A DNA stretch of 61,559 nt, filler included, from 9 parts of 9 records of this genome joined end to end with filler, not necessarily neighbours in it; one strand, 5' to 3'; positions 1-61,559 are shown, numbered from the whole stretch's first letter. Notes: a model not told the origin generated them from the sequence alone. Made by a program: numbers and translations.

Positions 1-3000
1 ATAATCCATATTCCAGTCAACCCAGATGGTAACAACATCAGCAGCCCATGCATTACCGTTGGTAATGGTAATGGCTTCGCTCGCACCAACTTGAATATAT
101 GTTGAAATATCTGTGTAATCAGCCACACCACCCTGCCAACCGCTTGAGTTGTTGATGTCTCCACAGAGTACGTTAGCAATCCATTCATCCTCGGTTGTGG
201 TGCTTGCATCGCAATACTCCATAATCGGACCTGTCAGGAGTTTAATTTTGCAGTCGTTTTCCGGGTTTTCATCGCCCGGAAGTTGGGTGCAGGCTTCAAT
301 TTCATAATCGCCACCAGGTACGGACATATCCAGCGTTTCAATAAGGGTGAAATCCACTTCCTCACCTGCCGACAGGTTGCCGGTCCAGGTACCTGAAAAT
401 GTTCCGCTACCCGTTGGCCCTGACCAATTCACTTCCCACGGAATTTCGGTCTGGGTTTCATCTCCATAGTTTCGGATGGTTATGGTGACAGGTTCTTCAT
501 CGCCAAAAAAGACTCCCGAGGCTGGCTCAATAATCGACCACACCCCAACATCCATTGTAAAACCATCACCAATTAAAAGTGTATTTGCTTCGTTTCCGGA
601 TACCCGAAGTCGTGAATCTTTGGCATCAAAATCAAACACAATTCCCCACTCCAGCGGCAAAACCCCGTTGTTGGTGATGGTAAGTTCCTGTGTGGTGATT
701 TGCGGAGGGTCATCATGTATTTCGGAAAGGGATTCCGGGCTCACAGCTATTTCCGGCGTTCCCGGGATCACAACTTCAACACCCAGGGTGGGATCGGAAA
801 GGCCTTCATCATAAACTGATCTTGCTGTGTAAATCCAGGTTCCGGGTTCAACAAATGGATCGAGGTAATCTGTAACGCCAGGTTCGATGATGTTGCTGTT
901 TACCTGGTCGCCGTTTCGATAAATATTTACCCCAAGAAATTCTAACTTTGGATTACCAGAGCTTATATTATTTTTCGAATCCGGGTCTTCCTCAACGAGT
1001 ATTTTAAGATTGTAATTAAAATCCAAACCATAATTTATACTCAGGCTTTCCCACGTGGCTCCGTCAAGCGAAATCATATCGCCATACCCCGCAATGGCAG
1101 GGCCATCATCACAGCCAATGGGATCTTCGCCGCTAGGAGCAACAACCTCAAACCCCACCCACAAATCTTTCGTGGCATCGATGGTTTGAGGTTCGTCCAG
1201 CGAAATCGTATTCCATTCGTTCCAGTTCAGGTTTTCAAGCACCTGCTCATAAACCAAAAAAGAAGCATTGGTGTCTTTCCAGATTTTAAATGTGATATCC
1301 GAATTGTTGGCAAACTTCAACGGGAAAAACTGAAAATCAGTAATTGTGTATCCATTAAAAGGGATCAGGTCAATGGCATCCCAGCGAATGGCAGTATAAA
1401 ATACACCACCCGTTGAACCCATTCCACCGGCATTAACCCCGTCATCATAGCCCAGCCAGTATTGTGGTGTCATTCCACCCCAGGAGCATTCAACACCCAC
1501 ATCCTCCACAAATTCGGCTATGAAATTTGAGGGAGGATCACCAACCGGAGGAGCAGAACCACCAGGAATTGCAAATCCGGTAAGCCGGACCCCTTCGGGG
1601 AATTCACCAAGCAGGCTGGCAGCACCTGTTTCCACATCCACCGAATAAAGTCCGCCGGAAGTGGTGAAACCCGCTATGTAGCATTGCCCAGTGGCTTTGT
1701 TAAAAGCCATATCCTGCGGCCCTTCATAATCGAAGCCCAACGGCCCGATAGCTGTAGCAGTAGCGGTGGTCTTGTCAATGCTGTAAAACATATCATCACC
1801 CGTATCAAAACCATACAAATCGCCATTTTCATCACATGCAAGGCCCATCATTTCACCGCCGGAATTGCCCATGGCACCAATGAGGGTTCCCTGTCCCGTT
1901 AATGGATCGATTTCAAAAAGTTCTGTACCCGATACGCCATAGAACAGGTACCCTCCGGAATGGGCAAGTCCGTTTAAATCCGGTCCATCTCCAACAAAGG
2001 TCATGTAACCATATTCATCATCGATATAATAGAGCCCACCCCCTTGCTGGCATCCCCACCAGTAATCACCAACCCAGCAGGCGCCGGCAATGATTTCGTC
2101 GCTAGTGGTTGGGGCAAGCTGAACAATACCACCGGGTGTTGAGGGGTTAAATTCCACCGGACCTTCTACGAGTGTTCCTGAATTATCTTCGGCGAGGTAA
2201 GCGTACCAGGTTTCATCAACAATCCCTATGATTGTTTTAGTTTTGCAGTCGTTTTCCGGATGAGAATCGTCAGCCAGCATGGTGCAAGCTTCAAATGTAT
2301 ATTCACCAAACACCGACATATCCACCGTTTCAGGAAGGGTTACATATACAGACTCATCTATTCCGAGACTTCCTGTCCAGGTTCCTGAAATTATACCCGT
2401 TCCGGTTGGGCCCGACCAGGAAACCTCCCAGGGAATTTCCGTTTGCGATAAAAAGCCAATATTCCAAATGTGGATGGTAACAGGTTCTGCATTCCCCAAT
2501 GAAACACCTGAAACCGGCTCAACAATGGAATAAACACAAACATCATCAGATGGCCAGGCTCTGGCCAGTTCTAACCCCACCACCAAATTTGGCGATTGCT
2601 GAATGTTAAGGACAAGCATAAATCTCAGGTAATTGTCCATGAAAGCACATGCCCCACCTGCAATTGTTTCATTGCTGGATGTTCCGGGAATATAGCCCGG
2701 GATTTCATCTATCATGGTGTATAAATCGAGCGTAAAACCGGTAAAAGAACGGGTATTAATGTCGAATTCCTCTAGCATTACCAGGTCATAAGGGCTTGCA
2801 CCTGAGTTTTGAGTAAATAGCCAAAGCTTTGGTGAACCTGGGTCTGTATATGGATCATAAGCTGAACCATAACAACTGGCTGCAGCTTGTGTTTGTGAGC
2901 TTGAATAAATGGTGTTACCTGACATGTCAACAGCTGCCAAATCGTTCCATTGCCCCAACCAGAAACCTCCGTTGCCATAATCCAAATCAGGGTCATAAGC

Positions 3001-3510
3001 CAGGTGACGTGCACCGGTTACACCAGCCGAAGTTGAAATGGGAATGGTAGAAACTACCATTTGATTTTCCAGGTCTAGTTGTGCAATGGTCATTCCTCCG
3101 TTGGGCGCGCCGTAGAAATACTCGCCATCATAAGCAAAATCCCGGATAGCAGGTGCTTCAGCAATGGTAAACGACTCGATAAAAGTACCGTCATAATCAA
3201 ATTTATCAAATTGACCATTTCCATTCCAGTAGGTTAAATAAAAATGATAACCATCGCTGACAACGGCCTGGCACGAGGCGGCCTGTGCACTGAAGGTGTA
3301 TTCCACATCCCATTGCTCATCAGGATTATCTGGCTTTTTAATGGGAGTACCCGGTGATTTGTCTGATACCGGACTTTGTAACGGATGGCCTGTTTCTGTT
3401 AATCTCCCGGATTGTAATTGACCGGAAGGATCAGGATCATTTTGCTGGCCCTGAACACAAAGGGTTGCGGCCAGTAAAAGCAGCAGTAGGCATGTGAAAC
3501 TTTTTTTCAT
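1..3510 (-). CDS. Large secreted modular protein (signal peptide, beta-propeller-like regions, two CARDB/Ig-like repeats, split FN3, start of a GEVED domain); 3'-truncated at the window edge; probable T9SS cargo
   Basis: Missing from the ORF track because it has no stop in the window. Manual translation from ATG 3510 (MKKSFTCLLLLLLAATLCVQG...) reads through to ...VTIWVDWNMDY at position 1, 1170 codons in the same frame. WVDWN is typical of GEVED domains. Confidence 0.85.
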   Translation of the reverse strand, partial: MKKSFTCLLLLLLAATLCVQGQQNDPDPSGQLQSGRLTETGHPLQSPVSDKSPGTPIKKPDNPDEQWDVEYTFSAQAASCQAVVSDGYHFYLTYWNGNGQFDKFDYDGTFIESFTIAEAPAIRDFAYDGEYFYGAPNGGMTIAQLDLENQMVVSTIPISTSAGVTGARHLAYDPDLDYGNGGFWLGQWNDLAAVDMSGNTIYSSSQTQAAASCYGSAYDPYTDPGSPKLWLFTQNSGASPYDLVMLEEFDINTRSFTGFTLDLYTMIDEIPGYIPGTSSNETIAGGACAFMDNYLRFMLVLNIQQSPNLVVGLELARAWPSDDVCVYSIVEPVSGVSLGNAEPVTIHIWNIGFLSQTEIPWEVSWSGPTGTGIISGTWTGSLGIDESVYVTLPETVDMSVFGEYTFEACTMLADDSHPENDCKTKTIIGIVDETWYAYLAEDNSGTLVEGPVEFNPSTPGGIVQLAPTTSDEIIAGACWVGDYWWGCQQGGGLYYIDDEYGYMTFVGDGPDLNGLAHSGGYLFYGVSGTELFEIDPLTGQGTLIGAMGNSGGEMMGLACDENGDLYGFDTGDDMFYSIDKTTATATAIGPLGFDYEGPQDMAFNKATGQCYIAGFTTSGGLYSVDVETGAASLLGEFPEGVRLTGFAIPGGSAPPVGDPPSNFIAEFVEDVGVECSWGGMTPQYWLGYDDGVNAGGMGSTGGVFYTAIRWDAIDLIPFNGYTITDFQFFPLKFANNSDITFKIWKDTNASFLVYEQVLENLNWNEWNTISLDEPQTIDATKDLWVGFEVVAPSGEDPIGCDDGPAIAGYGDMISLDGATWESLSINYGLDFNYNLKILVEEDPDSKNNISSGNPKLEFLGVNIYRNGDQVNSNIIEPGVTDYLDPFVEPGTWIYTARSVYDEGLSDPTLGVEVVIPGTPEIAVSPESLSEIHDDPPQITTQELTITNNGVLPLEWGIVFDFDAKDSRLRVSGNEANTLLIGDGFTMDVGVWSIIEPASGVFFGDEEPVTITIRNYGDETQTEIPWEVNWSGPTGSGTFSGTWTGNLSAGEEVDFTLIETLDMSVPGGDYEIEACTQLPGDENPENDCKIKLLTGPIMEYCDASTTTEDEWIANVLCGDINNSSGWQGGVADYTDISTYIQVGASEAITITNGNAWAADVVTIWVDWNMDY

Positions 3511-3548
3511 AGGTATTTGGATTTAGAGATTGAGAAATATTATTGGTG

Positions 3549-3580
3549 TAAAGTTAATATATGGAAGGGAAAAATGCAAA
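3549..3580 (-). promoter_or_regulatory. Bacteroidota-type -33/-7 promoter
   Basis: Minus strand TTTG-N20-TAACTTTA, one mismatch to the TTTG-N19-21-TAnnTTTG consensus, about 40 nt upstream of ATG 3510. Confidence 0.45.
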
Positions 3581-3745
3581 GAATATTGGAGGGAGTTTTC
3601 AAATTATCAGGTGTTTAAGACACACCGCTGAATATAAAATTCAGCATTTAGATGAGAATGATTTGACACGATCCGTGGTGAGGGATAATTTTTATCTGCG
3701 TTATTGTTACCCATGTTTAACTCCTATGGAGTCCTTGAAATGAAA

Positions 3746-3778
3746 AACGCTGACAGGGCTCCAAACCCTGTCAGCGTT
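3746..3778. repeat. REP-like palindrome
   Basis: AACGCTGACAGGG-ctccaaa-CCCTGTCAGCGTT, perfect 13-bp arms, intergenic, no U-tract. Confidence 0.65.
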
Positions 3779-3793
3779 GAACAACGAAAACAC

Positions 3794-3825
3794 AAAAAAA
3801 GGGAACCCGAAGGCTCCCTTTTTTT
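3794..3825 (-). terminator. Rho-independent terminator (potentially bidirectional)
   Basis: Minus strand GGGAGCC-TTCG-GGTTCCC-TTTTTTT just after the stop of 3847..5817; A/T tracts on both sides. Confidence 0.85.
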
Positions 3826-3846
3826 ATTTAGAATTCCAATAAAGGA

Positions 3847-5817
3847 TTACTTGATAATCAGCTTGTGTACTGCAACACCAGCTTCAGTTTCGATTTGCAG
3901 TGTGTAAACACCAGTGGTGAATTCACTTGCATTGAACTGAAGTTCTGAACCGCTAACCGGTGCGCTGTAAACAACCTGTCCTGTGAGGTTAACCAGTCTT
4001 ACTGATTTCATCTCAAGGTCAGATTCGATGTTCACAACACCATTGGTTGGGTTCGGATATACATTGAATGATGAAGCAGCCAGTTCGTTGATACCAACAA
4101 TTGTTACCATATCCTCATTTGAAGGATTAGATTCAACATCATCAACAACTGCAGTTGCATAGTAGGTATAAGTACCAGCACTCAAATCAGCATCAGTGTA
4201 TGTTGTTCCGGTAATATCAGTAGCAATTTGTTCACCGTCACGATAGATATTGAAGTAAAGTGATCTTGTTGCATCAGGAACAAATATAGCCGGAGGAGTG
4301 ATCTTAACAGGATTAGCTGTAAGATTTCCTGCGTTTTCAACAAGAACAGGCTTTTCATTGATTGGCAGCAACGCTTCACCGTCACCGGCAAACTCGATGT
4401 AACCCTGAACAGCCCAGTTGTAGATCAGGTCTGGATTTAATGAGGTAAGTGTTACCCATGCACCATTCCAGAACATCATGTTACTATAACCTTCAACTTG
4501 TGGGCCATCATCGCAACCAGCAGGAAATCCTGCAGTAGTGTTACAATTGAAACCAATCCAAAGTTCATCTGTATTATCAAATGGAACCGGTGTATCAAGT
4601 TCAACTTCGTTCCAAACATCAGCAACAACTTCAGTAAGTTCCTGTTCGTAAATCAGTGTCGGATTGCCGGCACCTTGCCATACTTTCAGTGTGTATGTAC
4701 AAAGGTCACCAGGTTCGCCAGGTACAAAGTTGATCTTTGTTACAGCGCCATTTTCGAAGTTGGTGAGATCTGCAGGTTCCCAACGTGCAGCTACGTCAAA
4801 GTCAGCAGCAGCGTTTGTACCAATTGAGTTGGTAATTGTTTCGCCTGAATAAGTGATCCATTCCGGCTCGAAAATACCTGCATATTCCCATGAAAGCTCA
4901 GCATCCATTCCATCAACCGTTGCATCGAAGTTTGTTGGTGGATCAGGAAGAACAACACCACCCTGTGTAATATCGATATTATCGAAATAAGCACCAGGTG
5001 TACCGTTTTCAGCCCATGCATAGAAGTTCATAGCGTGGAATTCGTTGAGTGTACCTGTTCCGAAGGAACCACTACTCCATACCCATTCAACAACCATTTC
5101 GCCATTGAAATACATAACAGCATTGTCAGCATCCAGGTCGATCATGAGTTGAACATTGTGCCATGTGTCATATGTGTAGGTGAAAGCACCTGCACCAGCT
5201 CCACCGGCATCAACTAAACCAGCACCACCAACATCGAAGTATGCCTGCATACCCCATTCACTGCTGGCTCCGGCAAACGCCTGGAGACAGTTGAAGTAAC
5301 CAATTTTATCGGTTGGGATATATACCATGAAGTCGATGTTAAACTGACCTGAGGTATAGTTTTGAGGCAGTATGAGTACGGCATCGTTGGTACCTTCAAT
5401 TACAACTGAATTGTCTCCTTCATAAGCTATGTCGTTTTTAACGATTGGGTCTTCCGTGCTTCCCGGGTTTTCACTCCAGGTTGTCCAGTATTCTTTACCC
5501 TGTGCAACAGCTTGTTGTACGAGGTAATCGTCAGCAACGTAATCTTCGAAAGGTTCGAATACAAGTGAAGGCTGTGGACCACCACCCTGAACAACGAGTG
5601 TTACCGGCACATCAACAGTTGGACTGGCGGGATCGTTGCTTGTAATTGAAATGGTTCCTGTGTAGGTTCCTTCTTCAAGATCAGTAGAGTTGAAAGTAAC
5701 TTCGATGGTTTCTGATCCACCGCCACTAACTGTACCGCTCATAGGAGCAACAGATAGCCAGGCGTCTCCACCACCACCACCAACTACGATGGTATAATCT
5801 TCAACTTCACCATATGC
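3847..5817 (-). CDS. T9SS type-A sorting domain protein (GEVED end, Ig-like, lectin/LamG-like, split FN3); 5'-truncated
   Basis: Frame stays open from the contig edge (AYGEVEDYTIVVGGGGG...) into ORF 3847..5742. C-terminus VYPNPTNG...GVYTLQI...HKLIIK is a canonical T9SS CTD. Confidence 0.9.
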   Translation of the reverse strand, partial: AYGEVEDYTIVVGGGGGDAWLSVAPMSGTVSGGGSETIEVTFNSTDLEEGTYTGTISITSNDPASPTVDVPVTLVVQGGGPQPSLVFEPFEDYVADDYLVQQAVAQGKEYWTTWSENPGSTEDPIVKNDIAYEGDNSVVIEGTNDAVLILPQNYTSGQFNIDFMVYIPTDKIGYFNCLQAFAGASSEWGMQAYFDVGGAGLVDAGGAGAGAFTYTYDTWHNVQLMIDLDADNAVMYFNGEMVVEWVWSSGSFGTGTLNEFHAMNFYAWAENGTPGAYFDNIDITQGGVVLPDPPTNFDATVDGMDAELSWEYAGIFEPEWITYSGETITNSIGTNAAADFDVAARWEPADLTNFENGAVTKINFVPGEPGDLCTYTLKVWQGAGNPTLIYEQELTEVVADVWNEVELDTPVPFDNTDELWIGFNCNTTAGFPAGCDDGPQVEGYSNMMFWNGAWVTLTSLNPDLIYNWAVQGYIEFAGDGEALLPINEKPVLVENAGNLTANPVKITPPAIFVPDATRSLYFNIYRDGEQIATDITGTTYTDADLSAGTYTYYATAVVDDVESNPSNEDMVTIVGINELAASSFNVYPNPTNGVVNIESDLEMKSVRLVNLTGQVVYSAPVSGSELQFNASEFTTGVYTLQIETEAGVAVHKLIIK

Positions 5818-5818
5818 G

Positions 5819-5918
5819 NNNNNNNNNNNNNNNNNNNNNNNNNNNNNNNNNNNNNNNNNNNNTTAATTAATTAANNNNNNNNNNNNNNNNNNNNNNNNNN
5901 NNNNNNNNNNNNNNNNNN
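5819..5918. other. Artificial contig spacer (N-TTAATTAATTAA-N); the same spacer recurs at 15118-15217, 23472-23571, 29316-29415, 35051-35150, 41549-41648, 49572-49671, 54924-55023
   Basis: Identical 100-nt N blocks with a six-frame stop linker; base composition and gene content change across most of them. Confidence 0.98.
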
Positions 5919-5920
5919 CC

Positions 5921-6280
5921 CTGGACAAGCTGGAAGACCATTTTGTCTTCTTCGAACGGTATTTCCTGAAGTCAGAATTTACCGGAGGCTGTCCCATCGG
6001 AAATCTGGCCCAGGAACTGGCCGCCCACAGCGGTGAATTCGGTGATCGCCTGGAGGCCGTATTCGGGAGGATGTCCGGCAGTATCCTCTGTTTCCTGAAG
6101 GAGGCGGCCGGGAAGGGCGAGATACCCGAATCCAATGCCTCCCGGGGGATGGCCGATTTCCTGATCGACAGCTGGGAGGGTACCCTGATGCGGGTAAAGA
6201 CCCAGCGCTCCATTGAGCCTCTGGAGAGGTGGCGGCTTTTCATCTGCAGAGATTTTCTCCTGCGGGCTCAGAATCTTTAG
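5921..6280 (+). CDS. TetR/AcrR family regulator, C-terminal part (NemR/AcuR-like); 5'-truncated
   Basis: LDKLEDHF...GGCPIGNLAQEL...MADFLIDSWEGTLMRVK: GCxxGNLxxE and WEGA-like motifs of TetR C-terminal domains. Confidence 0.85.
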   Translation: MDKLEDHFVFFERYFLKSEFTGGCPIGNLAQELAAHSGEFGDRLEAVFGRMSGSILCFLKEAAGKGEIPESNASRGMADFLIDSWEGTLMRVKTQRSIEPLERWRLFICRDFLLRAQNL

Positions 6281-6572
6281 ATTGTCCATTATCGGGAAAA
6301 GGAATTGCGTTTCCGGCTGAAAAAGCAGCCGGGCTGATATGCTTTCAGCCGGGACCTGTGTTTCTGTAAAAGCCATTTCATCCCAGTAAATGAAGATGCT
6401 ATCGAGGATAGCGCTTCCCGGGTATGACCTTTTTTAAACGGGGAAACCGGGAGTACAGACTCATTTTTATAGATAGTCTTGCCTATATAAATTATTTGAT
6501 AGATAATGGGTTTGGCTAAACTATTTATCATGGAAAAGAATCATCTCAATTCCGTTTTCGGAGAATCAATAA

Positions 6573-8129
6573 ATGACTGGAGAAGAAATGAACTATAGGG
6601 GCGAATGGGAAAGCTCTGCCGAAGATATGATGGCTGAAATGCCTTCATTTGTGAAAATGAAAGTCAGAAAAACGGTTGAACAGCAAGCCCTGAGGAAGGG
6701 GATGTCGAAGATCACCGGTGAATTCTTGAACGATATCATATCCAACATGATGGGAGGGAATTCCGGACATAAGGAGACGGGGGAGGGGACCATTCGTGAT
6801 TTCTATGCTCTGACCGACAATGAACCCATCCTGGCCGGTTTCAAAAGAAGGAGCAAAGCCCCTCATGCCGGTATGGGGAGTATGGCGCCGGTAGAGGACG
6901 GGTCGCGGATTTGGGACGAAGTATCCAGGCAGACTGACAGCGCGAAAGCCAGGGCCCTCTATATCCATACCCCCTTCTGCCTTGCCCGTTGTAAGTTCTG
7001 CGGCTTCTATCACTCGAAGACGAACAAAGACGCTATCTCAGCCTATGTGGACGATCTCCTGATTGAAATGGATATGGTAGCGGATTCGGCCTATGCCTCA
7101 TCAACCCCCTTCAATGCGGTCTATTTCGGGGGAGGGACGCCCACGGACATAGCTGCGGAAGATCTCAAACGGATCATGACCCACCTCCAAAGCCGTTGGA
7201 ATCTGACCAACGACTGCGAAATAACGCTGGAAGGTCGTTTGCACGGCTTTGACGATGACAAGATGGCTGCCTGCCTTGAGCATGGTGTGAACCGATTCTC
7301 CTTTGGTATCCAATCTTTCGATACCCGCATACGCCGTTCGATGGGGCGCATTGAGAAGAAGGAAGTCCTGCTAAAACGCCTTGAAGAGATACTTGAAACC
7401 AACGGGGCCAATGTCTCTATAGACCTGATCTACGGTTTTCCGGAACAGAGCCATGAGATCTGGCTTGACGACCTGAAATCAGCTGTGGAAAGCGGCGTAG
7501 ACTCGGCCAGTATCTATCGTCTTAAGCCGATGCCCGATTCTCCCATTCAGGAGCTGGTGGAGCAGGGCAGGCTCTCCCCCCCCGCCTCTGTGGATATACA
7601 GGCCGAGCAGTTCGCCCTTTCCAATGATTTCTTCCGCACCATGAACGCCCGGCGCTCAGGTGTGACCCATTGGGCCTTTTCCAACCGGGAACGCTGCGTC
7701 TACAACTCCATATCGGCCTACGGAGGCTCCATTCTGCCTGTGGGCTGCGGCGCCGGGGGGAATCTGGGAAAATACGGGGTAATGCAGGGAATGAGCCTTC
7801 AGGAGTATTCCGCGTACATAGAGAGAGGGGAGAAGCCCCTGGGGGCTATGGTGATCGAAAAGAAAGATAACCGTGCCCTTCGCATGCTGGGCGGCGAACT
7901 CCACCTGAATCTGGGCGTCAACCTCAAAGAGCATGCCCGCAAGACGGGCGAAGAGGGGTTGAATGAGATCTTCGCTCCCCTTCTCGAGCAGTGGGACGAG
8001 GCGGGGATGGTCTCGTATGACAGGGAGAGCGGTCTTATGCGGCTTACCGACGCAGGTGTTTTCCATGCGCCTCAGATCCAACAGAACCTGCTTGATTATT
8101 ATGAATGGAAAAAGGGGGGGGACCGGTGA
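6573..8129 (+). CDS. hutW: Heme anaerobic degradation radical SAM methyltransferase (ChuW/HutW family) with N-terminal PCP_red-like extension
   Basis: YIHTPFCLARCKFCGF (CxxxCxxC), VYFGGGTPT, RFSFGIQSF, HemN_C-like end (MRLTDAG), HutW-type N-terminal F..R...HAG segment; HutX domain in the same operon. Confidence 0.85.
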   Translation: MTGEEMNYRGEWESSAEDMMAEMPSFVKMKVRKTVEQQALRKGMSKITGEFLNDIISNMMGGNSGHKETGEGTIRDFYALTDNEPILAGFKRRSKAPHAGMGSMAPVEDGSRIWDEVSRQTDSAKARALYIHTPFCLARCKFCGFYHSKTNKDAISAYVDDLLIEMDMVADSAYASSTPFNAVYFGGGTPTDIAAEDLKRIMTHLQSRWNLTNDCEITLEGRLHGFDDDKMAACLEHGVNRFSFGIQSFDTRIRRSMGRIEKKEVLLKRLEEILETNGANVSIDLIYGFPEQSHEIWLDDLKSAVESGVDSASIYRLKPMPDSPIQELVEQGRLSPPASVDIQAEQFALSNDFFRTMNARRSGVTHWAFSNRERCVYNSISAYGGSILPVGCGAGGNLGKYGVMQGMSLQEYSAYIERGEKPLGAMVIEKKDNRALRMLGGELHLNLGVNLKEHARKTGEEGLNEIFAPLLEQWDEAGMVSYDRESGLMRLTDAGVFHAPQIQQNLLDYYEWKKGGDR

Positions 8130-8677
8130 AAGACAGAGTGAAAGGACTCCTGTACTGGGAGAACATAGACCTGATTACAGTGGGGACCTTCGCGGCCCTG
8201 ATAAGGGTTTCCACCTATCTTATCTCCATATGCGGCGGGGGGATGAATCCCCTGGCCTTTATCCTGAAGAACATCATCGCCACAAGCCTTATGGTCGTAT
8301 TGTGCCACAAAGTCACTCGCTTCGGAGTCCTGACCCTGTATTCCACCGTTACCTATCTGTTTTCCATGATCATATCGGGAAGCGTCATGCTTTCCATTCC
8401 GGTGATTCTGGTCTGCGCCCTGCTGGCGGATGCCCTGATCTATTTCGGGGGGCGAAAGAAACGGCTGGGGGCCGTCCTGTTTGCCGTCATCTTCTATGAG
8501 GTCGGGACGAAACTCTTCGGACTTGTCTACTCTTTCCTGTTCGTCAGGGAGGATATCCGGCTGTTGATCATGCCGGCCGTTGTGGTCTCTATCGGACTCA
8601 TAGGCTCTTTCATCGGCCTGTTCAGTGGAGCGAAATTACTCAAGGAGCTGCGTCATGCCGGGATTATTCGGAAATAG
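8126..8677 (+). CDS. MptD/Trep_Strep-family ECF transporter S component
   Basis: About 183 aa with ~6 TM segments; DLITVGTFAAL start and LLKELRHAGI end; GTG start overlaps the hutW stop (GTGA). Confidence 0.8.
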   Translation: MKDRVKGLLYWENIDLITVGTFAALIRVSTYLISICGGGMNPLAFILKNIIATSLMVVLCHKVTRFGVLTLYSTVTYLFSMIISGSVMLSIPVILVCALLADALIYFGGRKKRLGAVLFAVIFYEVGTKLFGLVYSFLFVREDIRLLIMPAVVVSIGLIGSFIGLFSGAKLLKELRHAGIIRK

Positions 8678-9506
8678 GTTTCACAGATCGAAAGATTCAT
8701 TCGCTATAGGACTGAGCGGATGGACCAAGCTGGGCATGTGCGCAGCCGTATCCGTCGTCACCCTCTTCCTCAAACACGAACCGGCCCTGATCATTCTCCT
8801 GGCAGCGGGAGCGGTTTTCGCCTTCTCCCAGCTGAAGCTGCGGGTTATCCTGTTTCTTTATCTTGCCATTGGCATCCTGTCGTCCATATCCGTGGGCTTC
8901 GCCTCTGTGCTGGGACGGATCGCTTCGAATTTCCACCCCGCCTTTTCGGGGTACGACGCCTTCGTTATGCTCCTTCCTTTTATGCGGGTCATCACAGTGA
9001 TGCAGGTGCTGGTGGTAACGGCCCTCTCCACCAGCCCCCAGGAGATCCTGACCAACCTGAAAAGCATCAGGCTGCCCCGTTTTCTCTATCTGCCCGTCCT
9101 GGTGATGCTCCGCTTTGTCCCTTCCTTTATCAACGATATCAAACAGATCAACGAGAGTCTGAAAGTGCGGGGTCTGCAGATCAATCTGCTGACCATGACG
9201 ATCCGGCCCGGCCTCTCCATACGCTGCAGTGTCATTCCTCTCATCTTCAGAGCCTTCAGATCCTCTGACGAATTGGCCGTCGCCTCAGAGCTGAAAGGGG
9301 TGGGATACTTGAAGAAAACGACTTCCTTCAGGAAGAACAGGATTAGCCGGACTGACTATTTTATGATCCTGGTTTCCGTTCTCCTCCTCTCCTCAGCCCT
9401 CTATGTCCAGTCCCTGGCCCCTCCCCAGGTATCGATGATGGATATGATGAGAAACAGCAAAGCAGAAGTCTCGGAGAGCCCTAATCAGGGACAGGGAGCT
9501 CTATAA
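8655..9506 (+). CDS. ecfT: ECF transporter transmembrane component T
   Basis: LRFVP...I.ESLKVRG and AxASELKG motifs; AAGGAG RBS before ATG 8655. Confidence 0.85.
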   Translation: MPGLFGNRFHRSKDSFAIGLSGWTKLGMCAAVSVVTLFLKHEPALIILLAAGAVFAFSQLKLRVILFLYLAIGILSSISVGFASVLGRIASNFHPAFSGYDAFVMLLPFMRVITVMQVLVVTALSTSPQEILTNLKSIRLPRFLYLPVLVMLRFVPSFINDIKQINESLKVRGLQINLLTMTIRPGLSIRCSVIPLIFRAFRSSDELAVASELKGVGYLKKTTSFRKNRISRTDYFMILVSVLLLSSALYVQSLAPPQVSMMDMMRNSKAEVSESPNQGQGAL

Positions 9507-10945
9507 TGGTAACAATGAAGAATGTATCCTACACCTATCCCCATAGTGAAAAAACCGTCCTTTCCGGATTGAATTATGCCATCGCTCCGGGCGATGTTGT
9601 CCTCGTCACCGGTGCCAGCGGATGCGGGAAATCCACTTTCATGCGCTGCATCAACGGTCTTGTGCCCCACTTCTTTCAGGGGGATCTGCAGGGCGGGGTA
9701 AGCATCGGCGACGTGGATACCAGGGAAGAGAGCATTCCTGAAATCGCCAACAGGGTGGGATCCCTCTTTCAGGATCCGGAACAACAGTTTTTCACACTCG
9801 ATGTGGAAAGCGAGATCGCCTTCGGGCATGAGCAAAGAGGGGTAAAGGCTGAGAGCATCAACGCGGTGATTACCTGCATGGCCGAGCGGCTGGGCATATC
9901 CCACGTGCTAAGATCCTCCCTCTTCACGCTTTCCGAAGGAGAGAAGCAAAAGACTGCTCTGGCTTCGACTCTCTCCATGAAACCGAAGGCGATCCTTCTG
10001 GATGAACCGACGGCCAATCTGGATCACGATTCGACTCTTCATCTGGCACAGTTCGTCAGGGAGTTAAAGGAAGAAGGGATCACGATCATCATCGTGGATC
10101 ACCGCCTTTACTGGCTGGACGGGATCGCTGACGCGACCCTGATCATGAAAGAGGGGAGGATCGTCAGGCAGTGCGCCTTCGAAGAGTTGTATGATGAGGA
10201 GCTGAGAGCCGAGTTCGGGCTGAGGAGCCCGGATGTCCGGGGCCTGTACAAAGAGATCGAAGGGATTCCCTCTACGGACACATGGACGGGAGATGCCGTG
10301 ACGGTCTCGGATCTGACATTCGCTTACAAGGGCAAGGACCTGCTTTTCGAGAATGATAATTTCAGATTTCCCATGGGGAAGGTCAGCTCCGTCATCGGGC
10401 ATAACGGCTGCGGCAAAACCACGCTGGCCCGGCTTCTGACAGGTTTGAGCAAGCTCAAATCGGGAAGTATCTGTGTCGCCGGCGAGAACCTCAGTACGAA
10501 AAAACTGTGTAAAAGAGCGGGCCTGGTCTTTCAGAATTCGGATCACCAGCTCTTCATGAGCACCGTCCTGGAAGAGATGGAAACGGCGGGCCTGAGGCTC
10601 AGCCGGAAAGAACGCAGGGAGAGGGCGGTCGATCTGCTGACCCACTTCAACCTGAAGGACTACCTCCGTGCCCATCCCCAATCCCTTTCGGGAGGGCAGA
10701 AGCAGCGCCTGGTCATTGCCTGCGCTCTGATGAAGGAACCGGATATCCTGATCCTTGACGAGCCTACGAGCGGGCTGGACGGGAAAAATATGTCCGTAAT
10801 AGCCCATACCCTTGAGAAGATCGCAGAACGGGGAAGCTGCGTGATCCTGATAACCCACGATCTGGAACTCATCGCAAGCGCGAGTGATTATATTTTGAAC
10901 CTGGGAGGCTCCCGGAAGGAGGCTTCTGCCGAAAAGGAAGAATAG
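9506..10945 (+). CDS. ECF/ABC ATPase with two nucleotide-binding domains
   Basis: Walker A GASGCGKS and GHNGCGKT, FQDPEQQF Q-loop, LSEGEKQ/LSGGQKQ signatures, two LDEPT motifs. Confidence 0.92.
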   Translation: MVTMKNVSYTYPHSEKTVLSGLNYAIAPGDVVLVTGASGCGKSTFMRCINGLVPHFFQGDLQGGVSIGDVDTREESIPEIANRVGSLFQDPEQQFFTLDVESEIAFGHEQRGVKAESINAVITCMAERLGISHVLRSSLFTLSEGEKQKTALASTLSMKPKAILLDEPTANLDHDSTLHLAQFVRELKEEGITIIIVDHRLYWLDGIADATLIMKEGRIVRQCAFEELYDEELRAEFGLRSPDVRGLYKEIEGIPSTDTWTGDAVTVSDLTFAYKGKDLLFENDNFRFPMGKVSSVIGHNGCGKTTLARLLTGLSKLKSGSICVAGENLSTKKLCKRAGLVFQNSDHQLFMSTVLEEMETAGLRLSRKERRERAVDLLTHFNLKDYLRAHPQSLSGGQKQRLVIACALMKEPDILILDEPTSGLDGKNMSVIAHTLEKIAERGSCVILITHDLELIASASDYILNLGGSRKEASAEKEE

Positions 10946-10946
10946 A

Positions 10947-11966
10947 ATGAAAATAGCCGTTATTTACTCATCCAAGACAGGAAACACGGAAAAAGTGGCC
11001 CGGGCGATTCATAATGCCCTGCCCGAAACCGCAGATCTCATCGCAGCCAAGGATTTTCAGGATGCCCATGATTACGATTTCATCTTTATGGGCTACTGGG
11101 TCGACAAGGGCACAGCTGACCGCGACGCTTTGAAAGTGATGGCTCAGATCACGAATAAGGAGGTGGCCATCTTTGCGACCCTGGGAGCCTATCCGGAATC
11201 TGATCATGCCAGACAAAGCCTTGTGGGGGCTGCCAGTCGCTTCGGAAAAAACACGAAGGTCGTGGCCAGTTATATATGCCAGGGCGCGATTGATCCCAAA
11301 CTCATCGAAATGATGCGGAAAAATCCCGCAGGCTCTCCCCATGGTTCCAGCGAAGAAAGCGAAAAGCGCTGGGCTGCGGCGGCAAGCCGCCCCGATGAGA
11401 AGGACCTGGAGAACGCAGCTGATTTCGCCGTCAAAACGATGGAAACACGGGAGATGTTCGCCCCCTACGAAGAGAAAATGAGGGCCGCTATGAAAGAGAA
11501 ACTGGCACAGGATCAGGGAATGCCGGCCATGACGGCTGTGAAGTACGGCGTTTCTGAAAAAGAAATCTATGAAAACCTTCCGGAAGGATCGGCCACATTT
11601 GTAGACATTTCCCACTTTCGGGATATCTGGGAAGAGATGGCGAGTTGGGAAAAGGTTCAGTTCCTGACCGTTAACTCCGGGATGGTTATGGAAGTTCCCG
11701 GCAAACTCTCTCGGGGAAAAGAGGGGCACGGAATGTTCAATCTTTCCGAAACGGGCGCCCCCGTTCACGGCCATGTGATGGTGGATAACCTGGATTCCCT
11801 GGCCTTCGTCTCCCGCCCTTTCATGGGGCGCGAGAGCCATAACGTAACCTTCTTCGCCAAGGACGGCAGCGTCGCCTTCGCTCTCTATCTCGGCCGGAAT
11901 GAAAAAAGGGAGATCATTCCCGAAGTGAAAGAAGCCTTTTTGAAGCTCAGAGAATCCTTCCAGTAG
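10947..11966 (+). CDS. Flavodoxin (HmuF/FldH-like) fused to a C-terminal ChuX/HutX heme-carrier domain
   Basis: N-terminal YSSKTGNT, GYWVDKG, CQGAIDP...H...PDEKDL flavodoxin; C-terminal GHGMFNL...HGHV...AFVSRPFMGRESH...LYLGR HutX motifs, all in one frame. Confidence 0.85.
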   Translation: MKIAVIYSSKTGNTEKVARAIHNALPETADLIAAKDFQDAHDYDFIFMGYWVDKGTADRDALKVMAQITNKEVAIFATLGAYPESDHARQSLVGAASRFGKNTKVVASYICQGAIDPKLIEMMRKNPAGSPHGSSEESEKRWAAAASRPDEKDLENAADFAVKTMETREMFAPYEEKMRAAMKEKLAQDQGMPAMTAVKYGVSEKEIYENLPEGSATFVDISHFRDIWEEMASWEKVQFLTVNSGMVMEVPGKLSRGKEGHGMFNLSETGAPVHGHVMVDNLDSLAFVSRPFMGRESHNVTFFAKDGSVAFALYLGRNEKREIIPEVKEAFLKLRESFQ

Positions 11967-12366
11967 ATCACTGAGCCGTCACTGCCCTCCGCAAAAAGGA
12001 GGGCCGGCTCTGTTTCCTCCTCACAATCCCTATTCTATTCCCAACGGTTATTCTCTGTGTGGTCTTTGTCCGGCTTCTCCGGGCGTAGACCAGCGAGTGC
12101 CGCTGAGATCCTGATTCCCGCCGGGAGCATATGCCTCATATGCATTTCAACCCATCTCTCTTCCACTGAGAGGCGGGACTTCATCATCACTACGGTCCTT
12201 ATGGATGGAAGCCGAAACATACGATGAAGGCCGCTTGTCAGGATAGGTCGACACCATTTTCCCCCATGAGGGGGAGGCTGATATAACCATATTCCAAGTC
12301 TGTCAAATCTGAGTATCCTATCGATTCCGGAAGCTATAACGGGTTACGGGTTAGGACGGACGCATA

Positions 12367-12393
12367 TAAAAAGCCCCGTTTTGAAACGGGGCT
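12367..12393 (-). terminator. Rho-independent terminator
   Basis: AGCCCCGTTT/AAACGGGGCT stem followed by a T-run on the minus strand, downstream of the lipoprotein gene. Confidence 0.75.
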
Positions 12394-12455
12394 GCGGCTA
12401 TGGCCTAAAATAGTGATAGCCGGTGGCTGACAGGGATCATCCCCGGATCATCAGC

Positions 12456-12896
12456 TTACAGTTCGACCTGAGTGAACTCCACAGCGCTACCCATAATGGT
12501 GTACTCCATGGTAATGCCATCCTCGAGGATGGTGAACACCTTTTCAGTTGCAGTCGCCTCTGTCATCCCCATCGCGGGACAGTACGCCTTGAAGGAAAAA
12601 ATCAGCTTTCCGTTCTCTTCGGTGGTGGTGACCGCTGTCGTATAGACATATGTCATATCACCCATTCCTCCGGATGACTCGTATGTGTCTTCCTTCAGCT
12701 CATAGTTTAACGTACTCTCTTGACCCTGGATTACTGCGCTGCCTGTCCACTGGACACCCATCATATCGTCATATTCTTCAATTGTCTTAGGAAAATCATC
12801 ATCCGAAGAAGATGATCCGTCATCACAGGAAACGAACGCAAGGGAAACCAATATTGCTGATAAAACTAAGAATCTGCTGAAAAAACATTTTTTCAT
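12456..12896 (-). CDS. Lipoprotein, Met-rich, unknown function
   Basis: MKK-hydrophobic-LAFVS|C lipobox followed by a DDGSSSSDD linker; AGGAGAGG RBS; directly downstream of the TonB-dependent receptor. Confidence 0.8.
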   Translation of the reverse strand: MKKCFFSRFLVLSAILVSLAFVSCDDGSSSSDDDFPKTIEEYDDMMGVQWTGSAVIQGQESTLNYELKEDTYESSGGMGDMTYVYTTAVTTTEENGKLIFSFKAYCPAMGMTEATATEKVFTILEDGITMEYTIMGSAVEFTQVEL

Positions 12897-12918
12897 TTTG
12901 CCTCTCCTAAAAAACGTA

Positions 12919-14910
12919 TTAATATTCTATGCGGCCGCCAACCGTTCCGATGACGCCGTCAAAATACCCAAAATAATCTTCCTGATCCATTCCTTCATAA
13001 CTCCCCCCGTCTCCTTCTATGAAGTGGTAGTTGTTCAAAAGGTTTTCTCCGCGGATATATACGGAGAAATGATCTCCAATCTGCTTCTCGGTACCCAGGG
13101 TCAGAAGAAGTTTATCCGGAGATTCAATATCTTCAGAACTCGAGAGAGTTATCGGCGCATCCCATGTGGCCGAACCGAAGATCTTCAGAGCAATGCCGGG
13201 GAATCTGTAGCTGGAATTCAAACGCACTGAATGGGGAACTCTTCCGGTCAGTTCTTCATAGTCGCCGTCATCATAGCTCTTGGCAGCCGTATAGGCGTAG
13301 GAAAGGGAGCCGGAAAAGTTGTTTTGGCTGTAGTGAATACCGGCGTCCCCTCCATAGCTTATGGCCTCCCCGATATTCTCGTAGCTGGTGTCTACGTACC
13401 CGCCGCTGCCGTCGGAATTGGAAGGCGTTTCAATAAGATCGAGTATGTAGTTGTAATAGGCTGCAGCCGAAAAACTGAATCCATTCGGAAATCTCTGTTC
13501 CAGCGAAACATTGACGCCATGAGATTTTTCCGGTTTCAAATCCGGATTCCCATAGATATCGAAGACAGCGGAGCCTCCGCCTGTATGATGAAAAAACCAG
13601 TACTTCTGCTTCAGAGTGGGTATTTTGTACCCCATTCCGTAGGAGATACGGATGGTGGTGTCTTCCGCGGGATCCACTTTCAAGCTTAATTTGGGGGTCA
13701 ATTGGGTCAGTCCCGAATCCTCATCGCCGATGGGGGGAGTAAAGTCAAATCGGAATCCGGGGGTCAGGAGGTAGATATCCCGGGAGCCTATGTTCCAGTC
13801 ATCCTGTGCGAATAAACTGAGGTGAAGGGCCTTTTTCCACTCCTTTTTTCCGAATGATTCCTCGTCTTTCAGCGATTCAAGTTCAGCGTGAGCCCCCGCC
13901 AGCAGGGTATGGGAAATATGGGGGGTCATCTCAATCCGGTATTCCCCCTCAAAACCGGCGTATTCCCTCTCAGAGTGGGACGATCCGCTTTCCAGGTTCA
14001 GGCCGTAATAATTGCCTGTAAAGAAGCCGCTGCCTGACAACCTGTCGGTGATTTCATGCTCTCCCCTGATGCCGCCGTAGACGCGGGGATTGTCATAAGT
14101 GGACTCAGTGGAAGGAACGCCTGACGACGAAAGGCTATTGTATTTACTGATGTACTGATCATAGTTTGCGAAAACGCCCCACTTCCCCTGATCATTAAAG
14201 AAATCAGCCGAGAGTCCCAGAGAGCTCAAAAAGGTAGAAGGGAGTTTGTAGTAATCCTCTTTCTTTCGCCCTCTGTAATAGGACTTTTCCAATCCGTCGT
14301 CATAATCCAGGGACGCCGTCGTTCCTATGCTGTATTTCTCGGTCGTGTAACTGAGGGCACCGGTCGTGAAGGATCTGAGATTCGAGGATAACTCAGAGCT
14401 TAAGCTGGCGCTCAATCTGGGCTCGGAGGGCTTCTCTTTTTTAGTGATTATATTGATGACGCCGCCGATGGCGTCAGAGCCGTATAGGGCAGAACTGGAA
14501 CCTCTGATGATTTCTATTCTCTCTATATTGGCAACGGGAATCTGTCCGGTGGGAAGGGAACCGGCAATTTCTCCGACCAGTTTCACGCCATCCACGAGGA
14601 ATCTGATGTACTCGCCTTCGAATCCCTGCATCATGATGGAACTCACCATCCGTCCGCCTACTGATATGCCGGGGATCTGCTCCAACGCTTCGGAGAGGTT
14701 CGTCGCTCCCGATTCAAGGATCTCTTCCGCCGTTACCACCTCGACTTTCTCACTGGCCTCATCTTTCAGCTCAGGAAACTTGCTTCCCGAAACAATGATA
14801 ACGGCCTCTTCATCCTGGGGGGCCGTTTCCTGTGCCTGTATATTTATAGAAAATGAAAAGAGTATGATCATAACAATCACGAAGTGACTGGATTTTTTTA
14901 ATGGATTCAT
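12919..14910 (-). CDS. TonB-dependent outer membrane receptor (probably heme or iron)
   Basis: Signal peptide; plug motif IERIEIIRGSSSALYGSDAIGGVINIITK; GNPDLKPEKS; ENLLN; terminal aromatic residue. Confidence 0.92.
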   Translation of the reverse strand: MNPLKKSSHFVIVMIILFSFSINIQAQETAPQDEEAVIIVSGSKFPELKDEASEKVEVVTAEEILESGATNLSEALEQIPGISVGGRMVSSIMMQGFEGEYIRFLVDGVKLVGEIAGSLPTGQIPVANIERIEIIRGSSSALYGSDAIGGVINIITKKEKPSEPRLSASLSSELSSNLRSFTTGALSYTTEKYSIGTTASLDYDDGLEKSYYRGRKKEDYYKLPSTFLSSLGLSADFFNDQGKWGVFANYDQYISKYNSLSSSGVPSTESTYDNPRVYGGIRGEHEITDRLSGSGFFTGNYYGLNLESGSSHSEREYAGFEGEYRIEMTPHISHTLLAGAHAELESLKDEESFGKKEWKKALHLSLFAQDDWNIGSRDIYLLTPGFRFDFTPPIGDEDSGLTQLTPKLSLKVDPAEDTTIRISYGMGYKIPTLKQKYWFFHHTGGGSAVFDIYGNPDLKPEKSHGVNVSLEQRFPNGFSFSAAAYYNYILDLIETPSNSDGSGGYVDTSYENIGEAISYGGDAGIHYSQNNFSGSLSYAYTAAKSYDDGDYEELTGRVPHSVRLNSSYRFPGIALKIFGSATWDAPITLSSSEDIESPDKLLLTLGTEKQIGDHFSVYIRGENLLNNYHFIEGDGGSYEGMDQEDYFGYFDGVIGTVGGRIEY

Positions 14911-14924
14911 TTTGTTCCTCTAGT

Positions 14925-14946
14925 AATATTAGCTATATCTAATATT
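14925..14946. promoter_or_regulatory. Palindromic operator candidate (TTAG-N6-CTAA core)
   Basis: AATATTAG-ctatat-CTAATATT immediately upstream of the receptor RBS. Confidence 0.5.
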
Positions 14947-15217
14947 TGGTGCTGCCTTTTCCGCAGTTCAAAACGGTTTCGGGATCGATCTGAAAAAATA
15001 AACCTGATTTGAACCCAAGATCAGGGGTTTAGTAAAATCCTTGTTAGCCTTACCAGAAGTATGGCTGAGTAAGAAAAGTAAGTAAAGCTAACAAGGTTAA
15101 TATGGGTTAACTGTATTNNNNNNNNNNNNNNNNNNNNNNNNNNNNNNNNNNNNNNNNNNNNTTAATTAATTAANNNNNNNNNNNNNNNNNNNNNNNNNNN
15201 NNNNNNNNNNNNNNNNN

Positions 15218-15246
15218 CTTTCTGAAACCTTAAGTTTACAAGTATG
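15218..15246 (-). mobile_element. Terminal inverted repeat of an IS4-family (IS231-like) element or MITE at the contig end
   Basis: Reverse complement CATACTTGTAAACTTAAGGTTTCAGAAAG is identical to 23443-23471; CAT-N7-AACTTAAG pattern as in IS231 ends. Confidence 0.7.
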
Positions 15247-15313
15247 CACTAGGCCTACCCGTATAAGTTCGAATATATTAGATTTATAAAAGTCTCTCTT
15301 TAAACCTAAATTC

Positions 15314-16558
15314 TTATTTCTTTTTTCTTGATTTTGAACTTGATTTTGTATTTGGTTTACTACCATTAAACTTTGCTGGTTTAGTATTGATTCTCTTATT
15401 ATATTTCGGTTTTGGCATATGGTCAGCAACTTGTACATCATCTATATGTTCTAATTCGATTCTAGGGATAGGATTTTTCTGTTTTGCCTCGATAGCTCTT
15501 AAGTATTCACGGTCTTTTTTAGCAGTGAATAATAGAGTTTTTCCCTCTTCACCAGCTCTACCAGTTCTACCTATTCTATGGATATAGGTTTCTACTGATT
15601 CAGGAACATCGTAGTTGAATACATGCGTAACTCCACTGATATCTAGCCCTCTTGATGCTACATCAGTTGCAACTAAGAATTGAATCTCAGTATTTTTGAA
15701 TGACTTCATTATTTGCTCTCTTTTAGATTGAGGTATATCACTATGCAGTTTCTGTGAATTGAAGCCTTTCATATATAGTGCATCTTCTAGTGCATCTACT
15801 CTTCTTTTAGTTCTACAGAATATGATTGCCATAAATGGATTCTCTCTATTTAACATCTGACATAGTGCATCTTGTTTCTGTCTATCTGTAGTTTCGATTA
15901 AAAATTGTTGAATGTTGTCTAATATTACTTCCTCTTTCTCGATAGAGATAATCTGAGGTTCTTTAGTAATTCTATATGCAAGCTTCTTTACTTGTGGACT
16001 GATAGTTGCTGAGAAGCATAATGTTTGTCTTTTTTTATTTGCTGCTGAGATTATAGAATCTATTTCATTTTTGAATCCCATTAATAACATCTGATCAGCT
16101 TCATCTATTACTAAAGTTTTCAGTTGTTTTAGCTGAATTGTTTTTCTTTCGATATGGTCGATTAATCTACCTGGTGTTGCGATGATTATATCAATGTTAT
16201 TTCTAAGTTTATTTAGTTGTTTATTGATATCTGTTCCACCATAGGCAGCTAGGATATTTAATTTTTTCCCTTCGTTTAACTTTTCAGCCTCTTCAGCAAT
16301 TTGAATTGCAAGCTCTCTAGTTGGTGTAAGGATAAGTGCTTGCACTTGTCCGTTATTACCTTTTTTCATATTATCAAATAGAGGTAGTAGGAAGGCTAAA
16401 GTTTTTCCTGTCCCTGTGTCTGCCTCTGCTATGATGTCTAAGCCTTCATTTATTAGCATAATTGCTTCATTTTGTATTGGTGTTGGCTTTTTGATTCCTC
16501 TGGCGTTCAAATTATCAACTAATTTATCACTAACGCCTAATTCTTTAAATTTACTCAT
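15314..16558 (-). CDS. DEAD-box RNA helicase
   Basis: Q motif PTPIQ, TGTGKT, PTRELA, TPGR, DEAD, SAT, HRIGRTGRAG; basic C-terminal tail. Confidence 0.95.
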   Translation of the reverse strand: MSKFKELGVSDKLVDNLNARGIKKPTPIQNEAIMLINEGLDIIAEADTGTGKTLAFLLPLFDNMKKGNNGQVQALILTPTRELAIQIAEEAEKLNEGKKLNILAAYGGTDINKQLNKLRNNIDIIIATPGRLIDHIERKTIQLKQLKTLVIDEADQMLLMGFKNEIDSIISAANKKRQTLCFSATISPQVKKLAYRITKEPQIISIEKEEVILDNIQQFLIETTDRQKQDALCQMLNRENPFMAIIFCRTKRRVDALEDALYMKGFNSQKLHSDIPQSKREQIMKSFKNTEIQFLVATDVASRGLDISGVTHVFNYDVPESVETYIHRIGRTGRAGEEGKTLLFTAKKDREYLRAIEAKQKNPIPRIELEHIDDVQVADHMPKPKYNKRINTKPAKFNGSKPNTKSSSKSRKKK

Positions 16559-16639
16559 TTTTTACCGCTTTCTATTCTTTATTTTATTCTAGCTATTATA
16601 GCATAGTAAACAGATTATTATGTAAATTTTCTCAAATAT

Positions 16640-16671
16640 AAAAAGCGACTCTTGTTAATAAAGAATCGCTT
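16640..16671 (-). terminator. Rho-independent terminator
   Basis: Minus strand AAGCGATTCTT...AAGAGTCGCTTTTT after the stop at 16686. Confidence 0.65.
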
Positions 16672-16685
16672 AGATTATTTAAACT

Positions 16686-17660
16686 CTATTTATCCATATC
16701 AATTAGCACATTTCCAACTTTCTGTGCACTTGCAACATATTCATATGCTTCTTTTATTTTATCAATAGAATAAACTCTATCAATTACAGCTTTAAATTTT
16801 CCTTCAGACATTAATTTGACAGAAAACTCTAAACTCTCTTGTGGATTAAGTGGAATAGGGAACTTAACTTTTTTAGATCCAAACTTTGAAGTAAATAAGC
16901 TCAAAAATACATTTTCACAGTTAGGGCCTAATTCAGATGATATATAAGCGCCACCGGGCTTCAAAATCTTTTTACAGTATGTAAATCTACTTTTACCAAC
17001 TGAATCAAAAACAAAATCAAACTCTTTATTCTGTTTAGTAAAATCTTCTTTTTCATAATCAATTACTTTACTTGCGCCTAATGATCTGAGCAGATCACTA
17101 TGCTCTGACCTGCATGTCGCAGTTATTTCTAATTCGTGGTATTTACATAGTTGAACAAGGGCGGAGCCGATTGAACCTGTACCACCATTTACCATTACTT
17201 TTTGTCCTGAATTTATATTAACTTTATTTAGGAAATTATATGCATAATGAAAACCCTCTATACAGCTGACAGCTTCCTTAATATCAATATTATCCGGTAA
17301 TTTTACCAAAGTTTTGTCCATTGAAACTAGTGTGTACTCAGCTTGTGATTCGATGCCATTATCATCAAACATAATAATTTTATCTCCAACTTTGAAATCA
17401 CTGACTTCTTTTCCAATTGATTCGATCACACCAGATAGATCACTTCCAAGTGTTTTTTTGCTTGGTTTAGTTAATCCGGTCATAAATCTCATAAAAAATG
17501 GTTTAGCATATAACATAGCGCAGTCAGTTCTGTTGACAGTTGCAGCTGAAACTTTTATTAATATTTCATTAGCTTTAGGTACTGGTTTATCTATGTTTCT
17601 AACACTTAAGACATCAGGTGTACCGTATTTTTCATAGTATGCAGCTTTCAATGTACTCAT
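16686..17660 (-). CDS. NAD(P)-dependent MDR-family oxidoreductase (zinc-independent, quinone reductase-like)
   Basis: YGTPDVL, LGSDLSG, NGGTGSIG, VIDY, DFVFDSVG, VIDRVY motifs. Confidence 0.9.
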   Translation of the reverse strand: MSTLKAAYYEKYGTPDVLSVRNIDKPVPKANEILIKVSAATVNRTDCAMLYAKPFFMRFMTGLTKPSKKTLGSDLSGVIESIGKEVSDFKVGDKIIMFDDNGIESQAEYTLVSMDKTLVKLPDNIDIKEAVSCIEGFHYAYNFLNKVNINSGQKVMVNGGTGSIGSALVQLCKYHELEITATCRSEHSDLLRSLGASKVIDYEKEDFTKQNKEFDFVFDSVGKSRFTYCKKILKPGGAYISSELGPNCENVFLSLFTSKFGSKKVKFPIPLNPQESLEFSVKLMSEGKFKAVIDRVYSIDKIKEAYEYVASAQKVGNVLIDMDK

Positions 17661-17693
17661 CTCCTTGATCTTAAACTTTATATTATTATAGCT

Positions 17694-18086
17694 CTATTTT
17701 CCAAGATTTAAAACATAATCATAAATTATTTTACTTTTTTCCTGATCAGTTATCCATTCACCCTCAAGCATTTTACCAGTAAAATCACTTTTTGTAATTT
17801 GGGTAAAAATTGTTGAATTCTCTCTTTGGAATTCAACGGAGTAATAATAGGAGTGAAAAACAATTATAGCTCCGATACCATCATCTAAATATCTATAGTT
17901 GACATTGGATAACTCATTATTTTCTATCGAGTTTAAAAATTCCGTGATAGTTTTTGTATTATCCTGCTTATAACTAAAGTTATTTTGTGCAAATGTATTT
18001 TTGACTAAAAGCTTACCGGCATCTCCAAATAGAGAAAAAATAAAGACATATGTCATAACGAAAACTCTAAAAGAATATTTAATCAT
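17694..18086 (-). CDS. Hypothetical protein with hydrophobic N-terminus
   Basis: 130-aa ORF, GGGGGA RBS, co-oriented with the neighbouring gene. Confidence 0.6.
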   Translation of the reverse strand: MIKYSFRVFVMTYVFIFSLFGDAGKLLVKNTFAQNNFSYKQDNTKTITEFLNSIENNELSNVNYRYLDDGIGAIIVFHSYYYSVEFQRENSTIFTQITKSDFTGKMLEGEWITDQEKSKIIYDYVLNLGK

Positions 18087-18277
18087 GGTTTTTCCCCCTA
18101 ACTTCTTTATAATAGAATTTAAGTTAAAATTTGATTGTATTTATTTTACTATTCCATAAAATTAAGCAATAACCTTCTAATAATTAGATTTTTATAGAAA
18201 AACTTCGAGGAAATTTGGAAAGTTTATTGAATAACTAAAGAGAATTAAAGAATACTTTAATTATATATATGCAAAAA

Positions 18278-18306
18278 TTGACTTGGATATTTTAATATGA
18301 TAATAT
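18278..18306 (+). promoter_or_regulatory. Sigma70-type promoter
   Basis: TTGACT-17 nt-TAATAT with an extended TG, upstream of the AAGGAGGAGAGG RBS of the SBP gene. Confidence 0.55.
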
Positions 18307-18358
18307 TTAAAGGGATGAATGTATGAGAAGGATGGGTCAAAAATAAGGAGGAGAGGTT

Positions 18359-20842
18359 ATGAAGAAAATTATATGTTTGCTACTATTAGTATTTAGTTTA
18401 AGTAGTTTTGCAGAAAATGGAGCTTATGCAGATAAGATTTATTTTGGTGTTAAAATGTCAAATGATGTAGCAGTAAAAGATGTGGTTGAAGGGATTTCTG
18501 ATTTTTATATGGATGAAGTTCCGGGAAGTCTTTTCCAGGGCTTAGATCAGGCAACAAAGGATAAACTAGATGTTTATACTGTTCCATCTTTATCTTGGGA
18601 TTTTATATTAAATCCTATTCCAAATAAAGCGCCTTATCAGGTAATGAAAGATGATAAAACAATGTTTAATCCATTTGCTATTAGAGAAGTCAGATTTGCA
18701 TTAAATGATTTGATTAATAGAAAATATGTAGTTGATGAGATATTAAGCGGAGCAGGAGCACCGGCGCTTACTCATGCTACACCTGGTCAGCCAAATGCTT
18801 GGAAGATCAATCTGATTGCCCAGAAAATGGGAATAACAACTGAGGGGAATAAAAGTAAAGCTATTCAAGTAATAGATCAGGCGATGAAAAAAGCAGCAAA
18901 ACATTCAAAAAATAGTGGAAGATTAGTTAAAAAAGATAAATTATGGTATTTTGATGACGAACCAATTGTAGTTAAGTTTATTATCAGAGTAGATGACCCA
19001 GAAGGTAGATTGAAATTAGGTGCCTATTTTGCTGATTTAGTTGAAGAGGCAGGATTCAAAGTAGAAAAGCTGTTATGGGATAGAGTAAAAAGTATAAAAT
19101 CTGTCTATATGAAAGATCCGGGAAATTATGAATGGAATCTATATACAGAAGGTTGGGGAGCGGGCTCAACATATACTTACTGGAGAGTTCCAACTGTGCA
19201 ATATACAAGTTCGAAATTTGGTTATTTACCTGGTTGGGGAGAACCAAGTTGGTGGAATTTCAAAAATGAAGAGATAGATAAATTAGCAGATGATGTATTA
19301 AACGGAAATATGCTGACAGTTGATGAGTATTGGGATAAAATCAAAACAATGACTGAGTTAGGTCTAAATGATTCAATAAGAATATTCGTATCAATTTCCA
19401 ACTCATATTATATTGCGAATAAGGATAAATTTAAAGAAAAAATGTATTACGGATTAGGAACTGGAATAGATGACTGGGGATTAGTAAATGCAAAAACAGA
19501 AACTAATGAGCTGAAAATAGTTCAATATTCAGCAGCAGGCGGTTTATTTATGAGTGCATGGGACCCTATTGGAGCGAGAGGTTTCTCTGATGTGTATTCT
19601 AGAAATATTGTCCAAAATTTATTTCAGGGCCATATCAAGCCAACACCTATAGGTACTCTGGCAGAAGTATTAACTAAATTGGAATATTCAAAATCAGCAC
19701 CATATAGAGATGCTGAAGGAAACGTAAAGGGAAAACTACCTGTACCTGAAGATGCGGAATTTTATAATCACAAAACTAAAAAGAATGAAAAAGTAGCTCC
19801 GGGAACAAAAGCAGTAGGAGAAGCAAAGTTTAAAATAATAATGGGAACTTGGCATCATGGTAGAAAAATCGATATGAATGATTATACCTATACAGATGCA
19901 TTTGTTGTAGACTGGTCATATAAAGACGGTGAAGATGACAAAGAGTATAATGAGCAATATTCAGCTTATTTCAAAGATGGTATAGAGAATGTAAGTGTTG
20001 GAAGTAGAATAGATAGTGAAAATGAAGTAACAGTTTGGTATAATTATAACTATCCTGTTTCTAAACTTCATAACATAGGTGGTTCACCGGGACTGAAAGT
20101 ACAGGCAAGCTCTGGAGATAATATGTCCGTTCCGTGGGAAGTTCTAGAACCAATAGCAAAATTAGTTACAGAAGGTTCTGCGTCAGGAACAGTTTACGGT
20201 TTATCAGAAAAAGAGGGAGTAAACTCTATTGATGTAAAATCACCATCTTTTCTAGAGGACTTAAAAGCTAAATTACAGGAATTAATAGAGAGACAACATG
20301 TGCCGCATATTTTAGTTGGAAAAGTGTCACCTGAGACAGCAGTTTCTAACTATAAAACTGTGCTTAAATGGATAGAGGAGAAAAATCATGCTCTAATAGG
20401 AAACGGACCATTTATGCTGACTAAAATTGATGCAAAAACAGGTTTTGTAGAGTTAACAGCAGTTAGAGGAGATGCTTATCCATTTAAACAGGGAGAATTC
20501 GAAAATACTCTTAAATTTAACAGATTAAGAGTAGATGATGTAGAAACACCTGATTTCGCGATGGCAGGAGATGAACTTGAATTTAATATTAATATTACTG
20601 AGCTGAGTTATCCAACAGATAAAGTTAAATTAGCAAATAAAGGTGATGTAAAATTAATTATTATAGATAAAGATACGGAAAGAGAAATTGAGGCAAAATA
20701 TGTATCAAAAGGAAAATTCAGAGTAGTAGTGCCTGAGGATGTTAGTATGGAGCTAGAAGCCGGAACTTATACTTTTGTAATTACAGCTACTTTAGATGGT
20801 ACATTTGTAGATACAAAAACAGGAAATTTTGAAGTATATTAA
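18359..20842 (+). CDS. Family 5 (Opp/Dpp-type) ABC substrate-binding protein, unusually long
   Basis: Signal peptide, FNPFAIREVRFALN.LINR, IGNGPFML motifs; upstream of two permeases. Confidence 0.88.
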   Translation: MKKIICLLLLVFSLSSFAENGAYADKIYFGVKMSNDVAVKDVVEGISDFYMDEVPGSLFQGLDQATKDKLDVYTVPSLSWDFILNPIPNKAPYQVMKDDKTMFNPFAIREVRFALNDLINRKYVVDEILSGAGAPALTHATPGQPNAWKINLIAQKMGITTEGNKSKAIQVIDQAMKKAAKHSKNSGRLVKKDKLWYFDDEPIVVKFIIRVDDPEGRLKLGAYFADLVEEAGFKVEKLLWDRVKSIKSVYMKDPGNYEWNLYTEGWGAGSTYTYWRVPTVQYTSSKFGYLPGWGEPSWWNFKNEEIDKLADDVLNGNMLTVDEYWDKIKTMTELGLNDSIRIFVSISNSYYIANKDKFKEKMYYGLGTGIDDWGLVNAKTETNELKIVQYSAAGGLFMSAWDPIGARGFSDVYSRNIVQNLFQGHIKPTPIGTLAEVLTKLEYSKSAPYRDAEGNVKGKLPVPEDAEFYNHKTKKNEKVAPGTKAVGEAKFKIIMGTWHHGRKIDMNDYTYTDAFVVDWSYKDGEDDKEYNEQYSAYFKDGIENVSVGSRIDSENEVTVWYNYNYPVSKLHNIGGSPGLKVQASSGDNMSVPWEVLEPIAKLVTEGSASGTVYGLSEKEGVNSIDVKSPSFLEDLKAKLQELIERQHVPHILVGKVSPETAVSNYKTVLKWIEEKNHALIGNGPFMLTKIDAKTGFVELTAVRGDAYPFKQGEFENTLKFNRLRVDDVETPDFAMAGDELEFNINITELSYPTDKVKLANKGDVKLIIIDKDTEREIEAKYVSKGKFRVVVPEDVSMELEAGTYTFVITATLDGTFVDTKTGNFEVY

Positions 20843-20851
20843 ATAGCATAT

Positions 20852-20887
20852 AAAAATAAGGGTTAAAATCATTAACCCTTATTTTTT
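20852..20887 (+). terminator. Intra-operon stem-loop/terminator after the SBP gene
   Basis: AAAAATAAGGGTTAA-aatca-TTAACCCTTATTTTTT. Confidence 0.75.
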
Positions 20888-20905
20888 GGAATTGGAGTGA
20901 GAGTT

Positions 20906-21946
20906 ATGTACTATAAATATGTACTCAAACGAATATTAGCAGGTATCATAATGTATGCAGTGCTCATGTTTACTTATGCAGCTATATTCAACACTGTGAT
21001 GGATAAGACATTGAAAGCGCAGATAGATGAAGTGATCAGAGCTGAAAAATTACAAGTTTTAGAATCAAAGCCTCATCTTGATCCAAAGCAGTTTTCAGAT
21101 GAGAGACGAGAGTATTATTATGAGATCAATCATCTAAATGAACCCTATCTTAGCAGAGTATTCTGGAAAGGGTTTAATACTTTGACTTTTAATTTCGGTA
21201 GGTCAACGGTTATGACATCCAAAAAAGGTGAAAGAGAAGTAATAAAAATAGTTGGAGAAGCGATACCTCAAACTGTTATTCTGTTTACTACCTCTACATT
21301 GATTACTCTGGTAATTGCCCTATTGATAGGGATAAAAAAGGCACAAAATCCCGGCAAAAGATTTGATAGGACTACATCAATATTCACAATGGTACTTTTC
21401 GGGATGCCTACATGGTGGATAGCGATGATGTTTATAATGTTCTTTGGTTATAAGTTAAAGATATTTCCAACAGGAGGAGTGAGTTCTATACCGCCACCTG
21501 ACGGGGCTTTAAATAGTTTTTTAGACTTTCTTCATCATTTAGCTTTACCTGTGTTTACATTAGTAATAATGGGATTTTGGGGAATGGCATTTATCATTAG
21601 AAATATTGTATTGGGAACTTTGCAGGAGGATTTCATAACTGCAGCCAGAGCCAGAGGTATAAATGAAAATAAAGTCTTATATACGCATACTCTTCGAACA
21701 GCTGCTCCGCCGATTATGACAATGGTACTTTTATCAATATTAGGATCTTTTGGAGGTTCATTGATATTTGAGAGTGTTTTTAGCTGGCCGGGGATGGGTA
21801 ATCTGTATTTGATAGCTAATCAGCAAAATGATATTCCTGTATTGATGGGAAATCTGGCATTTACGACAGGTCTGTATATTAGCGGAATTGTTATTTTAGA
21901 TTTAATATACGGATTCTTAGATCCTAGAATAAAAGTAGGTGCATAA
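20906..21946 (+). CDS. ABC transporter permease (OppB/DppB-like)
   Basis: HLALP, AARARG EAA loop, ESVFSWPGMG, DLIYGFLDPRI. Confidence 0.92.
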   Translation: MYYKYVLKRILAGIIMYAVLMFTYAAIFNTVMDKTLKAQIDEVIRAEKLQVLESKPHLDPKQFSDERREYYYEINHLNEPYLSRVFWKGFNTLTFNFGRSTVMTSKKGEREVIKIVGEAIPQTVILFTTSTLITLVIALLIGIKKAQNPGKRFDRTTSIFTMVLFGMPTWWIAMMFIMFFGYKLKIFPTGGVSSIPPPDGALNSFLDFLHHLALPVFTLVIMGFWGMAFIIRNIVLGTLQEDFITAARARGINENKVLYTHTLRTAAPPIMTMVLLSILGSFGGSLIFESVFSWPGMGNLYLIANQQNDIPVLMGNLAFTTGLYISGIVILDLIYGFLDPRIKVGA

Positions 21947-23351
21947 TATGAATTTTATTAATGATTTGAAATATGAACTGAGAGAGTTTTGGAGAGAGTT
22001 TCGAAAGGTTAAATCAGGTCTTATAGGTCTTGCTTTAATAATTATATTTATTTTGGTTATTATTTTCGAGACACGATTAACTCCTCATAAAGAAGCAAAT
22101 ACTAAATGGAGAGATATAAAATATTGGGAAGACAATGCCAAAGCTGCAGCACCTATTTGGGTTAATCTCTTTAGAAAAGATAAACTGCCTAAATCAATAG
22201 AATATAGTGAATTTGAATCAAAGGAAACTAAAAGGAAAAAGATAAGAATAGTAGAGAGTAGTTTAGATTTTGATTATAACTATTTATCAGCTCCAAGTGA
22301 CTTTGTTATTCACTCTGATATTAGTGGAAAGGTAATTTTTAGTGCTGAGCTATTTAGGCCAGACGGCGAAAAAGTAAAGTTATATAAAAACTCTTTTAAC
22401 TATGAAAATGAAACTCATGTAAGACTATCTATTAAAAATGATTCAATTGACGGAGCTTACCGACTTGCAGCGGATTTAGACTATGAGCATACAGCTTTGC
22501 TGGATAAATCAACCATAGATGCTGTAGATACAGTATTTGCAAAAGCAAAAGAGAAGATGATAAATGAGAATGAAACTTTGCAAGGTAAATATCAATTGAA
22601 ACTAAAATATATTTTGCCAAATGAAAAATCAAAATTAAGCAATTTAAAAGTAATATCAATAGGAAAAGTTTCTGGCTTGATGGGAACGGATAATTTCAAA
22701 AGGGATATTTTCTCAGGATTAATTGGCGGAATGAAGTGGGCTATTTTAATAGGACTTCTTACTTCTACAATATCTGTTTCTATTGGAGTTATTTATGGAA
22801 TCATAAGCGCGTATTTTGGAGGAATAGTTGACAGGGTAATGCAAAGAATATTAGAGTTTTTTATTAATATTCCGTTTCTTCCTCTTTTAATAGTAATGGG
22901 AGCTGTCTTTAAGCCAAGTATTTGGACTCTTATTTTTATGATGTGTGCACTTAACTGGACAGGTTCAGTTAGAACTGTCAGAAGTATTGGTATGCAGATA
23001 AAAGAGGAAACCTACATAGAGGCAACAAGGGCACTCGGTGCAAGTCACATGCGAATAATATTTACACACATGTTACCTCTGCTTATCCCATACTCGTTCG
23101 CAAGTATGGCATTATCAGTACCTGCTGCTATTTTAACAGAAGCGGGAATGAGTATATTAGGCTTAGGAGATGCTACAATTATTACATGGGGGCAGATGCT
23201 ACAGGATGCCAGTAGATCAGGAGCTGTTATTCAAGGTTTATGGTGGTGGATAGCACCGCCTGGTTTTATGATCTCACTTGTTGGAATGAGTTTTGCATTT
23301 TTAGGATTTTCTCTTGATAAGATATTAATGCCGAAACTGAAAACTAGATAG
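21939..23351 (+). CDS. ABC transporter permease (OppC/DppC-like) with large extracytoplasmic insertion
   Basis: MGTDNFKRDIFS, YIEATRALGAS, WWWIAPPG. Confidence 0.9.
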   Translation: MHNMNFINDLKYELREFWREFRKVKSGLIGLALIIIFILVIIFETRLTPHKEANTKWRDIKYWEDNAKAAAPIWVNLFRKDKLPKSIEYSEFESKETKRKKIRIVESSLDFDYNYLSAPSDFVIHSDISGKVIFSAELFRPDGEKVKLYKNSFNYENETHVRLSIKNDSIDGAYRLAADLDYEHTALLDKSTIDAVDTVFAKAKEKMINENETLQGKYQLKLKYILPNEKSKLSNLKVISIGKVSGLMGTDNFKRDIFSGLIGGMKWAILIGLLTSTISVSIGVIYGIISAYFGGIVDRVMQRILEFFINIPFLPLLIVMGAVFKPSIWTLIFMMCALNWTGSVRTVRSIGMQIKEETYIEATRALGASHMRIIFTHMLPLLIPYSFASMALSVPAAILTEAGMSILGLGDATIITWGQMLQDASRSGAVIQGLWWWIAPPGFMISLVGMSFAFLGFSLDKILMPKLKTR

Positions 23352-23442
23352 AGAAGCAGGTAGTAAATAGTAAGTAGTAGGTAGTAAAGGGCGGAAAGAT
23401 TGAAGATGTTTATAGTTTTTTTGTAGGGGCAATGCCTCGTGC

Positions 23443-23471
23443 CATACTTGTAAACTTAAGGTTTCAGAAAG
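23443..23471 (+). mobile_element. Terminal inverted repeat of an IS231-like element or MITE at the contig end
   Basis: CATACTTGTAAACTTAAGGTTTCAGAAAG, preceded by the REP-like GTAGGGGCAATGCCTCGTGC. Confidence 0.7.
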
Positions 23472-23629
23472 NNNNNNNNNNNNNNNNNNNNNNNNNNNNN
23501 NNNNNNNNNNNNNNNTTAATTAATTAANNNNNNNNNNNNNNNNNNNNNNNNNNNNNNNNNNNNNNNNNNNNAAGAAACTAATTAAAATTTATATAATTAT
23601 GCAATAAATACAGTAAAAGATTCTAGTGA

Positions 23630-26600
23630 TTAATTTAATGTAAATTTGACTTCGATTGATTTAATTGTGTTGTTTCTAGAGAATATTTTTTTACTTGATT
23701 CTTTATCAAGTATCGTCTCTTTAATTTCTGTTGTTTTCTCTCCGCTATCTGTATCTTCAATAATAGTTATCATATTTTCATCAGCTAACTGATATTTTAC
23801 AGGTACTGTACAATAAGTGAAGTCTATACTCTTATCTTCAGATTTGAACATCTCTTTTTTCAGGAATAATGGTTTGAAGCTAAGTTGTCCATCTATTACA
23901 TCAATTCCAAGTTCCATTAATCTGCTAAGTATATCTTCTTTTACCTGTCCGGTCATTCCCGGTTGTTGTACTCCTGCCATTGATGGAGTATGTGAATATG
24001 GATCTGTTGGGAATGCTCCGTAATTTTTAGGGTTTTTATGAGCTCCTATTCCTGCTTTTATTTCATAGAAATAATCAGTAAGTTTAGCTATTTTCTCTTC
24101 TGATTCACCATTAGCTTTTGCAGCCAGGATATTTTCTCCTACAGCTAATAACAGCTTCGATACCATGTGCCAGTAGATACATCCAAGCCCTTCATATTTG
24201 TAGAATGTTCCCGATCTACCTGTAAATGACTTATGATTAAATATATCTTCATAGATATCCATGATTTTTTGTTTTTCAGCTTTTACTAATTCATCATATG
24301 AATTTAATTTATCAAGTGCTTCACCTAAGAAACCTTTATTATTGAAACTTCCATTAAAGTGATAAGTTCCTGAAAGATCAACTGATACTATTTCAGTATT
24401 TTTATCCTCTACTAATTTCTTAAGAAGTTCACATGATTCAAAACTTTCTTTTGGAATAATATTCTTCTCTAGGAAATCTGGAAGTCTTTTGTCCGGATAT
24501 AATATGAAACTATTTTGATCTTTTCTATATAGTTCACTTTTGTATAATGAATCTAATAAATCAAGTACTTCATCAGTATCTAAAACTCCTGCACTTAATA
24601 CAGCTGTTTGTCCTTCAAGCATGTCATACAGGTATTGGATTCCATACCCTTCTTCATCAAGAGAGATGATATTATAAGCATGATAAAGTCCGTTATCGCA
24701 TCTATTAGCTTTGATACTATGATCAGTGAAATCTAATATTAATTCAAATAACTCTTTTATTTCTGCATATTCTAAATTTTCTTTTGTATTTGAGAATTCG
24801 TTATATACTTTTTCTCTAAAGTCAGAACCAGCTGTTCCAAGCTTATCAGTTACTTTCTTTCTATCTGCATCAGATATATTTCCTGCCAGTAGTTCTTTGT
24901 TAGATTTTAATATCTCAAGAATTTCCAGAGTTAAAGCTCTTACCTCTTCAGAAACTGCTACTTCTTTTGCATCCATAGTTTCTAAGAAATCGATAAAGAA
25001 TTTAGCAAATCTTCTAATATAATAAAGAGTTACCATCGATACTCCGTAACCAACCAGAGCGTTATTTGCATCATTCCACTCAGGTCTCTGAGTATTCATC
25101 CAAATCCCAACTTCAGGGATAAAATTAGTGATTTTAGATAATAGAGTTGCTAATATTTTTTCTGTAAAACTTACTAAAATAACTTCATGTGAGTTTTCAT
25201 CTAATACAAGTTTTGCATCACTTCCGATTTTAGCTAAATCAGCTTGGATTCTATCTTCCAGATCATCATCAAATAAGATAGTGTCTTGAGGATCTTTTAA
25301 TAAGTCATCATATTTCTTAATTCTATAAGGTACGTTAGCATAAGCAAATATTGATTTACTCATCCATTCCTTTAAATTCTCAGGATAGAATTTTTCTGAT
25401 AACTCTAAGAATTTTAATAGATAAATTATTTGATGATCTCCCCAGTATCCGATATTTGACCATGGATCACTTGGATCGTGTACTTCCCAGTCAATTCCGT
25501 CTCTTGTTATTCTATAAGGATTATATCCGTCAAGTGTACTTGCATTTAGGAATTTAGCGATCATTCCAGGTATAAACTCAGGATATGACATTGCTAAAGC
25601 TTCCCAGTTTTGGAATATATCTCTCCAGTTTCCTTGATAGAATAGAGAAGGATTACCCTCTTCATCCTTGATTTTGATATCAAACATGTTCCAAGGTCTG
25701 CTTGGATCTCCATGTCTTCTACTGAAAGTCAATGGAAGATACTCTAAAGTTAATCTAAGAAGTTGTGGTGCTTCAAAACTCTCTATTAATTTGATTAAAT
25801 CTGTATAGTTAACACTCTCTTCTAATTCATTTAATTTTGCTTCATATTTAGCATAAACAACAGCATTTGCTTCTTTGATATGTTTTGTGAAATCAGCTTT
25901 GTCGATCATATATCCTTGGTTAAAGATTCCACCTCTCATGATATTAAACATTACATTTGCATAGTGTCTGTTATCATTTAATTTATCTCCGGAATCTTGT
26001 AAACCATCAGCTTGATTGATATATTCGTTTAACTGCTCTGTTCCTGCTTCAACATCTTTTTCTATTTCATCTAAAATATTAGTAGTTGATTTTAAGTATT
26101 CGATCATTTCAGCAATTTTATTGTAATCTTTTTCTACATCTGCTGAAAAATACCATTCTTCAGCTTTATCAGTTTCAAGACTTAGATCAAAATTCAAGAA
26201 GTAAGCTCCCTTAATTCCTCTAGTCTCCATCTCTTCTGTAACTTCAAGTCCTTTTCTAAAGTTATCTAACTGATTACTGCTAAGTAATACTTTTACATCT
26301 TGAATCGTATCAGCTGTAGTCGCCCATACAGTATTAATTTTTAATGCTTCACTTGGTTCAGCTCTATCTACCGGAATTGAACTTAATCTAAATAATCCTA
26401 ATTTTGCTTCTTTTATTAGTTCACATTTTTTATATCCATCTAAAAGAGTACTTTTAATCTCTTGTATTTTTTTCTCTACTCCATATGGTAATAAATTTTG
26501 TAATCCATCTATAACTTTTATATCTAATGTTTCTGATGAATTATTAATAATTTTACTCTTCTTAACCCATCCGTATTTCTCACTGTTTTGCCATGAGTAT

Positions 26601-27034
26601 TTAAAAGTTATATCTAAATCATTATTCTTCTCTTCAAAGATAATTTTATTTCCAAATTTATTTTTATATATATTTCTCTCTAATTTATATATTCCGTTAT
26701 ATTTAGTTGAGAACGGCTCCCAAAGATAAGTTTTCTCTGATTTAGTTACTAATAATGCTGTTTTACTTCCTGTGATTTCAGATGATTCATGAATCTTGTC
26801 ATCTGTATAGTATGGAAATAATGCCTTGTCAGGATTAGCTCTTCCTGCAGTCAGTCCTCCGGTACTTGAAATAAACATCCAATGGTCACCTGAACTTACA
26901 ATACTCATAAAAAATGGTGCCATTTCATCATAATTAGAAATTTTATAATAGCTTTCTCCCTCAATTGTTACTATTTTACCTGTAACATCATTTGAAGAAT
27001 TTAATAATTCTTGTGTTCCCATAAAAATACTCAT
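23630..27034 (-). CDS. Probable glycoside phosphorylase, GH149-like (beta-1,3-glucan phosphorylase)
   Basis: 1134 aa, no signal peptide, LPLTFSRRHGDPSRPWN, YQGNWRDIFQNWE, YEGLGCIYWHMVSKL, DPYSHTP...QPGMTGQVKE; adjacent to GH30. Confidence 0.72.
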   Translation of the reverse strand: MSIFMGTQELLNSSNDVTGKIVTIEGESYYKISNYDEMAPFFMSIVSSGDHWMFISSTGGLTAGRANPDKALFPYYTDDKIHESSEITGSKTALLVTKSEKTYLWEPFSTKYNGIYKLERNIYKNKFGNKIIFEEKNNDLDITFKYSWQNSEKYGWVKKSKIINNSSETLDIKVIDGLQNLLPYGVEKKIQEIKSTLLDGYKKCELIKEAKLGLFRLSSIPVDRAEPSEALKINTVWATTADTIQDVKVLLSSNQLDNFRKGLEVTEEMETRGIKGAYFLNFDLSLETDKAEEWYFSADVEKDYNKIAEMIEYLKSTTNILDEIEKDVEAGTEQLNEYINQADGLQDSGDKLNDNRHYANVMFNIMRGGIFNQGYMIDKADFTKHIKEANAVVYAKYEAKLNELEESVNYTDLIKLIESFEAPQLLRLTLEYLPLTFSRRHGDPSRPWNMFDIKIKDEEGNPSLFYQGNWRDIFQNWEALAMSYPEFIPGMIAKFLNASTLDGYNPYRITRDGIDWEVHDPSDPWSNIGYWGDHQIIYLLKFLELSEKFYPENLKEWMSKSIFAYANVPYRIKKYDDLLKDPQDTILFDDDLEDRIQADLAKIGSDAKLVLDENSHEVILVSFTEKILATLLSKITNFIPEVGIWMNTQRPEWNDANNALVGYGVSMVTLYYIRRFAKFFIDFLETMDAKEVAVSEEVRALTLEILEILKSNKELLAGNISDADRKKVTDKLGTAGSDFREKVYNEFSNTKENLEYAEIKELFELILDFTDHSIKANRCDNGLYHAYNIISLDEEGYGIQYLYDMLEGQTAVLSAGVLDTDEVLDLLDSLYKSELYRKDQNSFILYPDKRLPDFLEKNIIPKESFESCELLKKLVEDKNTEIVSVDLSGTYHFNGSFNNKGFLGEALDKLNSYDELVKAEKQKIMDIYEDIFNHKSFTGRSGTFYKYEGLGCIYWHMVSKLLLAVGENILAAKANGESEEKIAKLTDYFYEIKAGIGAHKNPKNYGAFPTDPYSHTPSMAGVQQPGMTGQVKEDILSRLMELGIDVIDGQLSFKPLFLKKEMFKSEDKSIDFTYCTVPVKYQLADENMITIIEDTDSGEKTTEIKETILDKESSKKIFSRNNTIKSIEVKFTLN

Positions 27035-27129
27035 TTATAATTTTCCTCCTCTAACGTAAATTGTTCAGGAAAACAGATTTTTACTATTTCCCGTAGTTTT
27101 CAATTTACTTAATATTCTTAATTAATAAT

Positions 27130-27708
27130 TTAAACTTCATCTGTCTTGTATTTTTTCAAAATAACATAAATCAATATATTAGTTAAAATAATCATTCCCC
27201 CGAAACCAAACATAATAAAAATAATTGGCTGTTTCAGGATTAAAAATTTAGTAATAATGCCCACTCCGTAAAAAGGTATAAGTACCCAAATGTTAAAATT
27301 TAATGCTTTGAAAGAAAAGAGTATATTTTCTTTTAGAGGTATGTGGTAATTAGATCTTATATAAAAAAACATAGAAAATAGCATATTCGTATAAAGCTGA
27401 ATAACAAAATAAAACTTAGTCATTTGAGTTATGTGCTGGCCTTGTATAATAAAAAAACTAACTAAAATCCAAACAAAGGATGGAGTTACTGTGAATTTTA
27501 AGTTTTCTACATAGCTTTTTTTGAATTCAGAAAATATATTTACCTCTTTTCCTTCAAACCACTTTCTACATACATAAGCGGCTGCGGTTATAGAAGCTCC
27601 AATGGTAACAATACCTAATGATCCTAATATAATTAAAATATTTAACTTTACTATTTTATAAACCCATTCTGCGAGCTTATATATTTTACTGTCCATTGAT
27701 ATATTCAT
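27130..27708 (-). CDS. YesL/DUF624-family membrane protein
   Basis: LNIL...GIVTIGASITAA...F..F.K.Y.ENLK pattern, multi-TM; typical of sugar-utilisation loci. Confidence 0.75.
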   Translation of the reverse strand: MNISMDSKIYKLAEWVYKIVKLNILIILGSLGIVTIGASITAAAYVCRKWFEGKEVNIFSEFKKSYVENLKFTVTPSFVWILVSFFIIQGQHITQMTKFYFVIQLYTNMLFSMFFYIRSNYHIPLKENILFSFKALNFNIWVLIPFYGVGIITKFLILKQPIIFIMFGFGGMIILTNILIYVILKKYKTDEV

Positions 27709-27730
27709 TGGAAGCCTCTCCTTCTTAATT

Positions 27731-27858
27731 AAATCCCCTATATCCCTAATTAATATTTTAGAAAAACACCAAAATATTTTGCGGGTGCCACCCCCTTTAT
27801 TAAAGGGGGACTTTTATGTTCCCCTTCTTTAATCAAAGAGGGGGTTAGGGGGTGATTT
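27731..27858. repeat. Composite palindromic intergenic element
   Basis: AATCCCCTA...CCCCCTTTATTAAAGGGGG...CCCCTTCTTTAATCAAAGAGGGGG-TTAGGGGGTGATT: nested G/C-rich hairpins in AT-rich DNA. Confidence 0.55.
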
Positions 27859-27878
27859 AGTTCTTCGTAAAACCGTGT

Positions 27879-29225
27879 TTATCCAACAACTAAAGTTTGA
27901 ATCGAATTTGCTTTTAAAGTTCCGCAAATTTTTTCACCGTTTAATTCTATTTCATAAGTTTTTTCTTCTTCTTTTTCATTCATTAATACTGCTACTACTT
28001 CATCTTCACCTTGCCAAACAGTTACTCTAATATCATCACTGCTTAACTCGTGATCTACTCTTGCATATCCTTCTTTGATATATTTACTGAAATGCCCAAT
28101 ATAGTAAAAAGATGAATTATAATGTAAAGTATTAGTTGTTGTATCTGCAATAATTGGAGCATCACAACAGTTATTTACATGATTTGGTCCACCAGTTTCA
28201 TCTAAAACCATATTCCAATCAGTCCATGCAGCTGTCCAGTGATTTAGGTCATTTATCATGTGCTTACCATAAACTTCCCCTGTCCACCATTCTCCTACAA
28301 GAGATGTTTTTCCTGTATTGTAGTGTGGGTTACAACCTTCTGTAAATACTAAGTGTTTTCCATAAATTTCATGTGTATAATCAAGTACCGAATTATCTAA
28401 ATTTGTCATAGCATCTTCGTCACCATACCAATGGAATCCAACTCCCCATACCCATTTAGCAGCTTCTTCGTCAGAAAGCATAGTATCTACTCTCTCTTTC
28501 ATGATATCTTTGTTATGATCCCATACGATAATTTTTATATCTTCTAACCCGGCTTCTTTTAGAGTAGGTCCTAAGATTTTAACGAAGTCTCTCTCTTGCT
28601 CACTAGTATAGATACAGTTGTCCCATGAAGTTTCTGCCATTGGTTCATTTTGAATACTAACTCCCCAAATATCGATTCCTTCTTTTTTGTACTCTTTGAT
28701 GTATCTTGCAAAATATCTTGCCCATGCTTCTCTGTATTCCTCTTTAAGGCTTCCACCTTTGTTCATTCTCTCTGTAGTTTTCATCCATGCAGGTGGTGAC
28801 CAAGGTGATGAGAATAATCTCATATCTGATTTCAATTTATATGCATCTTTGATCAATGGAATAAGTGATTTTCTATCTCTTTCAATAGTGAAATCTTTAA
28901 ACTCAACATCTCCGGGTGTTTCTGTATATGCATAATTTCCTAATGAGAAATCACAACTGTTTATGTGAGTTCTACAGAAAGAATAACCTATTCCTGTTTC
29001 TGGATGAAAATATGCTTCAATAGCTTCTTGTCTTTTGTCAGCTGACATTCTGTCAAGAGTTGTAGATGCAGCTTCTGTAAATGCTCCACCTACACCCATG
29101 AATTTTTGATACTTTTTAGATGTATCAACTTTAACTTTTATATCCCCGCTTGCTAGTTTTACAAACTCTTTTTCTGTTAATCTATCTTGTGTATTTTTAG
29201 CTGTTTCAATTAATTTAATATTCAT
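27879..29225 (-). CDS. Glycoside hydrolase family 30 (cytoplasmic)
   Basis: GVGGAFTEA, RTHINSCDFS, SPWSPPAWMKT, QNEP (acid/base), FTEGC (nucleophile), DWNMVLD..GGPNH. Confidence 0.92.
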   Translation of the reverse strand: MNIKLIETAKNTQDRLTEKEFVKLASGDIKVKVDTSKKYQKFMGVGGAFTEAASTTLDRMSADKRQEAIEAYFHPETGIGYSFCRTHINSCDFSLGNYAYTETPGDVEFKDFTIERDRKSLIPLIKDAYKLKSDMRLFSSPWSPPAWMKTTERMNKGGSLKEEYREAWARYFARYIKEYKKEGIDIWGVSIQNEPMAETSWDNCIYTSEQERDFVKILGPTLKEAGLEDIKIIVWDHNKDIMKERVDTMLSDEEAAKWVWGVGFHWYGDEDAMTNLDNSVLDYTHEIYGKHLVFTEGCNPHYNTGKTSLVGEWWTGEVYGKHMINDLNHWTAAWTDWNMVLDETGGPNHVNNCCDAPIIADTTTNTLHYNSSFYYIGHFSKYIKEGYARVDHELSSDDIRVTVWQGEDEVVAVLMNEKEEEKTYEIELNGEKICGTLKANSIQTLVVG

Positions 29226-29285
29226 TATTATTTATCTCCTATAATGTTTGAGTTAAAGTTTTTATAATTCGGGCTTGCCACCGGC

Positions 29286-29315
29286 CATTACTGTAAACTT
29301 AAGGTTTCAGAAAGC
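29286..29315 (+). mobile_element. Variant terminal inverted repeat (possibly the opposite end) of the same IS231-like element
   Basis: CATTACTGTAAACTTAAGGTTTCAGAAAGC; differs from the other two copies only at positions 4-6. Confidence 0.65.
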
Positions 29316-29415
29316 NNNNNNNNNNNNNNNNNNNNNNNNNNNNNNNNNNNNNNNNNNNNTTAATTAATTAANNNNNNNNNNNNNNNNNNNNNNNNNNNNN
29401 NNNNNNNNNNNNNNN

Positions 29416-29524
29416 CTACAGGGATATCAAGTGATCTCAGTTTTGCAGCCGCCTTAAGGCTGAGTTTGCGATCTATATGAGTAATAGTACCATCAACGTC
29501 TATTACAAGAGCCTTGTATTTCAT
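29416..29524 (-). CDS. HAD-family phosphoglycolate phosphatase (archaeal type); N-terminal fragment
   Basis: MKYKALVIDVDGTITHIDRKLSLKAAAKLRSLDIPV running into the gap; DxDGT motif. Confidence 0.75.
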
Positions 29525-29559
29525 AATCAATAGATAATGAAAGAGGAATAAAAGTGTTT

Positions 29560-30591
29560 TCAGTGGGTCTTCCGCCTGATCTCCCTGCTAACTACAAAAA
29601 GGAATAGGAAAGAACCTGCAAGGATCATTGAAAAATAAGTGACTGCCAGGATTGTACTGCTTACCGAAGGGACAAGACATGCAATGTTCACTGCAAGCAA
29701 TAGTATCAATACATGCCTTTTAAGGTCGTCAACCGAGTAGGAACCCTCCGGCAGGTCAACCACATCGATGCTAAAAGCAGCAGACCTGAAAAGCAAGCCC
29801 ACAGGGATGAAGTAAAAAAGGATAACAGTAGCATAAGGAGTTACAGATGATGGTATCCTTTCCGGTAGGAACAATACGAATGTCACGACATACAGAACTA
29901 TCAGATATGCTGCCACCACCAGGAAATGTTTCTTTTTAAGATGAACTGACATCAGATCGCTACCTTCAGCCTTTCGCCAGACTACCCATATAAGAAGCAG
30001 TGTACCAAGGACAGACATATTTGCAGAGATGATATCGAATGAATTGCCGTTTGCAACAAAGGTACTGAAAAACAATATACACAAAATGAAGAGGGCTGAT
30101 CTTCTGCGTGTCTTTTCAAGAAGACTTTTGTGGACCTGAAGAACCTTTCCCGTAAGTATCTGATATACCATCACCGGAAACAGGAAAGACATCATAGGAT
30201 GCCAGAAAAAGACAAGTACCAGAAATTCAGCTATGCCTACACCTAAGAATGTACCTGCTCCCGGGCCGGTAGAATCCATATATCCTGCCCACAGTACCTT
30301 GGTCACCCATGCTTCATAAAGAGCGAAAATGATGCCAAAAAGATAGAGCTGACCTATGTTCGCCTTCCCATATTCAATGGCAATCCACGTAAGAAAGATC
30401 ACGTGGAACATGTAAAGAGGAAATGTAATCAATATACCCGCAGGATCCAGAAACCACGTGGTAGAAGCTCCTGAGAGGATCTCCGCAAAGAACATTGAGA
30501 GTAAACCAATCAGCAGGACAGGATAAGATCCTTTCATGATTATGAATAGAGATTCACCTGTATAAAAAAGTGGACCCGAATCATGGGTCAC
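29560..30591 (-). CDS. Hypothetical polytopic membrane protein
   Basis: 343-aa ORF with many hydrophobic segments; the start may be the later MKGSY. Confidence 0.75.
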
Positions 30592-31558
30592 GCAGACCCG
30601 GTGTGGTCACGGAAATTATCGCTTCTCCATCCGGAAGATTAGGAGAGTCAACCAGCTTAACTATTCTCTTGTCGCCCTTCGACTTACGCAGGTAGAGTCT
30701 GAACGTTGCTGTGTGTCCGACAATATGACCACCGATCGGCTTTGTAGGATCTCCGAAGAAAGCATCCGGCTTTGACATAACCTGATTCGTAACTACTACC
30801 GAAGCATTGTAGAGATCTCCGCATTTCTGCAGTCCATGCAGGTGTTTATTGAGCTTCTGCTGCCTGTCTGCAAGTGTTCCCCTGCCTATATACTCCGCCC
30901 TGAAATGAGCAGTCAGAGAGTCCACAATGAAAAGTCTCACAGGCATTTCACTGTCCTTGAGCTCGTTGGCAAGCTCCATTGCAGAATCCACAAGAAGAAT
31001 CTGGTGATTGGAATTATATGCACGGGCCACATGTATATGTTTAAGGAATTCTTCAGGGTCGTATTCCTGACCGTAAATCTCGGACAGGCCAGCCACCATC
31101 TGTTTGATCCTTTCGGGCCTGAATGTATTCTCAGTATCAATAATAATCACTGAGCCACTGAGACCACCCTGTTCTTTTGGAAGCTGCACATTCACAGCGA
31201 GCTGGTGTGCAACCTGGGTCTTACCTGAGCCGAATTCACCATAGAGTTCAGTAATTGCCTGAGTGTCTATACCACCGCCCATCATCTCATCGAACTCGGC
31301 ACAATTCGTAGTTAGCTTACCCACGAGCTTCCTTCGTTCCATTACAATATCGCCCGTCTCAAAGCCTCCAATATCTGCAGACTGGCGGGCTGCAATGATT
31401 ATCTTTGATGCAGTTGATTCACCAATTTCGGCTGCTGTTGCGAGTTCTGCCGGAGAGGAAACGGCAATTGCCTCAATAGTCGTAAAGCCTGCATCTTTTA
31501 ATTTCTGCGCGGTTGCCGGACCAACGTGATCCAGATCTTCTAATAACACTTCTGACAT
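30581..31558 (-). CDS. radA: Archaeal DNA repair and recombination protein RadA
   Basis: N-terminal Hh[46 protein letters not shown]; no intein. Confidence 0.96.
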
Positions 31559-31713
31559 TTTTCTTAACTCCTGGGTGCACATGTTTTCTTCTGGTGCACA
31601 ATTCGATTACTAATTGGTTTGAGAGTATATATACCTGAAGAGAGCGGGGTGAAAGTATTGTTTATATCAGACAAATAACAAGACTTATCAGCAGATGAAC
31701 GAATTTAGGAGCA

Positions 31714-32184
31714 ATGCCCAGAGTAGTAGTAGGCGGAACATTCGAATGCCTTCATGACGGACACCTGAAGCTCCTGCAAAAAGCGTTTGAGCTTGCCAAA
31801 GACGGATCAGTTGATCTAGGCCTGACATCCGATGAGATGGCAAACAAGCGTCCCCGTGATGTTCCAGACTATGATAACCGAAAAGAAAAACTCATTGAGT
31901 ACATCAACGAGATCACAGAAGGTCACGAATATACCATAATAGAACTCTTTGACCCTTATGGCAAGACGCTCACCGAGGACTACGACTACATTATAGTATC
32001 CCCTGAAACATACCCCGTCGCATTAAAGATCAACAAACTCCGGGCGGAGAATGGACTACAGGAAATAGACATTGTCAAAGTGGAATACGTGCTCGCAGAT
32101 GATGAAAAGCCCATATCTTCAACCAGAATAGTTCAGGGTGAGATAGACATCCACGGACATCTGAAAGCCAGTCGTGGAACATAA
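31714..32184 (+). CDS. coaD: Phosphopantetheine adenylyltransferase (archaeal)
   Basis: VGGTFECLHDGH, VSPET, ISSTRI. Confidence 0.92.
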   Translation: MPRVVVGGTFECLHDGHLKLLQKAFELAKDGSVDLGLTSDEMANKRPRDVPDYDNRKEKLIEYINEITEGHEYTIIELFDPYGKTLTEDYDYIIVSPETYPVALKINKLRAENGLQEIDIVKVEYVLADDEKPISSTRIVQGEIDIHGHLKASRGT

Positions 32185-32215
32185 TTTTATAAACTATTTT
32201 TTACAACTTAGGTCC

Positions 32216-32548
32216 ATGGGAAGAGTATTCAACGAAATGGATAATCAGATCTTTAACAAGCTTGCACCGGAGCTCAGCGGAAACACAATGTCCAACGCCG
32301 GACATAACTATCCTTTTATCCTCAGGCCCCTATCCCACAAGATAGCAGAGGATGGGGTAGATTTCAGGAACAGGATGGAAAAACTGGATGCTGAGGAAAT
32401 GGAGTATCTTTTCCAGATGGCAATGGAAGGCAAAGAGGATATCCGGTCACTCGAAGAGGATGATGTTGACACCTTCATAGAATTGGTGGAGGAAAAACTC
32501 TCTACTGAAAAAATGAAGGAACTAAAAGCAAAGCTAGGCATGGCATAA
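32216..32548 (+). CDS. Hypothetical protein
   Basis: ORF abutting the endonuclease IV gene; TTTATAAA TATA-like box about 25 nt upstream. Confidence 0.7.
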   Translation: MGRVFNEMDNQIFNKLAPELSGNTMSNAGHNYPFILRPLSHKIAEDGVDFRNRMEKLDAEEMEYLFQMAMEGKEDIRSLEEDDVDTFIELVEEKLSTEKMKELKAKLGMA

Positions 32549-33385
32549 ATGAAGCCCGCAAAACTCCTTTTCGGAACCGCCGGTACACCTAAAAGTTCTA
32601 AGAAAAGGAATAGCATATCCGGCATCGAAAGAGTGAACGAACTCGGACTTGGCTGCATGGAACTTGAGTTTGTCCGTGGTGTGAAGATGGGAGAAGCAAC
32701 CGCAGGAGAGGTCCGCAGGAAGTCAGAGAAAGAAGATATATCTCTAAGCGTGCATGCACCCTATTATATCAACCTGAATTCCCTTGAACCTGAAAAGATC
32801 GATGCAAGTATCGAAAGGATTTACAAATCCTCCCGGATCGGAGAACTTTGTGGTGCAAGAAACATTGTGTTTCATCCGGCATATTACCAGAAGTGTGCGC
32901 CTGAGAAAGTCTACGATAAAGTATTCGATCTCCTGAAAGGGCTCTGCTCCCGGTTGACAGAGGAAGAAATAAAAGTCATACTGCGTCCCGAAACCACCGG
33001 CAAGGGCACCCAGTTTGGAAGCCTACAGGAAAATGTCAGACTCGGGGCAGAACTGGACAATGTACTTCCATGTATCGACTTTGCTCATCTGCATGCAAGA
33101 AGCAACGGTGCTGAAAACAGTTACGATGAGTTTGCTGCCACCCTGGAATTCATAGAGAAAGAACTTGGAAGGGAAGGGCTTGATGACATGCACATGCATG
33201 TATCGGGAATTGAGTATGGTGAAAAAGGAGAAAAGAATCATCTTAATCTTGATGATTCAGACATGCAGTACCAGGAACTCATGAAAGCCTTGAAGGATTT
33301 CAAAGTCAAGGGACTTTTGATATGCGAGAGTCCTGATAACGAGGGTGATGCCCTCTTACTTAAAAGAACATATGAGGGCCTGTAG
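32549..33385 (+). CDS. nfo: Endonuclease IV (AP endonuclease family 2)
   Basis: SVHAPYYINL, VFHP, RPETTGK, CIDFAH, HMHVSG, ICESP. Confidence 0.88.
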   Translation: MKPAKLLFGTAGTPKSSKKRNSISGIERVNELGLGCMELEFVRGVKMGEATAGEVRRKSEKEDISLSVHAPYYINLNSLEPEKIDASIERIYKSSRIGELCGARNIVFHPAYYQKCAPEKVYDKVFDLLKGLCSRLTEEEIKVILRPETTGKGTQFGSLQENVRLGAELDNVLPCIDFAHLHARSNGAENSYDEFAATLEFIEKELGREGLDDMHMHVSGIEYGEKGEKNHLNLDDSDMQYQELMKALKDFKVKGLLICESPDNEGDALLLKRTYEGL

Positions 33386-33402
33386 ACCCTCTTACTCATC
33401 AC

Positions 33403-34089
33403 TCATATATGGATAGCAGGTGCCACATGCTCCAGAACCGGATGGAGCAATGTGAACAGACCGATTACCACAATAACAGAGCCGCTTACAAGTGGAAGTT
33501 TGTTGATTCTCGTGCTGCTTACGTAGCCCTCAATGAAGCTTTTACTTTTAACGAATATGACTGACAGTGAAGTAATGGCTATTGCAAGGCCTGCACTGAA
33601 TATAAGCACATATATCAGACCATTGTAGATCTGGTTGTTTGCAATGCTGAATAGCAATACTGCAAGTGCTGCAGGACATGGGATAAGTCCTGTGGAAAGT
33701 CCTATTGCAATTACACCTTTTTTGGTATCGATGGCATGTTCGTGTGGATGATAGTATTGCCTCAGTATCCATGCACCAACGGCTAGGAGTATCAACCCTC
33801 CGATCACGCTCATGATGTCATGTGTTGTATCGACGTTCAGAACTTCTACCAGATAAATGGATGCAACTCCCAGTGCCAGCACAACAACAACGTGAGACAC
33901 AACAATAGTGATTCCCAGAGTAAGTGCATCTTTTACATCTGCGTCCGTACCCATGACAAAAACTGCCATTATTGATTTCCCGTGACCTGGCTCAAGTGCA
34001 TGCAGTGCCCCTAGCAGGAAAGCCGAGATCACTATCAAAATGCTAAGTTCCGCGGAAAGCGCTTCTGCCCCCAATGAAAGTATGTCCAT
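33403..34089 (-). CDS. Nickel/cobalt transporter (RcnA/NicO-like)
   Basis: LGALHALEPGHGKS, HPHEH loop, GLIPCPAAL. Confidence 0.88.
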   Translation of the reverse strand: MDILSLGAEALSAELSILIVISAFLLGALHALEPGHGKSIMAVFVMGTDADVKDALTLGITIVVSHVVVVLALGVASIYLVEVLNVDTTHDIMSVIGGLILLAVGAWILRQYYHPHEHAIDTKKGVIAIGLSTGLIPCPAALAVLLFSIANNQIYNGLIYVLIFSAGLAIAITSLSVIFVKSKSFIEGYVSSTRINKLPLVSGSVIVVIGLFTLLHPVLEHVAPAIHI

Positions 34090-35150
34090 GATGATTATCT
34101 CCTTTTACTCCAACATTCATGTGCAAATATATGTTAGTAGTTATTCGTAATACTAATTTAGATTTAGTATATATATAGATTATGAACAAGTATGCTACAA
34201 AACTATAATTTAGTATTACTCATTGATTTAATAATACATATCAAACAACAGAGTAGCAGAACAATAAACAAATATAGTCTAGTAATTACATCTATTGTAT
34301 GAATAAAGTGTGCAATTGTAGCAGAAAAAGCAAGATCATTGGTTGGTTTTACACAAATTATGCATATTTTGAGGTTTCTGAATTTGGAACGTGTTAAAGA
34401 CATACTTTTGAACAAATAAATGTTACATACTGCACGCAACAAGGACGAAGCAATACATAATAGTAATCGCACAAAATATTGAAGATCCTGCCAAACATAC
34501 CAATTAGTAATGTGACAGGCATTCCCAGAGTATTCAGAAGAGGCAACTGCAATATTAAGCTAATGAATAGGAAGTATTAGCCATATAGATACTTTATATT
34601 AGTATAAATTTATTTTTGTTTTTGTCAAGAGTCCTTGATTTCCAGTCCAGAACCTCACAAGATTATTTGAATGATTCTTTTTTGAAGAGATGAAACGCAA
34701 GTTAGTGAATCCCGCACCCCAATTCACTGGAAAAACGAAAAACAAGCAACTGACAAATATAAAAATCCAAATAATCGATAGGAAGAAGTTGTTTTAACAA
34801 AATATTAAATACATTTTTTTGGATTTATATCATCATACTATAAAATAAACGATTTCATTGTAGCTCAGTGGTTTACTTTAAAAAATTAGTCATATTATCA
34901 ACAAACATATTATTACAATCAAAAAAAGATAACTTATGTTGCTTTTTCAGATAACAGAACCAATCATAAAAGAATAGTGAAAGTAATCCTTTTATACCGA
35001 AAAAAGATATTGCGAGACATACTTACATTGTAAGTACATGAAGGAGGAAANNNNNNNNNNNNNNNNNNNNNNNNNNNNNNNNNNNNNNNNNNNNTTAATT
35101 AATTAANNNNNNNNNNNNNNNNNNNNNNNNNNNNNNNNNNNNNNNNNNNN

Positions 35151-35177
35151 CGTTATAACCAGCTTAACTACGGCTCC
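35151..35177 (-). tRNA. 5' fragment of a tRNA, probably tRNA-Asp, truncated by the contig end
   Basis: Minus strand GGAGCCGTAGTTAAGCTGGTTATAACG = acceptor arm plus D-arm typical of tRNA-Asp; follows tRNA-Val; anticodon not visible. Confidence 0.7.
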
Positions 35178-35220
35178 GCACTATATATAAAGGGCGTTAA
35201 GCAATCCCTCTATGTCAAAT

Positions 35221-35296
35221 TGGTGGGCGCTACAGGGCTCGAACCTGTGACCCTCGCCTTGTAAGGGCGATGCTCTCCCAGCTGAGCTAAGCGCCC
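35221..35296 (-). tRNA. tRNA-Val(TAC)
   Basis: GGGCGCTTAGCTCAGCTGGGAGAGCATCGCCCTTACAAGGCGAGGGTCACAGGTTCGAGCCCTGTAGCGCCCACCA, 76 nt with encoded CCA. Confidence 0.97.
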
Positions 35297-35308
35297 GCAG
35301 GAATGGAG

Positions 35309-35428
35309 TGTTTATCTTGGCTTGTTTCGCTTGTCAACCACATTTTGTAAAATGGTTGGCTGCGTTGCCGGAACTCCTCATCCGCGTTCAGCGAAAGGGA
35401 TACTGCCCATCCGCCGCCTGTTTGTCAA
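35309..35428 (-). promoter_or_regulatory. Tandem sigma70 promoters of the tRNA operon
   Basis: TTGACA-17-TAAACA (35337-35309) and TTGACA-17-CAGTAT (35428-35400). Confidence 0.55.
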
Positions 35429-35477
35429 CGGGTTTTTTCAAAAAATTTCAACTTCGCAACCGACTGGAATATATCAG

Positions 35478-36761
35478 CTATTTGATCGCCCACAACAGGC
35501 GACTCCCCTTTCGAGACAGCCAACCCAGCGGAAGCCCCCGGTAATAAAGGCCTACAGGTCCTTTCCCGGAAGCGAAACGAACACTTTGCCCGGTAAAAAG
35601 TTGCTCCAAAATAGCGATATCATCCACATCCAAAACATCAAATCGGGCCTGCTTTGGAGTTGACGGCAACAAGATTCTAGCCAGACCGCCGGGTAAAAAC
35701 TTCAATCTATCACCTTTGCCTGCCACTTTGCCCAACGGAAAACCTTGCCAACGAATCGAGCCGGGAATCATCTTCAAGGCCTGTTCCGGCAAAAAGAAAG
35801 CCTTCCCCCCAAAATTGAACACTTCACCAGCCGGAAGATTTTCCAAATGCAAATGCTCGCCACCGATCATTCGAGAAAGCCGCAATTTGTTTCCGGGCAG
35901 CTCTCTTTTTTGCACACGAGAACCATCCGTTGCACTATTCAAATTTTTCTTACGGAACCGCGCCAAGAAAAAACCCTGCCCCGCCGAGGCCTCATCTACC
36001 CGCAACACGCCATCCATCCCATCCAGAAGAGGCGCACCAAAAACAAACCCCTCAGGCTCGTCAAGCGGCTCCAATTCAAGGTCCAGCGTTTCTAACGCCC
36101 AAGCCACCTGCTCCTCGTTTTCTTCTATATTAGTAGTACAGGTCGAATACAGAACCGTACCACCGGGCTTGAGTAAGCCCGCCGCCTTTTCAAGGAGCAT
36201 CTTTTGCAAAGCTATTAACGGAGCCGTCTTGGAACCGGACCAGACATCCATGACTTTAGGGTTTTTTTCGGCTGTTCCCCAACCGCTGCATGGAGGGTCA
36301 AGTTGGATATATTCCCAAGATTGCTCAGGGAAAGGCAAATCCTGAGCCATGGCCTTGGCCGTGACCGCATTGACTGACCCTGTGCGCCGAAGATTGGCCC
36401 TCAGAGTTCCCAACCTGTCCGCTGAAGGCTCGGACGCAAAAACAAACCCGTGCGGCCCGACAAGCCGAGACAAGAGGCTCGTCTTGCTGCCGGGGGCTGA
36501 ACACATATCCAAAACGCTGGCTCCTAAAGGCGGATCAAGCGTCAGCGGCGGAAGCATTGATGATCGATCTTGAATATATATAAGTCCAAAACGGGACGCC
36601 AAACTTTCACCAAGAGGAAACGGCTCATGCGTCAACTTGCGAGCACCGAAATAAAACGGCTCTGGTTCAAAAGAAAAACCCTGAGCAACAAGCAGGCTCT
36701 CCACAAGAGGAATAGCCGTGTCATCGCACACGAGGCGGAAAGTTCGTCCAAATTGCGTCAT
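35478..36761 (-). CDS. RsmB/RsmF-family RNA cytosine-5 methyltransferase
   Basis: YIQDRSSM, LDMCSAPGSKT, LDPPCSG, YSTCT...ENE; GGAG RBS before ATG 36761. Confidence 0.9.
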   Translation of the reverse strand: MTQFGRTFRLVCDDTAIPLVESLLVAQGFSFEPEPFYFGARKLTHEPFPLGESLASRFGLIYIQDRSSMLPPLTLDPPLGASVLDMCSAPGSKTSLLSRLVGPHGFVFASEPSADRLGTLRANLRRTGSVNAVTAKAMAQDLPFPEQSWEYIQLDPPCSGWGTAEKNPKVMDVWSGSKTAPLIALQKMLLEKAAGLLKPGGTVLYSTCTTNIEENEEQVAWALETLDLELEPLDEPEGFVFGAPLLDGMDGVLRVDEASAGQGFFLARFRKKNLNSATDGSRVQKRELPGNKLRLSRMIGGEHLHLENLPAGEVFNFGGKAFFLPEQALKMIPGSIRWQGFPLGKVAGKGDRLKFLPGGLARILLPSTPKQARFDVLDVDDIAILEQLFTGQSVRFASGKGPVGLYYRGLPLGWLSRKGSRLLWAIK

Positions 36762-36967
36762 ACAGACTCCCGGGTCGGTTATACAGGTCATCCATACAAA
36801 CCGACCTGCTTCTCGAATGCATCAATAGCGGCTTCCATCCGACCTATCAAGCACCTTGAGCTTTGCATACCGAGACGGAAACTGGTACAAGGTCCTGCCG
36901 TACTGTAGAGTACGGTATCCAAAAAATGACACTCTTATCGGATATCACCCATCTCTCGGAGGAATAT

Positions 36968-38620
36968 ATGACTCATCGACGTTTTATCACCGCCTGCATC
37001 GCCTTGATGGCGACTTTGCTCATGGCTCTACCCGCCCTTGCCTCTGGAGCCAAAAGTTTCGCGGTCGTGCCGTTCACTTACAACGGCCCCCAGAAATATT
37101 CATATTTCCCCAAAGCGCTCCAAGCAAGCTTGGAAAGTGACCTCGAATGGTTGGGTCAAGTTGAACCGACCACCAAGGACACATCTTCCCTGACAACTCC
37201 TTCCAATAAGGCAGACGCGCTCAACGCTCTTCGCGGACTTGAGCTTGATCATCTGGTATTTGGTGACATTTCCATCCTCGGGAAAAAAGCCCACATCAAA
37301 ATGGAAGTCGTCAGCGAAGACGGCAAAGCCTGGATGAAAAAAGGTGAGATGGGACTTGATGAAATCACTTCATGGCTGGACGACCAAAGCAAGGTCATTC
37401 AGGGCGATGTATTCAACCGCCCGGGCTATGGAACCGCAGAAAAAGCAGCGAAGAAAGAAATCGATGCTGACAAGCCTGCTTCTCCCATGTCTTCCGCGTT
37501 CATCCCCGCCGACGGCACCTACAAGCAGGACAACCTGAATCCTCAATTCCGCTATGAAGGTGGGGCTGAAACCGCCGGGCGCTGGAGAAGCCAAACCTTG
37601 CGCTACTCTTCCTATGGAATGTACGTGGCTGATGGTGATGCCGACGGACAGAACGAAGTTTTCATTCTCCAAAAATCCGCCATCTCTGCCTATCGTTTCA
37701 AGGAAGGCAAGTTACAACATTTATCCACCTTTGACTTGCCGTCCAACGTCATGAGTGTCCGTATGGAAATAGCCGACTTAAACAAAGACGGCATGCCGGA
37801 ATTCATCATTGGCGGCTACCAGTTTGAATCCCAATATGGAATTAAAGCCCCGGACGGAGATCCTCGCTCAAGCATTCTTTCCTTTGAAGGCGGCAAATTC
37901 AAATACATCGTTAAAAGATATAGCAAATTCCTGGGCATCCTGAGAATCCCGCCTACTTACATGCCAATTCTGGTCGCCCAGAAAAAAGGACAGCGCTACC
38001 TGTTCGACAAACACATTTATGAAGCCTTCATCAAAGGCGATTCCATTTCATTGGGACAAAGAATTCAGGCTCCGCCTTTTGGCACAGTCTACAACATGAC
38101 GTATCTGCCTCAGGAACTCGGTTACAACTATGTAATTCTCAGCAACAAACACAAGCTCGTAACCTACAGCCAAACAATGGAACGACTGAACGAATCCGAC
38201 GCGACTTTCAACAGTTCCGGAGTAGTTGTCCCCACGGCTGACAAAATGCTTGGCATGGGTCCCGGCGTCACTGAAGAACAAATCATGGCGTATAACATTC
38301 CCTTCAGAATGATTACGGCCCCGCTCACATCCAAAAAATACGAATTGCTGGTCAACAAGGATTTGTCGGCATCGGCTCAAATCTTTTCCAGCTATCACTA
38401 CTACACACAGGGCGAAATCCATTCACTGGCCTGGGATGGCGTAGGCATGAACCTCGCGTGGAAAACCCGCCGCATCAAGGGACAGGTTTCCGACATCGCC
38501 TTGGCTGATCTGAACAACGATGGCAACAAACAGTTGTGTGTTCTCATCAACACTTTTGCAGGCATAGGCTACGGCAACCGCAAGACCGTTGTTGTGGCTT
38601 ACGACCTCAACCTTCAGTAA
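36968..38620 (+). CDS. Secreted FG-GAP/VCBS repeat protein
   Basis: Signal peptide; ADGDADGQNE, ADLNKDGMPE, ADLNNDGNKQL repeats; GGAGG RBS. Confidence 0.82.
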   Translation: MTHRRFITACIALMATLLMALPALASGAKSFAVVPFTYNGPQKYSYFPKALQASLESDLEWLGQVEPTTKDTSSLTTPSNKADALNALRGLELDHLVFGDISILGKKAHIKMEVVSEDGKAWMKKGEMGLDEITSWLDDQSKVIQGDVFNRPGYGTAEKAAKKEIDADKPASPMSSAFIPADGTYKQDNLNPQFRYEGGAETAGRWRSQTLRYSSYGMYVADGDADGQNEVFILQKSAISAYRFKEGKLQHLSTFDLPSNVMSVRMEIADLNKDGMPEFIIGGYQFESQYGIKAPDGDPRSSILSFEGGKFKYIVKRYSKFLGILRIPPTYMPILVAQKKGQRYLFDKHIYEAFIKGDSISLGQRIQAPPFGTVYNMTYLPQELGYNYVILSNKHKLVTYSQTMERLNESDATFNSSGVVVPTADKMLGMGPGVTEEQIMAYNIPFRMITAPLTSKKYELLVNKDLSASAQIFSSYHYYTQGEIHSLAWDGVGMNLAWKTRRIKGQVSDIALADLNNDGNKQLCVLINTFAGIGYGNRKTVVVAYDLNLQ

Positions 38621-38674
38621 ACAACGGCTTTGAGAGGGCCGTTCGAACCATAAGCATTTTGAGGAGAGAGAGAG

Positions 38675-39682
38675 ATGCGAAAAATCATGAGCCTGATGGC
38701 GGTCAGTATTGCACTGGTTTGCCTGATGGGTGCTTCAGCTATGGCCGGGACCACCCTGACCTATGCGAACTTCCCGCCCGCCCCGACCTTCCCATGCATA
38801 CAGATGGAGCATTGGAAAACTGAAGTCGAGAAACGGACCAACAGCGACATCGCTGTTCAAACTTTCCCCGGCTCCACTTTATTGGGCGCAAAAAACATGC
38901 TTCGAGGCGTTCAGACGGGACAGGCCGACATTGGCTGTATTTCTACAGCATACTACCCTGGAGTGTTTCCGCTCATCTCCGTGGTCAATCTGCCTGTGGC
39001 CTTTACCTCTACAGAGGTAGCCAGCCGGGTCATGTGGGACATGTTCCAAAAATATCAGCCGAAGGAATTCAAAGACGTCAAGGTCCTGACCATGTTCACC
39101 TCGGCCCCGTCCCACGTCATGAGCAAGGTCGCCGTCAAACAGTTATCAGACCTCAAAGGGCTTGAACTCCGTGCTTCCGGTTCCATCTTGAAAATTCTGA
39201 GCGGTTTGGGGGCACAAGGCGTGGGCATGCCCATGTCCCAGACTCCTGAAGCTCTGCAAAAAGGTGTCGTTAAAGGACTTGTGTCCTCATACGACGTGCT
39301 GAAAGACCTAAACTTTGCCGAACAATGCCGCTATGAAACTGTCACCAACCTGCCAGTCTATCCCTTCGCCATCATCATGAACAAGGCTCGTTGGGAATCC
39401 CTGCCTGCCGAGACAAAGAAGGTCCTCGACGATCTGGGACGTGAACAGGCTGTGTGGACCGGCAAATACTTGGACGACTACACCAGTCAGGCTCTTGCCT
39501 GGGCCAAAGAAAAGTATCAGGTAGAGGTCTTTAAACTGACTGACGCCGAATACGCAGAAATCAAGAAACAGGGTGAACCGCTCATCGCGGCCTGGAAGGC
39601 CGATGCGGCCAAGGCCGGACTTGATGCGGAAGCTATCCTCGCTGAAATGCTCGCCCTCAAGGCGAAATACGAAGCACAATAA
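38675..39682 (+). CDS. dctP: TRAP transporter substrate-binding protein
   Basis: Signal peptide, FPGSTL, G.ADIG, DLKGLELR, EALQKGVV. Confidence 0.92.
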   Translation: MRKIMSLMAVSIALVCLMGASAMAGTTLTYANFPPAPTFPCIQMEHWKTEVEKRTNSDIAVQTFPGSTLLGAKNMLRGVQTGQADIGCISTAYYPGVFPLISVVNLPVAFTSTEVASRVMWDMFQKYQPKEFKDVKVLTMFTSAPSHVMSKVAVKQLSDLKGLELRASGSILKILSGLGAQGVGMPMSQTPEALQKGVVKGLVSSYDVLKDLNFAEQCRYETVTNLPVYPFAIIMNKARWESLPAETKKVLDDLGREQAVWTGKYLDDYTSQALAWAKEKYQVEVFKLTDAEYAEIKKQGEPLIAAWKADAAKAGLDAEAILAEMLALKAKYEAQ

Positions 39683-39692
39683 AACGGTAATC

Positions 39693-39728
39693 AAGCGCCT
39701 CCGTACTCATTGCGGGGGCGCTTTTTTT
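39693..39728 (+). terminator. Stem-loop/terminator between dctP and dctQ
   Basis: AAGCGCCTCCG...CGGGGGCGCTTTTTTT. Confidence 0.75.
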
Positions 39729-39737
39729 GAGAGCACC

Positions 39738-40226
39738 ATGATCGACACTCTGGATTCCATCAGCGGCTTCATTGCCAAAATACTTACAGCTCTGGCCGGA
39801 ATATTTCTTGTGGCCATGATGCTTCTGGCCTGTACCAACATGATATTGCGCGCAGTTTGGGCACCATTGCAGGGCACCTTCGAACTCATGGGGTTCATGG
39901 GTGCTGTTGTGGCCGCTTTTTCACTGGCTTTTGCCCAACGCAAAAAAGCCCATATAGCCGTGGGGATATTGCTCGCACGGTTCCCGGCAATAATCCGAAG
40001 ACTGACAGACGCAGCGACCAGTGCGTGTTCCTGCGCCTTTTTCACTCTGGCCGGAATTGAAACGTGGAAATGGGCCGCTTTTCTCGTGCAGACCAACGAA
40101 GTCTCAGAGACGCTTCAAATTGTTTACCATCCATTCGTTTTCGCGGCCTCGGCAGGTTGTCTCGCCCTTGCATTCGTTCTGGCCGTTGACACACTCAAAA
40201 CCCTGACCGCAGAGAAGGTGGCGTAA
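39738..40226 (+). CDS. dctQ: TRAP transporter small permease
   Basis: 4 TM segments, GTFEL, AHIAV motif. Confidence 0.88.
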   Translation: MIDTLDSISGFIAKILTALAGIFLVAMMLLACTNMILRAVWAPLQGTFELMGFMGAVVAAFSLAFAQRKKAHIAVGILLARFPAIIRRLTDAATSACSCAFFTLAGIETWKWAAFLVQTNEVSETLQIVYHPFVFAASAGCLALAFVLAVDTLKTLTAEKVA

Positions 40227-41530
40227 TGGATCCGATCACAGCCGGAATCGTCGGCACCCTCATACTGCTCGCCTCTATCTTTTTTCTCCGTATTCCGGTG
40301 GGATTTGCCATGGGCATCATCGGATTCGGCGGATTCGCCTATGTCCTGAACTGGAACGCGGCCACCGGCATGCTCGGCACCGAACTCTGGAACGTCTTCT
40401 CCAAGTATGGCCTGACTGTTATCCCGCTCTTCATCCTCATGGGGCAAATCTGTTTTTATTCCGGGGTCAACGAACGTCTATACAAATCCGCTTACGCCTG
40501 GATGGGTGAAATCCGTGGCGGTATCGCCATGACCACTGTTCTGGCCTGTGCCGGATTTGCGGCCATCTGCGGGTCCAACTCGGCCACCGCCGCCACCATG
40601 TCCACCGTGGCTTTGCCGGAGATGAAAAAATTCAAGTACAGCCCGATTCTTTCCACTGGCGTGGTTGCTGCCGGCGCGACACTCGGCGTAGTCATCCCGC
40701 CATCCGTCGTCCTGATTATCATCGGATTACAAACCAGCCAGTCCATTGCACAGCTCTTTGTCGGCGGTATGGTTCCCGGCGTACTGTTGACCGTTCTCTT
40801 CCTTTCCACCATCTGGTATCTCTGCAAAAAGAACCCGGACTGGGGTCCGGCCGGACCGAAGACCACATTCGCGGAAAAACTCCGCTCCCTGCCCGGTTCC
40901 ATTGAAATGGTCATACTCTTTTTCCTGGTCATGGGCGGTTTGTTTCTTGGGTTCTTCACGCCCACCGAGGCCGGTGCAGCCGGTGCGGGACTCGCACTGC
41001 TCATTGCTGTTCTTTCCGGCAAAATGAGCTGGAAAAAATTCCACTTGGCCGTAAACGACTCGCTCAAGATTTCCTGTATGATCATGGTCATCATGCTCGG
41101 CGCGGTCATCTTTGGCCGATTTCTGGCTATCACGCGCCTGCCCTTCGAGGCCGCAGGCTGGGTAGCTGGATTGCCTATCCCGCCCCTCGTCATCATTGGG
41201 GTTATCTGTTTGATCTACGTCATTGGCGGCATGGTCATGGACGCACTCGCCTTGCTTCTCGTAACCATCCCGATCTTCTTCCCTGTGGTTACGGCCATGG
41301 GTTACGATCCGCTCTGGTTCGGTGTGCTTATCACCGTTGTCACGACACTTGGAGCCATCACCCCGCCCGTCGGTGTCAACACCTTCATTGTGGCGTCAAT
41401 GGCAAAAGACGTACCCATGACCGACGTATTCAAAGGCGTATCCTATTTCGTTGCCGCTTATGTATTATGTGTGGCAATTCTGATGCTCTTCCCCGGCCTC
41501 GTCACATTCTTGCCGAGACTGATGCAGTAA
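40226..41530 (+). CDS. dctM: TRAP transporter large permease
   Basis: IPLFILMG, GSNSATAA, IPPS, FTPTEAG, ITPPVG. Confidence 0.93.
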   Translation: MDPITAGIVGTLILLASIFFLRIPVGFAMGIIGFGGFAYVLNWNAATGMLGTELWNVFSKYGLTVIPLFILMGQICFYSGVNERLYKSAYAWMGEIRGGIAMTTVLACAGFAAICGSNSATAATMSTVALPEMKKFKYSPILSTGVVAAGATLGVVIPPSVVLIIIGLQTSQSIAQLFVGGMVPGVLLTVLFLSTIWYLCKKNPDWGPAGPKTTFAEKLRSLPGSIEMVILFFLVMGGLFLGFFTPTEAGAAGAGLALLIAVLSGKMSWKKFHLAVNDSLKISCMIMVIMLGAVIFGRFLAITRLPFEAAGWVAGLPIPPLVIIGVICLIYVIGGMVMDALALLLVTIPIFFPVVTAMGYDPLWFGVLITVVTTLGAITPPVGVNTFIVASMAKDVPMTDVFKGVSYFVAAYVLCVAILMLFPGLVTFLPRLMQ

Positions 41531-41648
41531 GAACGATGCCTCCGGCGGNNNNNNNNNNNNNNNNNNNNNNNNNNNNNNNNNNNNNNNNNNNNTTAATTAA
41601 TTAANNNNNNNNNNNNNNNNNNNNNNNNNNNNNNNNNNNNNNNNNNNN

Positions 41649-42017
41649 CTTTTTTCTGAGGATGATAACCCGGGACATATCTTTTTGCTTCATCGCGTCC
41701 AGGGTTTTTTCAAACCGGTAAAAGGGGCCTGCAATCCTGTGGGTCAGGAACAGGGTGAAGACGATGGTCGCAAGGCCGCCGATAACAATGAAAAACCATT
41801 GGGTACTCAAAATCTTGGTCATGAGAATACCTGGAGTTGTCCCGATTTTGAGGTGATAGTTGTCATAGGCAATGGAAAGGGTGTTTGATGAGAAAAAACT
41901 AAAGATGCCTGTGAACAAAATGCTTCCCAAGGCAACCAGTAAAAAATATTTAAAAATGTATTTACCTTGCAACTCTTTGTTTATGAAATAATTTCTACGT
42001 TTAAATTCCTGACTCAT
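41649..42017 (-). CDS. Two-TM HAMP-domain (MCP-like) protein; 3'-truncated
   Basis: KRRNYFINKELQ, two TM segments, THRIAGPFYRFEK HAMP start. Confidence 0.75.
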
Positions 42018-42766
42018 CTTACCTCCTGATTAATTCGCCTGTCCGTAAGAATCCGGATGTCTGCATCCTGGTTCAACTTTTCCAACCATTTGGCAAACAG
42101 GACACCCTTTTGCTGATGAATCAGAAACTCTCTTATCTCGTCCTCATCCGTTACGGGCTCGCTATCGGATGACGGTTTCAAGGAAATCAGCCTATAGCAG
42201 GCATAATTTTTCACCAGTTTCAAAGGCTCCGAGGTCTGACCCGGCTCCAGAGTGACAAAGAGGTACTTGAGTTCGGCTGACAGGTCTTCAAAATCCCTGA
42301 TCCTTTTTTCCGAAGCTTCCGTCTTGCCTTCTTCTGCATTTTCAAAGGTCTGATAGACCAATCGCTCGTATTCCACCTTTTTCCCAGACAGGGCCAGATA
42401 CCTGTCCACCATTCCCTGTGTAATCTCAGGCTTGAGCGAATCAAATTTCCGGTCGATGAGGATTTTAATCAGGGATTGTTCATAGAAATTTTCCACTGAC
42501 GCCCTGAAAAGCTCCTCCGTGTTGATCCCCTGGGCAATGGCCTCTTGAATAAGGAGCTGATTGGTAATCACCGAGTCGATAAAATCTGCTGAATGATTGC
42601 TGTATGGGGTTGATTTAAAAATCCTGTCAAGTTCTTTTTCAGAGACAACCCTGTCATTGATGACAATCGCAGGCTCTGACACCTCAACCCTGAAGCCTGA
42701 AAAACGAACTGCCGCAAGAACAGTAATAAGAATTATTATTCCAATGACATAATAGATGTATTTCAT
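42014..42766 (-). CDS. SurA-N/PPIase-like periplasmic protein
   Basis: N-terminal TM, AIVIND, LLIQEA..QGI, G.TSEP motifs. Confidence 0.6.
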   Translation of the reverse strand: MKYIYYVIGIIILITVLAAVRFSGFRVEVSEPAIVINDRVVSEKELDRIFKSTPYSNHSADFIDSVITNQLLIQEAIAQGINTEELFRASVENFYEQSLIKILIDRKFDSLKPEITQGMVDRYLALSGKKVEYERLVYQTFENAEEGKTEASEKRIRDFEDLSAELKYLFVTLEPGQTSEPLKLVKNYACYRLISLKPSSDSEPVTDEDEIREFLIHQQKGVLFAKWLEKLNQDADIRILTDRRINQEVR

Positions 42767-42805
42767 CCAACACCCCGTGGTCGTAAAATAAATGGCAGAT
42801 AACGG

Positions 42806-43237
42806 TTAACCGTTGTTCTTGTCATGGGCAACGATATCTCCTGTGTTTGCAACAACCTGCACGGCACGATCATCATACAGGCAAATCATGTCGTAATCCT
42901 TGACATTTGTGACTTCAAGATTTGGGATATCATTTTCCCTTAGCCACGCCTTGATGAGTGGAATCTGCTCGGGATCGGACGCCCGGGCGGTGAAGATTTT
43001 CACCCTGGCACCGCGTTTTATCATGGCCTTGACCCGATGGAGCATTTTGGGTACCGGGTCCCCGATCCTGTCCAGGGAAAAGATGGTGTCGGATCTTGCA
43101 AGGGTCCCGTCCAGGTCAACACCGATCCACCCCTTTGAACGATATTTTTCCCTTTCCGAAGATGGGAGGGAATACTCCCGGGCGGACTCCTGCCTGGCCT
43201 TTTTTATGAATTCCTTCAGAATGGTGATCAGTTTCAT
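42806..43237 (-). CDS. Small capless HAD-like hydrolase
   Basis: WIGVDLDGTLA, IFTAR, TNVKD, LYDDRAVQV. Confidence 0.7.
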   Translation of the reverse strand: MKLITILKEFIKKARQESAREYSLPSSEREKYRSKGWIGVDLDGTLARSDTIFSLDRIGDPVPKMLHRVKAMIKRGARVKIFTARASDPEQIPLIKAWLRENDIPNLEVTNVKDYDMICLYDDRAVQVVANTGDIVAHDKNNG

Positions 43238-43285
43238 CTTTGGTCTTATGGCTGCTTTGTTTTGTTGAATCAAACGGAGTCTGAC

Positions 43286-43341
43286 AAAAAAGCCCGGTGA
43301 CCGGTCCCCGGATAAGGGCAGGGGAGGTTCACCGGGCTTTT
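43286..43341 (-). terminator. Rho-independent terminator
   Basis: AAAAAAGCCCGGTGA...TCACCGGGCTTTT just after the YccA stop. Confidence 0.75.
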
Positions 43342-43348
43342 GCTGTTA

Positions 43349-44086
43349 CTACCTGGAACTATTTAAGAAATACGATTCATAGTCCCTTGAGACTCCAAAT
43401 ACATGCAGCAGCATGATGAACAGGTTAATGAAGTCAAGATAAAGGGTCAGGGCTCCCATGATGGCGCCTTTCCTTACCATGGCGCCGGAGGCATCCGCCG
43501 GCTGGGTCATTGCCATGGCTTTGAGCTTCTGGGTATCATAGGCCGTAAGTCCAACAAACACGATCACACCGATGTAGGAGATGATCATGGTCAGGCCGGG
43601 ACTTCTCAGAAACATGTTTACAAGGGTGGCAATAATGATGCCGATGAGCCCCATCATCATAAATCCGCCCATGGACGTGAGATCGCGCTTTGTCACCATG
43701 CCGTAAACGCTGCAGGCAGAGAAGGTGAGGGCGCATACGGCAAAGGTGGAGACAATGGACGCGCTTGTGTAGGCGAGGAAAACCGCCGACAAGGTGGCAC
43801 CGTTGAGCACCGAGTATAGCACAAAAAGGGCCGTTGCCGTTGATGCCTGGATTCGCTGAACCCTGGCACTCAGATAAAACACGAGTCCAAGTTCGCCAAA
43901 GATCAGTCCGAAAAGGACCACGGGATTTCCAAAAATTATCTGGAGCAGCGCCTGGCTGTTTGCCACATAAAAGGCGGTAAACGCTGTCAGGGCAAGCCCG
44001 ATTGCCATCCAGTTGTAAACGCTTCTGATGAACGAGTTTACCCTGACAAGGGCGGCGGTATTACTGAACGAAGATTGTGTTACCAT
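43349..44086 (-). CDS. Bax inhibitor-1/YccA family membrane protein
   Basis: VYNWMAIGL, TKRDL, LTAYDTQKLK, GALTLYLDFINLF. Confidence 0.93.
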   Translation of the reverse strand: MVTQSSFSNTAALVRVNSFIRSVYNWMAIGLALTAFTAFYVANSQALLQIIFGNPVVLFGLIFGELGLVFYLSARVQRIQASTATALFVLYSVLNGATLSAVFLAYTSASIVSTFAVCALTFSACSVYGMVTKRDLTSMGGFMMMGLIGIIIATLVNMFLRSPGLTMIISYIGVIVFVGLTAYDTQKLKAMAMTQPADASGAMVRKGAIMGALTLYLDFINLFIMLLHVFGVSRDYESYFLNSSR

Positions 44087-44289
44087 GTATTAAAACCTCC
44101 TGAGTTATAGTTTTCTGGTTCAATGGCCCAAATATAACACAGCCAATGGACATTTCAAGAAAATTGCGTGTAAAAGAGAATTCTGCAATCTTTCTGTCGA
44201 TTTTTTAAAAAATGTGGTATGGATTTCTTATATGTGTGATTTTTATGAAATTTTTTTCTTAAAAAATTGATGAACATAGGGAGGAAAAC

Positions 44290-44967
44290 ATGAAATTAGT
44301 CGGTAACCTGTTGAGCTGTGTTCTATTGATTCTGGGGTTGGTAAGTTCCGCAGAGGCTGTCACATTTAATCTCGACAAACCTTCTAATCGATCCGATTTG
44401 AGTTGGGATACAGATGAATTCCCTTTTACACCAAACGGTTATGAGTGGTTGACCTACGAAAAAGGCGACCTCAGTTTGACTGTCACGGCCTGGCGGGGCA
44501 ACACTTCTTCGAGCGGTGGACCTTGGGTTTATGACGACATTATAAATGACGGCCTTGGTGTTAAAAATGGTCCGGATGACAATTCGGTCGCCATTGAATA
44601 CAGCGGAAACAGCCGCTGGTCCGAGGGGCTTCTTTTCACCTTTGACCAGTCCGTTGAATTGACAGGCATGGGATTCCGTTATGTGGATGGAGACGATGAG
44701 ATGGAAATCCTGAACATGGACGGCTCAACAATGAACTCCTTTGGTGTCTACGACCTTAAGAAGTCCATCGGCTTTGACACCCCTTTAACTGGGACATCCT
44801 TTTTGGTGACCGCCACGGACTGGAATGATGATTTTTTCATCAAGAGCATTAAGGCTAATCCGAGGTCCCAGGCACCAGGGCCTGTCGTACCGGTACCTTC
44901 AACGGTGCTGTTGCTGGGGGCGGGACTGGTCGGGTTCGTGGGATTTAGAAAACAAACCGCGGTATAG
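44290..44967 (+). CDS. PEP-CTERM-type (VPVP) exosortase-dependent surface protein
   Basis: Signal peptide; C-terminal VPVPSTVLLLGAGLVGFVGFRK. Confidence 0.85.
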   Translation: MKLVGNLLSCVLLILGLVSSAEAVTFNLDKPSNRSDLSWDTDEFPFTPNGYEWLTYEKGDLSLTVTAWRGNTSSSGGPWVYDDIINDGLGVKNGPDDNSVAIEYSGNSRWSEGLLFTFDQSVELTGMGFRYVDGDDEMEILNMDGSTMNSFGVYDLKKSIGFDTPLTGTSFLVTATDWNDDFFIKSIKANPRSQAPGPVVPVPSTVLLLGAGLVGFVGFRKQTAV

Positions 44968-44978
44968 TTCAAAAATTC

Positions 44979-45019
44979 AAAACAAGCCTTTCTCGTTCCT
45001 GGAGAAGGGCTTGTTTTTT
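44979..45019 (+). terminator. Rho-independent terminator
   Basis: AAAACAAGCCTTTCTC...GAGAAGGGCTTGTTTTTT. Confidence 0.75.
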
Positions 45020-45171
45020 GATAAATCAAAAAGTTTACATAATATCTATTATCGCACAATCGGACAAAAAGAGTTGATTTCTTTGTTCGGAGCCCATTAA
45101 TCGTTTGTTATTCTGTCGTGTCTGTTCTATAAATAACACTCTGTTGATGGATTTAGGAAAATGTGGAGACA

Positions 45172-46530
45172 ATGGCTCAAGTAAAGGACTACAGACAAAT
45201 ATTTACCGTTTCAACCCTCACACGGGAAATCAAAACCCTTATTGAAGAACGATTCCCCCTTGTGTGGATTTCAGGGGAAATATCAAATCTTTCCCTGCCG
45301 GCTTCCGGCCACGCCTACTTTTCCCTCAAGGACGCCAACGCCGTCATCTCCGGCGTCATGTTTCGGAACCAGTTACGCAGGCTCCGGTTTCGGCCCGAGA
45401 ACGGCATGAAGATCACGGGTATGGGCCGGCTCAGCCTCTACGAGCCCAGGGGCTCCTACCAGCTCATCTTTGAACACATGGAGCCAGAAGGCGCCGGCGC
45501 CCTCCAGGCGGCCTTTGAGCAGCTCAAGCAAAAGCTTGCCAGCCAAGGCCTGTTTGACGAGGCCCGGAAAAAAGCGATTCCCTTTCTTCCATCACGGATC
45601 AGCATTGCAACGTCTCCCACCGGCGCCGTGATCCGGGACATCATCACGGTGGCAAAGAGACGCTTTCCGAACATTCCCCTGGAGATCGTCCCGGTCAAGG
45701 TCCAGGGACCCGGCGCGGAACTGGAAATTTCAAGGGCCATCGAGCTGATCAACGACCGGGCAAGGTCGGAGCTCATCATCGTTGCCCGGGGCGGCGGTTC
45801 CCTGGAGGATCTTTCCGCCTTTAATTCCGAAACCGTTGCCATGGCAATCTGCAATTCCCGCATCCCGGTGATATCGGCCGTGGGCCACGAGACGGATTAT
45901 ACCATTGCGGATTTTGTCGCCGACCTGCGGGCACCGACCCCCTCGGCCGCGGCCGAACTTGCACTGCCGGAAAAACGGGCCCTGGAACTGCGGCTCAGCC
46001 AGCTGGAATCGACCCTTGTCAACGGGCTTTATGCCAATGTCGCCGCCCTGAGGGAACGCGTCAAGGAGCTTACGTCAAGGCTCCGGGATCCCAAACGGGT
46101 GGTGGATGACATGCGGTTCAGGCTTGGCGACCTTGAAGCCCGGATGGCCCGGCAGATGGAAAAAATGCTGACGTCCCGCAAGGAGCGCCTTGACTGGTTC
46201 ACCCATGGCCTGTATGCCAACAGCCCGGAAACCCGGGTTGCCAAAGGCAGAACCGATCACGACGCCCTGGTTGCCCGTCTGACGGGCGCCATGGGGTCGC
46301 TTCTGTCGGAACACCGGAGCCGGGCCAACGGAGCCACGGCAAGGCTGGAGGCCTTGAGCCCCATGTCCGTGCTTGACCGGGGGTACAGCATAGCAAGAAA
46401 ATATCCTGAAAAAACGATCCTCATGGATTCAACAATGACCGAAAAAGACGAGACTATCGAAGTGATCCTTGCACGGGGAAGGCTTCGCTGTCAGGTGAAA
46501 GAGACATATGGCAAAGAAGAAGACATTTGA
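45172..46530 (+). CDS. xseA: Exodeoxyribonuclease VII large subunit
   Basis: GEISN...SGHAYFSLKD, ARGGGSLEDL, AVGHETD, RAPTPSAAAE, VLDRGYS. Confidence 0.96.
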   Translation: MAQVKDYRQIFTVSTLTREIKTLIEERFPLVWISGEISNLSLPASGHAYFSLKDANAVISGVMFRNQLRRLRFRPENGMKITGMGRLSLYEPRGSYQLIFEHMEPEGAGALQAAFEQLKQKLASQGLFDEARKKAIPFLPSRISIATSPTGAVIRDIITVAKRRFPNIPLEIVPVKVQGPGAELEISRAIELINDRARSELIIVARGGGSLEDLSAFNSETVAMAICNSRIPVISAVGHETDYTIADFVADLRAPTPSAAAELALPEKRALELRLSQLESTLVNGLYANVAALRERVKELTSRLRDPKRVVDDMRFRLGDLEARMARQMEKMLTSRKERLDWFTHGLYANSPETRVAKGRTDHDALVARLTGAMGSLLSEHRSRANGATARLEALSPMSVLDRGYSIARKYPEKTILMDSTMTEKDETIEVILARGRLRCQVKETYGKEEDI

Positions 46531-46735
46531 AGAGTCGATGACCCAGCTTGAAGAGATCGTAAAAGAGCTTGAATCGGGCAATCTCTCCCTGGAAAAAGCG
46601 GTGAAGCTTTTTGAACAGGGAATAAAATGTTCCGGTTTCTGCCTGAAAAAGCTGGATGAAACCGAAGAAAAGATCACCCTTCTATTAAAGGATGGCAAGG
46701 GAAACGTGAAGGAAGAGCTGTTTGACAATGAGTGA
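46508..46735 (+). CDS. xseB: Exodeoxyribonuclease VII small subunit
   Basis: TFEESM..LEEIV..LESG.LSLE. Confidence 0.95.
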   Translation: MAKKKTFEESMTQLEEIVKELESGNLSLEKAVKLFEQGIKCSGFCLKKLDETEEKITLLLKDGKGNVKEELFDNE

Positions 46736-47645
46736 TTTTGATTTCAAAGCCTATTTAATGGAACGCCAGGCGGTTGTCAACAAACAGCTTGAGACGATCT
46801 TAGATTCCCTTGACAGAAGGCGGGAACTGACCCGGGCCATGGCCCATTCCCTCATGGCCGGGGGAAAACGTCTGCGCCCTATTCTCTGCCTTGCCGCCTG
46901 CGAGGCCTGCGGCCTGGCTCCGGCCGTTGCCCTGCCCGCAGCCTGCGCCCTGGAGATGGTCCACACCTACTCCCTGATCCATGACGACCTTCCGGCCATG
47001 GACGACGATGATCTGAGACGGGGAATTCCCACCTGCCACAAGGCGTTTTCCGAAGCCACGGCCATCCTGGCCGGAGACGGGCTTCTCACCCACGCCTTCC
47101 AGGTGCTGACCCGGCCGGGGAACCTGTTTGAACGGCTGCCCGAACCGGCTGTCCGTCTTGAGCTTGCGGCGATCCTTTCCGAGGCCGCCGGGGTCAACGG
47201 CATGATCGAGGGCCAGATGCTGGATATGCTTTCCCAGGCACAGGACACAACCGCCCTGCCCTCTTCCCTTGACCACCTGGAGAAAATCCATACCTTGAAG
47301 ACAGGAATGATGATCAAGGCCAGCGTCCTTTCTGGCGCGGTTTCCGCCAATGCCGATCCGGACATGCGGGAACGGCTGGCCGTGTATGCGGAGAAACTGG
47401 GGCTTGCCTTCCAGGTAAAGGATGACATCCTGGATGTGGAAGGCGATCCGGCTGTCATGGGCAAACCCGCGGGGTCGGACGAGGCCAATCACAAGATGAC
47501 CTACCCTGCCCTCATGGGCCTTGAACCATCAAAGCGTTATGCCGAAACCCTTGTGAACGAAGCGGTTGAGGCCTTGAGCATTTTTGACCAAAAAGCGTTG
47601 CCCCTCAGGGCCATCGCAGAGTACATTCTACAACGGAGACGTTGA
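46728..47645 (+). CDS. ispA: Farnesyl diphosphate synthase
   Basis: GGKRLRP, SLIHDDLPAMDDDDLRRG, FQVKDDILD; xseB-ispA-dxs synteny. Confidence 0.93.
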   Translation: MSDFDFKAYLMERQAVVNKQLETILDSLDRRRELTRAMAHSLMAGGKRLRPILCLAACEACGLAPAVALPAACALEMVHTYSLIHDDLPAMDDDDLRRGIPTCHKAFSEATAILAGDGLLTHAFQVLTRPGNLFERLPEPAVRLELAAILSEAAGVNGMIEGQMLDMLSQAQDTTALPSSLDHLEKIHTLKTGMMIKASVLSGAVSANADPDMRERLAVYAEKLGLAFQVKDDILDVEGDPAVMGKPAGSDEANHKMTYPALMGLEPSKRYAETLVNEAVEALSIFDQKALPLRAIAEYILQRRR

Positions 47646-47665
47646 TGATACGGGAGAGAGCGTAA

Positions 47666-49571
47666 TTGAGTCTGCTTAAAACCATTAAAACCGGTAAAGA
47701 TTTAAAACAACTGTCAAGAAAAGAGCTGCCGATCCTTGCTAAGGAGATCCGGGAGCGAATCATCTCTGTTGTATCAAAGAACGGGGGGCACCTGGCCTCG
47801 AGCCTGGGCGCGGTGGAACTGACCCTTGCCATCCACTATGTGTTCGACATACCATCGGACACCCTGGTCTGGGATGTGGGGCACCAGGCCTATACCCACA
47901 AGCTTTTGACCGGACGGGAGGAGAAGTTCGATACCCTCCGGACCCACAAGGGGATCACAGGCTTTACCAAAATGAGCGAAAGCCCCTGTGACGGGTTCAC
48001 CGTCGGCCATTCCAGCACCTCCATTTCAGCGGGGCTCGGCATTGCCAGCGGCCGGTACCTGAACCAGGAAAGCGGCAAGGTCCTCGCTGTCATCGGCGAC
48101 GGGTCCCTCACCGCCGGCCTTGCCTTTGAAGGCCTGAACCAGGCCGGGGACTCCAAACGGGATCTCATTGTCATCCTCAACGACAACGACATGTCCATCT
48201 CCCCCAATGTGGGAGCGTTGTCCTCTTTCCTGAGCCGCACCTTTTCCTCCAAATATCTCCAGAACATGAAAAAGGAGTTCGGCACCTTTTTAAAATCCCT
48301 TCCCGGCATCGGGGACGACATCTACAAGATTGCAAAGCGCTCCGAGGATTCCTTCAAGACCTTTGTCACCCCGGGCATGCTGTTTGAGGCCTTTAACTTC
48401 GATTACTTCGGTCCCATCAACGGCCACAACCTCAACCATCTGGTGGACATCCTGGAGAACATCAAAAAGCATGACGAGCCCGTGCTGCTCCATGTCACCA
48501 CCACCAAGGGGAAAGGGTACCGCCCGGCAGAGGAAAACCCGGTCTATTTCCACGGGGTCGGTTCCTTCAATATCGATACGGGTTCCTGTGTGAAAAAAGG
48601 GGGAAGCGTTCCCTCCTATACCGATATCTTCGGCTGCACCATGATCGAGCTTGCCAAAACCGACAAGCGAATCGTGGCTGTCACGGCCGCCATGCCCGAA
48701 GGAACCGGGCTTAACAAGTTCGCCGAATTATACCCGGACCGGTTTTTTGATGTGGGCATTGCCGAGCAGCATGCGGTCACCTTTGCCGCAGGTCTCGCCA
48801 CCCAGGGATTGAAGCCGGTGGTGGCCATCTATTCGACCTTTATGCAGCGGGCCTACGACCAGATCCTCCACGACGCCTGCATCGAGTCCCTTCCCGTGGT
48901 GTTTGCCCTGGACCGGGGCGGGATCGTCGGTGAGGACGGCCCGACCCACCACGGCCTGTTCGACTACGCCTATCTTCGGAACATTCCCAATATCACGGTC
49001 ATGGCCCCACGGAATGAAAACGAGCTTGTCCGGATGCTCAAGACCGCCATCGACCACGACGGTCCCATTGCCCTCCGGTATCCCCGGGGCAAGGGGGAAG
49101 GCGTTGAGGTTGAGCAGGATATCAAGCCTCTTGAGATCGGAAAAGGGGAATGTGTCAGGAAAGGTGACGACCTTGCCATCGTTGCGGTTGGCCGGGTGGT
49201 GAACGAAGCCCTCAAGGCCGCGGATGAGCTTGAAACCCTTGGCGTCTCCTGCGGGGTTGTCAATGCACGCTTTGTCAAACCCCTTGATAAACAGCTGCTG
49301 CTTGACACGGTGGACAAAACCGGCGCCATCGTCACCGTTGAGGAACATGTGCTGGACGGCGGATTCGGAAGCGCCGTCCTGGAACTTCTGGCAGACAATG
49401 ATCGCTTCAACTGCAAGATCCGACGGGTCGGCATCCGGGACACCTTTGTGGAGCATGGCGCCCAGGCCATTTTGAGGAACGAATACGGGGTGGACAGCCA
49501 GGCCATTGTCAAGGCTGCCCTGGAGATCACGGGACGGAAAAACGGAGTGAATGGCCCGACCGCCCTCAAAA
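47666..49571 (+). CDS. dxs: 1-deoxy-D-xylulose-5-phosphate synthase; stop codon lies beyond the contig end
   Basis: GGHLASSLG, WDVGHQAY.HK, GDG...NDN, DVGIAEQHAV, RYPRG. Confidence 0.96.
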
Positions 49572-49671
49572 NNNNNNNNNNNNNNNNNNNNNNNNNNNNN
49601 NNNNNNNNNNNNNNNTTAATTAATTAANNNNNNNNNNNNNNNNNNNNNNNNNNNNNNNNNNNNNNNNNNNN

Positions 49672-50385
49672 GACCAAACCTCCGAGTTTAAAGGCCGTAT
49701 AGGCGCCCCCATAATCCACACCGGCAGCGTCAATAGTGCCCTTCTGTAACATCTCAGAAATAGCCGGCGCAGGAACCCCAACAGGGGTTGCCCCCAAAGT
49801 ATCGAGGAAGTCCTTTACTCCCGGTGAAGAAAACCGAATACGGAGGCCCTTGAAGTCCTCTACTCCAGCCACCTTGGCCTTCCGTGTGAGGATTTGTTGG
49901 GGTTGAGCCGAAAAAAGGTATAGTACTTTCACTCCCTTGTGCTCGGCTGCGAGATATTTCTGCAACAATTCAGGATCACACAAGGTTTTGGCAGCAATCT
50001 CAGCGCTGCCAGCGACAAAAGGCATCTGGATCAATTCCGTTAGTGGAAACCGGCCTGGTGTAGCACCATGCATAAACCACGCGATATCCGCTACTCCGGT
50101 TCGAACCAGATCGTATTGCCTTTGGGGCGGCCCCATTTGACAGCCATGAAACACATCCACCTGCAATCTTCCCCCTGATTTCTTCTCCAACAACTTGGCC
50201 CAGTTTGTCAGATACTGACACATTTGGTGATTGGGCGAAATGTATGTTGATAATTTCAGCTTGATGGGTTCTGCTGAGGCTTGTTCGGGCAATAAAAAAT
50301 GCACCAACAAGAAATAAACCGCTAGAAAGACAATGGCGCACCAAACGCCTTTTCGATTGCCCATTTGATCTCTTTGTACATCCAT
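49672..50385 (-). CDS. dctP: TRAP transporter substrate-binding protein; 3'-truncated
   Basis: Signal peptide, SGGRL, G.ADI, PGRFPL, DFKGLRIR, LQKGTID. Confidence 0.88.
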
Positions 50386-51028
50386 CCTACACCTCTCCTT
50401 TCATGCAACGGTCTGTTACTTCCCTCGTTATAATGTATCCTTTACTGTTCGGCAAAATAACCCATCAGCCCTATAGGCAATGCTGGGGTTTTGCCATTCG
50501 CTAGCCTATTTCATCAGAGATGCAAGTGTACGCTTACAATAAGCATGCCGGAGATGATCCGGTTTAGTAATCGAAGAAATGTGGTTCAGAGGATTCTCAT
50601 ATGATCAATTTAAGGGGGTCTTTCAGCGAGAATGCTGATATCAAGATTTGTTAATGATTATAATGAATTAACCTGAATACTAACATCTTGAACCGGTTAC
50701 CAGATAAATGTTGTAACCTTGAATGTTAGTGAGGGCTTGAAAGAAACGTGCGAGAAGGCTATTGAGGAATTTTTAAAATTTTAAAAATCCGTTTTTAACT
50801 TTTTGTCATTCAGGAATTTTCGTACTTGAAAAATTGAAAAAAAGGCATTCAGAATTATCCTCCAATTTTTCATCCTGGTCTAAATCTTGTGCACATCTTG
50901 AGGCCTGTAAGGGCCTTTATGGAAAATCAGTCCGTTCATGAGGGCCGTTTCAAAATTCACTTTTTCTTTTGTGTTACTGGTACTGCGATAATAAATCGTC
51001 TTCACAATAAAATGCCTAATCACCCGCG

Positions 51029-51550
51029 TCAAACTTGCCTGAAAGACTTTAAATAACGCCGGGTCAAATCCTGGTAAATGGAGAGCCCTTTTTTGATCTG
51101 GTTCAATTGAGCAGTGCTTAACGCTTTTACCACCACGGCCGGAGAACCCACAACCACGCTACGAGATGGGATTTCACTTTCAAAGGGCACGAAACTCCCG
51201 GCGCCAACCATGCACTCAGGATTAATTTTGACGCCATCGGCAACAATGGCACCCATGCCAATTAAAACATAAGAACCGATCTCACACCCATGCAAAATAG
51301 CCCCGTGCCCCACATGGGAATTGGGGTGAAGAATAACGGATTTTTCGGGAAACGTATGGAACACGCAGTTTTCCTGAACATTGCTTCCTTTACCAATCCT
51401 GATGGACCCGATATCACCCCGCAGCACAGCACCGGCACCCACGTAACATTCTTTATCCACTGTCACATCACCGATCAATACGGCATCCGGATGCACGAAA
51501 GCCTTGGGATCGACCAAAGGGTACTTCTTTTCAAATTTATAAAAAGGCAT
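51029..51550 (-). CDS. Gamma-carbonic anhydrase-like hexapeptide repeat protein (PaaY/CaiE-like)
   Basis: AFVHPDAVLIGDV, LRGD, NVQENCVFH, GHGAILHGC. Confidence 0.88.
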   Translation of the reverse strand: MPFYKFEKKYPLVDPKAFVHPDAVLIGDVTVDKECYVGAGAVLRGDIGSIRIGKGSNVQENCVFHTFPEKSVILHPNSHVGHGAILHGCEIGSYVLIGMGAIVADGVKINPECMVGAGSFVPFESEIPSRSVVVGSPAVVVKALSTAQLNQIKKGLSIYQDLTRRYLKSFRQV

Positions 51551-51711
51551 TTCGACCGCCATTAAATTTATCCACTTTGCAGCTATCCTTATAAATTGTG
51601 CTCGCATTTCTATCATGGTCTCTATTTCCTTTCAAGCACTTCCGCCGTGCCCATGTTAATCTGCGCTATATCGCCGTCGACGGTGGGTTTGTTTATACAC
51701 TTCGGACTCAC

Positions 51712-52449
51712 TCAAACCTTCACCCGTCGCCCCATTTTTTGGTGAAGCGCAAGGCGAATTTCATCCAAAGATGTTTCGGCGAGAAAAAAAATGGTTTGGG
51801 CTTTTCCGATATCATCCGGAAAATGTGCATCCGAAGAGGTGATGCATGTCATGTTTTTTAAATGGGCGATATGGTGTTTGGTTTCTTCGGGTGAGTGTCG
51901 AAAGGAGACCTCAACGCCGTCCAGATCCAGATCCGGTGGAATGAATCCGAGCTGGCTTACGATACTGTATGAAGGGCGATCAATATGAGACGCAATACAA
52001 AGTCCGTTTAATGAATGGGTTTTATGAACGATTTCGCTCAGGCCCAGATCGGCGGCGCCGATCAGAAACCGTCCGTTTTCCGCGATAGGGTTATCCTCTT
52101 TATCCACAACAATCTGATGCCCCCAGGTTTCCGGCTGATTGCGCCCTTTTAAATGTTCATATACAAATGCCTGCATTTCAAATGCATGGCCTATTTTTTC
52201 AAAAACGGAGAGTATGTGAACCTCCTCCTTGGAACAAATCTCCATTCCCGGCAGCACCCATATGCCGCTTTCTTTTCCGGCCTGCATCACGGCAGGTGCA
52301 TTTTCAGCGGAATTGTGGTCGCATACGGCAATGATATCCAGACCCTTTCTTTTACATTGCCGTATGATTCTCCATGGGCTCATCTCCCGATCCGCACAGG
52401 GAGACAGGCATGTGTGCAGGTGCATATCCGCCGTATACCGTTTCAGCAT
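51712..52449 (-). CDS. PHP-domain phosphoesterase
   Basis: DMHLHTCLSPC, CDHN, EEVH, SHIDR, SSDAH. Confidence 0.9.
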   Translation of the reverse strand: MLKRYTADMHLHTCLSPCADREMSPWRIIRQCKRKGLDIIAVCDHNSAENAPAVMQAGKESGIWVLPGMEICSKEEVHILSVFEKIGHAFEMQAFVYEHLKGRNQPETWGHQIVVDKEDNPIAENGRFLIGAADLGLSEIVHKTHSLNGLCIASHIDRPSYSIVSQLGFIPPDLDLDGVEVSFRHSPEETKHHIAHLKNMTCITSSDAHFPDDIGKAQTIFFLAETSLDEIRLALHQKMGRRVKV

Positions 52450-52514
52450 TTGATCAGTCCGTCGCTTCCCTCTTTACCGGACGCTTTTTGAGCCGGAGAA
52501 AGGATATTTATTGC

Positions 52515-53834
52515 CTACACTTCCTTTTTGGTTGCCTTTCGTGCGCGATGCATCAGACAGTCATCAATGGAAGATCTCCCGAAAACGATGTCCTCCGCAA
52601 ATGTTCTGCAATCGGGTGCACCGCAAACAGCGCAATTTTTCCCCTTTATCATTTTTTCCAGTGTTTCGATTTCATTGAGTTCATCAATGGAAAAGGGCGC
52701 CTTGAGCGGATCATACAAATCGGCCAGTTGGTCCACACTTCTCTCGGAAAAAAACCATCGCGCTTCATAACGTTTCAGTATTTTGTGCCGGGGGAGGCGC
52801 CTTCCAAAGCCGAGATCCCTCACCATTTTATGGACGAATGATTTGGCAAGATATTTGTCCGTGGCGATCAGCGGCCCTCCCAGACACCCCTCCGGGCAGG
52901 TTCTGAACTCAACATATTCCATATCCCGAAATAGTCCCATTTCGATTTTTTCAAGATAGTTGATGGTTTCCTTCAGGCCGGAAACCGCAAGCGACCGATC
53001 AATGCGGATACCGGAAACTTCACCTCCCGACATACCCCAGGCAATCCCCGGCGCACAGGGGAATACATTCAAATTATCCCTTTTGAACGGATTCAATTCG
53101 GCATTTCTTATCTTTTCCAGCGCTTTTATCATCTCCGGATAGATATCATTGATACCCAAGGATTGATCGATATACGGAAACTCCTTCAAAGGGGATGCGA
53201 GGTTTTTGAGAATTTTTGACGGGCACGGTGTAACATGATAAACGGTAATCTCTTTTTTTTCCTTTTCCGCGGTCCGTTTCAATTTTTCTTTGGCCTCTTT
53301 GGCAGCCAGGGTAACCGGTCGTTTAATGGGAAGAATGTTGGGAAGCAGGTTGGGAAAGCGAAATGCAATGAGACGGATTACCACGGGGCAGACAGGAGAG
53401 ATCAAAGGCCATGGGGCGCTCCGGTTTTCTCGGTTGCGGATAATAAATTCTTCTGCGGCAAGGTGAAACATCTCAATATAATACGTAATATCTATCACAT
53501 AACGAAACCCTATTTCCTTAACGGCCTGGAGCACATCGTTGGGCATAACACCCGGAAACTGGGAGAAAAGCACCGGGGACGCAATGGCAATGGAATATCT
53601 ATTATTGTCGAAAAAGGATTTAACGGCGGATATATCCGTACTGACGGCACCGGTAGGACAAATTCTGACGCATTCACAGCAGCCGATACACTGTTCCACC
53701 AGATGAATATGATTGTTTTTTTTGATGCGAAGGGCTCTGGTGGGGCACGCCTTGAGGCAGCGGACGCATGAAACACAAAGATCGTCATTAAATCGAACAT
53801 ATTTTTGCGTCGCTTTTCTGTCGGCCAATGTCAT
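52515..53834 (-). CDS. [FeFe]-hydrogenase-like protein (putatively sensory) with 2x[4Fe-4S] and C-terminal FeS domain
   Basis: CVSCVRC..CP and CIGCCEC..CP; H-cluster-like ISPVCP, TPCPSK, EFRTCPEGCLGG; C-terminal CAVCGAPDC...C. Confidence 0.85.
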   Translation of the reverse strand: MTLADRKATQKYVRFNDDLCVSCVRCLKACPTRALRIKKNNHIHLVEQCIGCCECVRICPTGAVSTDISAVKSFFDNNRYSIAIASPVLFSQFPGVMPNDVLQAVKEIGFRYVIDITYYIEMFHLAAEEFIIRNRENRSAPWPLISPVCPVVIRLIAFRFPNLLPNILPIKRPVTLAAKEAKEKLKRTAEKEKKEITVYHVTPCPSKILKNLASPLKEFPYIDQSLGINDIYPEMIKALEKIRNAELNPFKRDNLNVFPCAPGIAWGMSGGEVSGIRIDRSLAVSGLKETINYLEKIEMGLFRDMEYVEFRTCPEGCLGGPLIATDKYLAKSFVHKMVRDLGFGRRLPRHKILKRYEARWFFSERSVDQLADLYDPLKAPFSIDELNEIETLEKMIKGKNCAVCGAPDCRTFAEDIVFGRSSIDDCLMHRARKATKKEV

Positions 53835-54268
53835 TCTCCTTTATCAGGGATGGAAAAGGTCATCTTGACATTCGTCTTTTTCCATTTTTCCGATTGAATG
53901 ACAATTTCATCGGAATTTTTTTTCATGTTCGGCAATCCCATACCGGCGCCGAATCCCATTTCACGATGTTCCTGGGAAGCGGTTGAAAACCCTTTGGTCA
54001 TGGCCATTTCAATATCTTCAATCCCGGGGCCATTGTCGGTAATATTCAAAACAATGGAATTTGGGGTTATTTCAACCGAGAGGGTGCCGTCCCCGCCATG
54101 CATGACCACGTTCATTTCACCTTCATATCCGCATATGGAAACACGCCTTGTGAGTTTGGAATCAACGCTCAGCGATTTAAGGAGGTTTTTGACGTTGATG
54201 GATGCCTCCCCGGCATGCGTAAAATCGAGTCTTCTGATTACATATTTCCTTTTCAGCCTTGTTTTCAT
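53831..54268 (-). CDS. Anti-sigma-factor-type Ser/Thr kinase (GHKL ATPase)
   Basis: YEGEMNVVMH, DNGPGI, GFGAGMGL. Confidence 0.88.
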   Translation of the reverse strand: MKTRLKRKYVIRRLDFTHAGEASINVKNLLKSLSVDSKLTRRVSICGYEGEMNVVMHGGDGTLSVEITPNSIVLNITDNGPGIEDIEMAMTKGFSTASQEHREMGFGAGMGLPNMKKNSDEIVIQSEKWKKTNVKMTFSIPDKGE

Positions 54269-54300
54269 TCAGCGCCTATGAAGAGAACGGACACCCCGTA

Positions 54301-54660
54301 TTAACGGGACCCGTCAAGACCGGTAATCCCTTTGCTGTAGAGTCTGCCGCATGAAACAAACATGGAAAAGGGGCTGGTGAATATGGGAATATTTTCCGCC
54401 TTTGCCAGTTTAATGACATCTTCAGGCGGCGTTTTGCCTCTAACGAATATGACGGCTCCCACAACCGAAATCATGGCGGTCCGGATCACCTGTATATTGG
54501 TAAGCCCCGTCAGGAGCACGCACCCTTCTGAAACCCCTGCCAGAATATCGCTCATCAAATCGCTTGACCCGCCTGTAAAGATCTCTTTGTTCAGATGATC
54601 CTCTATTCCGTCTATTAATGAAGTGGCTTCAAGAACGTTCGCAATATCCGATAGTTTCAT
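54301..54660 (-). CDS. DRTGG-domain protein
   Basis: SDLMSDIL, LLTGL, IFVRGK motifs. Confidence 0.85.
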   Translation of the reverse strand: MKLSDIANVLEATSLIDGIEDHLNKEIFTGGSSDLMSDILAGVSEGCVLLTGLTNIQVIRTAMISVVGAVIFVRGKTPPEDVIKLAKAENIPIFTSPFSMFVSCGRLYSKGITGLDGSR

Positions 54661-55025
54661 GGTATTCGCGCCGTCAAATTTTAAAAAAATTGTACACCAT
54701 AATCAAAGAAGGCCTGAAGCTGAAATGTAGAAATGAGAGGAAAGGTACCAGAATGAGCCCTTTATATTGATGATTGAACCGCAACAGTATAACACCAATA
54801 ACCAACCCCATGCAAGAATTTCATCCGGATACGGTCCATATGATAATATCGGTTATTCCGGGAAACCCCTGCCGAGGGCATCCCCATGTTCCCGGGATTT
54901 TGAAAGCGTAAAGAAAACATTGANNNNNNNNNNNNNNNNNNNNNNNNNNNNNNNNNNNNNNNNNNNNTTAATTAATTAANNNNNNNNNNNNNNNNNNNNN
55001 NNNNNNNNNNNNNNNNNNNNNNNCG

Positions 55026-55727
55026 CTTTTACTGATCCTTGTGAACCTGCTGGGCCTTGTCACCACCTTTTCCAGAAGCGGGGTCCTGGTCCTGTGCCTG
55101 GTGGTAATCATCCTTTTGTTTGAGCACATGACGATCTTCAAGCCCGAGCTCCTTGGCCTGCTGATCTGCGGGGCCGGCATCTGCCTTGTGAGCCTCTACG
55201 TCCTGATTCCGGAAGGGTACCTGGAACGCCAGCTGAGCATGGTCAAACTTGCGGACAAATCCATTGGGCGGCGCACCTCCTACCTTTTTGCCGCCTGGGA
55301 CGCGTTCAAGGAAAATCCCGTGCTGGGCGCGGGACCGGGCACATTCCCTGATATCTACTCCGCCAGCATCCATGGGAAGAAATTTATTAAACAAGGAAAA
55401 ACCCAACGGCGGTTCGCCCACAATACCTACCTGGAAGTACTTGTCGGCAGCGGATTACTGGGCTTGTTCGTGTTTCTCTCTGCAACGGCCACAGCCTTTC
55501 TCAATTTCATAAGGGCTCAAAAGGCCCTGGAATGGGCCGGGAAACGCAAAATGGCGGCCCTGGTCAAAACCTGCCGCGTCTCCCTTACGGCCCTCTGCCT
55601 TTACCTGCTGGTTTTCAGCGAACCCTTTCATAAGCATCTATTGCTCCTGCTGGTCATGTCCCAGGTGGCCTTGAGGAACAGTGACACCCGGAGACCTGGT
55701 GAAAACGAACTGGAGACACGTTTATGA
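55026..55727 (+). CDS. O-antigen ligase/Wzy-like membrane protein; 5'-truncated
   Basis: TFSRSG, R...W....NPVLGAGPGTF, AHNTYLE...GLLG. Confidence 0.85.
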   Translation, partial: LLLILVNLLGLVTTFSRSGVLVLCLVVIILLFEHMTIFKPELLGLLICGAGICLVSLYVLIPEGYLERQLSMVKLADKSIGRRTSYLFAAWDAFKENPVLGAGPGTFPDIYSASIHGKKFIKQGKTQRRFAHNTYLEVLVGSGLLGLFVFLSATATAFLNFIRAQKALEWAGKRKMAALVKTCRVSLTALCLYLLVFSEPFHKHLLLLLVMSQVALRNSDTRRPGENELETRL

Positions 55728-58102
55728 CGATTTTCATTCCGGTCAACCTGCTGCTGTTCATCCTTTCCCTTCTGGGTCTGTTCCCCCTGGTTCTCTATCC
55801 CATGGGGGTGATGATCCTTTCCCGGTTTGCGGGCAAAAAAGAGGAAAGTCACTGGGACCAGCAGCCCCTGGTAAGCCTGGTAGTTCCCGTTCGCAACGGG
55901 GAACGGCTGATCGAAAAGAAGATCCTCAATTCCCTGGCCCTTGAGTATCCGGAAAGGCAACTCGACCTGCTCTTTTTCTCGGACGGATCCACGGACAACA
56001 CCGAAACCATCATCAAAAGCTATGGTAACAGGGGCGTACGGCTGCTGACTTCCAGGACCCACCTTGGAAAAAACCATGCCCTCAACGCCGCCATGCCCCA
56101 TGCCCGGGGGGAGATCATTGTTTTTTCCGATGGGGACGCCCTCCTTGATACCGGCGCCTTGAGAAAACTGGTCCGGCACTTTGGGGACTCCACAGTGGGC
56201 GGGGTTTGCGGACTACGGGTGATCACCAAGGAGGATGCCCCCATCAAGGGGGCCCAGGAAAACTATATCCGGATGGACTCCTGGATCAAACGCCTGGAAA
56301 GCAAACTTGATGGAGGCCTCACCACCAATGACGGCAAACTATATGCCATCCGAAAAGAGCTGTTTTCCCCCATCAAAGAGGGGGTGACCGATGACTTTTT
56401 TGTTGCCCTCTCCATCAAAAGACAGGGCCTGCGCTTTGTTTTTGAACCGGAAGCCAAAGCCGAGATCTGTTTGCCGTCAAGGAGTGCCGGCCATGAAATT
56501 GAGCGGCGGCGGCGCATTGTAACCGGCAGCCTCCAATGCCTCAGCATTCACCGGAAGCTTCTGAACCCTTTCAGGCACGGTGTTTTCGCCTTGGGTCTTC
56601 TCAGCAACAAGGTCTTCAGAAGAGGAATGCCCTTTTTCTTGATCCTCCTTTTTATCACCTCCTTTTTTCTCTCTTCCCTGGGCCCGCGGTTTACCCTCTT
56701 TTTTCTTCTCCAGGCAGGCTTCTATCTTTTCTCTTTTTCCCATGCCCTGGTATGGCAACGGCCCAAGGGACCGGAACCCGTGAAAAAGCTATCATCAAAG
56801 GGATTCTACTTTTGCGTCGGCAACCTGGGCACCCTGCTGGGGGTGCTGGATTTTCTCCTGGGCAGAAGGATCACCCGGTGGAACCCGGTGAAGGGGAATG
56901 CCACCTCCCCTCCCCAGCCCCCCCTGGCGGAACACCGGGAACCCGGCGTTGAAGCGCCTTCCAGAAACAATGGAGTGCGCACACTGGTGGTGGACCTGTC
57001 CACACGGTTCGGGGGCGCCAGTGCCAGGGCCCTGGGATTACTCAAGGCATTCCCAAAGGGAGAAACCGCCCTGGCTGGCCTGAAGGAAAGTCCGGTCATC
57101 ATCCAGGCAAGGGCCCTGGGCATCGAGGTGCATGTGCTGGGTACCCGAAAAACCGATCCGGCCATACTGGCCCGGCTCATCAAAACGATTCGTACCCGCG
57201 GGTTCCATCTCCTGGATTCCCAGAACATTCAGTCAAAAGTCTGGTGCACCCTGGCGGCCATGGGGACCGGAACAGTCCTTGTATCAACCCTGAACTCCTG
57301 GTATGCGTCGGAACTCAAGGGCAGCTTCAAGGGTCATGTATACCAATTGCTCGAGGCCATGACAGCAGGGAGGACCGCCCTGTTCATCGCGGTTTCCCGT
57401 GATATCCGCCGGCGGCTGAAGCAAACGGGAATCCCGCGAAATCGCATTGCCTATATTCCCAACGCGGTTGCCATGGACCCGCCATCGCGATCCCGCTCCC
57501 GGGAATGGTTGAAGAAAAAATTCCATCTGCCGGACCAGTCCTTTGTCTGCTGTGCCGTGGGGAGACTGGTGGAAGCAAAAGGGTTTCACCACCTGATAAA
57601 TGGGTTCGCAAGGCTTACCACCGAAAAGGTCTGCTGCCTGATTGTGGGGGACGGCCCCCTCAGGCCGGCCATACGGTCACAGATACGAACCGCGGGGCTT
57701 GACCACCGTGTCCGCCTTGCCGGCCACCAGGACCGGGAGACGGTGCTTGATATTGTCAACGCATCGGACCTCTTTGTCATGCCCTCCCTGTCCGAAGGCA
57801 CCCCCCTTGCGCTCCTGGAAGCGGCCGCCCTTGGCCGCCCCATCATCGCCAGCCATGTGGGCGGTATTCCCGAAATGCTGACCCACAACACCCATGCCCT
57901 CCTGGTCCCGCCCGGGGATGACCGCCGCCTGGCCCGGGCCATCCGGCATCTGCACGACCACCCCCGGCTGGCCCGGACCCTGGCCGAAAACGCCCGACAC
58001 CATGTGGCCGGCCATTTTGGCATCCAAAACCAGGTGAAGCTGACCCGGCAGGCCTACCACCAGGCCATGGGGATCATGGGAAAGAAAAAACGCGCTGGGT
58101 AG
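55724..58102 (+). CDS. Bifunctional glycosyltransferase: GT2 (membrane-associated) fused to GT4
   Basis: GT2 VPVRN, SDGSTD, FSDGD, TDDF, RRRRI plus TM segments; Pro-rich linker; GT4 VGRL..KG, PSLSEG.P..LLEA, VGGIPE. Confidence 0.88.
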   Translation: MTIFIPVNLLLFILSLLGLFPLVLYPMGVMILSRFAGKKEESHWDQQPLVSLVVPVRNGERLIEKKILNSLALEYPERQLDLLFFSDGSTDNTETIIKSYGNRGVRLLTSRTHLGKNHALNAAMPHARGEIIVFSDGDALLDTGALRKLVRHFGDSTVGGVCGLRVITKEDAPIKGAQENYIRMDSWIKRLESKLDGGLTTNDGKLYAIRKELFSPIKEGVTDDFFVALSIKRQGLRFVFEPEAKAEICLPSRSAGHEIERRRRIVTGSLQCLSIHRKLLNPFRHGVFALGLLSNKVFRRGMPFFLILLFITSFFLSSLGPRFTLFFLLQAGFYLFSFSHALVWQRPKGPEPVKKLSSKGFYFCVGNLGTLLGVLDFLLGRRITRWNPVKGNATSPPQPPLAEHREPGVEAPSRNNGVRTLVVDLSTRFGGASARALGLLKAFPKGETALAGLKESPVIIQARALGIEVHVLGTRKTDPAILARLIKTIRTRGFHLLDSQNIQSKVWCTLAAMGTGTVLVSTLNSWYASELKGSFKGHVYQLLEAMTAGRTALFIAVSRDIRRRLKQTGIPRNRIAYIPNAVAMDPPSRSRSREWLKKKFHLPDQSFVCCAVGRLVEAKGFHHLINGFARLTTEKVCCLIVGDGPLRPAIRSQIRTAGLDHRVRLAGHQDRETVLDIVNASDLFVMPSLSEGTPLALLEAAALGRPIIASHVGGIPEMLTHNTHALLVPPGDDRRLARAIRHLHDHPRLARTLAENARHHVAGHFGIQNQVKLTRQAYHQAMGIMGKKKRAG

Positions 58103-58144
58103 TAAATAATCGGTGCCGATCCTGGAAAACCGGAGATTATCCGG

Positions 58145-59383
58145 TTAGTAAATAACCGGCTCCGATATGGCTTCCTGGCTGACACCGTTATGGTTCACCC
58201 CTGAAACCCCATAGGTATATGCTTCTCCCCTGACCACCCGGGTGTCCAGATACCCCGGTTTTGTCACCCACGGATCAATCATGAGAAATTTAACCCGGGT
58301 GCCGGTTCTCCGTTTGATCCGATAGCGGGTGGCCGTGGGAGAAGCGTTCCAGGTGATCCGGATGCCGTTTTCCACGATTTCCGTCCAAACCGGTTCCGGT
58401 GGTTCGGGCTGGCTGGGGGTTGCCAGGGACAAGACCCGAAAAGAGGAATAAGGAATTTTCCTGACGGTGTATTTATGAATCCCCCCCTTCCAGTTGGCCG
58501 TGCCTTCATATTCCGCATAGATCTTGGGATGCCCGCTGCCGTCAATCAGGATCATGCCATGGGCCTGCAACGCCCGGGCAATTATTTTACCGGCCCTGTC
58601 AAGCCCCCACCGGGTGAAATCGTCATCGGTCAGGGAAGGATCCAGCTGGAGCCTGGCCCCGGCCGGCAGGTAATGATCCAGCCCTTTGCCGTCACTTTTG
58701 GTGGCCGGATAGATAAACAGCTTATTGGGATAATCGAGGCCCAGGGCAATGGCATGGTCAATTCGTCCCTGTGCGATTTCCCAGGGACGTATCAAACCGG
58801 CCAGATAAGGCACCCCCGCCCCCCGGCTTTGGAACCCGGACGGCGGCACGCCGCTCCACCGGGTGTTGTAATGGTAGCCGTTCACCGCCGTCCAGCCGCC
58901 ACCGGTCTTTTTCATCCGCCAGAATCCCCACTCATCCCCTGTCTCAGGGTTCCAGAGAACCATCTGCCCATCCCTTCCCCGTGCCTGCCGTGCATGGGAA
59001 GGAATCGACACCTCCACATGGGGGCGCCGAATCACCTCGAGGCGCTCCCCTTCTCCCGTCACCAGGGAAAACAGCCCTGAAAGACGGACCGTTACAAGGG
59101 GCGTCCGGGGGTCCACCTCGTATACCGGCATGGTATACCGGGTGGGATCCGACCCGAACACCCCATGGAGGGCCATGACAGCGGCCCTGCTGTTGGGATC
59201 ATAGACCGGTGCGGGCCCGATCTTCAGATTCCACGGGCTATCCGGCCCATAGGGCGGCTGCCGGGAAACATGGGTCCCGGGCCCGTCCGTCCGGGCAATA
59301 CTTTCCGTAGGGTTCGGGCAAACGCTTGCCTGGCTGGCACACACCACCAGGAGACAGATCATTGCTGCTTTTTTCATCCGCAC
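58145..59383 (-). CDS. Secreted protein of unknown function with C-terminal FN3 domain
   Basis: Signal-like N-terminus; C-terminal P.PP...ITWN...YRI.R...YLD...YTY.VS.VN FN3 pattern. Confidence 0.75.
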   Translation of the reverse strand: MRMKKAAMICLLVVCASQASVCPNPTESIARTDGPGTHVSRQPPYGPDSPWNLKIGPAPVYDPNSRAAVMALHGVFGSDPTRYTMPVYEVDPRTPLVTVRLSGLFSLVTGEGERLEVIRRPHVEVSIPSHARQARGRDGQMVLWNPETGDEWGFWRMKKTGGGWTAVNGYHYNTRWSGVPPSGFQSRGAGVPYLAGLIRPWEIAQGRIDHAIALGLDYPNKLFIYPATKSDGKGLDHYLPAGARLQLDPSLTDDDFTRWGLDRAGKIIARALQAHGMILIDGSGHPKIYAEYEGTANWKGGIHKYTVRKIPYSSFRVLSLATPSQPEPPEPVWTEIVENGIRITWNASPTATRYRIKRRTGTRVKFLMIDPWVTKPGYLDTRVVRGEAYTYGVSGVNHNGVSQEAISEPVIY

Positions 59384-59405
59384 CGACCGCCTTTGAAAAA
59401 CAGGG

Positions 59406-60344
59406 TTATGGCTTGACTAGCACCCGCCGGGCCATGATATCACGAACACCGTCCAATATCCCCAGCACATGCCTGGCGTTTTCTTTTTTCCAGGACAGAT
59501 AGAAAATTATCGTCCGGATAATAAGATATCCCGCCAGGGAATAGCCGAATAAAATCCACTGCCACGGTGTTTCCCGCACATGGTCCCGGAAGAAAAGATA
59601 TCTGCCCAGCACAAACTTGCGTGCGTACACCCGTTTATCCGGCCTCATTTCAGGGGATTCCAGATGGATCAGGGTTGCTTTCTTGTTTAACACAAGCCGG
59701 TACCGTTGGGACACCTGATAGGAAAAGTCCTTGTCCTCTCCCAATCCATAGGCCCGATACCGGTCCGTAAACCGGAATTCCTCAAAGATCTCTTTCCGGA
59801 AGGACATGACACCGCCGGACAGGAAATCAACATTTTTCAGATCCGGCTCCCCCGATTTTCCAGGATAAAAATCCGTGAAAAATCCCGATGGCAGCACCCG
59901 TCCTTCCGCCACGCCGGATATCATAAACGCGATTTCAACCCCTTTTCTCAACCAGCGGGCCGGGGTCAGGGGCTTCAAATTGCTGATCCCCCCGCCCACC
60001 CCGCCGATCTCCCTATGGACGTCGCTCTCATACACACGGAGAATTTCCGCAATGTAGTTTTTTGACAGGATCACGTCGTCATCAAGAAAAAAAATAATCT
60101 CACCGTTTGCCAGCCGGAGACCGGCGTTTCTCGATTCCGTGAGGCCCGGCACCTCTTTTTTGAGATATCGGCACAGTATGCCGGCCTGTTGACACGCCCC
60201 TTCCAGGGGAATGCCGTCCAGATTGCCGTCATCCACCACAATCACCTCATGGGGTGTCACGCTCTGATCCAAAATGGACCGCATACAGTCCTTGAGCTGC
60301 CCGGGCCGGTTGTAGGTAGGAATGATCAAAGTTGTTCCAGGCAT
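59406..60344 (-). CDS. Glycosyltransferase family 2
   Basis: IIPTYNR, VVDDG, RNAG, FLDDD, GEDKD. Confidence 0.92.
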   Translation of the reverse strand: MPGTTLIIPTYNRPGQLKDCMRSILDQSVTPHEVIVVDDGNLDGIPLEGACQQAGILCRYLKKEVPGLTESRNAGLRLANGEIIFFLDDDVILSKNYIAEILRVYESDVHREIGGVGGGISNLKPLTPARWLRKGVEIAFMISGVAEGRVLPSGFFTDFYPGKSGEPDLKNVDFLSGGVMSFRKEIFEEFRFTDRYRAYGLGEDKDFSYQVSQRYRLVLNKKATLIHLESPEMRPDKRVYARKFVLGRYLFFRDHVRETPWQWILFGYSLAGYLIIRTIIFYLSWKKENARHVLGILDGVRDIMARRVLVKP

Positions 60345-61405
60345 TTTGCCACCTCCCTGGACATGGCGTCCGGCTGGCTTACCGGGGGGAGAGTCAATCT
60401 CACAAAGGTCTCGGCAGTGATATTTTGCTCCAAAATCGCCTTTGTCTCATTTTCGAGCCCGGGATCATAGTAATATAGCAGCCGTTCCAGATCACTGAAT
60501 TCCCGGGCGGCCATGTCCTGGACCAACTCGAAGCCATTGAGAAACGCCTCCCGTGATAATCTGGCCGCAGTAAATTCCCGGCCATGGCCCAAAAGGATGC
60601 CCACCGATATCCCGGCCGAATCATGGATGCGGGTCTCCCTGGAAAAGGCATCCGCCCGAACCCGTATGCCAGGATTCAGGAACCTGTCCAGGGAGGGAAG
60701 GAGCTTTCGCGGGACAAGGCGTATGAGCTGTGTCCGGATCCGATTTTGCCGCCGGGCCTTTCGGGCAAATCCTTCATATGCGGGGTCCAGCGCCCCAAGC
60801 CAGGGCAGGAAAGAGAAATGATGGCCCCGTAACGCAATAAACGGCTGAAAGAGGTGCGCCCTGTTATCCCAAAGCATGAATTTATCATCACTCACATAAT
60901 CCCAGCCCCGCCGCAGAAGCGACAGCACCACCATTGTTTTTCCCATGCCCCTGGGCCCCGCCAGGAGAACCCCCTTATCCCGATGCCGGACAACCGCCCC
61001 GTGGCAGAGCATCCTGTTTTTTCTTTTCAGCACCAGCATCATGGAAAACAACAACATGGCATACACCCGCCGTTCAATGCCTTTCCTGTTCCGGTAAACA
61101 ATTTTGACAGGATCGGAAAAGACAACCATCACGTCGGGTTTGCCCAGGTGTTCAAACACCGCAGCCACACATCCCCCGTCCCGGGTCACCCGGAAACCGA
61201 AAACAGACGCCTTCGGATGGGAAACACCCCCGGGATCGGGAAGGACAGGCACGTGGGCCATCACAATCTCCGCCCTGCCCTGGGAATCCTTTTTTTCCCT
61301 TACAAACACCCCCAGTTCCCGGCAAAGGAATTCCCTTAATGGCATGGGCATCCCCGGTGCCGAAATTTTAAGGACTGAATGGCAATCAAAGCAAAGCAAT
61401 CCCAT
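60326..61405 (-). CDS. HPr kinase/phosphorylase-related P-loop protein
   Basis: HGAVV...GVLLAGPRGMGKT...GWDYVSDD. Confidence 0.7.
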   Translation of the reverse strand: MGLLCFDCHSVLKISAPGMPMPLREFLCRELGVFVREKKDSQGRAEIVMAHVPVLPDPGGVSHPKASVFGFRVTRDGGCVAAVFEHLGKPDVMVVFSDPVKIVYRNRKGIERRVYAMLLFSMMLVLKRKNRMLCHGAVVRHRDKGVLLAGPRGMGKTMVVLSLLRRGWDYVSDDKFMLWDNRAHLFQPFIALRGHHFSFLPWLGALDPAYEGFARKARRQNRIRTQLIRLVPRKLLPSLDRFLNPGIRVRADAFSRETRIHDSAGISVGILLGHGREFTAARLSREAFLNGFELVQDMAAREFSDLERLLYYYDPGLENETKAILEQNITAETFVRLTLPPVSQPDAMSREVAKCLEQL

Positions 61406-61414
61406 GGAATATTC

Positions 61415-61558
61415 TTATCCCCCCATCTTTATGGTCAGGGAATGTTGCCCCCTGTTCGCAACAACCACCCCAAGGCTGATGATAAAAAACAGTATCAGTT
61501 TGATCACCGCCCCGATAAAGTCATTCACGGTAAAATAGCTTTCTCCGTGTTCAAGCAG
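61415..61558 (-). CDS. C-terminal fragment of a membrane protein
   Basis: LLEHGESYFTVNDFIGAVIKLILFFIISLGVVVANRGQHSLTIKMGG*, open from the window edge. Confidence 0.5.
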   Translation of the reverse strand: MLEHGESYFTVNDFIGAVIKLILFFIISLGVVVANRGQHSLTIKMGG

Positions 61559-61559
61559 A

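Follow-up and report, generated by a model that had tools for sequence, protein, structure and literature searches.

The question raised by this locus is whether a TonB-dependent receptor (TBDR), an ECF transporter, and a HutW-type radical SAM protein encoded side by side form one route for the uptake of heme and its degradation without oxygen. The window, the whole stretch of 61,559 nucleotides that was analysed, consisted of nine contigs joined by N44-TTAATTAATTAA-N44 spacers. The evidence presented below makes it probable that an Oceanispirochaeta-like spirochaete acquires heme and degrades it anaerobically by means of the two operons in this region.

Organization and host of the locus

The locus was located on one metagenomic piece of 9,199 bp (5919-15117) with a GC content of 0.517, while the remaining eight pieces ranged from 0.31 to 0.56. 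The forward strand carried, in order, hutW, the ECF S component, the T component, a fused AA' ATPase, and a flavodoxin-HutX fusion, in genes that overlapped or abutted: hutW and the S gene by 25 nt, the S and T genes by up to 52 nt, and the T and AA' genes by 1 nt, with a 1 nt gap between the AA' gene and the fusion gene. The complementary strand carried the TBDR gene and a lipoprotein gene, with 22 nt between the receptor stop and the lipoprotein start, and this pair converged with the forward unit across 489 nt. Family matches and coordinates confirmed the gene positions, strands, and overlaps that had been proposed in an earlier sequence-only reading of the same DNA. The spirochaete host suggested there was also borne out, since an Oceanispirochaeta MAG matched the contig DNA with 82.0% identity over 5,447 nt and 78.5% over 2,412 nt (approximately 80% overall) and had an identical gene order. 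Three of the eight other pieces were compared, and none of them had the similarity of the locus piece to its closest genome. A T9SS protein at 3847-5742 belonged to another contig than the heme locus.

At the contig end, a truncated TetR-family regulator gene could be recognized as a 3' fragment (5921..6280, forward strand; PF16925 TetR_C_13, 60 bits). It is probably outside the system, because its position was not conserved in the locus of the closest relative (L001), where the gene upstream of the cluster encoded ribosomal protein S4. Upstream of hutW, the block at 6479..6560 (forward strand) contained TTGCCT-17-GATAAT followed by GAATC..N5..(G/A)ATTC, and may serve as a promoter/operator region; the block was conserved against L001 while its flanks diverged, and its promoter-like matches were no commoner here than in shuffled sequence. 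A hairpin after the lipoprotein gene (12372..12393, complementary strand; 9-bp stem with 6 GC pairs, then a T run) is, as a single consensus match, a putative terminator. A perfect 8-bp inverted repeat read from the sequence, AATATTAG-N6-CTAATATT (14925..14946, complementary strand), lay 15 nt ahead of the start codon of the TBDR gene and is a candidate operator. A search for riboswitches, cobalamin or other, returned none on the locus contig. The locus may be regulated by iron.

The predicted heme ring opener and its partner protein

The first gene of the forward unit (6573..8129) encoded a hutW/chuW-type radical SAM methyltransferase of the anaerobilin synthase family. The protein scored 430.9 bits against the ChuW/HutW equivalog TIGR04107 (cut-off 400) and remained under the cut-offs of the HemW (149.3 bits against 205.4) and HemN (129.3 bits against 324.95) models, which upheld the earlier choice of HutW over HemN/HemW. 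It contained a Radical_SAM domain (68.8 bits) and a CxxxCxxC motif whose C136, C140, and C143 were invariant among 68 aligned sequences, and all 68 full-length HutW frames of related loci matched TIGR04107 at E <= 1e-50. Based on these matches, the enzyme is predicted to open the heme ring in a SAM-dependent reaction, yielding anaerobilin and releasing iron. An extra N-terminal PCP_red domain of approximately 88 aa (PF08369 at residues 12-53; 35.4 bits against a gathering score of 32.5), which chu and hut enzymes do not carry, was present on 14 of the 68 cluster-linked HutW frames. The same domain is C-terminal in BchB/ChlB, a protochlorophyllide reductase subunit, whereas in the present locus a radical SAM enzyme carries it at the N terminus. 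The conservation check revealed no conserved Cys or His in this domain, and one might guess that it docks or covers the tetrapyrrole.

The last gene of the unit (10947..11966, forward strand) joined, in one frame, an HmuF/FldH-like flavodoxin (residues 1-160; PF12641 Flavodoxin_3, 168 bits) to a HutX/ChuX heme carrier (residues 187-334; TIGR04108, 157.2 bits against an equivalog cut-off of 110). PDB matches were obtained with HutX-type 5exv (3.2e-30), ChuX 2ovi (3e-20), and FldH 8g64 (9e-14). The phosphate-loop motif was retained (YSSKTGNT against YSSETGNT of FldH), and H132 of the fusion aligned with FldH His134 (position 137 of the 8G64 chain, native 134), so that the residue given as a heme ligand of FldH in the available part of PMC10404700 was kept. 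The flavodoxin half of the unit named in the sequence-only reading has a characterised relative in HmuF/FldH (PMC10404700, in excerpt).

The hmuTRUVWF locus of Fusobacterium nucleatum also links a hutW-type gene to a Flavodoxin_3-type protein, and FldH is a paralogue of its HmuF. By analogy with the role described for HmuF in the accessible sections of PMC10404700, the flavodoxin of the fusion likely brings heme to the ring opener and then reduces anaerobilin. Two differences could be noted: HmuF is not fused to HutX, and, according to the same sections, import in Fusobacterium proceeds through the binding-protein-dependent ABC system HmuT/U/V, whereas an ECF transporter is encoded here; the word 'ECF' does not occur in PMC10404700.

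The ECF transporter

The proposed heme-binding S component (8105..8677, forward strand) scored 37.2 bits against PF09605 Trep_Strep (cut-off 28.7) and 22.1 bits against NCBIfam TIGR02185 (MptD), under the cut-off of 76.45; judged by these profiles, it belongs to the Pfam Trep_Strep/MptD family as a distant member and falls outside the NCBIfam subfamily. The AlphaFold model (pLDDT 86, pTM 0.80) consisted of a short N-terminal helix followed by six long ones and was similar to 5edl (TMq 0.58), RibU 5kbw (0.57), and ThiT 4tkr (0.53). All PDB matches with TM > 0.5 were S components (5edl, 5kbw, 5kc0, and 4tkr), with weak Foldseek E-values (best 4.1e-3), and the model has an ECF S-component fold. 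The invariant motifs GGGMNP and RE mapped in the model to the loops that connect helices 1 and 2 and helices 5 and 6. In the usual topology of S components, both of these loops lie on the outer side, at the site of substrate binding.

The T (scaffold) component (8625..9506, forward strand; PF02361 CbiQ, 57.2 bits against 25) was 83% identical to its L001 counterpart, and its start codon was uncertain, being the GTG at 8625 or one further in. The fused A-A' double ATPase (9506..10945, forward strand) contained two ABC_tran stretches and scored 330.4 bits against TIGR04520 ECF_ATPase_1 (cut-off 315). S, T, and two A domains were encoded in adjacent or overlapping genes, as in ECF transporters of the dedicated type. 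A precedent for heme can be found in LhaSTA of Staphylococcus lugdunensis, which likewise forms a dedicated S, T, A module inside a heme-acquisition locus and for whose S component direct capture of heme has been proposed (PMC7299338, in part). The setting differs, as LhaSTA belongs to the isd locus of a Gram-positive bacterium, with neither outer membrane nor TonB receptor and without ChuW/HutW.

The receptor and the lipoprotein

The TBDR (12919..14910, complementary strand), a proposed heme receptor, matched the Plug (92.1 bits) and barrel (125 bits) families and is by these domains a generic TBDR. Its scores against the TonB-hemin model TIGR01785 (161.8 bits, under the cut-off of 316.85) and the B12 receptor model (155.7 bits, under the cut-off of 599.7) were about equal. 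Heme receptors have a His between FRAP-like and NPNL-like boxes. The sequence carried YKIPT...FFHHT...GNPDLKPE, and one column of the box interval, counted by eye in 43 cluster-linked receptors, contained His in 19 and Met in 16, a suggestive distribution. In L001, the receptor gene was situated after exbB-exbD-tonB and before the lipoprotein and a ChaN heme-binding protein.

The small putative lipoprotein (12456..12896, complementary strand; 146 aa) had a signal peptide in which a hydrophobic stretch led to a lipobox-like ...FVSC, followed by an acidic Ser/Asp tether. It was Met-rich, mostly beta strand, and without a Pfam or NCBIfam match. The protein was lineage-specific, with a single relative beyond itself (76%), and a lipoprotein occupied the equivalent position in L001; it may help the receptor to handle its ligand. 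A ChaN (Cofac_haem_bdg, PF04187) lipoprotein, which is unrelated to it, was found beside the receptor in three spirochaete loci, L001 and two others, but was absent here, and no ChaN gene or remnant could be detected in the 489-nt gap of the locus contig.

Recurrence of the cluster in other genomes

Genomes were searched with an S-family alignment, which resulted in 250 confirmed loci; the best 80 of the 250 were examined for neighbours within 7 kb of the S gene. Among these 80 loci, T was present in 79, AA' in 73, HutW in 69, flavodoxin in 59, TBDR in 44, and HutX in 31, counts that describe the S subfamily and not all Trep_Strep transporters, because the 80 were selected by similarity to the query, and that are not independent events, because many came from related genomes. 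A well-flanked subset of 51 of these 80 loci (at least 4 kb upstream and at least 4.5 kb downstream) contained HutW in 47, flavodoxin in 45, TBDR in 34, and HutX in 26; HutW, TBDR, and flavodoxin occurred together in 34, while the TBDR was absent within 7 kb in 17. The hosts of the 80 loci were all Gram-negative anaerobes, including Desulfovibrio, Bilophila, Sutterella, and gut bacteria. The neighbourhood of ECF genes and hutW (69/80; 47/51 when well flanked) recurred, so the conservation test set by the earlier reading did not refute it, and the arrangement is not a product of chance. The idea of a one-off hybrid had to be abandoned, as the cluster was widespread and its association conserved across many Gram-negative anaerobes.

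Further neighbours in the best 80 of 250 loci were ExbB (24), ExbD (18), TonB (18 + 7), a PNPOx/HutZ-like gene (13/80), and a DtxR-type iron repressor (11/80). Together with the ChaN genes, they point to TonB-powered, iron-related heme use. A Peripla_BP_2 binding protein was present in only 4 of the 80, so most clusters have no inner-membrane importer other than the ECF transporter.

Comparison with chu and hut

How the chu and hut loci are laid out is in part general knowledge. The remainder, for chu of E. coli O157:H7 (ChuA, ChuTUV, ChuW, ChuX, and ChuY) and hut of Vibrio cholerae (HutA, HutBCD, HutW, HutX, and HutZ), is taken from the available parts of PMC10114669, PMC12670364, and PMC10404700. 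The present locus shares with both a TonB-dependent receptor, the ChuW/HutW ring opener at equivalog level, and the HutX/ChuX carrier (5exv, 2ovi). It differs at the inner membrane, where an ECF transporter takes the place of the type II ABC permease and periplasmic binding protein used by chu and hut, and in the fusion of HutX to a flavodoxin. ChuY was not found within the 9.2 kb of the locus contig. The earlier statement that the contig lacks a periplasmic binding protein, ChuY, and HutZ holds for this 9.2 kb piece, but the weight placed on the absence was unfounded, the contig being so short.

Proposed route and alternative explanations

The gene context suggests heme as the ligand of both the receptor and the S component. 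The TBDR would carry heme across the outer membrane, perhaps with the help of the small lipoprotein, energised by ExbB-ExbD-TonB, which in the closest relative is encoded just past the equivalent of the contig end. The membrane-embedded S component would capture periplasmic heme directly, without a soluble binding protein, and the T scaffold and fused AA' ATPase would power its entry to the cytoplasm. There, the flavodoxin-HutX fusion would take the heme and pass it to HutW, which would open the ring without oxygen to give iron and an anaerobilin-type linear tetrapyrrole, and the FMN domain of the fusion would reduce this reactive product, like HmuF in Fusobacterium. All of these hand-overs between the parts are putative.

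Heme could instead be imported mainly as a cofactor, e.g., for cytochromes, with HutW and the fusion buffering the excess. Desulfo-, Geobacter-type, Bilophila, or 'Deltaproteobacteria' names, which denote cytochrome-rich lineages, appeared in 40 of the 80 locus titles (best 80 of 250). HutX and HmuF are, moreover, described as heme carriers besides being degradation partners in the consulted part of PMC10404700. This explanation is nevertheless unlikely, considering the DtxR-type iron-dependent repressors (11/80 of the same loci) and the position of HutW as the most constant non-transport partner (47/51), as would be expected if the cluster served chiefly for degradation; salvage and iron use are also compatible and do not exclude each other.

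It is quite improbable that the receptor and ECF transporter take up a tetrapyrrole other than heme, be it a corrinoid, a metal-free porphyrin, or a different metalloporphyrin, which HutW and the fusion process or detoxify. The nearly equal sub-threshold scores of the TBDR on the B12 and heme models (155.7 and 161.8 bits) would agree with such a ligand, as would the origin of PCP_red in a chlorophyll-precursor enzyme family and the acceptance of several metal-free porphyrins by ChuW and HutW (PMC10114669, in part). However, the locus contig showed no cobalamin riboswitch, HutW exceeded its equivalog cut-off, and HutX, the HmuF-like flavodoxin with its heme-ligand His, ChaN, HutZ-like genes, and iron repressors recurred in the clusters. 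It is most improbable that the ECF transporter carries a non-tetrapyrrole (such as a metal ion or vitamin) while heme enters through a binding-protein-dependent ABC system encoded elsewhere. In favour of this reading, the T component match is CbiQ-type, Co and Ni ECF transporters exist, seven Peripla_BP_2 proteins are encoded away from the locus in the closest genome, and a binding protein stands beside the ECF genes in 4 of the best 80 of 250 loci. Against it, the S gene shares 25 nt with hutW and, in most loci, has hutW or the TBDR on one side and hutX or the flavodoxin on the other. Its association with hutW spans several phyla, and the S component matched no CbiM/NikM metal S-component family in Pfam or NCBIfam at E <= 0.01.

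Heme acquisition and anaerobic degradation is retained as the preferred reading. The literature search returned no paper on the combination, in agreement with the earlier statement that it was not known as a characterised system; neither an experimental study of the gene set nor a publication that brings ChuW/HutW together with an ECF transporter was found. The cluster is a real, widespread, and uncharacterised variant of known heme systems. On balance, we lean towards the view that many anaerobic Gram-negative lineages have a third, unstudied envelope route for heme, among them Desulfobacterota, Sutterellaceae, Bilophila, Lentisphaerae/Kiritimatiellae, Cloacimonadota, Deferribacterales, and part of the spirochaetes. 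The route would pass from a TBDR to an ECF S component without a soluble binding protein, with the S component tightly coupled to HutW, often through overlapping genes, and with accessory fusions in some lineages (PCP_red-HutW and flavodoxin-HutX). If so, the fusions would form a closed hand-over chain, from which no free heme or anaerobilin would be released.

Gene layout of the proposed heme locus

The 61,559 bases of the window consisted of nine pieces with G+C contents of 0.31–0.56, with eight N44-TTAATTAATTAA-N44 spacers between them (5819–5918, 15118–15217, 23472–23571, 29316–29415, 35051–35150, 41549–41648, 49572–49671 and 54924–55023). The nine contigs evidently come from different organisms, and because they are separate, neighbourhood arguments across the spacer positions are invalid. 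The proposed heme locus lay wholly on the piece at 5919–15117 (9,199 bp, G+C 0.517), which matched the genome closest to the locus almost end to end, whereas three other pieces gave short matches or none. The contig being far shorter than the window, the sequence-only statement that a periplasmic binding protein (PBP), ChuY and HutZ are absent stands for 9.2 kb only, as does any other statement of absence from this contig. The neighbouring, unrelated contig encoded a protein of 631 aa (3847–5742) whose C-terminus is a T9SS sorting domain; it suggests that the sample also contained a Bacteroidota-type organism and is uninformative on the host of the locus.

Open reading frames and family profiles gave the gene set and order that had been read from the sequence. 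The forward strand carried hutW (6573–8129; TIGR04107), followed by the ECF transporter genes for the S component (8105–8677; Pfam Trep_Strep), the CbiQ-type T component (8625–9506) and the fused AA' ATPase (9506–10945; ECF ATPase equivalog), and then a flavodoxin-HutX fusion (10947–11966; Flavodoxin_3 and TIGR04108). All of these genes overlapped or abutted: hutW and the S gene shared 25 nt, an overlap kept in the closest relative, the T and AA' genes shared 1 nt, and 1 nt separated AA' from the fusion. On the complementary strand, a TonB-dependent receptor (TBDR) gene (12919–14910; Plug and barrel) was followed after 22 nt by the gene of a 146-aa putative lipoprotein (12456–12896). The two converging units were separated by 489 non-coding bases. 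A TetR-family gene was truncated by the left contig end, leaving its 3' portion; it was not conserved there in the closest locus.

Promoter and terminator scans of the contig revealed no excess over shuffled sequences (10 vs 7.1 and 12 vs 9.8, respectively), and given these counts single sites are candidates only, including a strong hairpin with a T run after the lipoprotein gene, which the consensus scan offered as a candidate terminator. No riboswitch or other RNA was found on the contig at E ≤ 1, inspection by eye upstream of hutW and the receptor gene established no Fur box, and the contig held no repeats of note. A perfect 8-bp inverted repeat, AATATTAG-N6-CTAATATT, was located at 14925–14946 just upstream of the receptor-gene ribosome-binding site and may be regarded as a candidate operator; in the closest locus this position is taken up by tonB. 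A further 15-nt inverted repeat (15039–15096; arms 28 nt apart and 93% complementary) lay at the right contig end, upstream of the receptor promoter region.

HutW and the flavodoxin-HutX fusion

A radical SAM protein of this kind could belong to the HemN or HemW type, a point on which the heme reading depended. Profile analysis placed it in the ChuW/HutW equivalog TIGR04107 with 430.9 bits (cut-off 400), far under the cut-offs of HemW (149.3 vs 205.4) and HemN (129.3 vs 324.95), and the CxxxCxxC motif was present. All 68 full-length HutW frames of the related loci also matched TIGR04107 (E ≤ 1e-50). An extra N-terminal domain of approximately 88 residues matched PF08369 PCP_red (35.4 bits vs 32.5), the family that makes up the C-terminal domain of the B subunit in protochlorophyllide reductase. 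This domain was found on 14 of the 68 cluster-linked frames, with His-rich N-terminal extensions in its place on other frames; in three such frames (L039 15385–17001, L045 15158–16780 and L060 15201–16814, all among the related loci) the extension spans about 100 residues and may serve as a metal- or heme-binding tail.

The fusion protein scored 168 bits for its Flavodoxin_3 domain and 157.2 bits (cut-off 110) for its HutX domain, and the latter matched the HutX/ChuX structures 5exv (3.2e-30) and 2ovi (3e-20). The flavodoxin half matched one solved structure, 8G64 (E 9e-14), reported as the heme-bound flavodoxin FldH of Fusobacterium nucleatum (PMC10404700). In this alignment the FMN phosphate loop was conserved, and H132 of the fusion stood opposite a histidine at chain position 137, which is native His134 after a three-residue tag offset and is described in the same paper as the heme iron ligand (PMC10404700). 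The domain order here was flavodoxin-HutX. Most related loci instead have two genes, hutX first and that of a separate flavodoxin after it. Among the 80 loci, a fusion occurred only in the closest one and, in the opposite order, in L075; six 90%-identity protein clusters in a large protein database contained both domains.

The ECF module

The S protein passed the Pfam Trep_Strep family (37.2 bits vs 28.7) and failed the NCBIfam MptD subfamily (22.1 bits vs 76.45). Its AlphaFold model, built with 24 relatives, reached a pLDDT of 86 and a pTM of 0.80, and the PDB chains matching it with TM > 0.5 were ECF S components only (5edl, RibU and ThiT). Profile search identified the T protein as CbiQ-type, and AA' passed the ECF ATPase equivalog. 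Alignment of 24 S proteins revealed the invariant motifs GGGMNP (residues 44–49, in which Met47 reaches at least 90%) and R148-E149, which mapped to short loops between helices 1–2 and 5–6 of the model. In the usual topology of S components, loops of that kind lie on the outer side and make up the binding site, and the position of these motifs in the model supports them as a proposed substrate-binding site. A further invariant motif, ELRHAG, was located at the cytoplasmic C-terminus.

Conservation of the cluster

An alignment of 24 S proteins yielded 250 confirmed loci in one-genome-per-species contigs, of which the 80 best were analysed together with flanking sequence of up to 10 kb. Their six-frame ORFs were searched with the window proteins, and a partner was counted when it lay within 7 kb of S; 51 loci with at least 4 kb upstream and at least 4.5 kb downstream of S were considered well-flanked. 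Within this distance, T was found in 79 of the 80 loci (51/51 well-flanked), AA' in 73 (51/51), HutW in 69 (47/51), flavodoxin in 59 (45/51), a TBDR in 44 (34/51) and HutX in 31 (26/51); the ECF genes are thus conserved beside hutW. The small lipoprotein was present in one locus, the closest relative (1/80; 1/51). Every well-flanked TBDR locus also contained HutW and flavodoxin (34/34), and the typical order was hutW-(TBDR)-S-T-AA'-(hutX)-flavodoxin. These 80 loci are the most similar of the 250 and include related genomes, so the counts describe this S subfamily and not independent events. By their labels, sorted by eye, 40 loci were Desulfo-, Geobacter-type, Bilophila or "Deltaproteobacteria", 20 were Lentisphaerae, Kiritimatiellae or Verrucomicrobiota, six were Sutterella, Turicimonas or Aphodousia, four were spirochaetes and two were Cloacimonadota; Succinivibrionaceae, Deferribacterales and Candidatus Sabulitectum contributed one each, and five were without assignment. 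No Gram-positive name occurred among these best 80 of 250 loci.

The remaining 494 ORFs of the 80 loci were clustered, and representatives of the 20 largest clusters were scanned. This revealed ExbB (24 loci), ExbD (18 loci), TonB (18 + 7 loci), a DtxR-type iron-dependent repressor (11 loci) and a PNPOx_N-type protein (13 loci), the latter belonging to the fold family of HutZ/HugZ. Besides the means to energise TonB transport, the clusters bring together regulators that respond to iron and proteins that handle heme. A DUF4198 protein was encoded near the cluster receptor genes in seven of the 80 loci (L016, L018, L022, L023, L029, L038 and L055). The ECF transporter was the sole inner-membrane importer in most of the 80 clusters, and a classical PBP with permease was almost never seen; this is the main argument that the ECF transporter shares its ligand with the rest of the cluster. 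A Peripla_BP_2 binding protein gene adjoined the ECF genes in four of the 80 loci (L017 6836–7831, L038 8957–9943, L050 8886–9860 and L058 8835–9857), directly upstream of S in three. It would be unusual for an ECF transporter to work with a soluble binding protein; L050 and L058 had no hutW, TBDR or flavodoxin gene inside the 7-kb limit.

The receptor and the small putative lipoprotein

The receptor fell short of the curated cut-off for heme receptors (161.8 bits vs 316.85) as well as that for B12 receptors (155.7 vs 599.7), and its ligand is not nameable by sequence alone. The absence of a riboswitch on the contig argues against a B12 system. The receptor contained the stretch YKIPT...HH...GNPDLKPE, which is similar to the FRAP/NPNL region known from heme receptors; one of its columns, counted by eye among 43 cluster-linked receptors, was occupied by His in 19 sequences and by Met in 16, which is only suggestive.

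The 146-aa protein begins with a hydrophobic stretch that ends in FVSC and is followed by an acidic tether of Ser and Asp, which makes it a plausible spirochaetal lipoprotein. It matched no Pfam or NCBIfam family. Exhaustive comparison with 1.84 billion representatives returned its own cluster and three weak repeat-like matches (E 1e-5 to 8e-4), and a 5.8-billion search returned itself and one 76% relative; neither search gave a relative outside Oceanispirochaeta. The AlphaFold model, built from two sequences, was too poor for fold assignment (pLDDT 47.8). Atlas leads went to lipocalin-like families (score 0.90–0.92), and the one helix and approximately seven strands of the low-confidence model are compatible with such a fold, which stays a lead and is no proof.

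Host and closest relative

The nearest relatives of the S protein and of the fusion were both located on a 5.46-Mb contig. The best locus, L001, came from an Oceanispirochaeta MAG. The contig aligned to it in one stretch of 5,447 nt at 82.0% identity and another of 2,412 nt at 78.5%, with the same gene order and protein identities of 64% to 88%, in agreement with the spirochaete host guessed from the sequence. Upstream of its receptor gene, L001 carried exbB, exbD and tonB; the window contig stops 207 bp upstream of the receptor, before this position. In L001 the lipoprotein was followed by ChaN (PF04187; 14047–14934), a protein of heme binding and uptake, and a ChaN gene also neighboured the receptor gene in a further two loci from spirochaetes, L003 (5216–6103) and L011 (5318–6220). 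ChaN was absent from the window contig, where the 489-nt gap showed no remnant or similarity.

ChuW/HutW was rare in Spirochaetota: in a sample of 301 genomes, 12 gave matches at E ≤ 1e-60, and the Oceanispirochaeta MAG alone exceeded the family cut-off. After L001, the window HutW was nearest to that of the Lentisphaeria locus L002 (58%), followed by Cloacimonadota (46–47%) and Verrucomicrobiota-type (44–45%) proteins, with other spirochaete HutW lower at 38–39%. This rarity and order of identities would fit acquisition by transfer.

Comparison with known systems

Heme import across the Gram-negative inner membrane is generally taught as the work of a PBP and a type II ABC permease. To our knowledge, the only organism for which heme import by an ECF transporter has been demonstrated is a Gram-positive coccus. 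In the locus described here, the degradation half (HutW, HutX and an HmuF-like flavodoxin) consists of characterised families, and a generic TonB system serves the outer membrane; what stands out is how the inner membrane would be crossed. LhaSTA, the heme ECF transporter, comes from a Gram-positive coccus (PMC7299338). The Fusobacterium paper gives HmuT/U/V and no ECF transporter in the compared clusters, including that of Treponema denticola (PMC10404700), and in the passages of a 2025 review of bacterial heme that use the term ECF, it did not denote a transporter. In the passages of ChuW/HutW papers that contain it, "ECF" stood for EcFldA/EcFpr or ECF sigma factors.

Open-access searches found no paper that linked ChuW, HutW, HmuW or anaerobilin to an ECF transporter, although supplements or subscription journals may mention one, for example beside hmuW in Treponema or other genera. 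Open-access searches also returned no paper on anaerobilin synthase with Desulfovibrio and nothing relevant for ECF transporter, heme, Gram-negative and radical SAM together. ECF, heme, S component and TonB gave B12 papers or general reviews only; Trep_Strep/PF09605/TIGR02185 gave only a metagenome study; and MptD with ECF transporter gave, judging by titles, annotation mentions only.

The observation is real and its sequence-only interpretation was largely right. The combination is less unique than that reading held, since it is widespread and a relative of its flavodoxin has been studied. As a cluster conserved across multiple phyla, the locus is better founded than could be known from one contig. 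Heme uptake with anaerobic degradation is probably the function of the locus. The flavodoxin-HutX and PCP_red-HutW fusions suggest which proteins touch in anaerobic heme breakdown. Cultured carriers of the cluster include Desulfoluna (D. butyratoxydans MSL71 and D. spongiiphila AA1), Desulfuromusa (D. kysingii DSM 7343) and Desulfobaculum (strain SPO524). If the proposal is true, it raises the mechanistic question of how a TonB receptor passes a hydrophobic ligand on to an S component embedded in the membrane. A large group of strict anaerobes, which would include the gut genera Sutterella, Bilophila and Desulfovibrio, would then take heme iron by a different machine.
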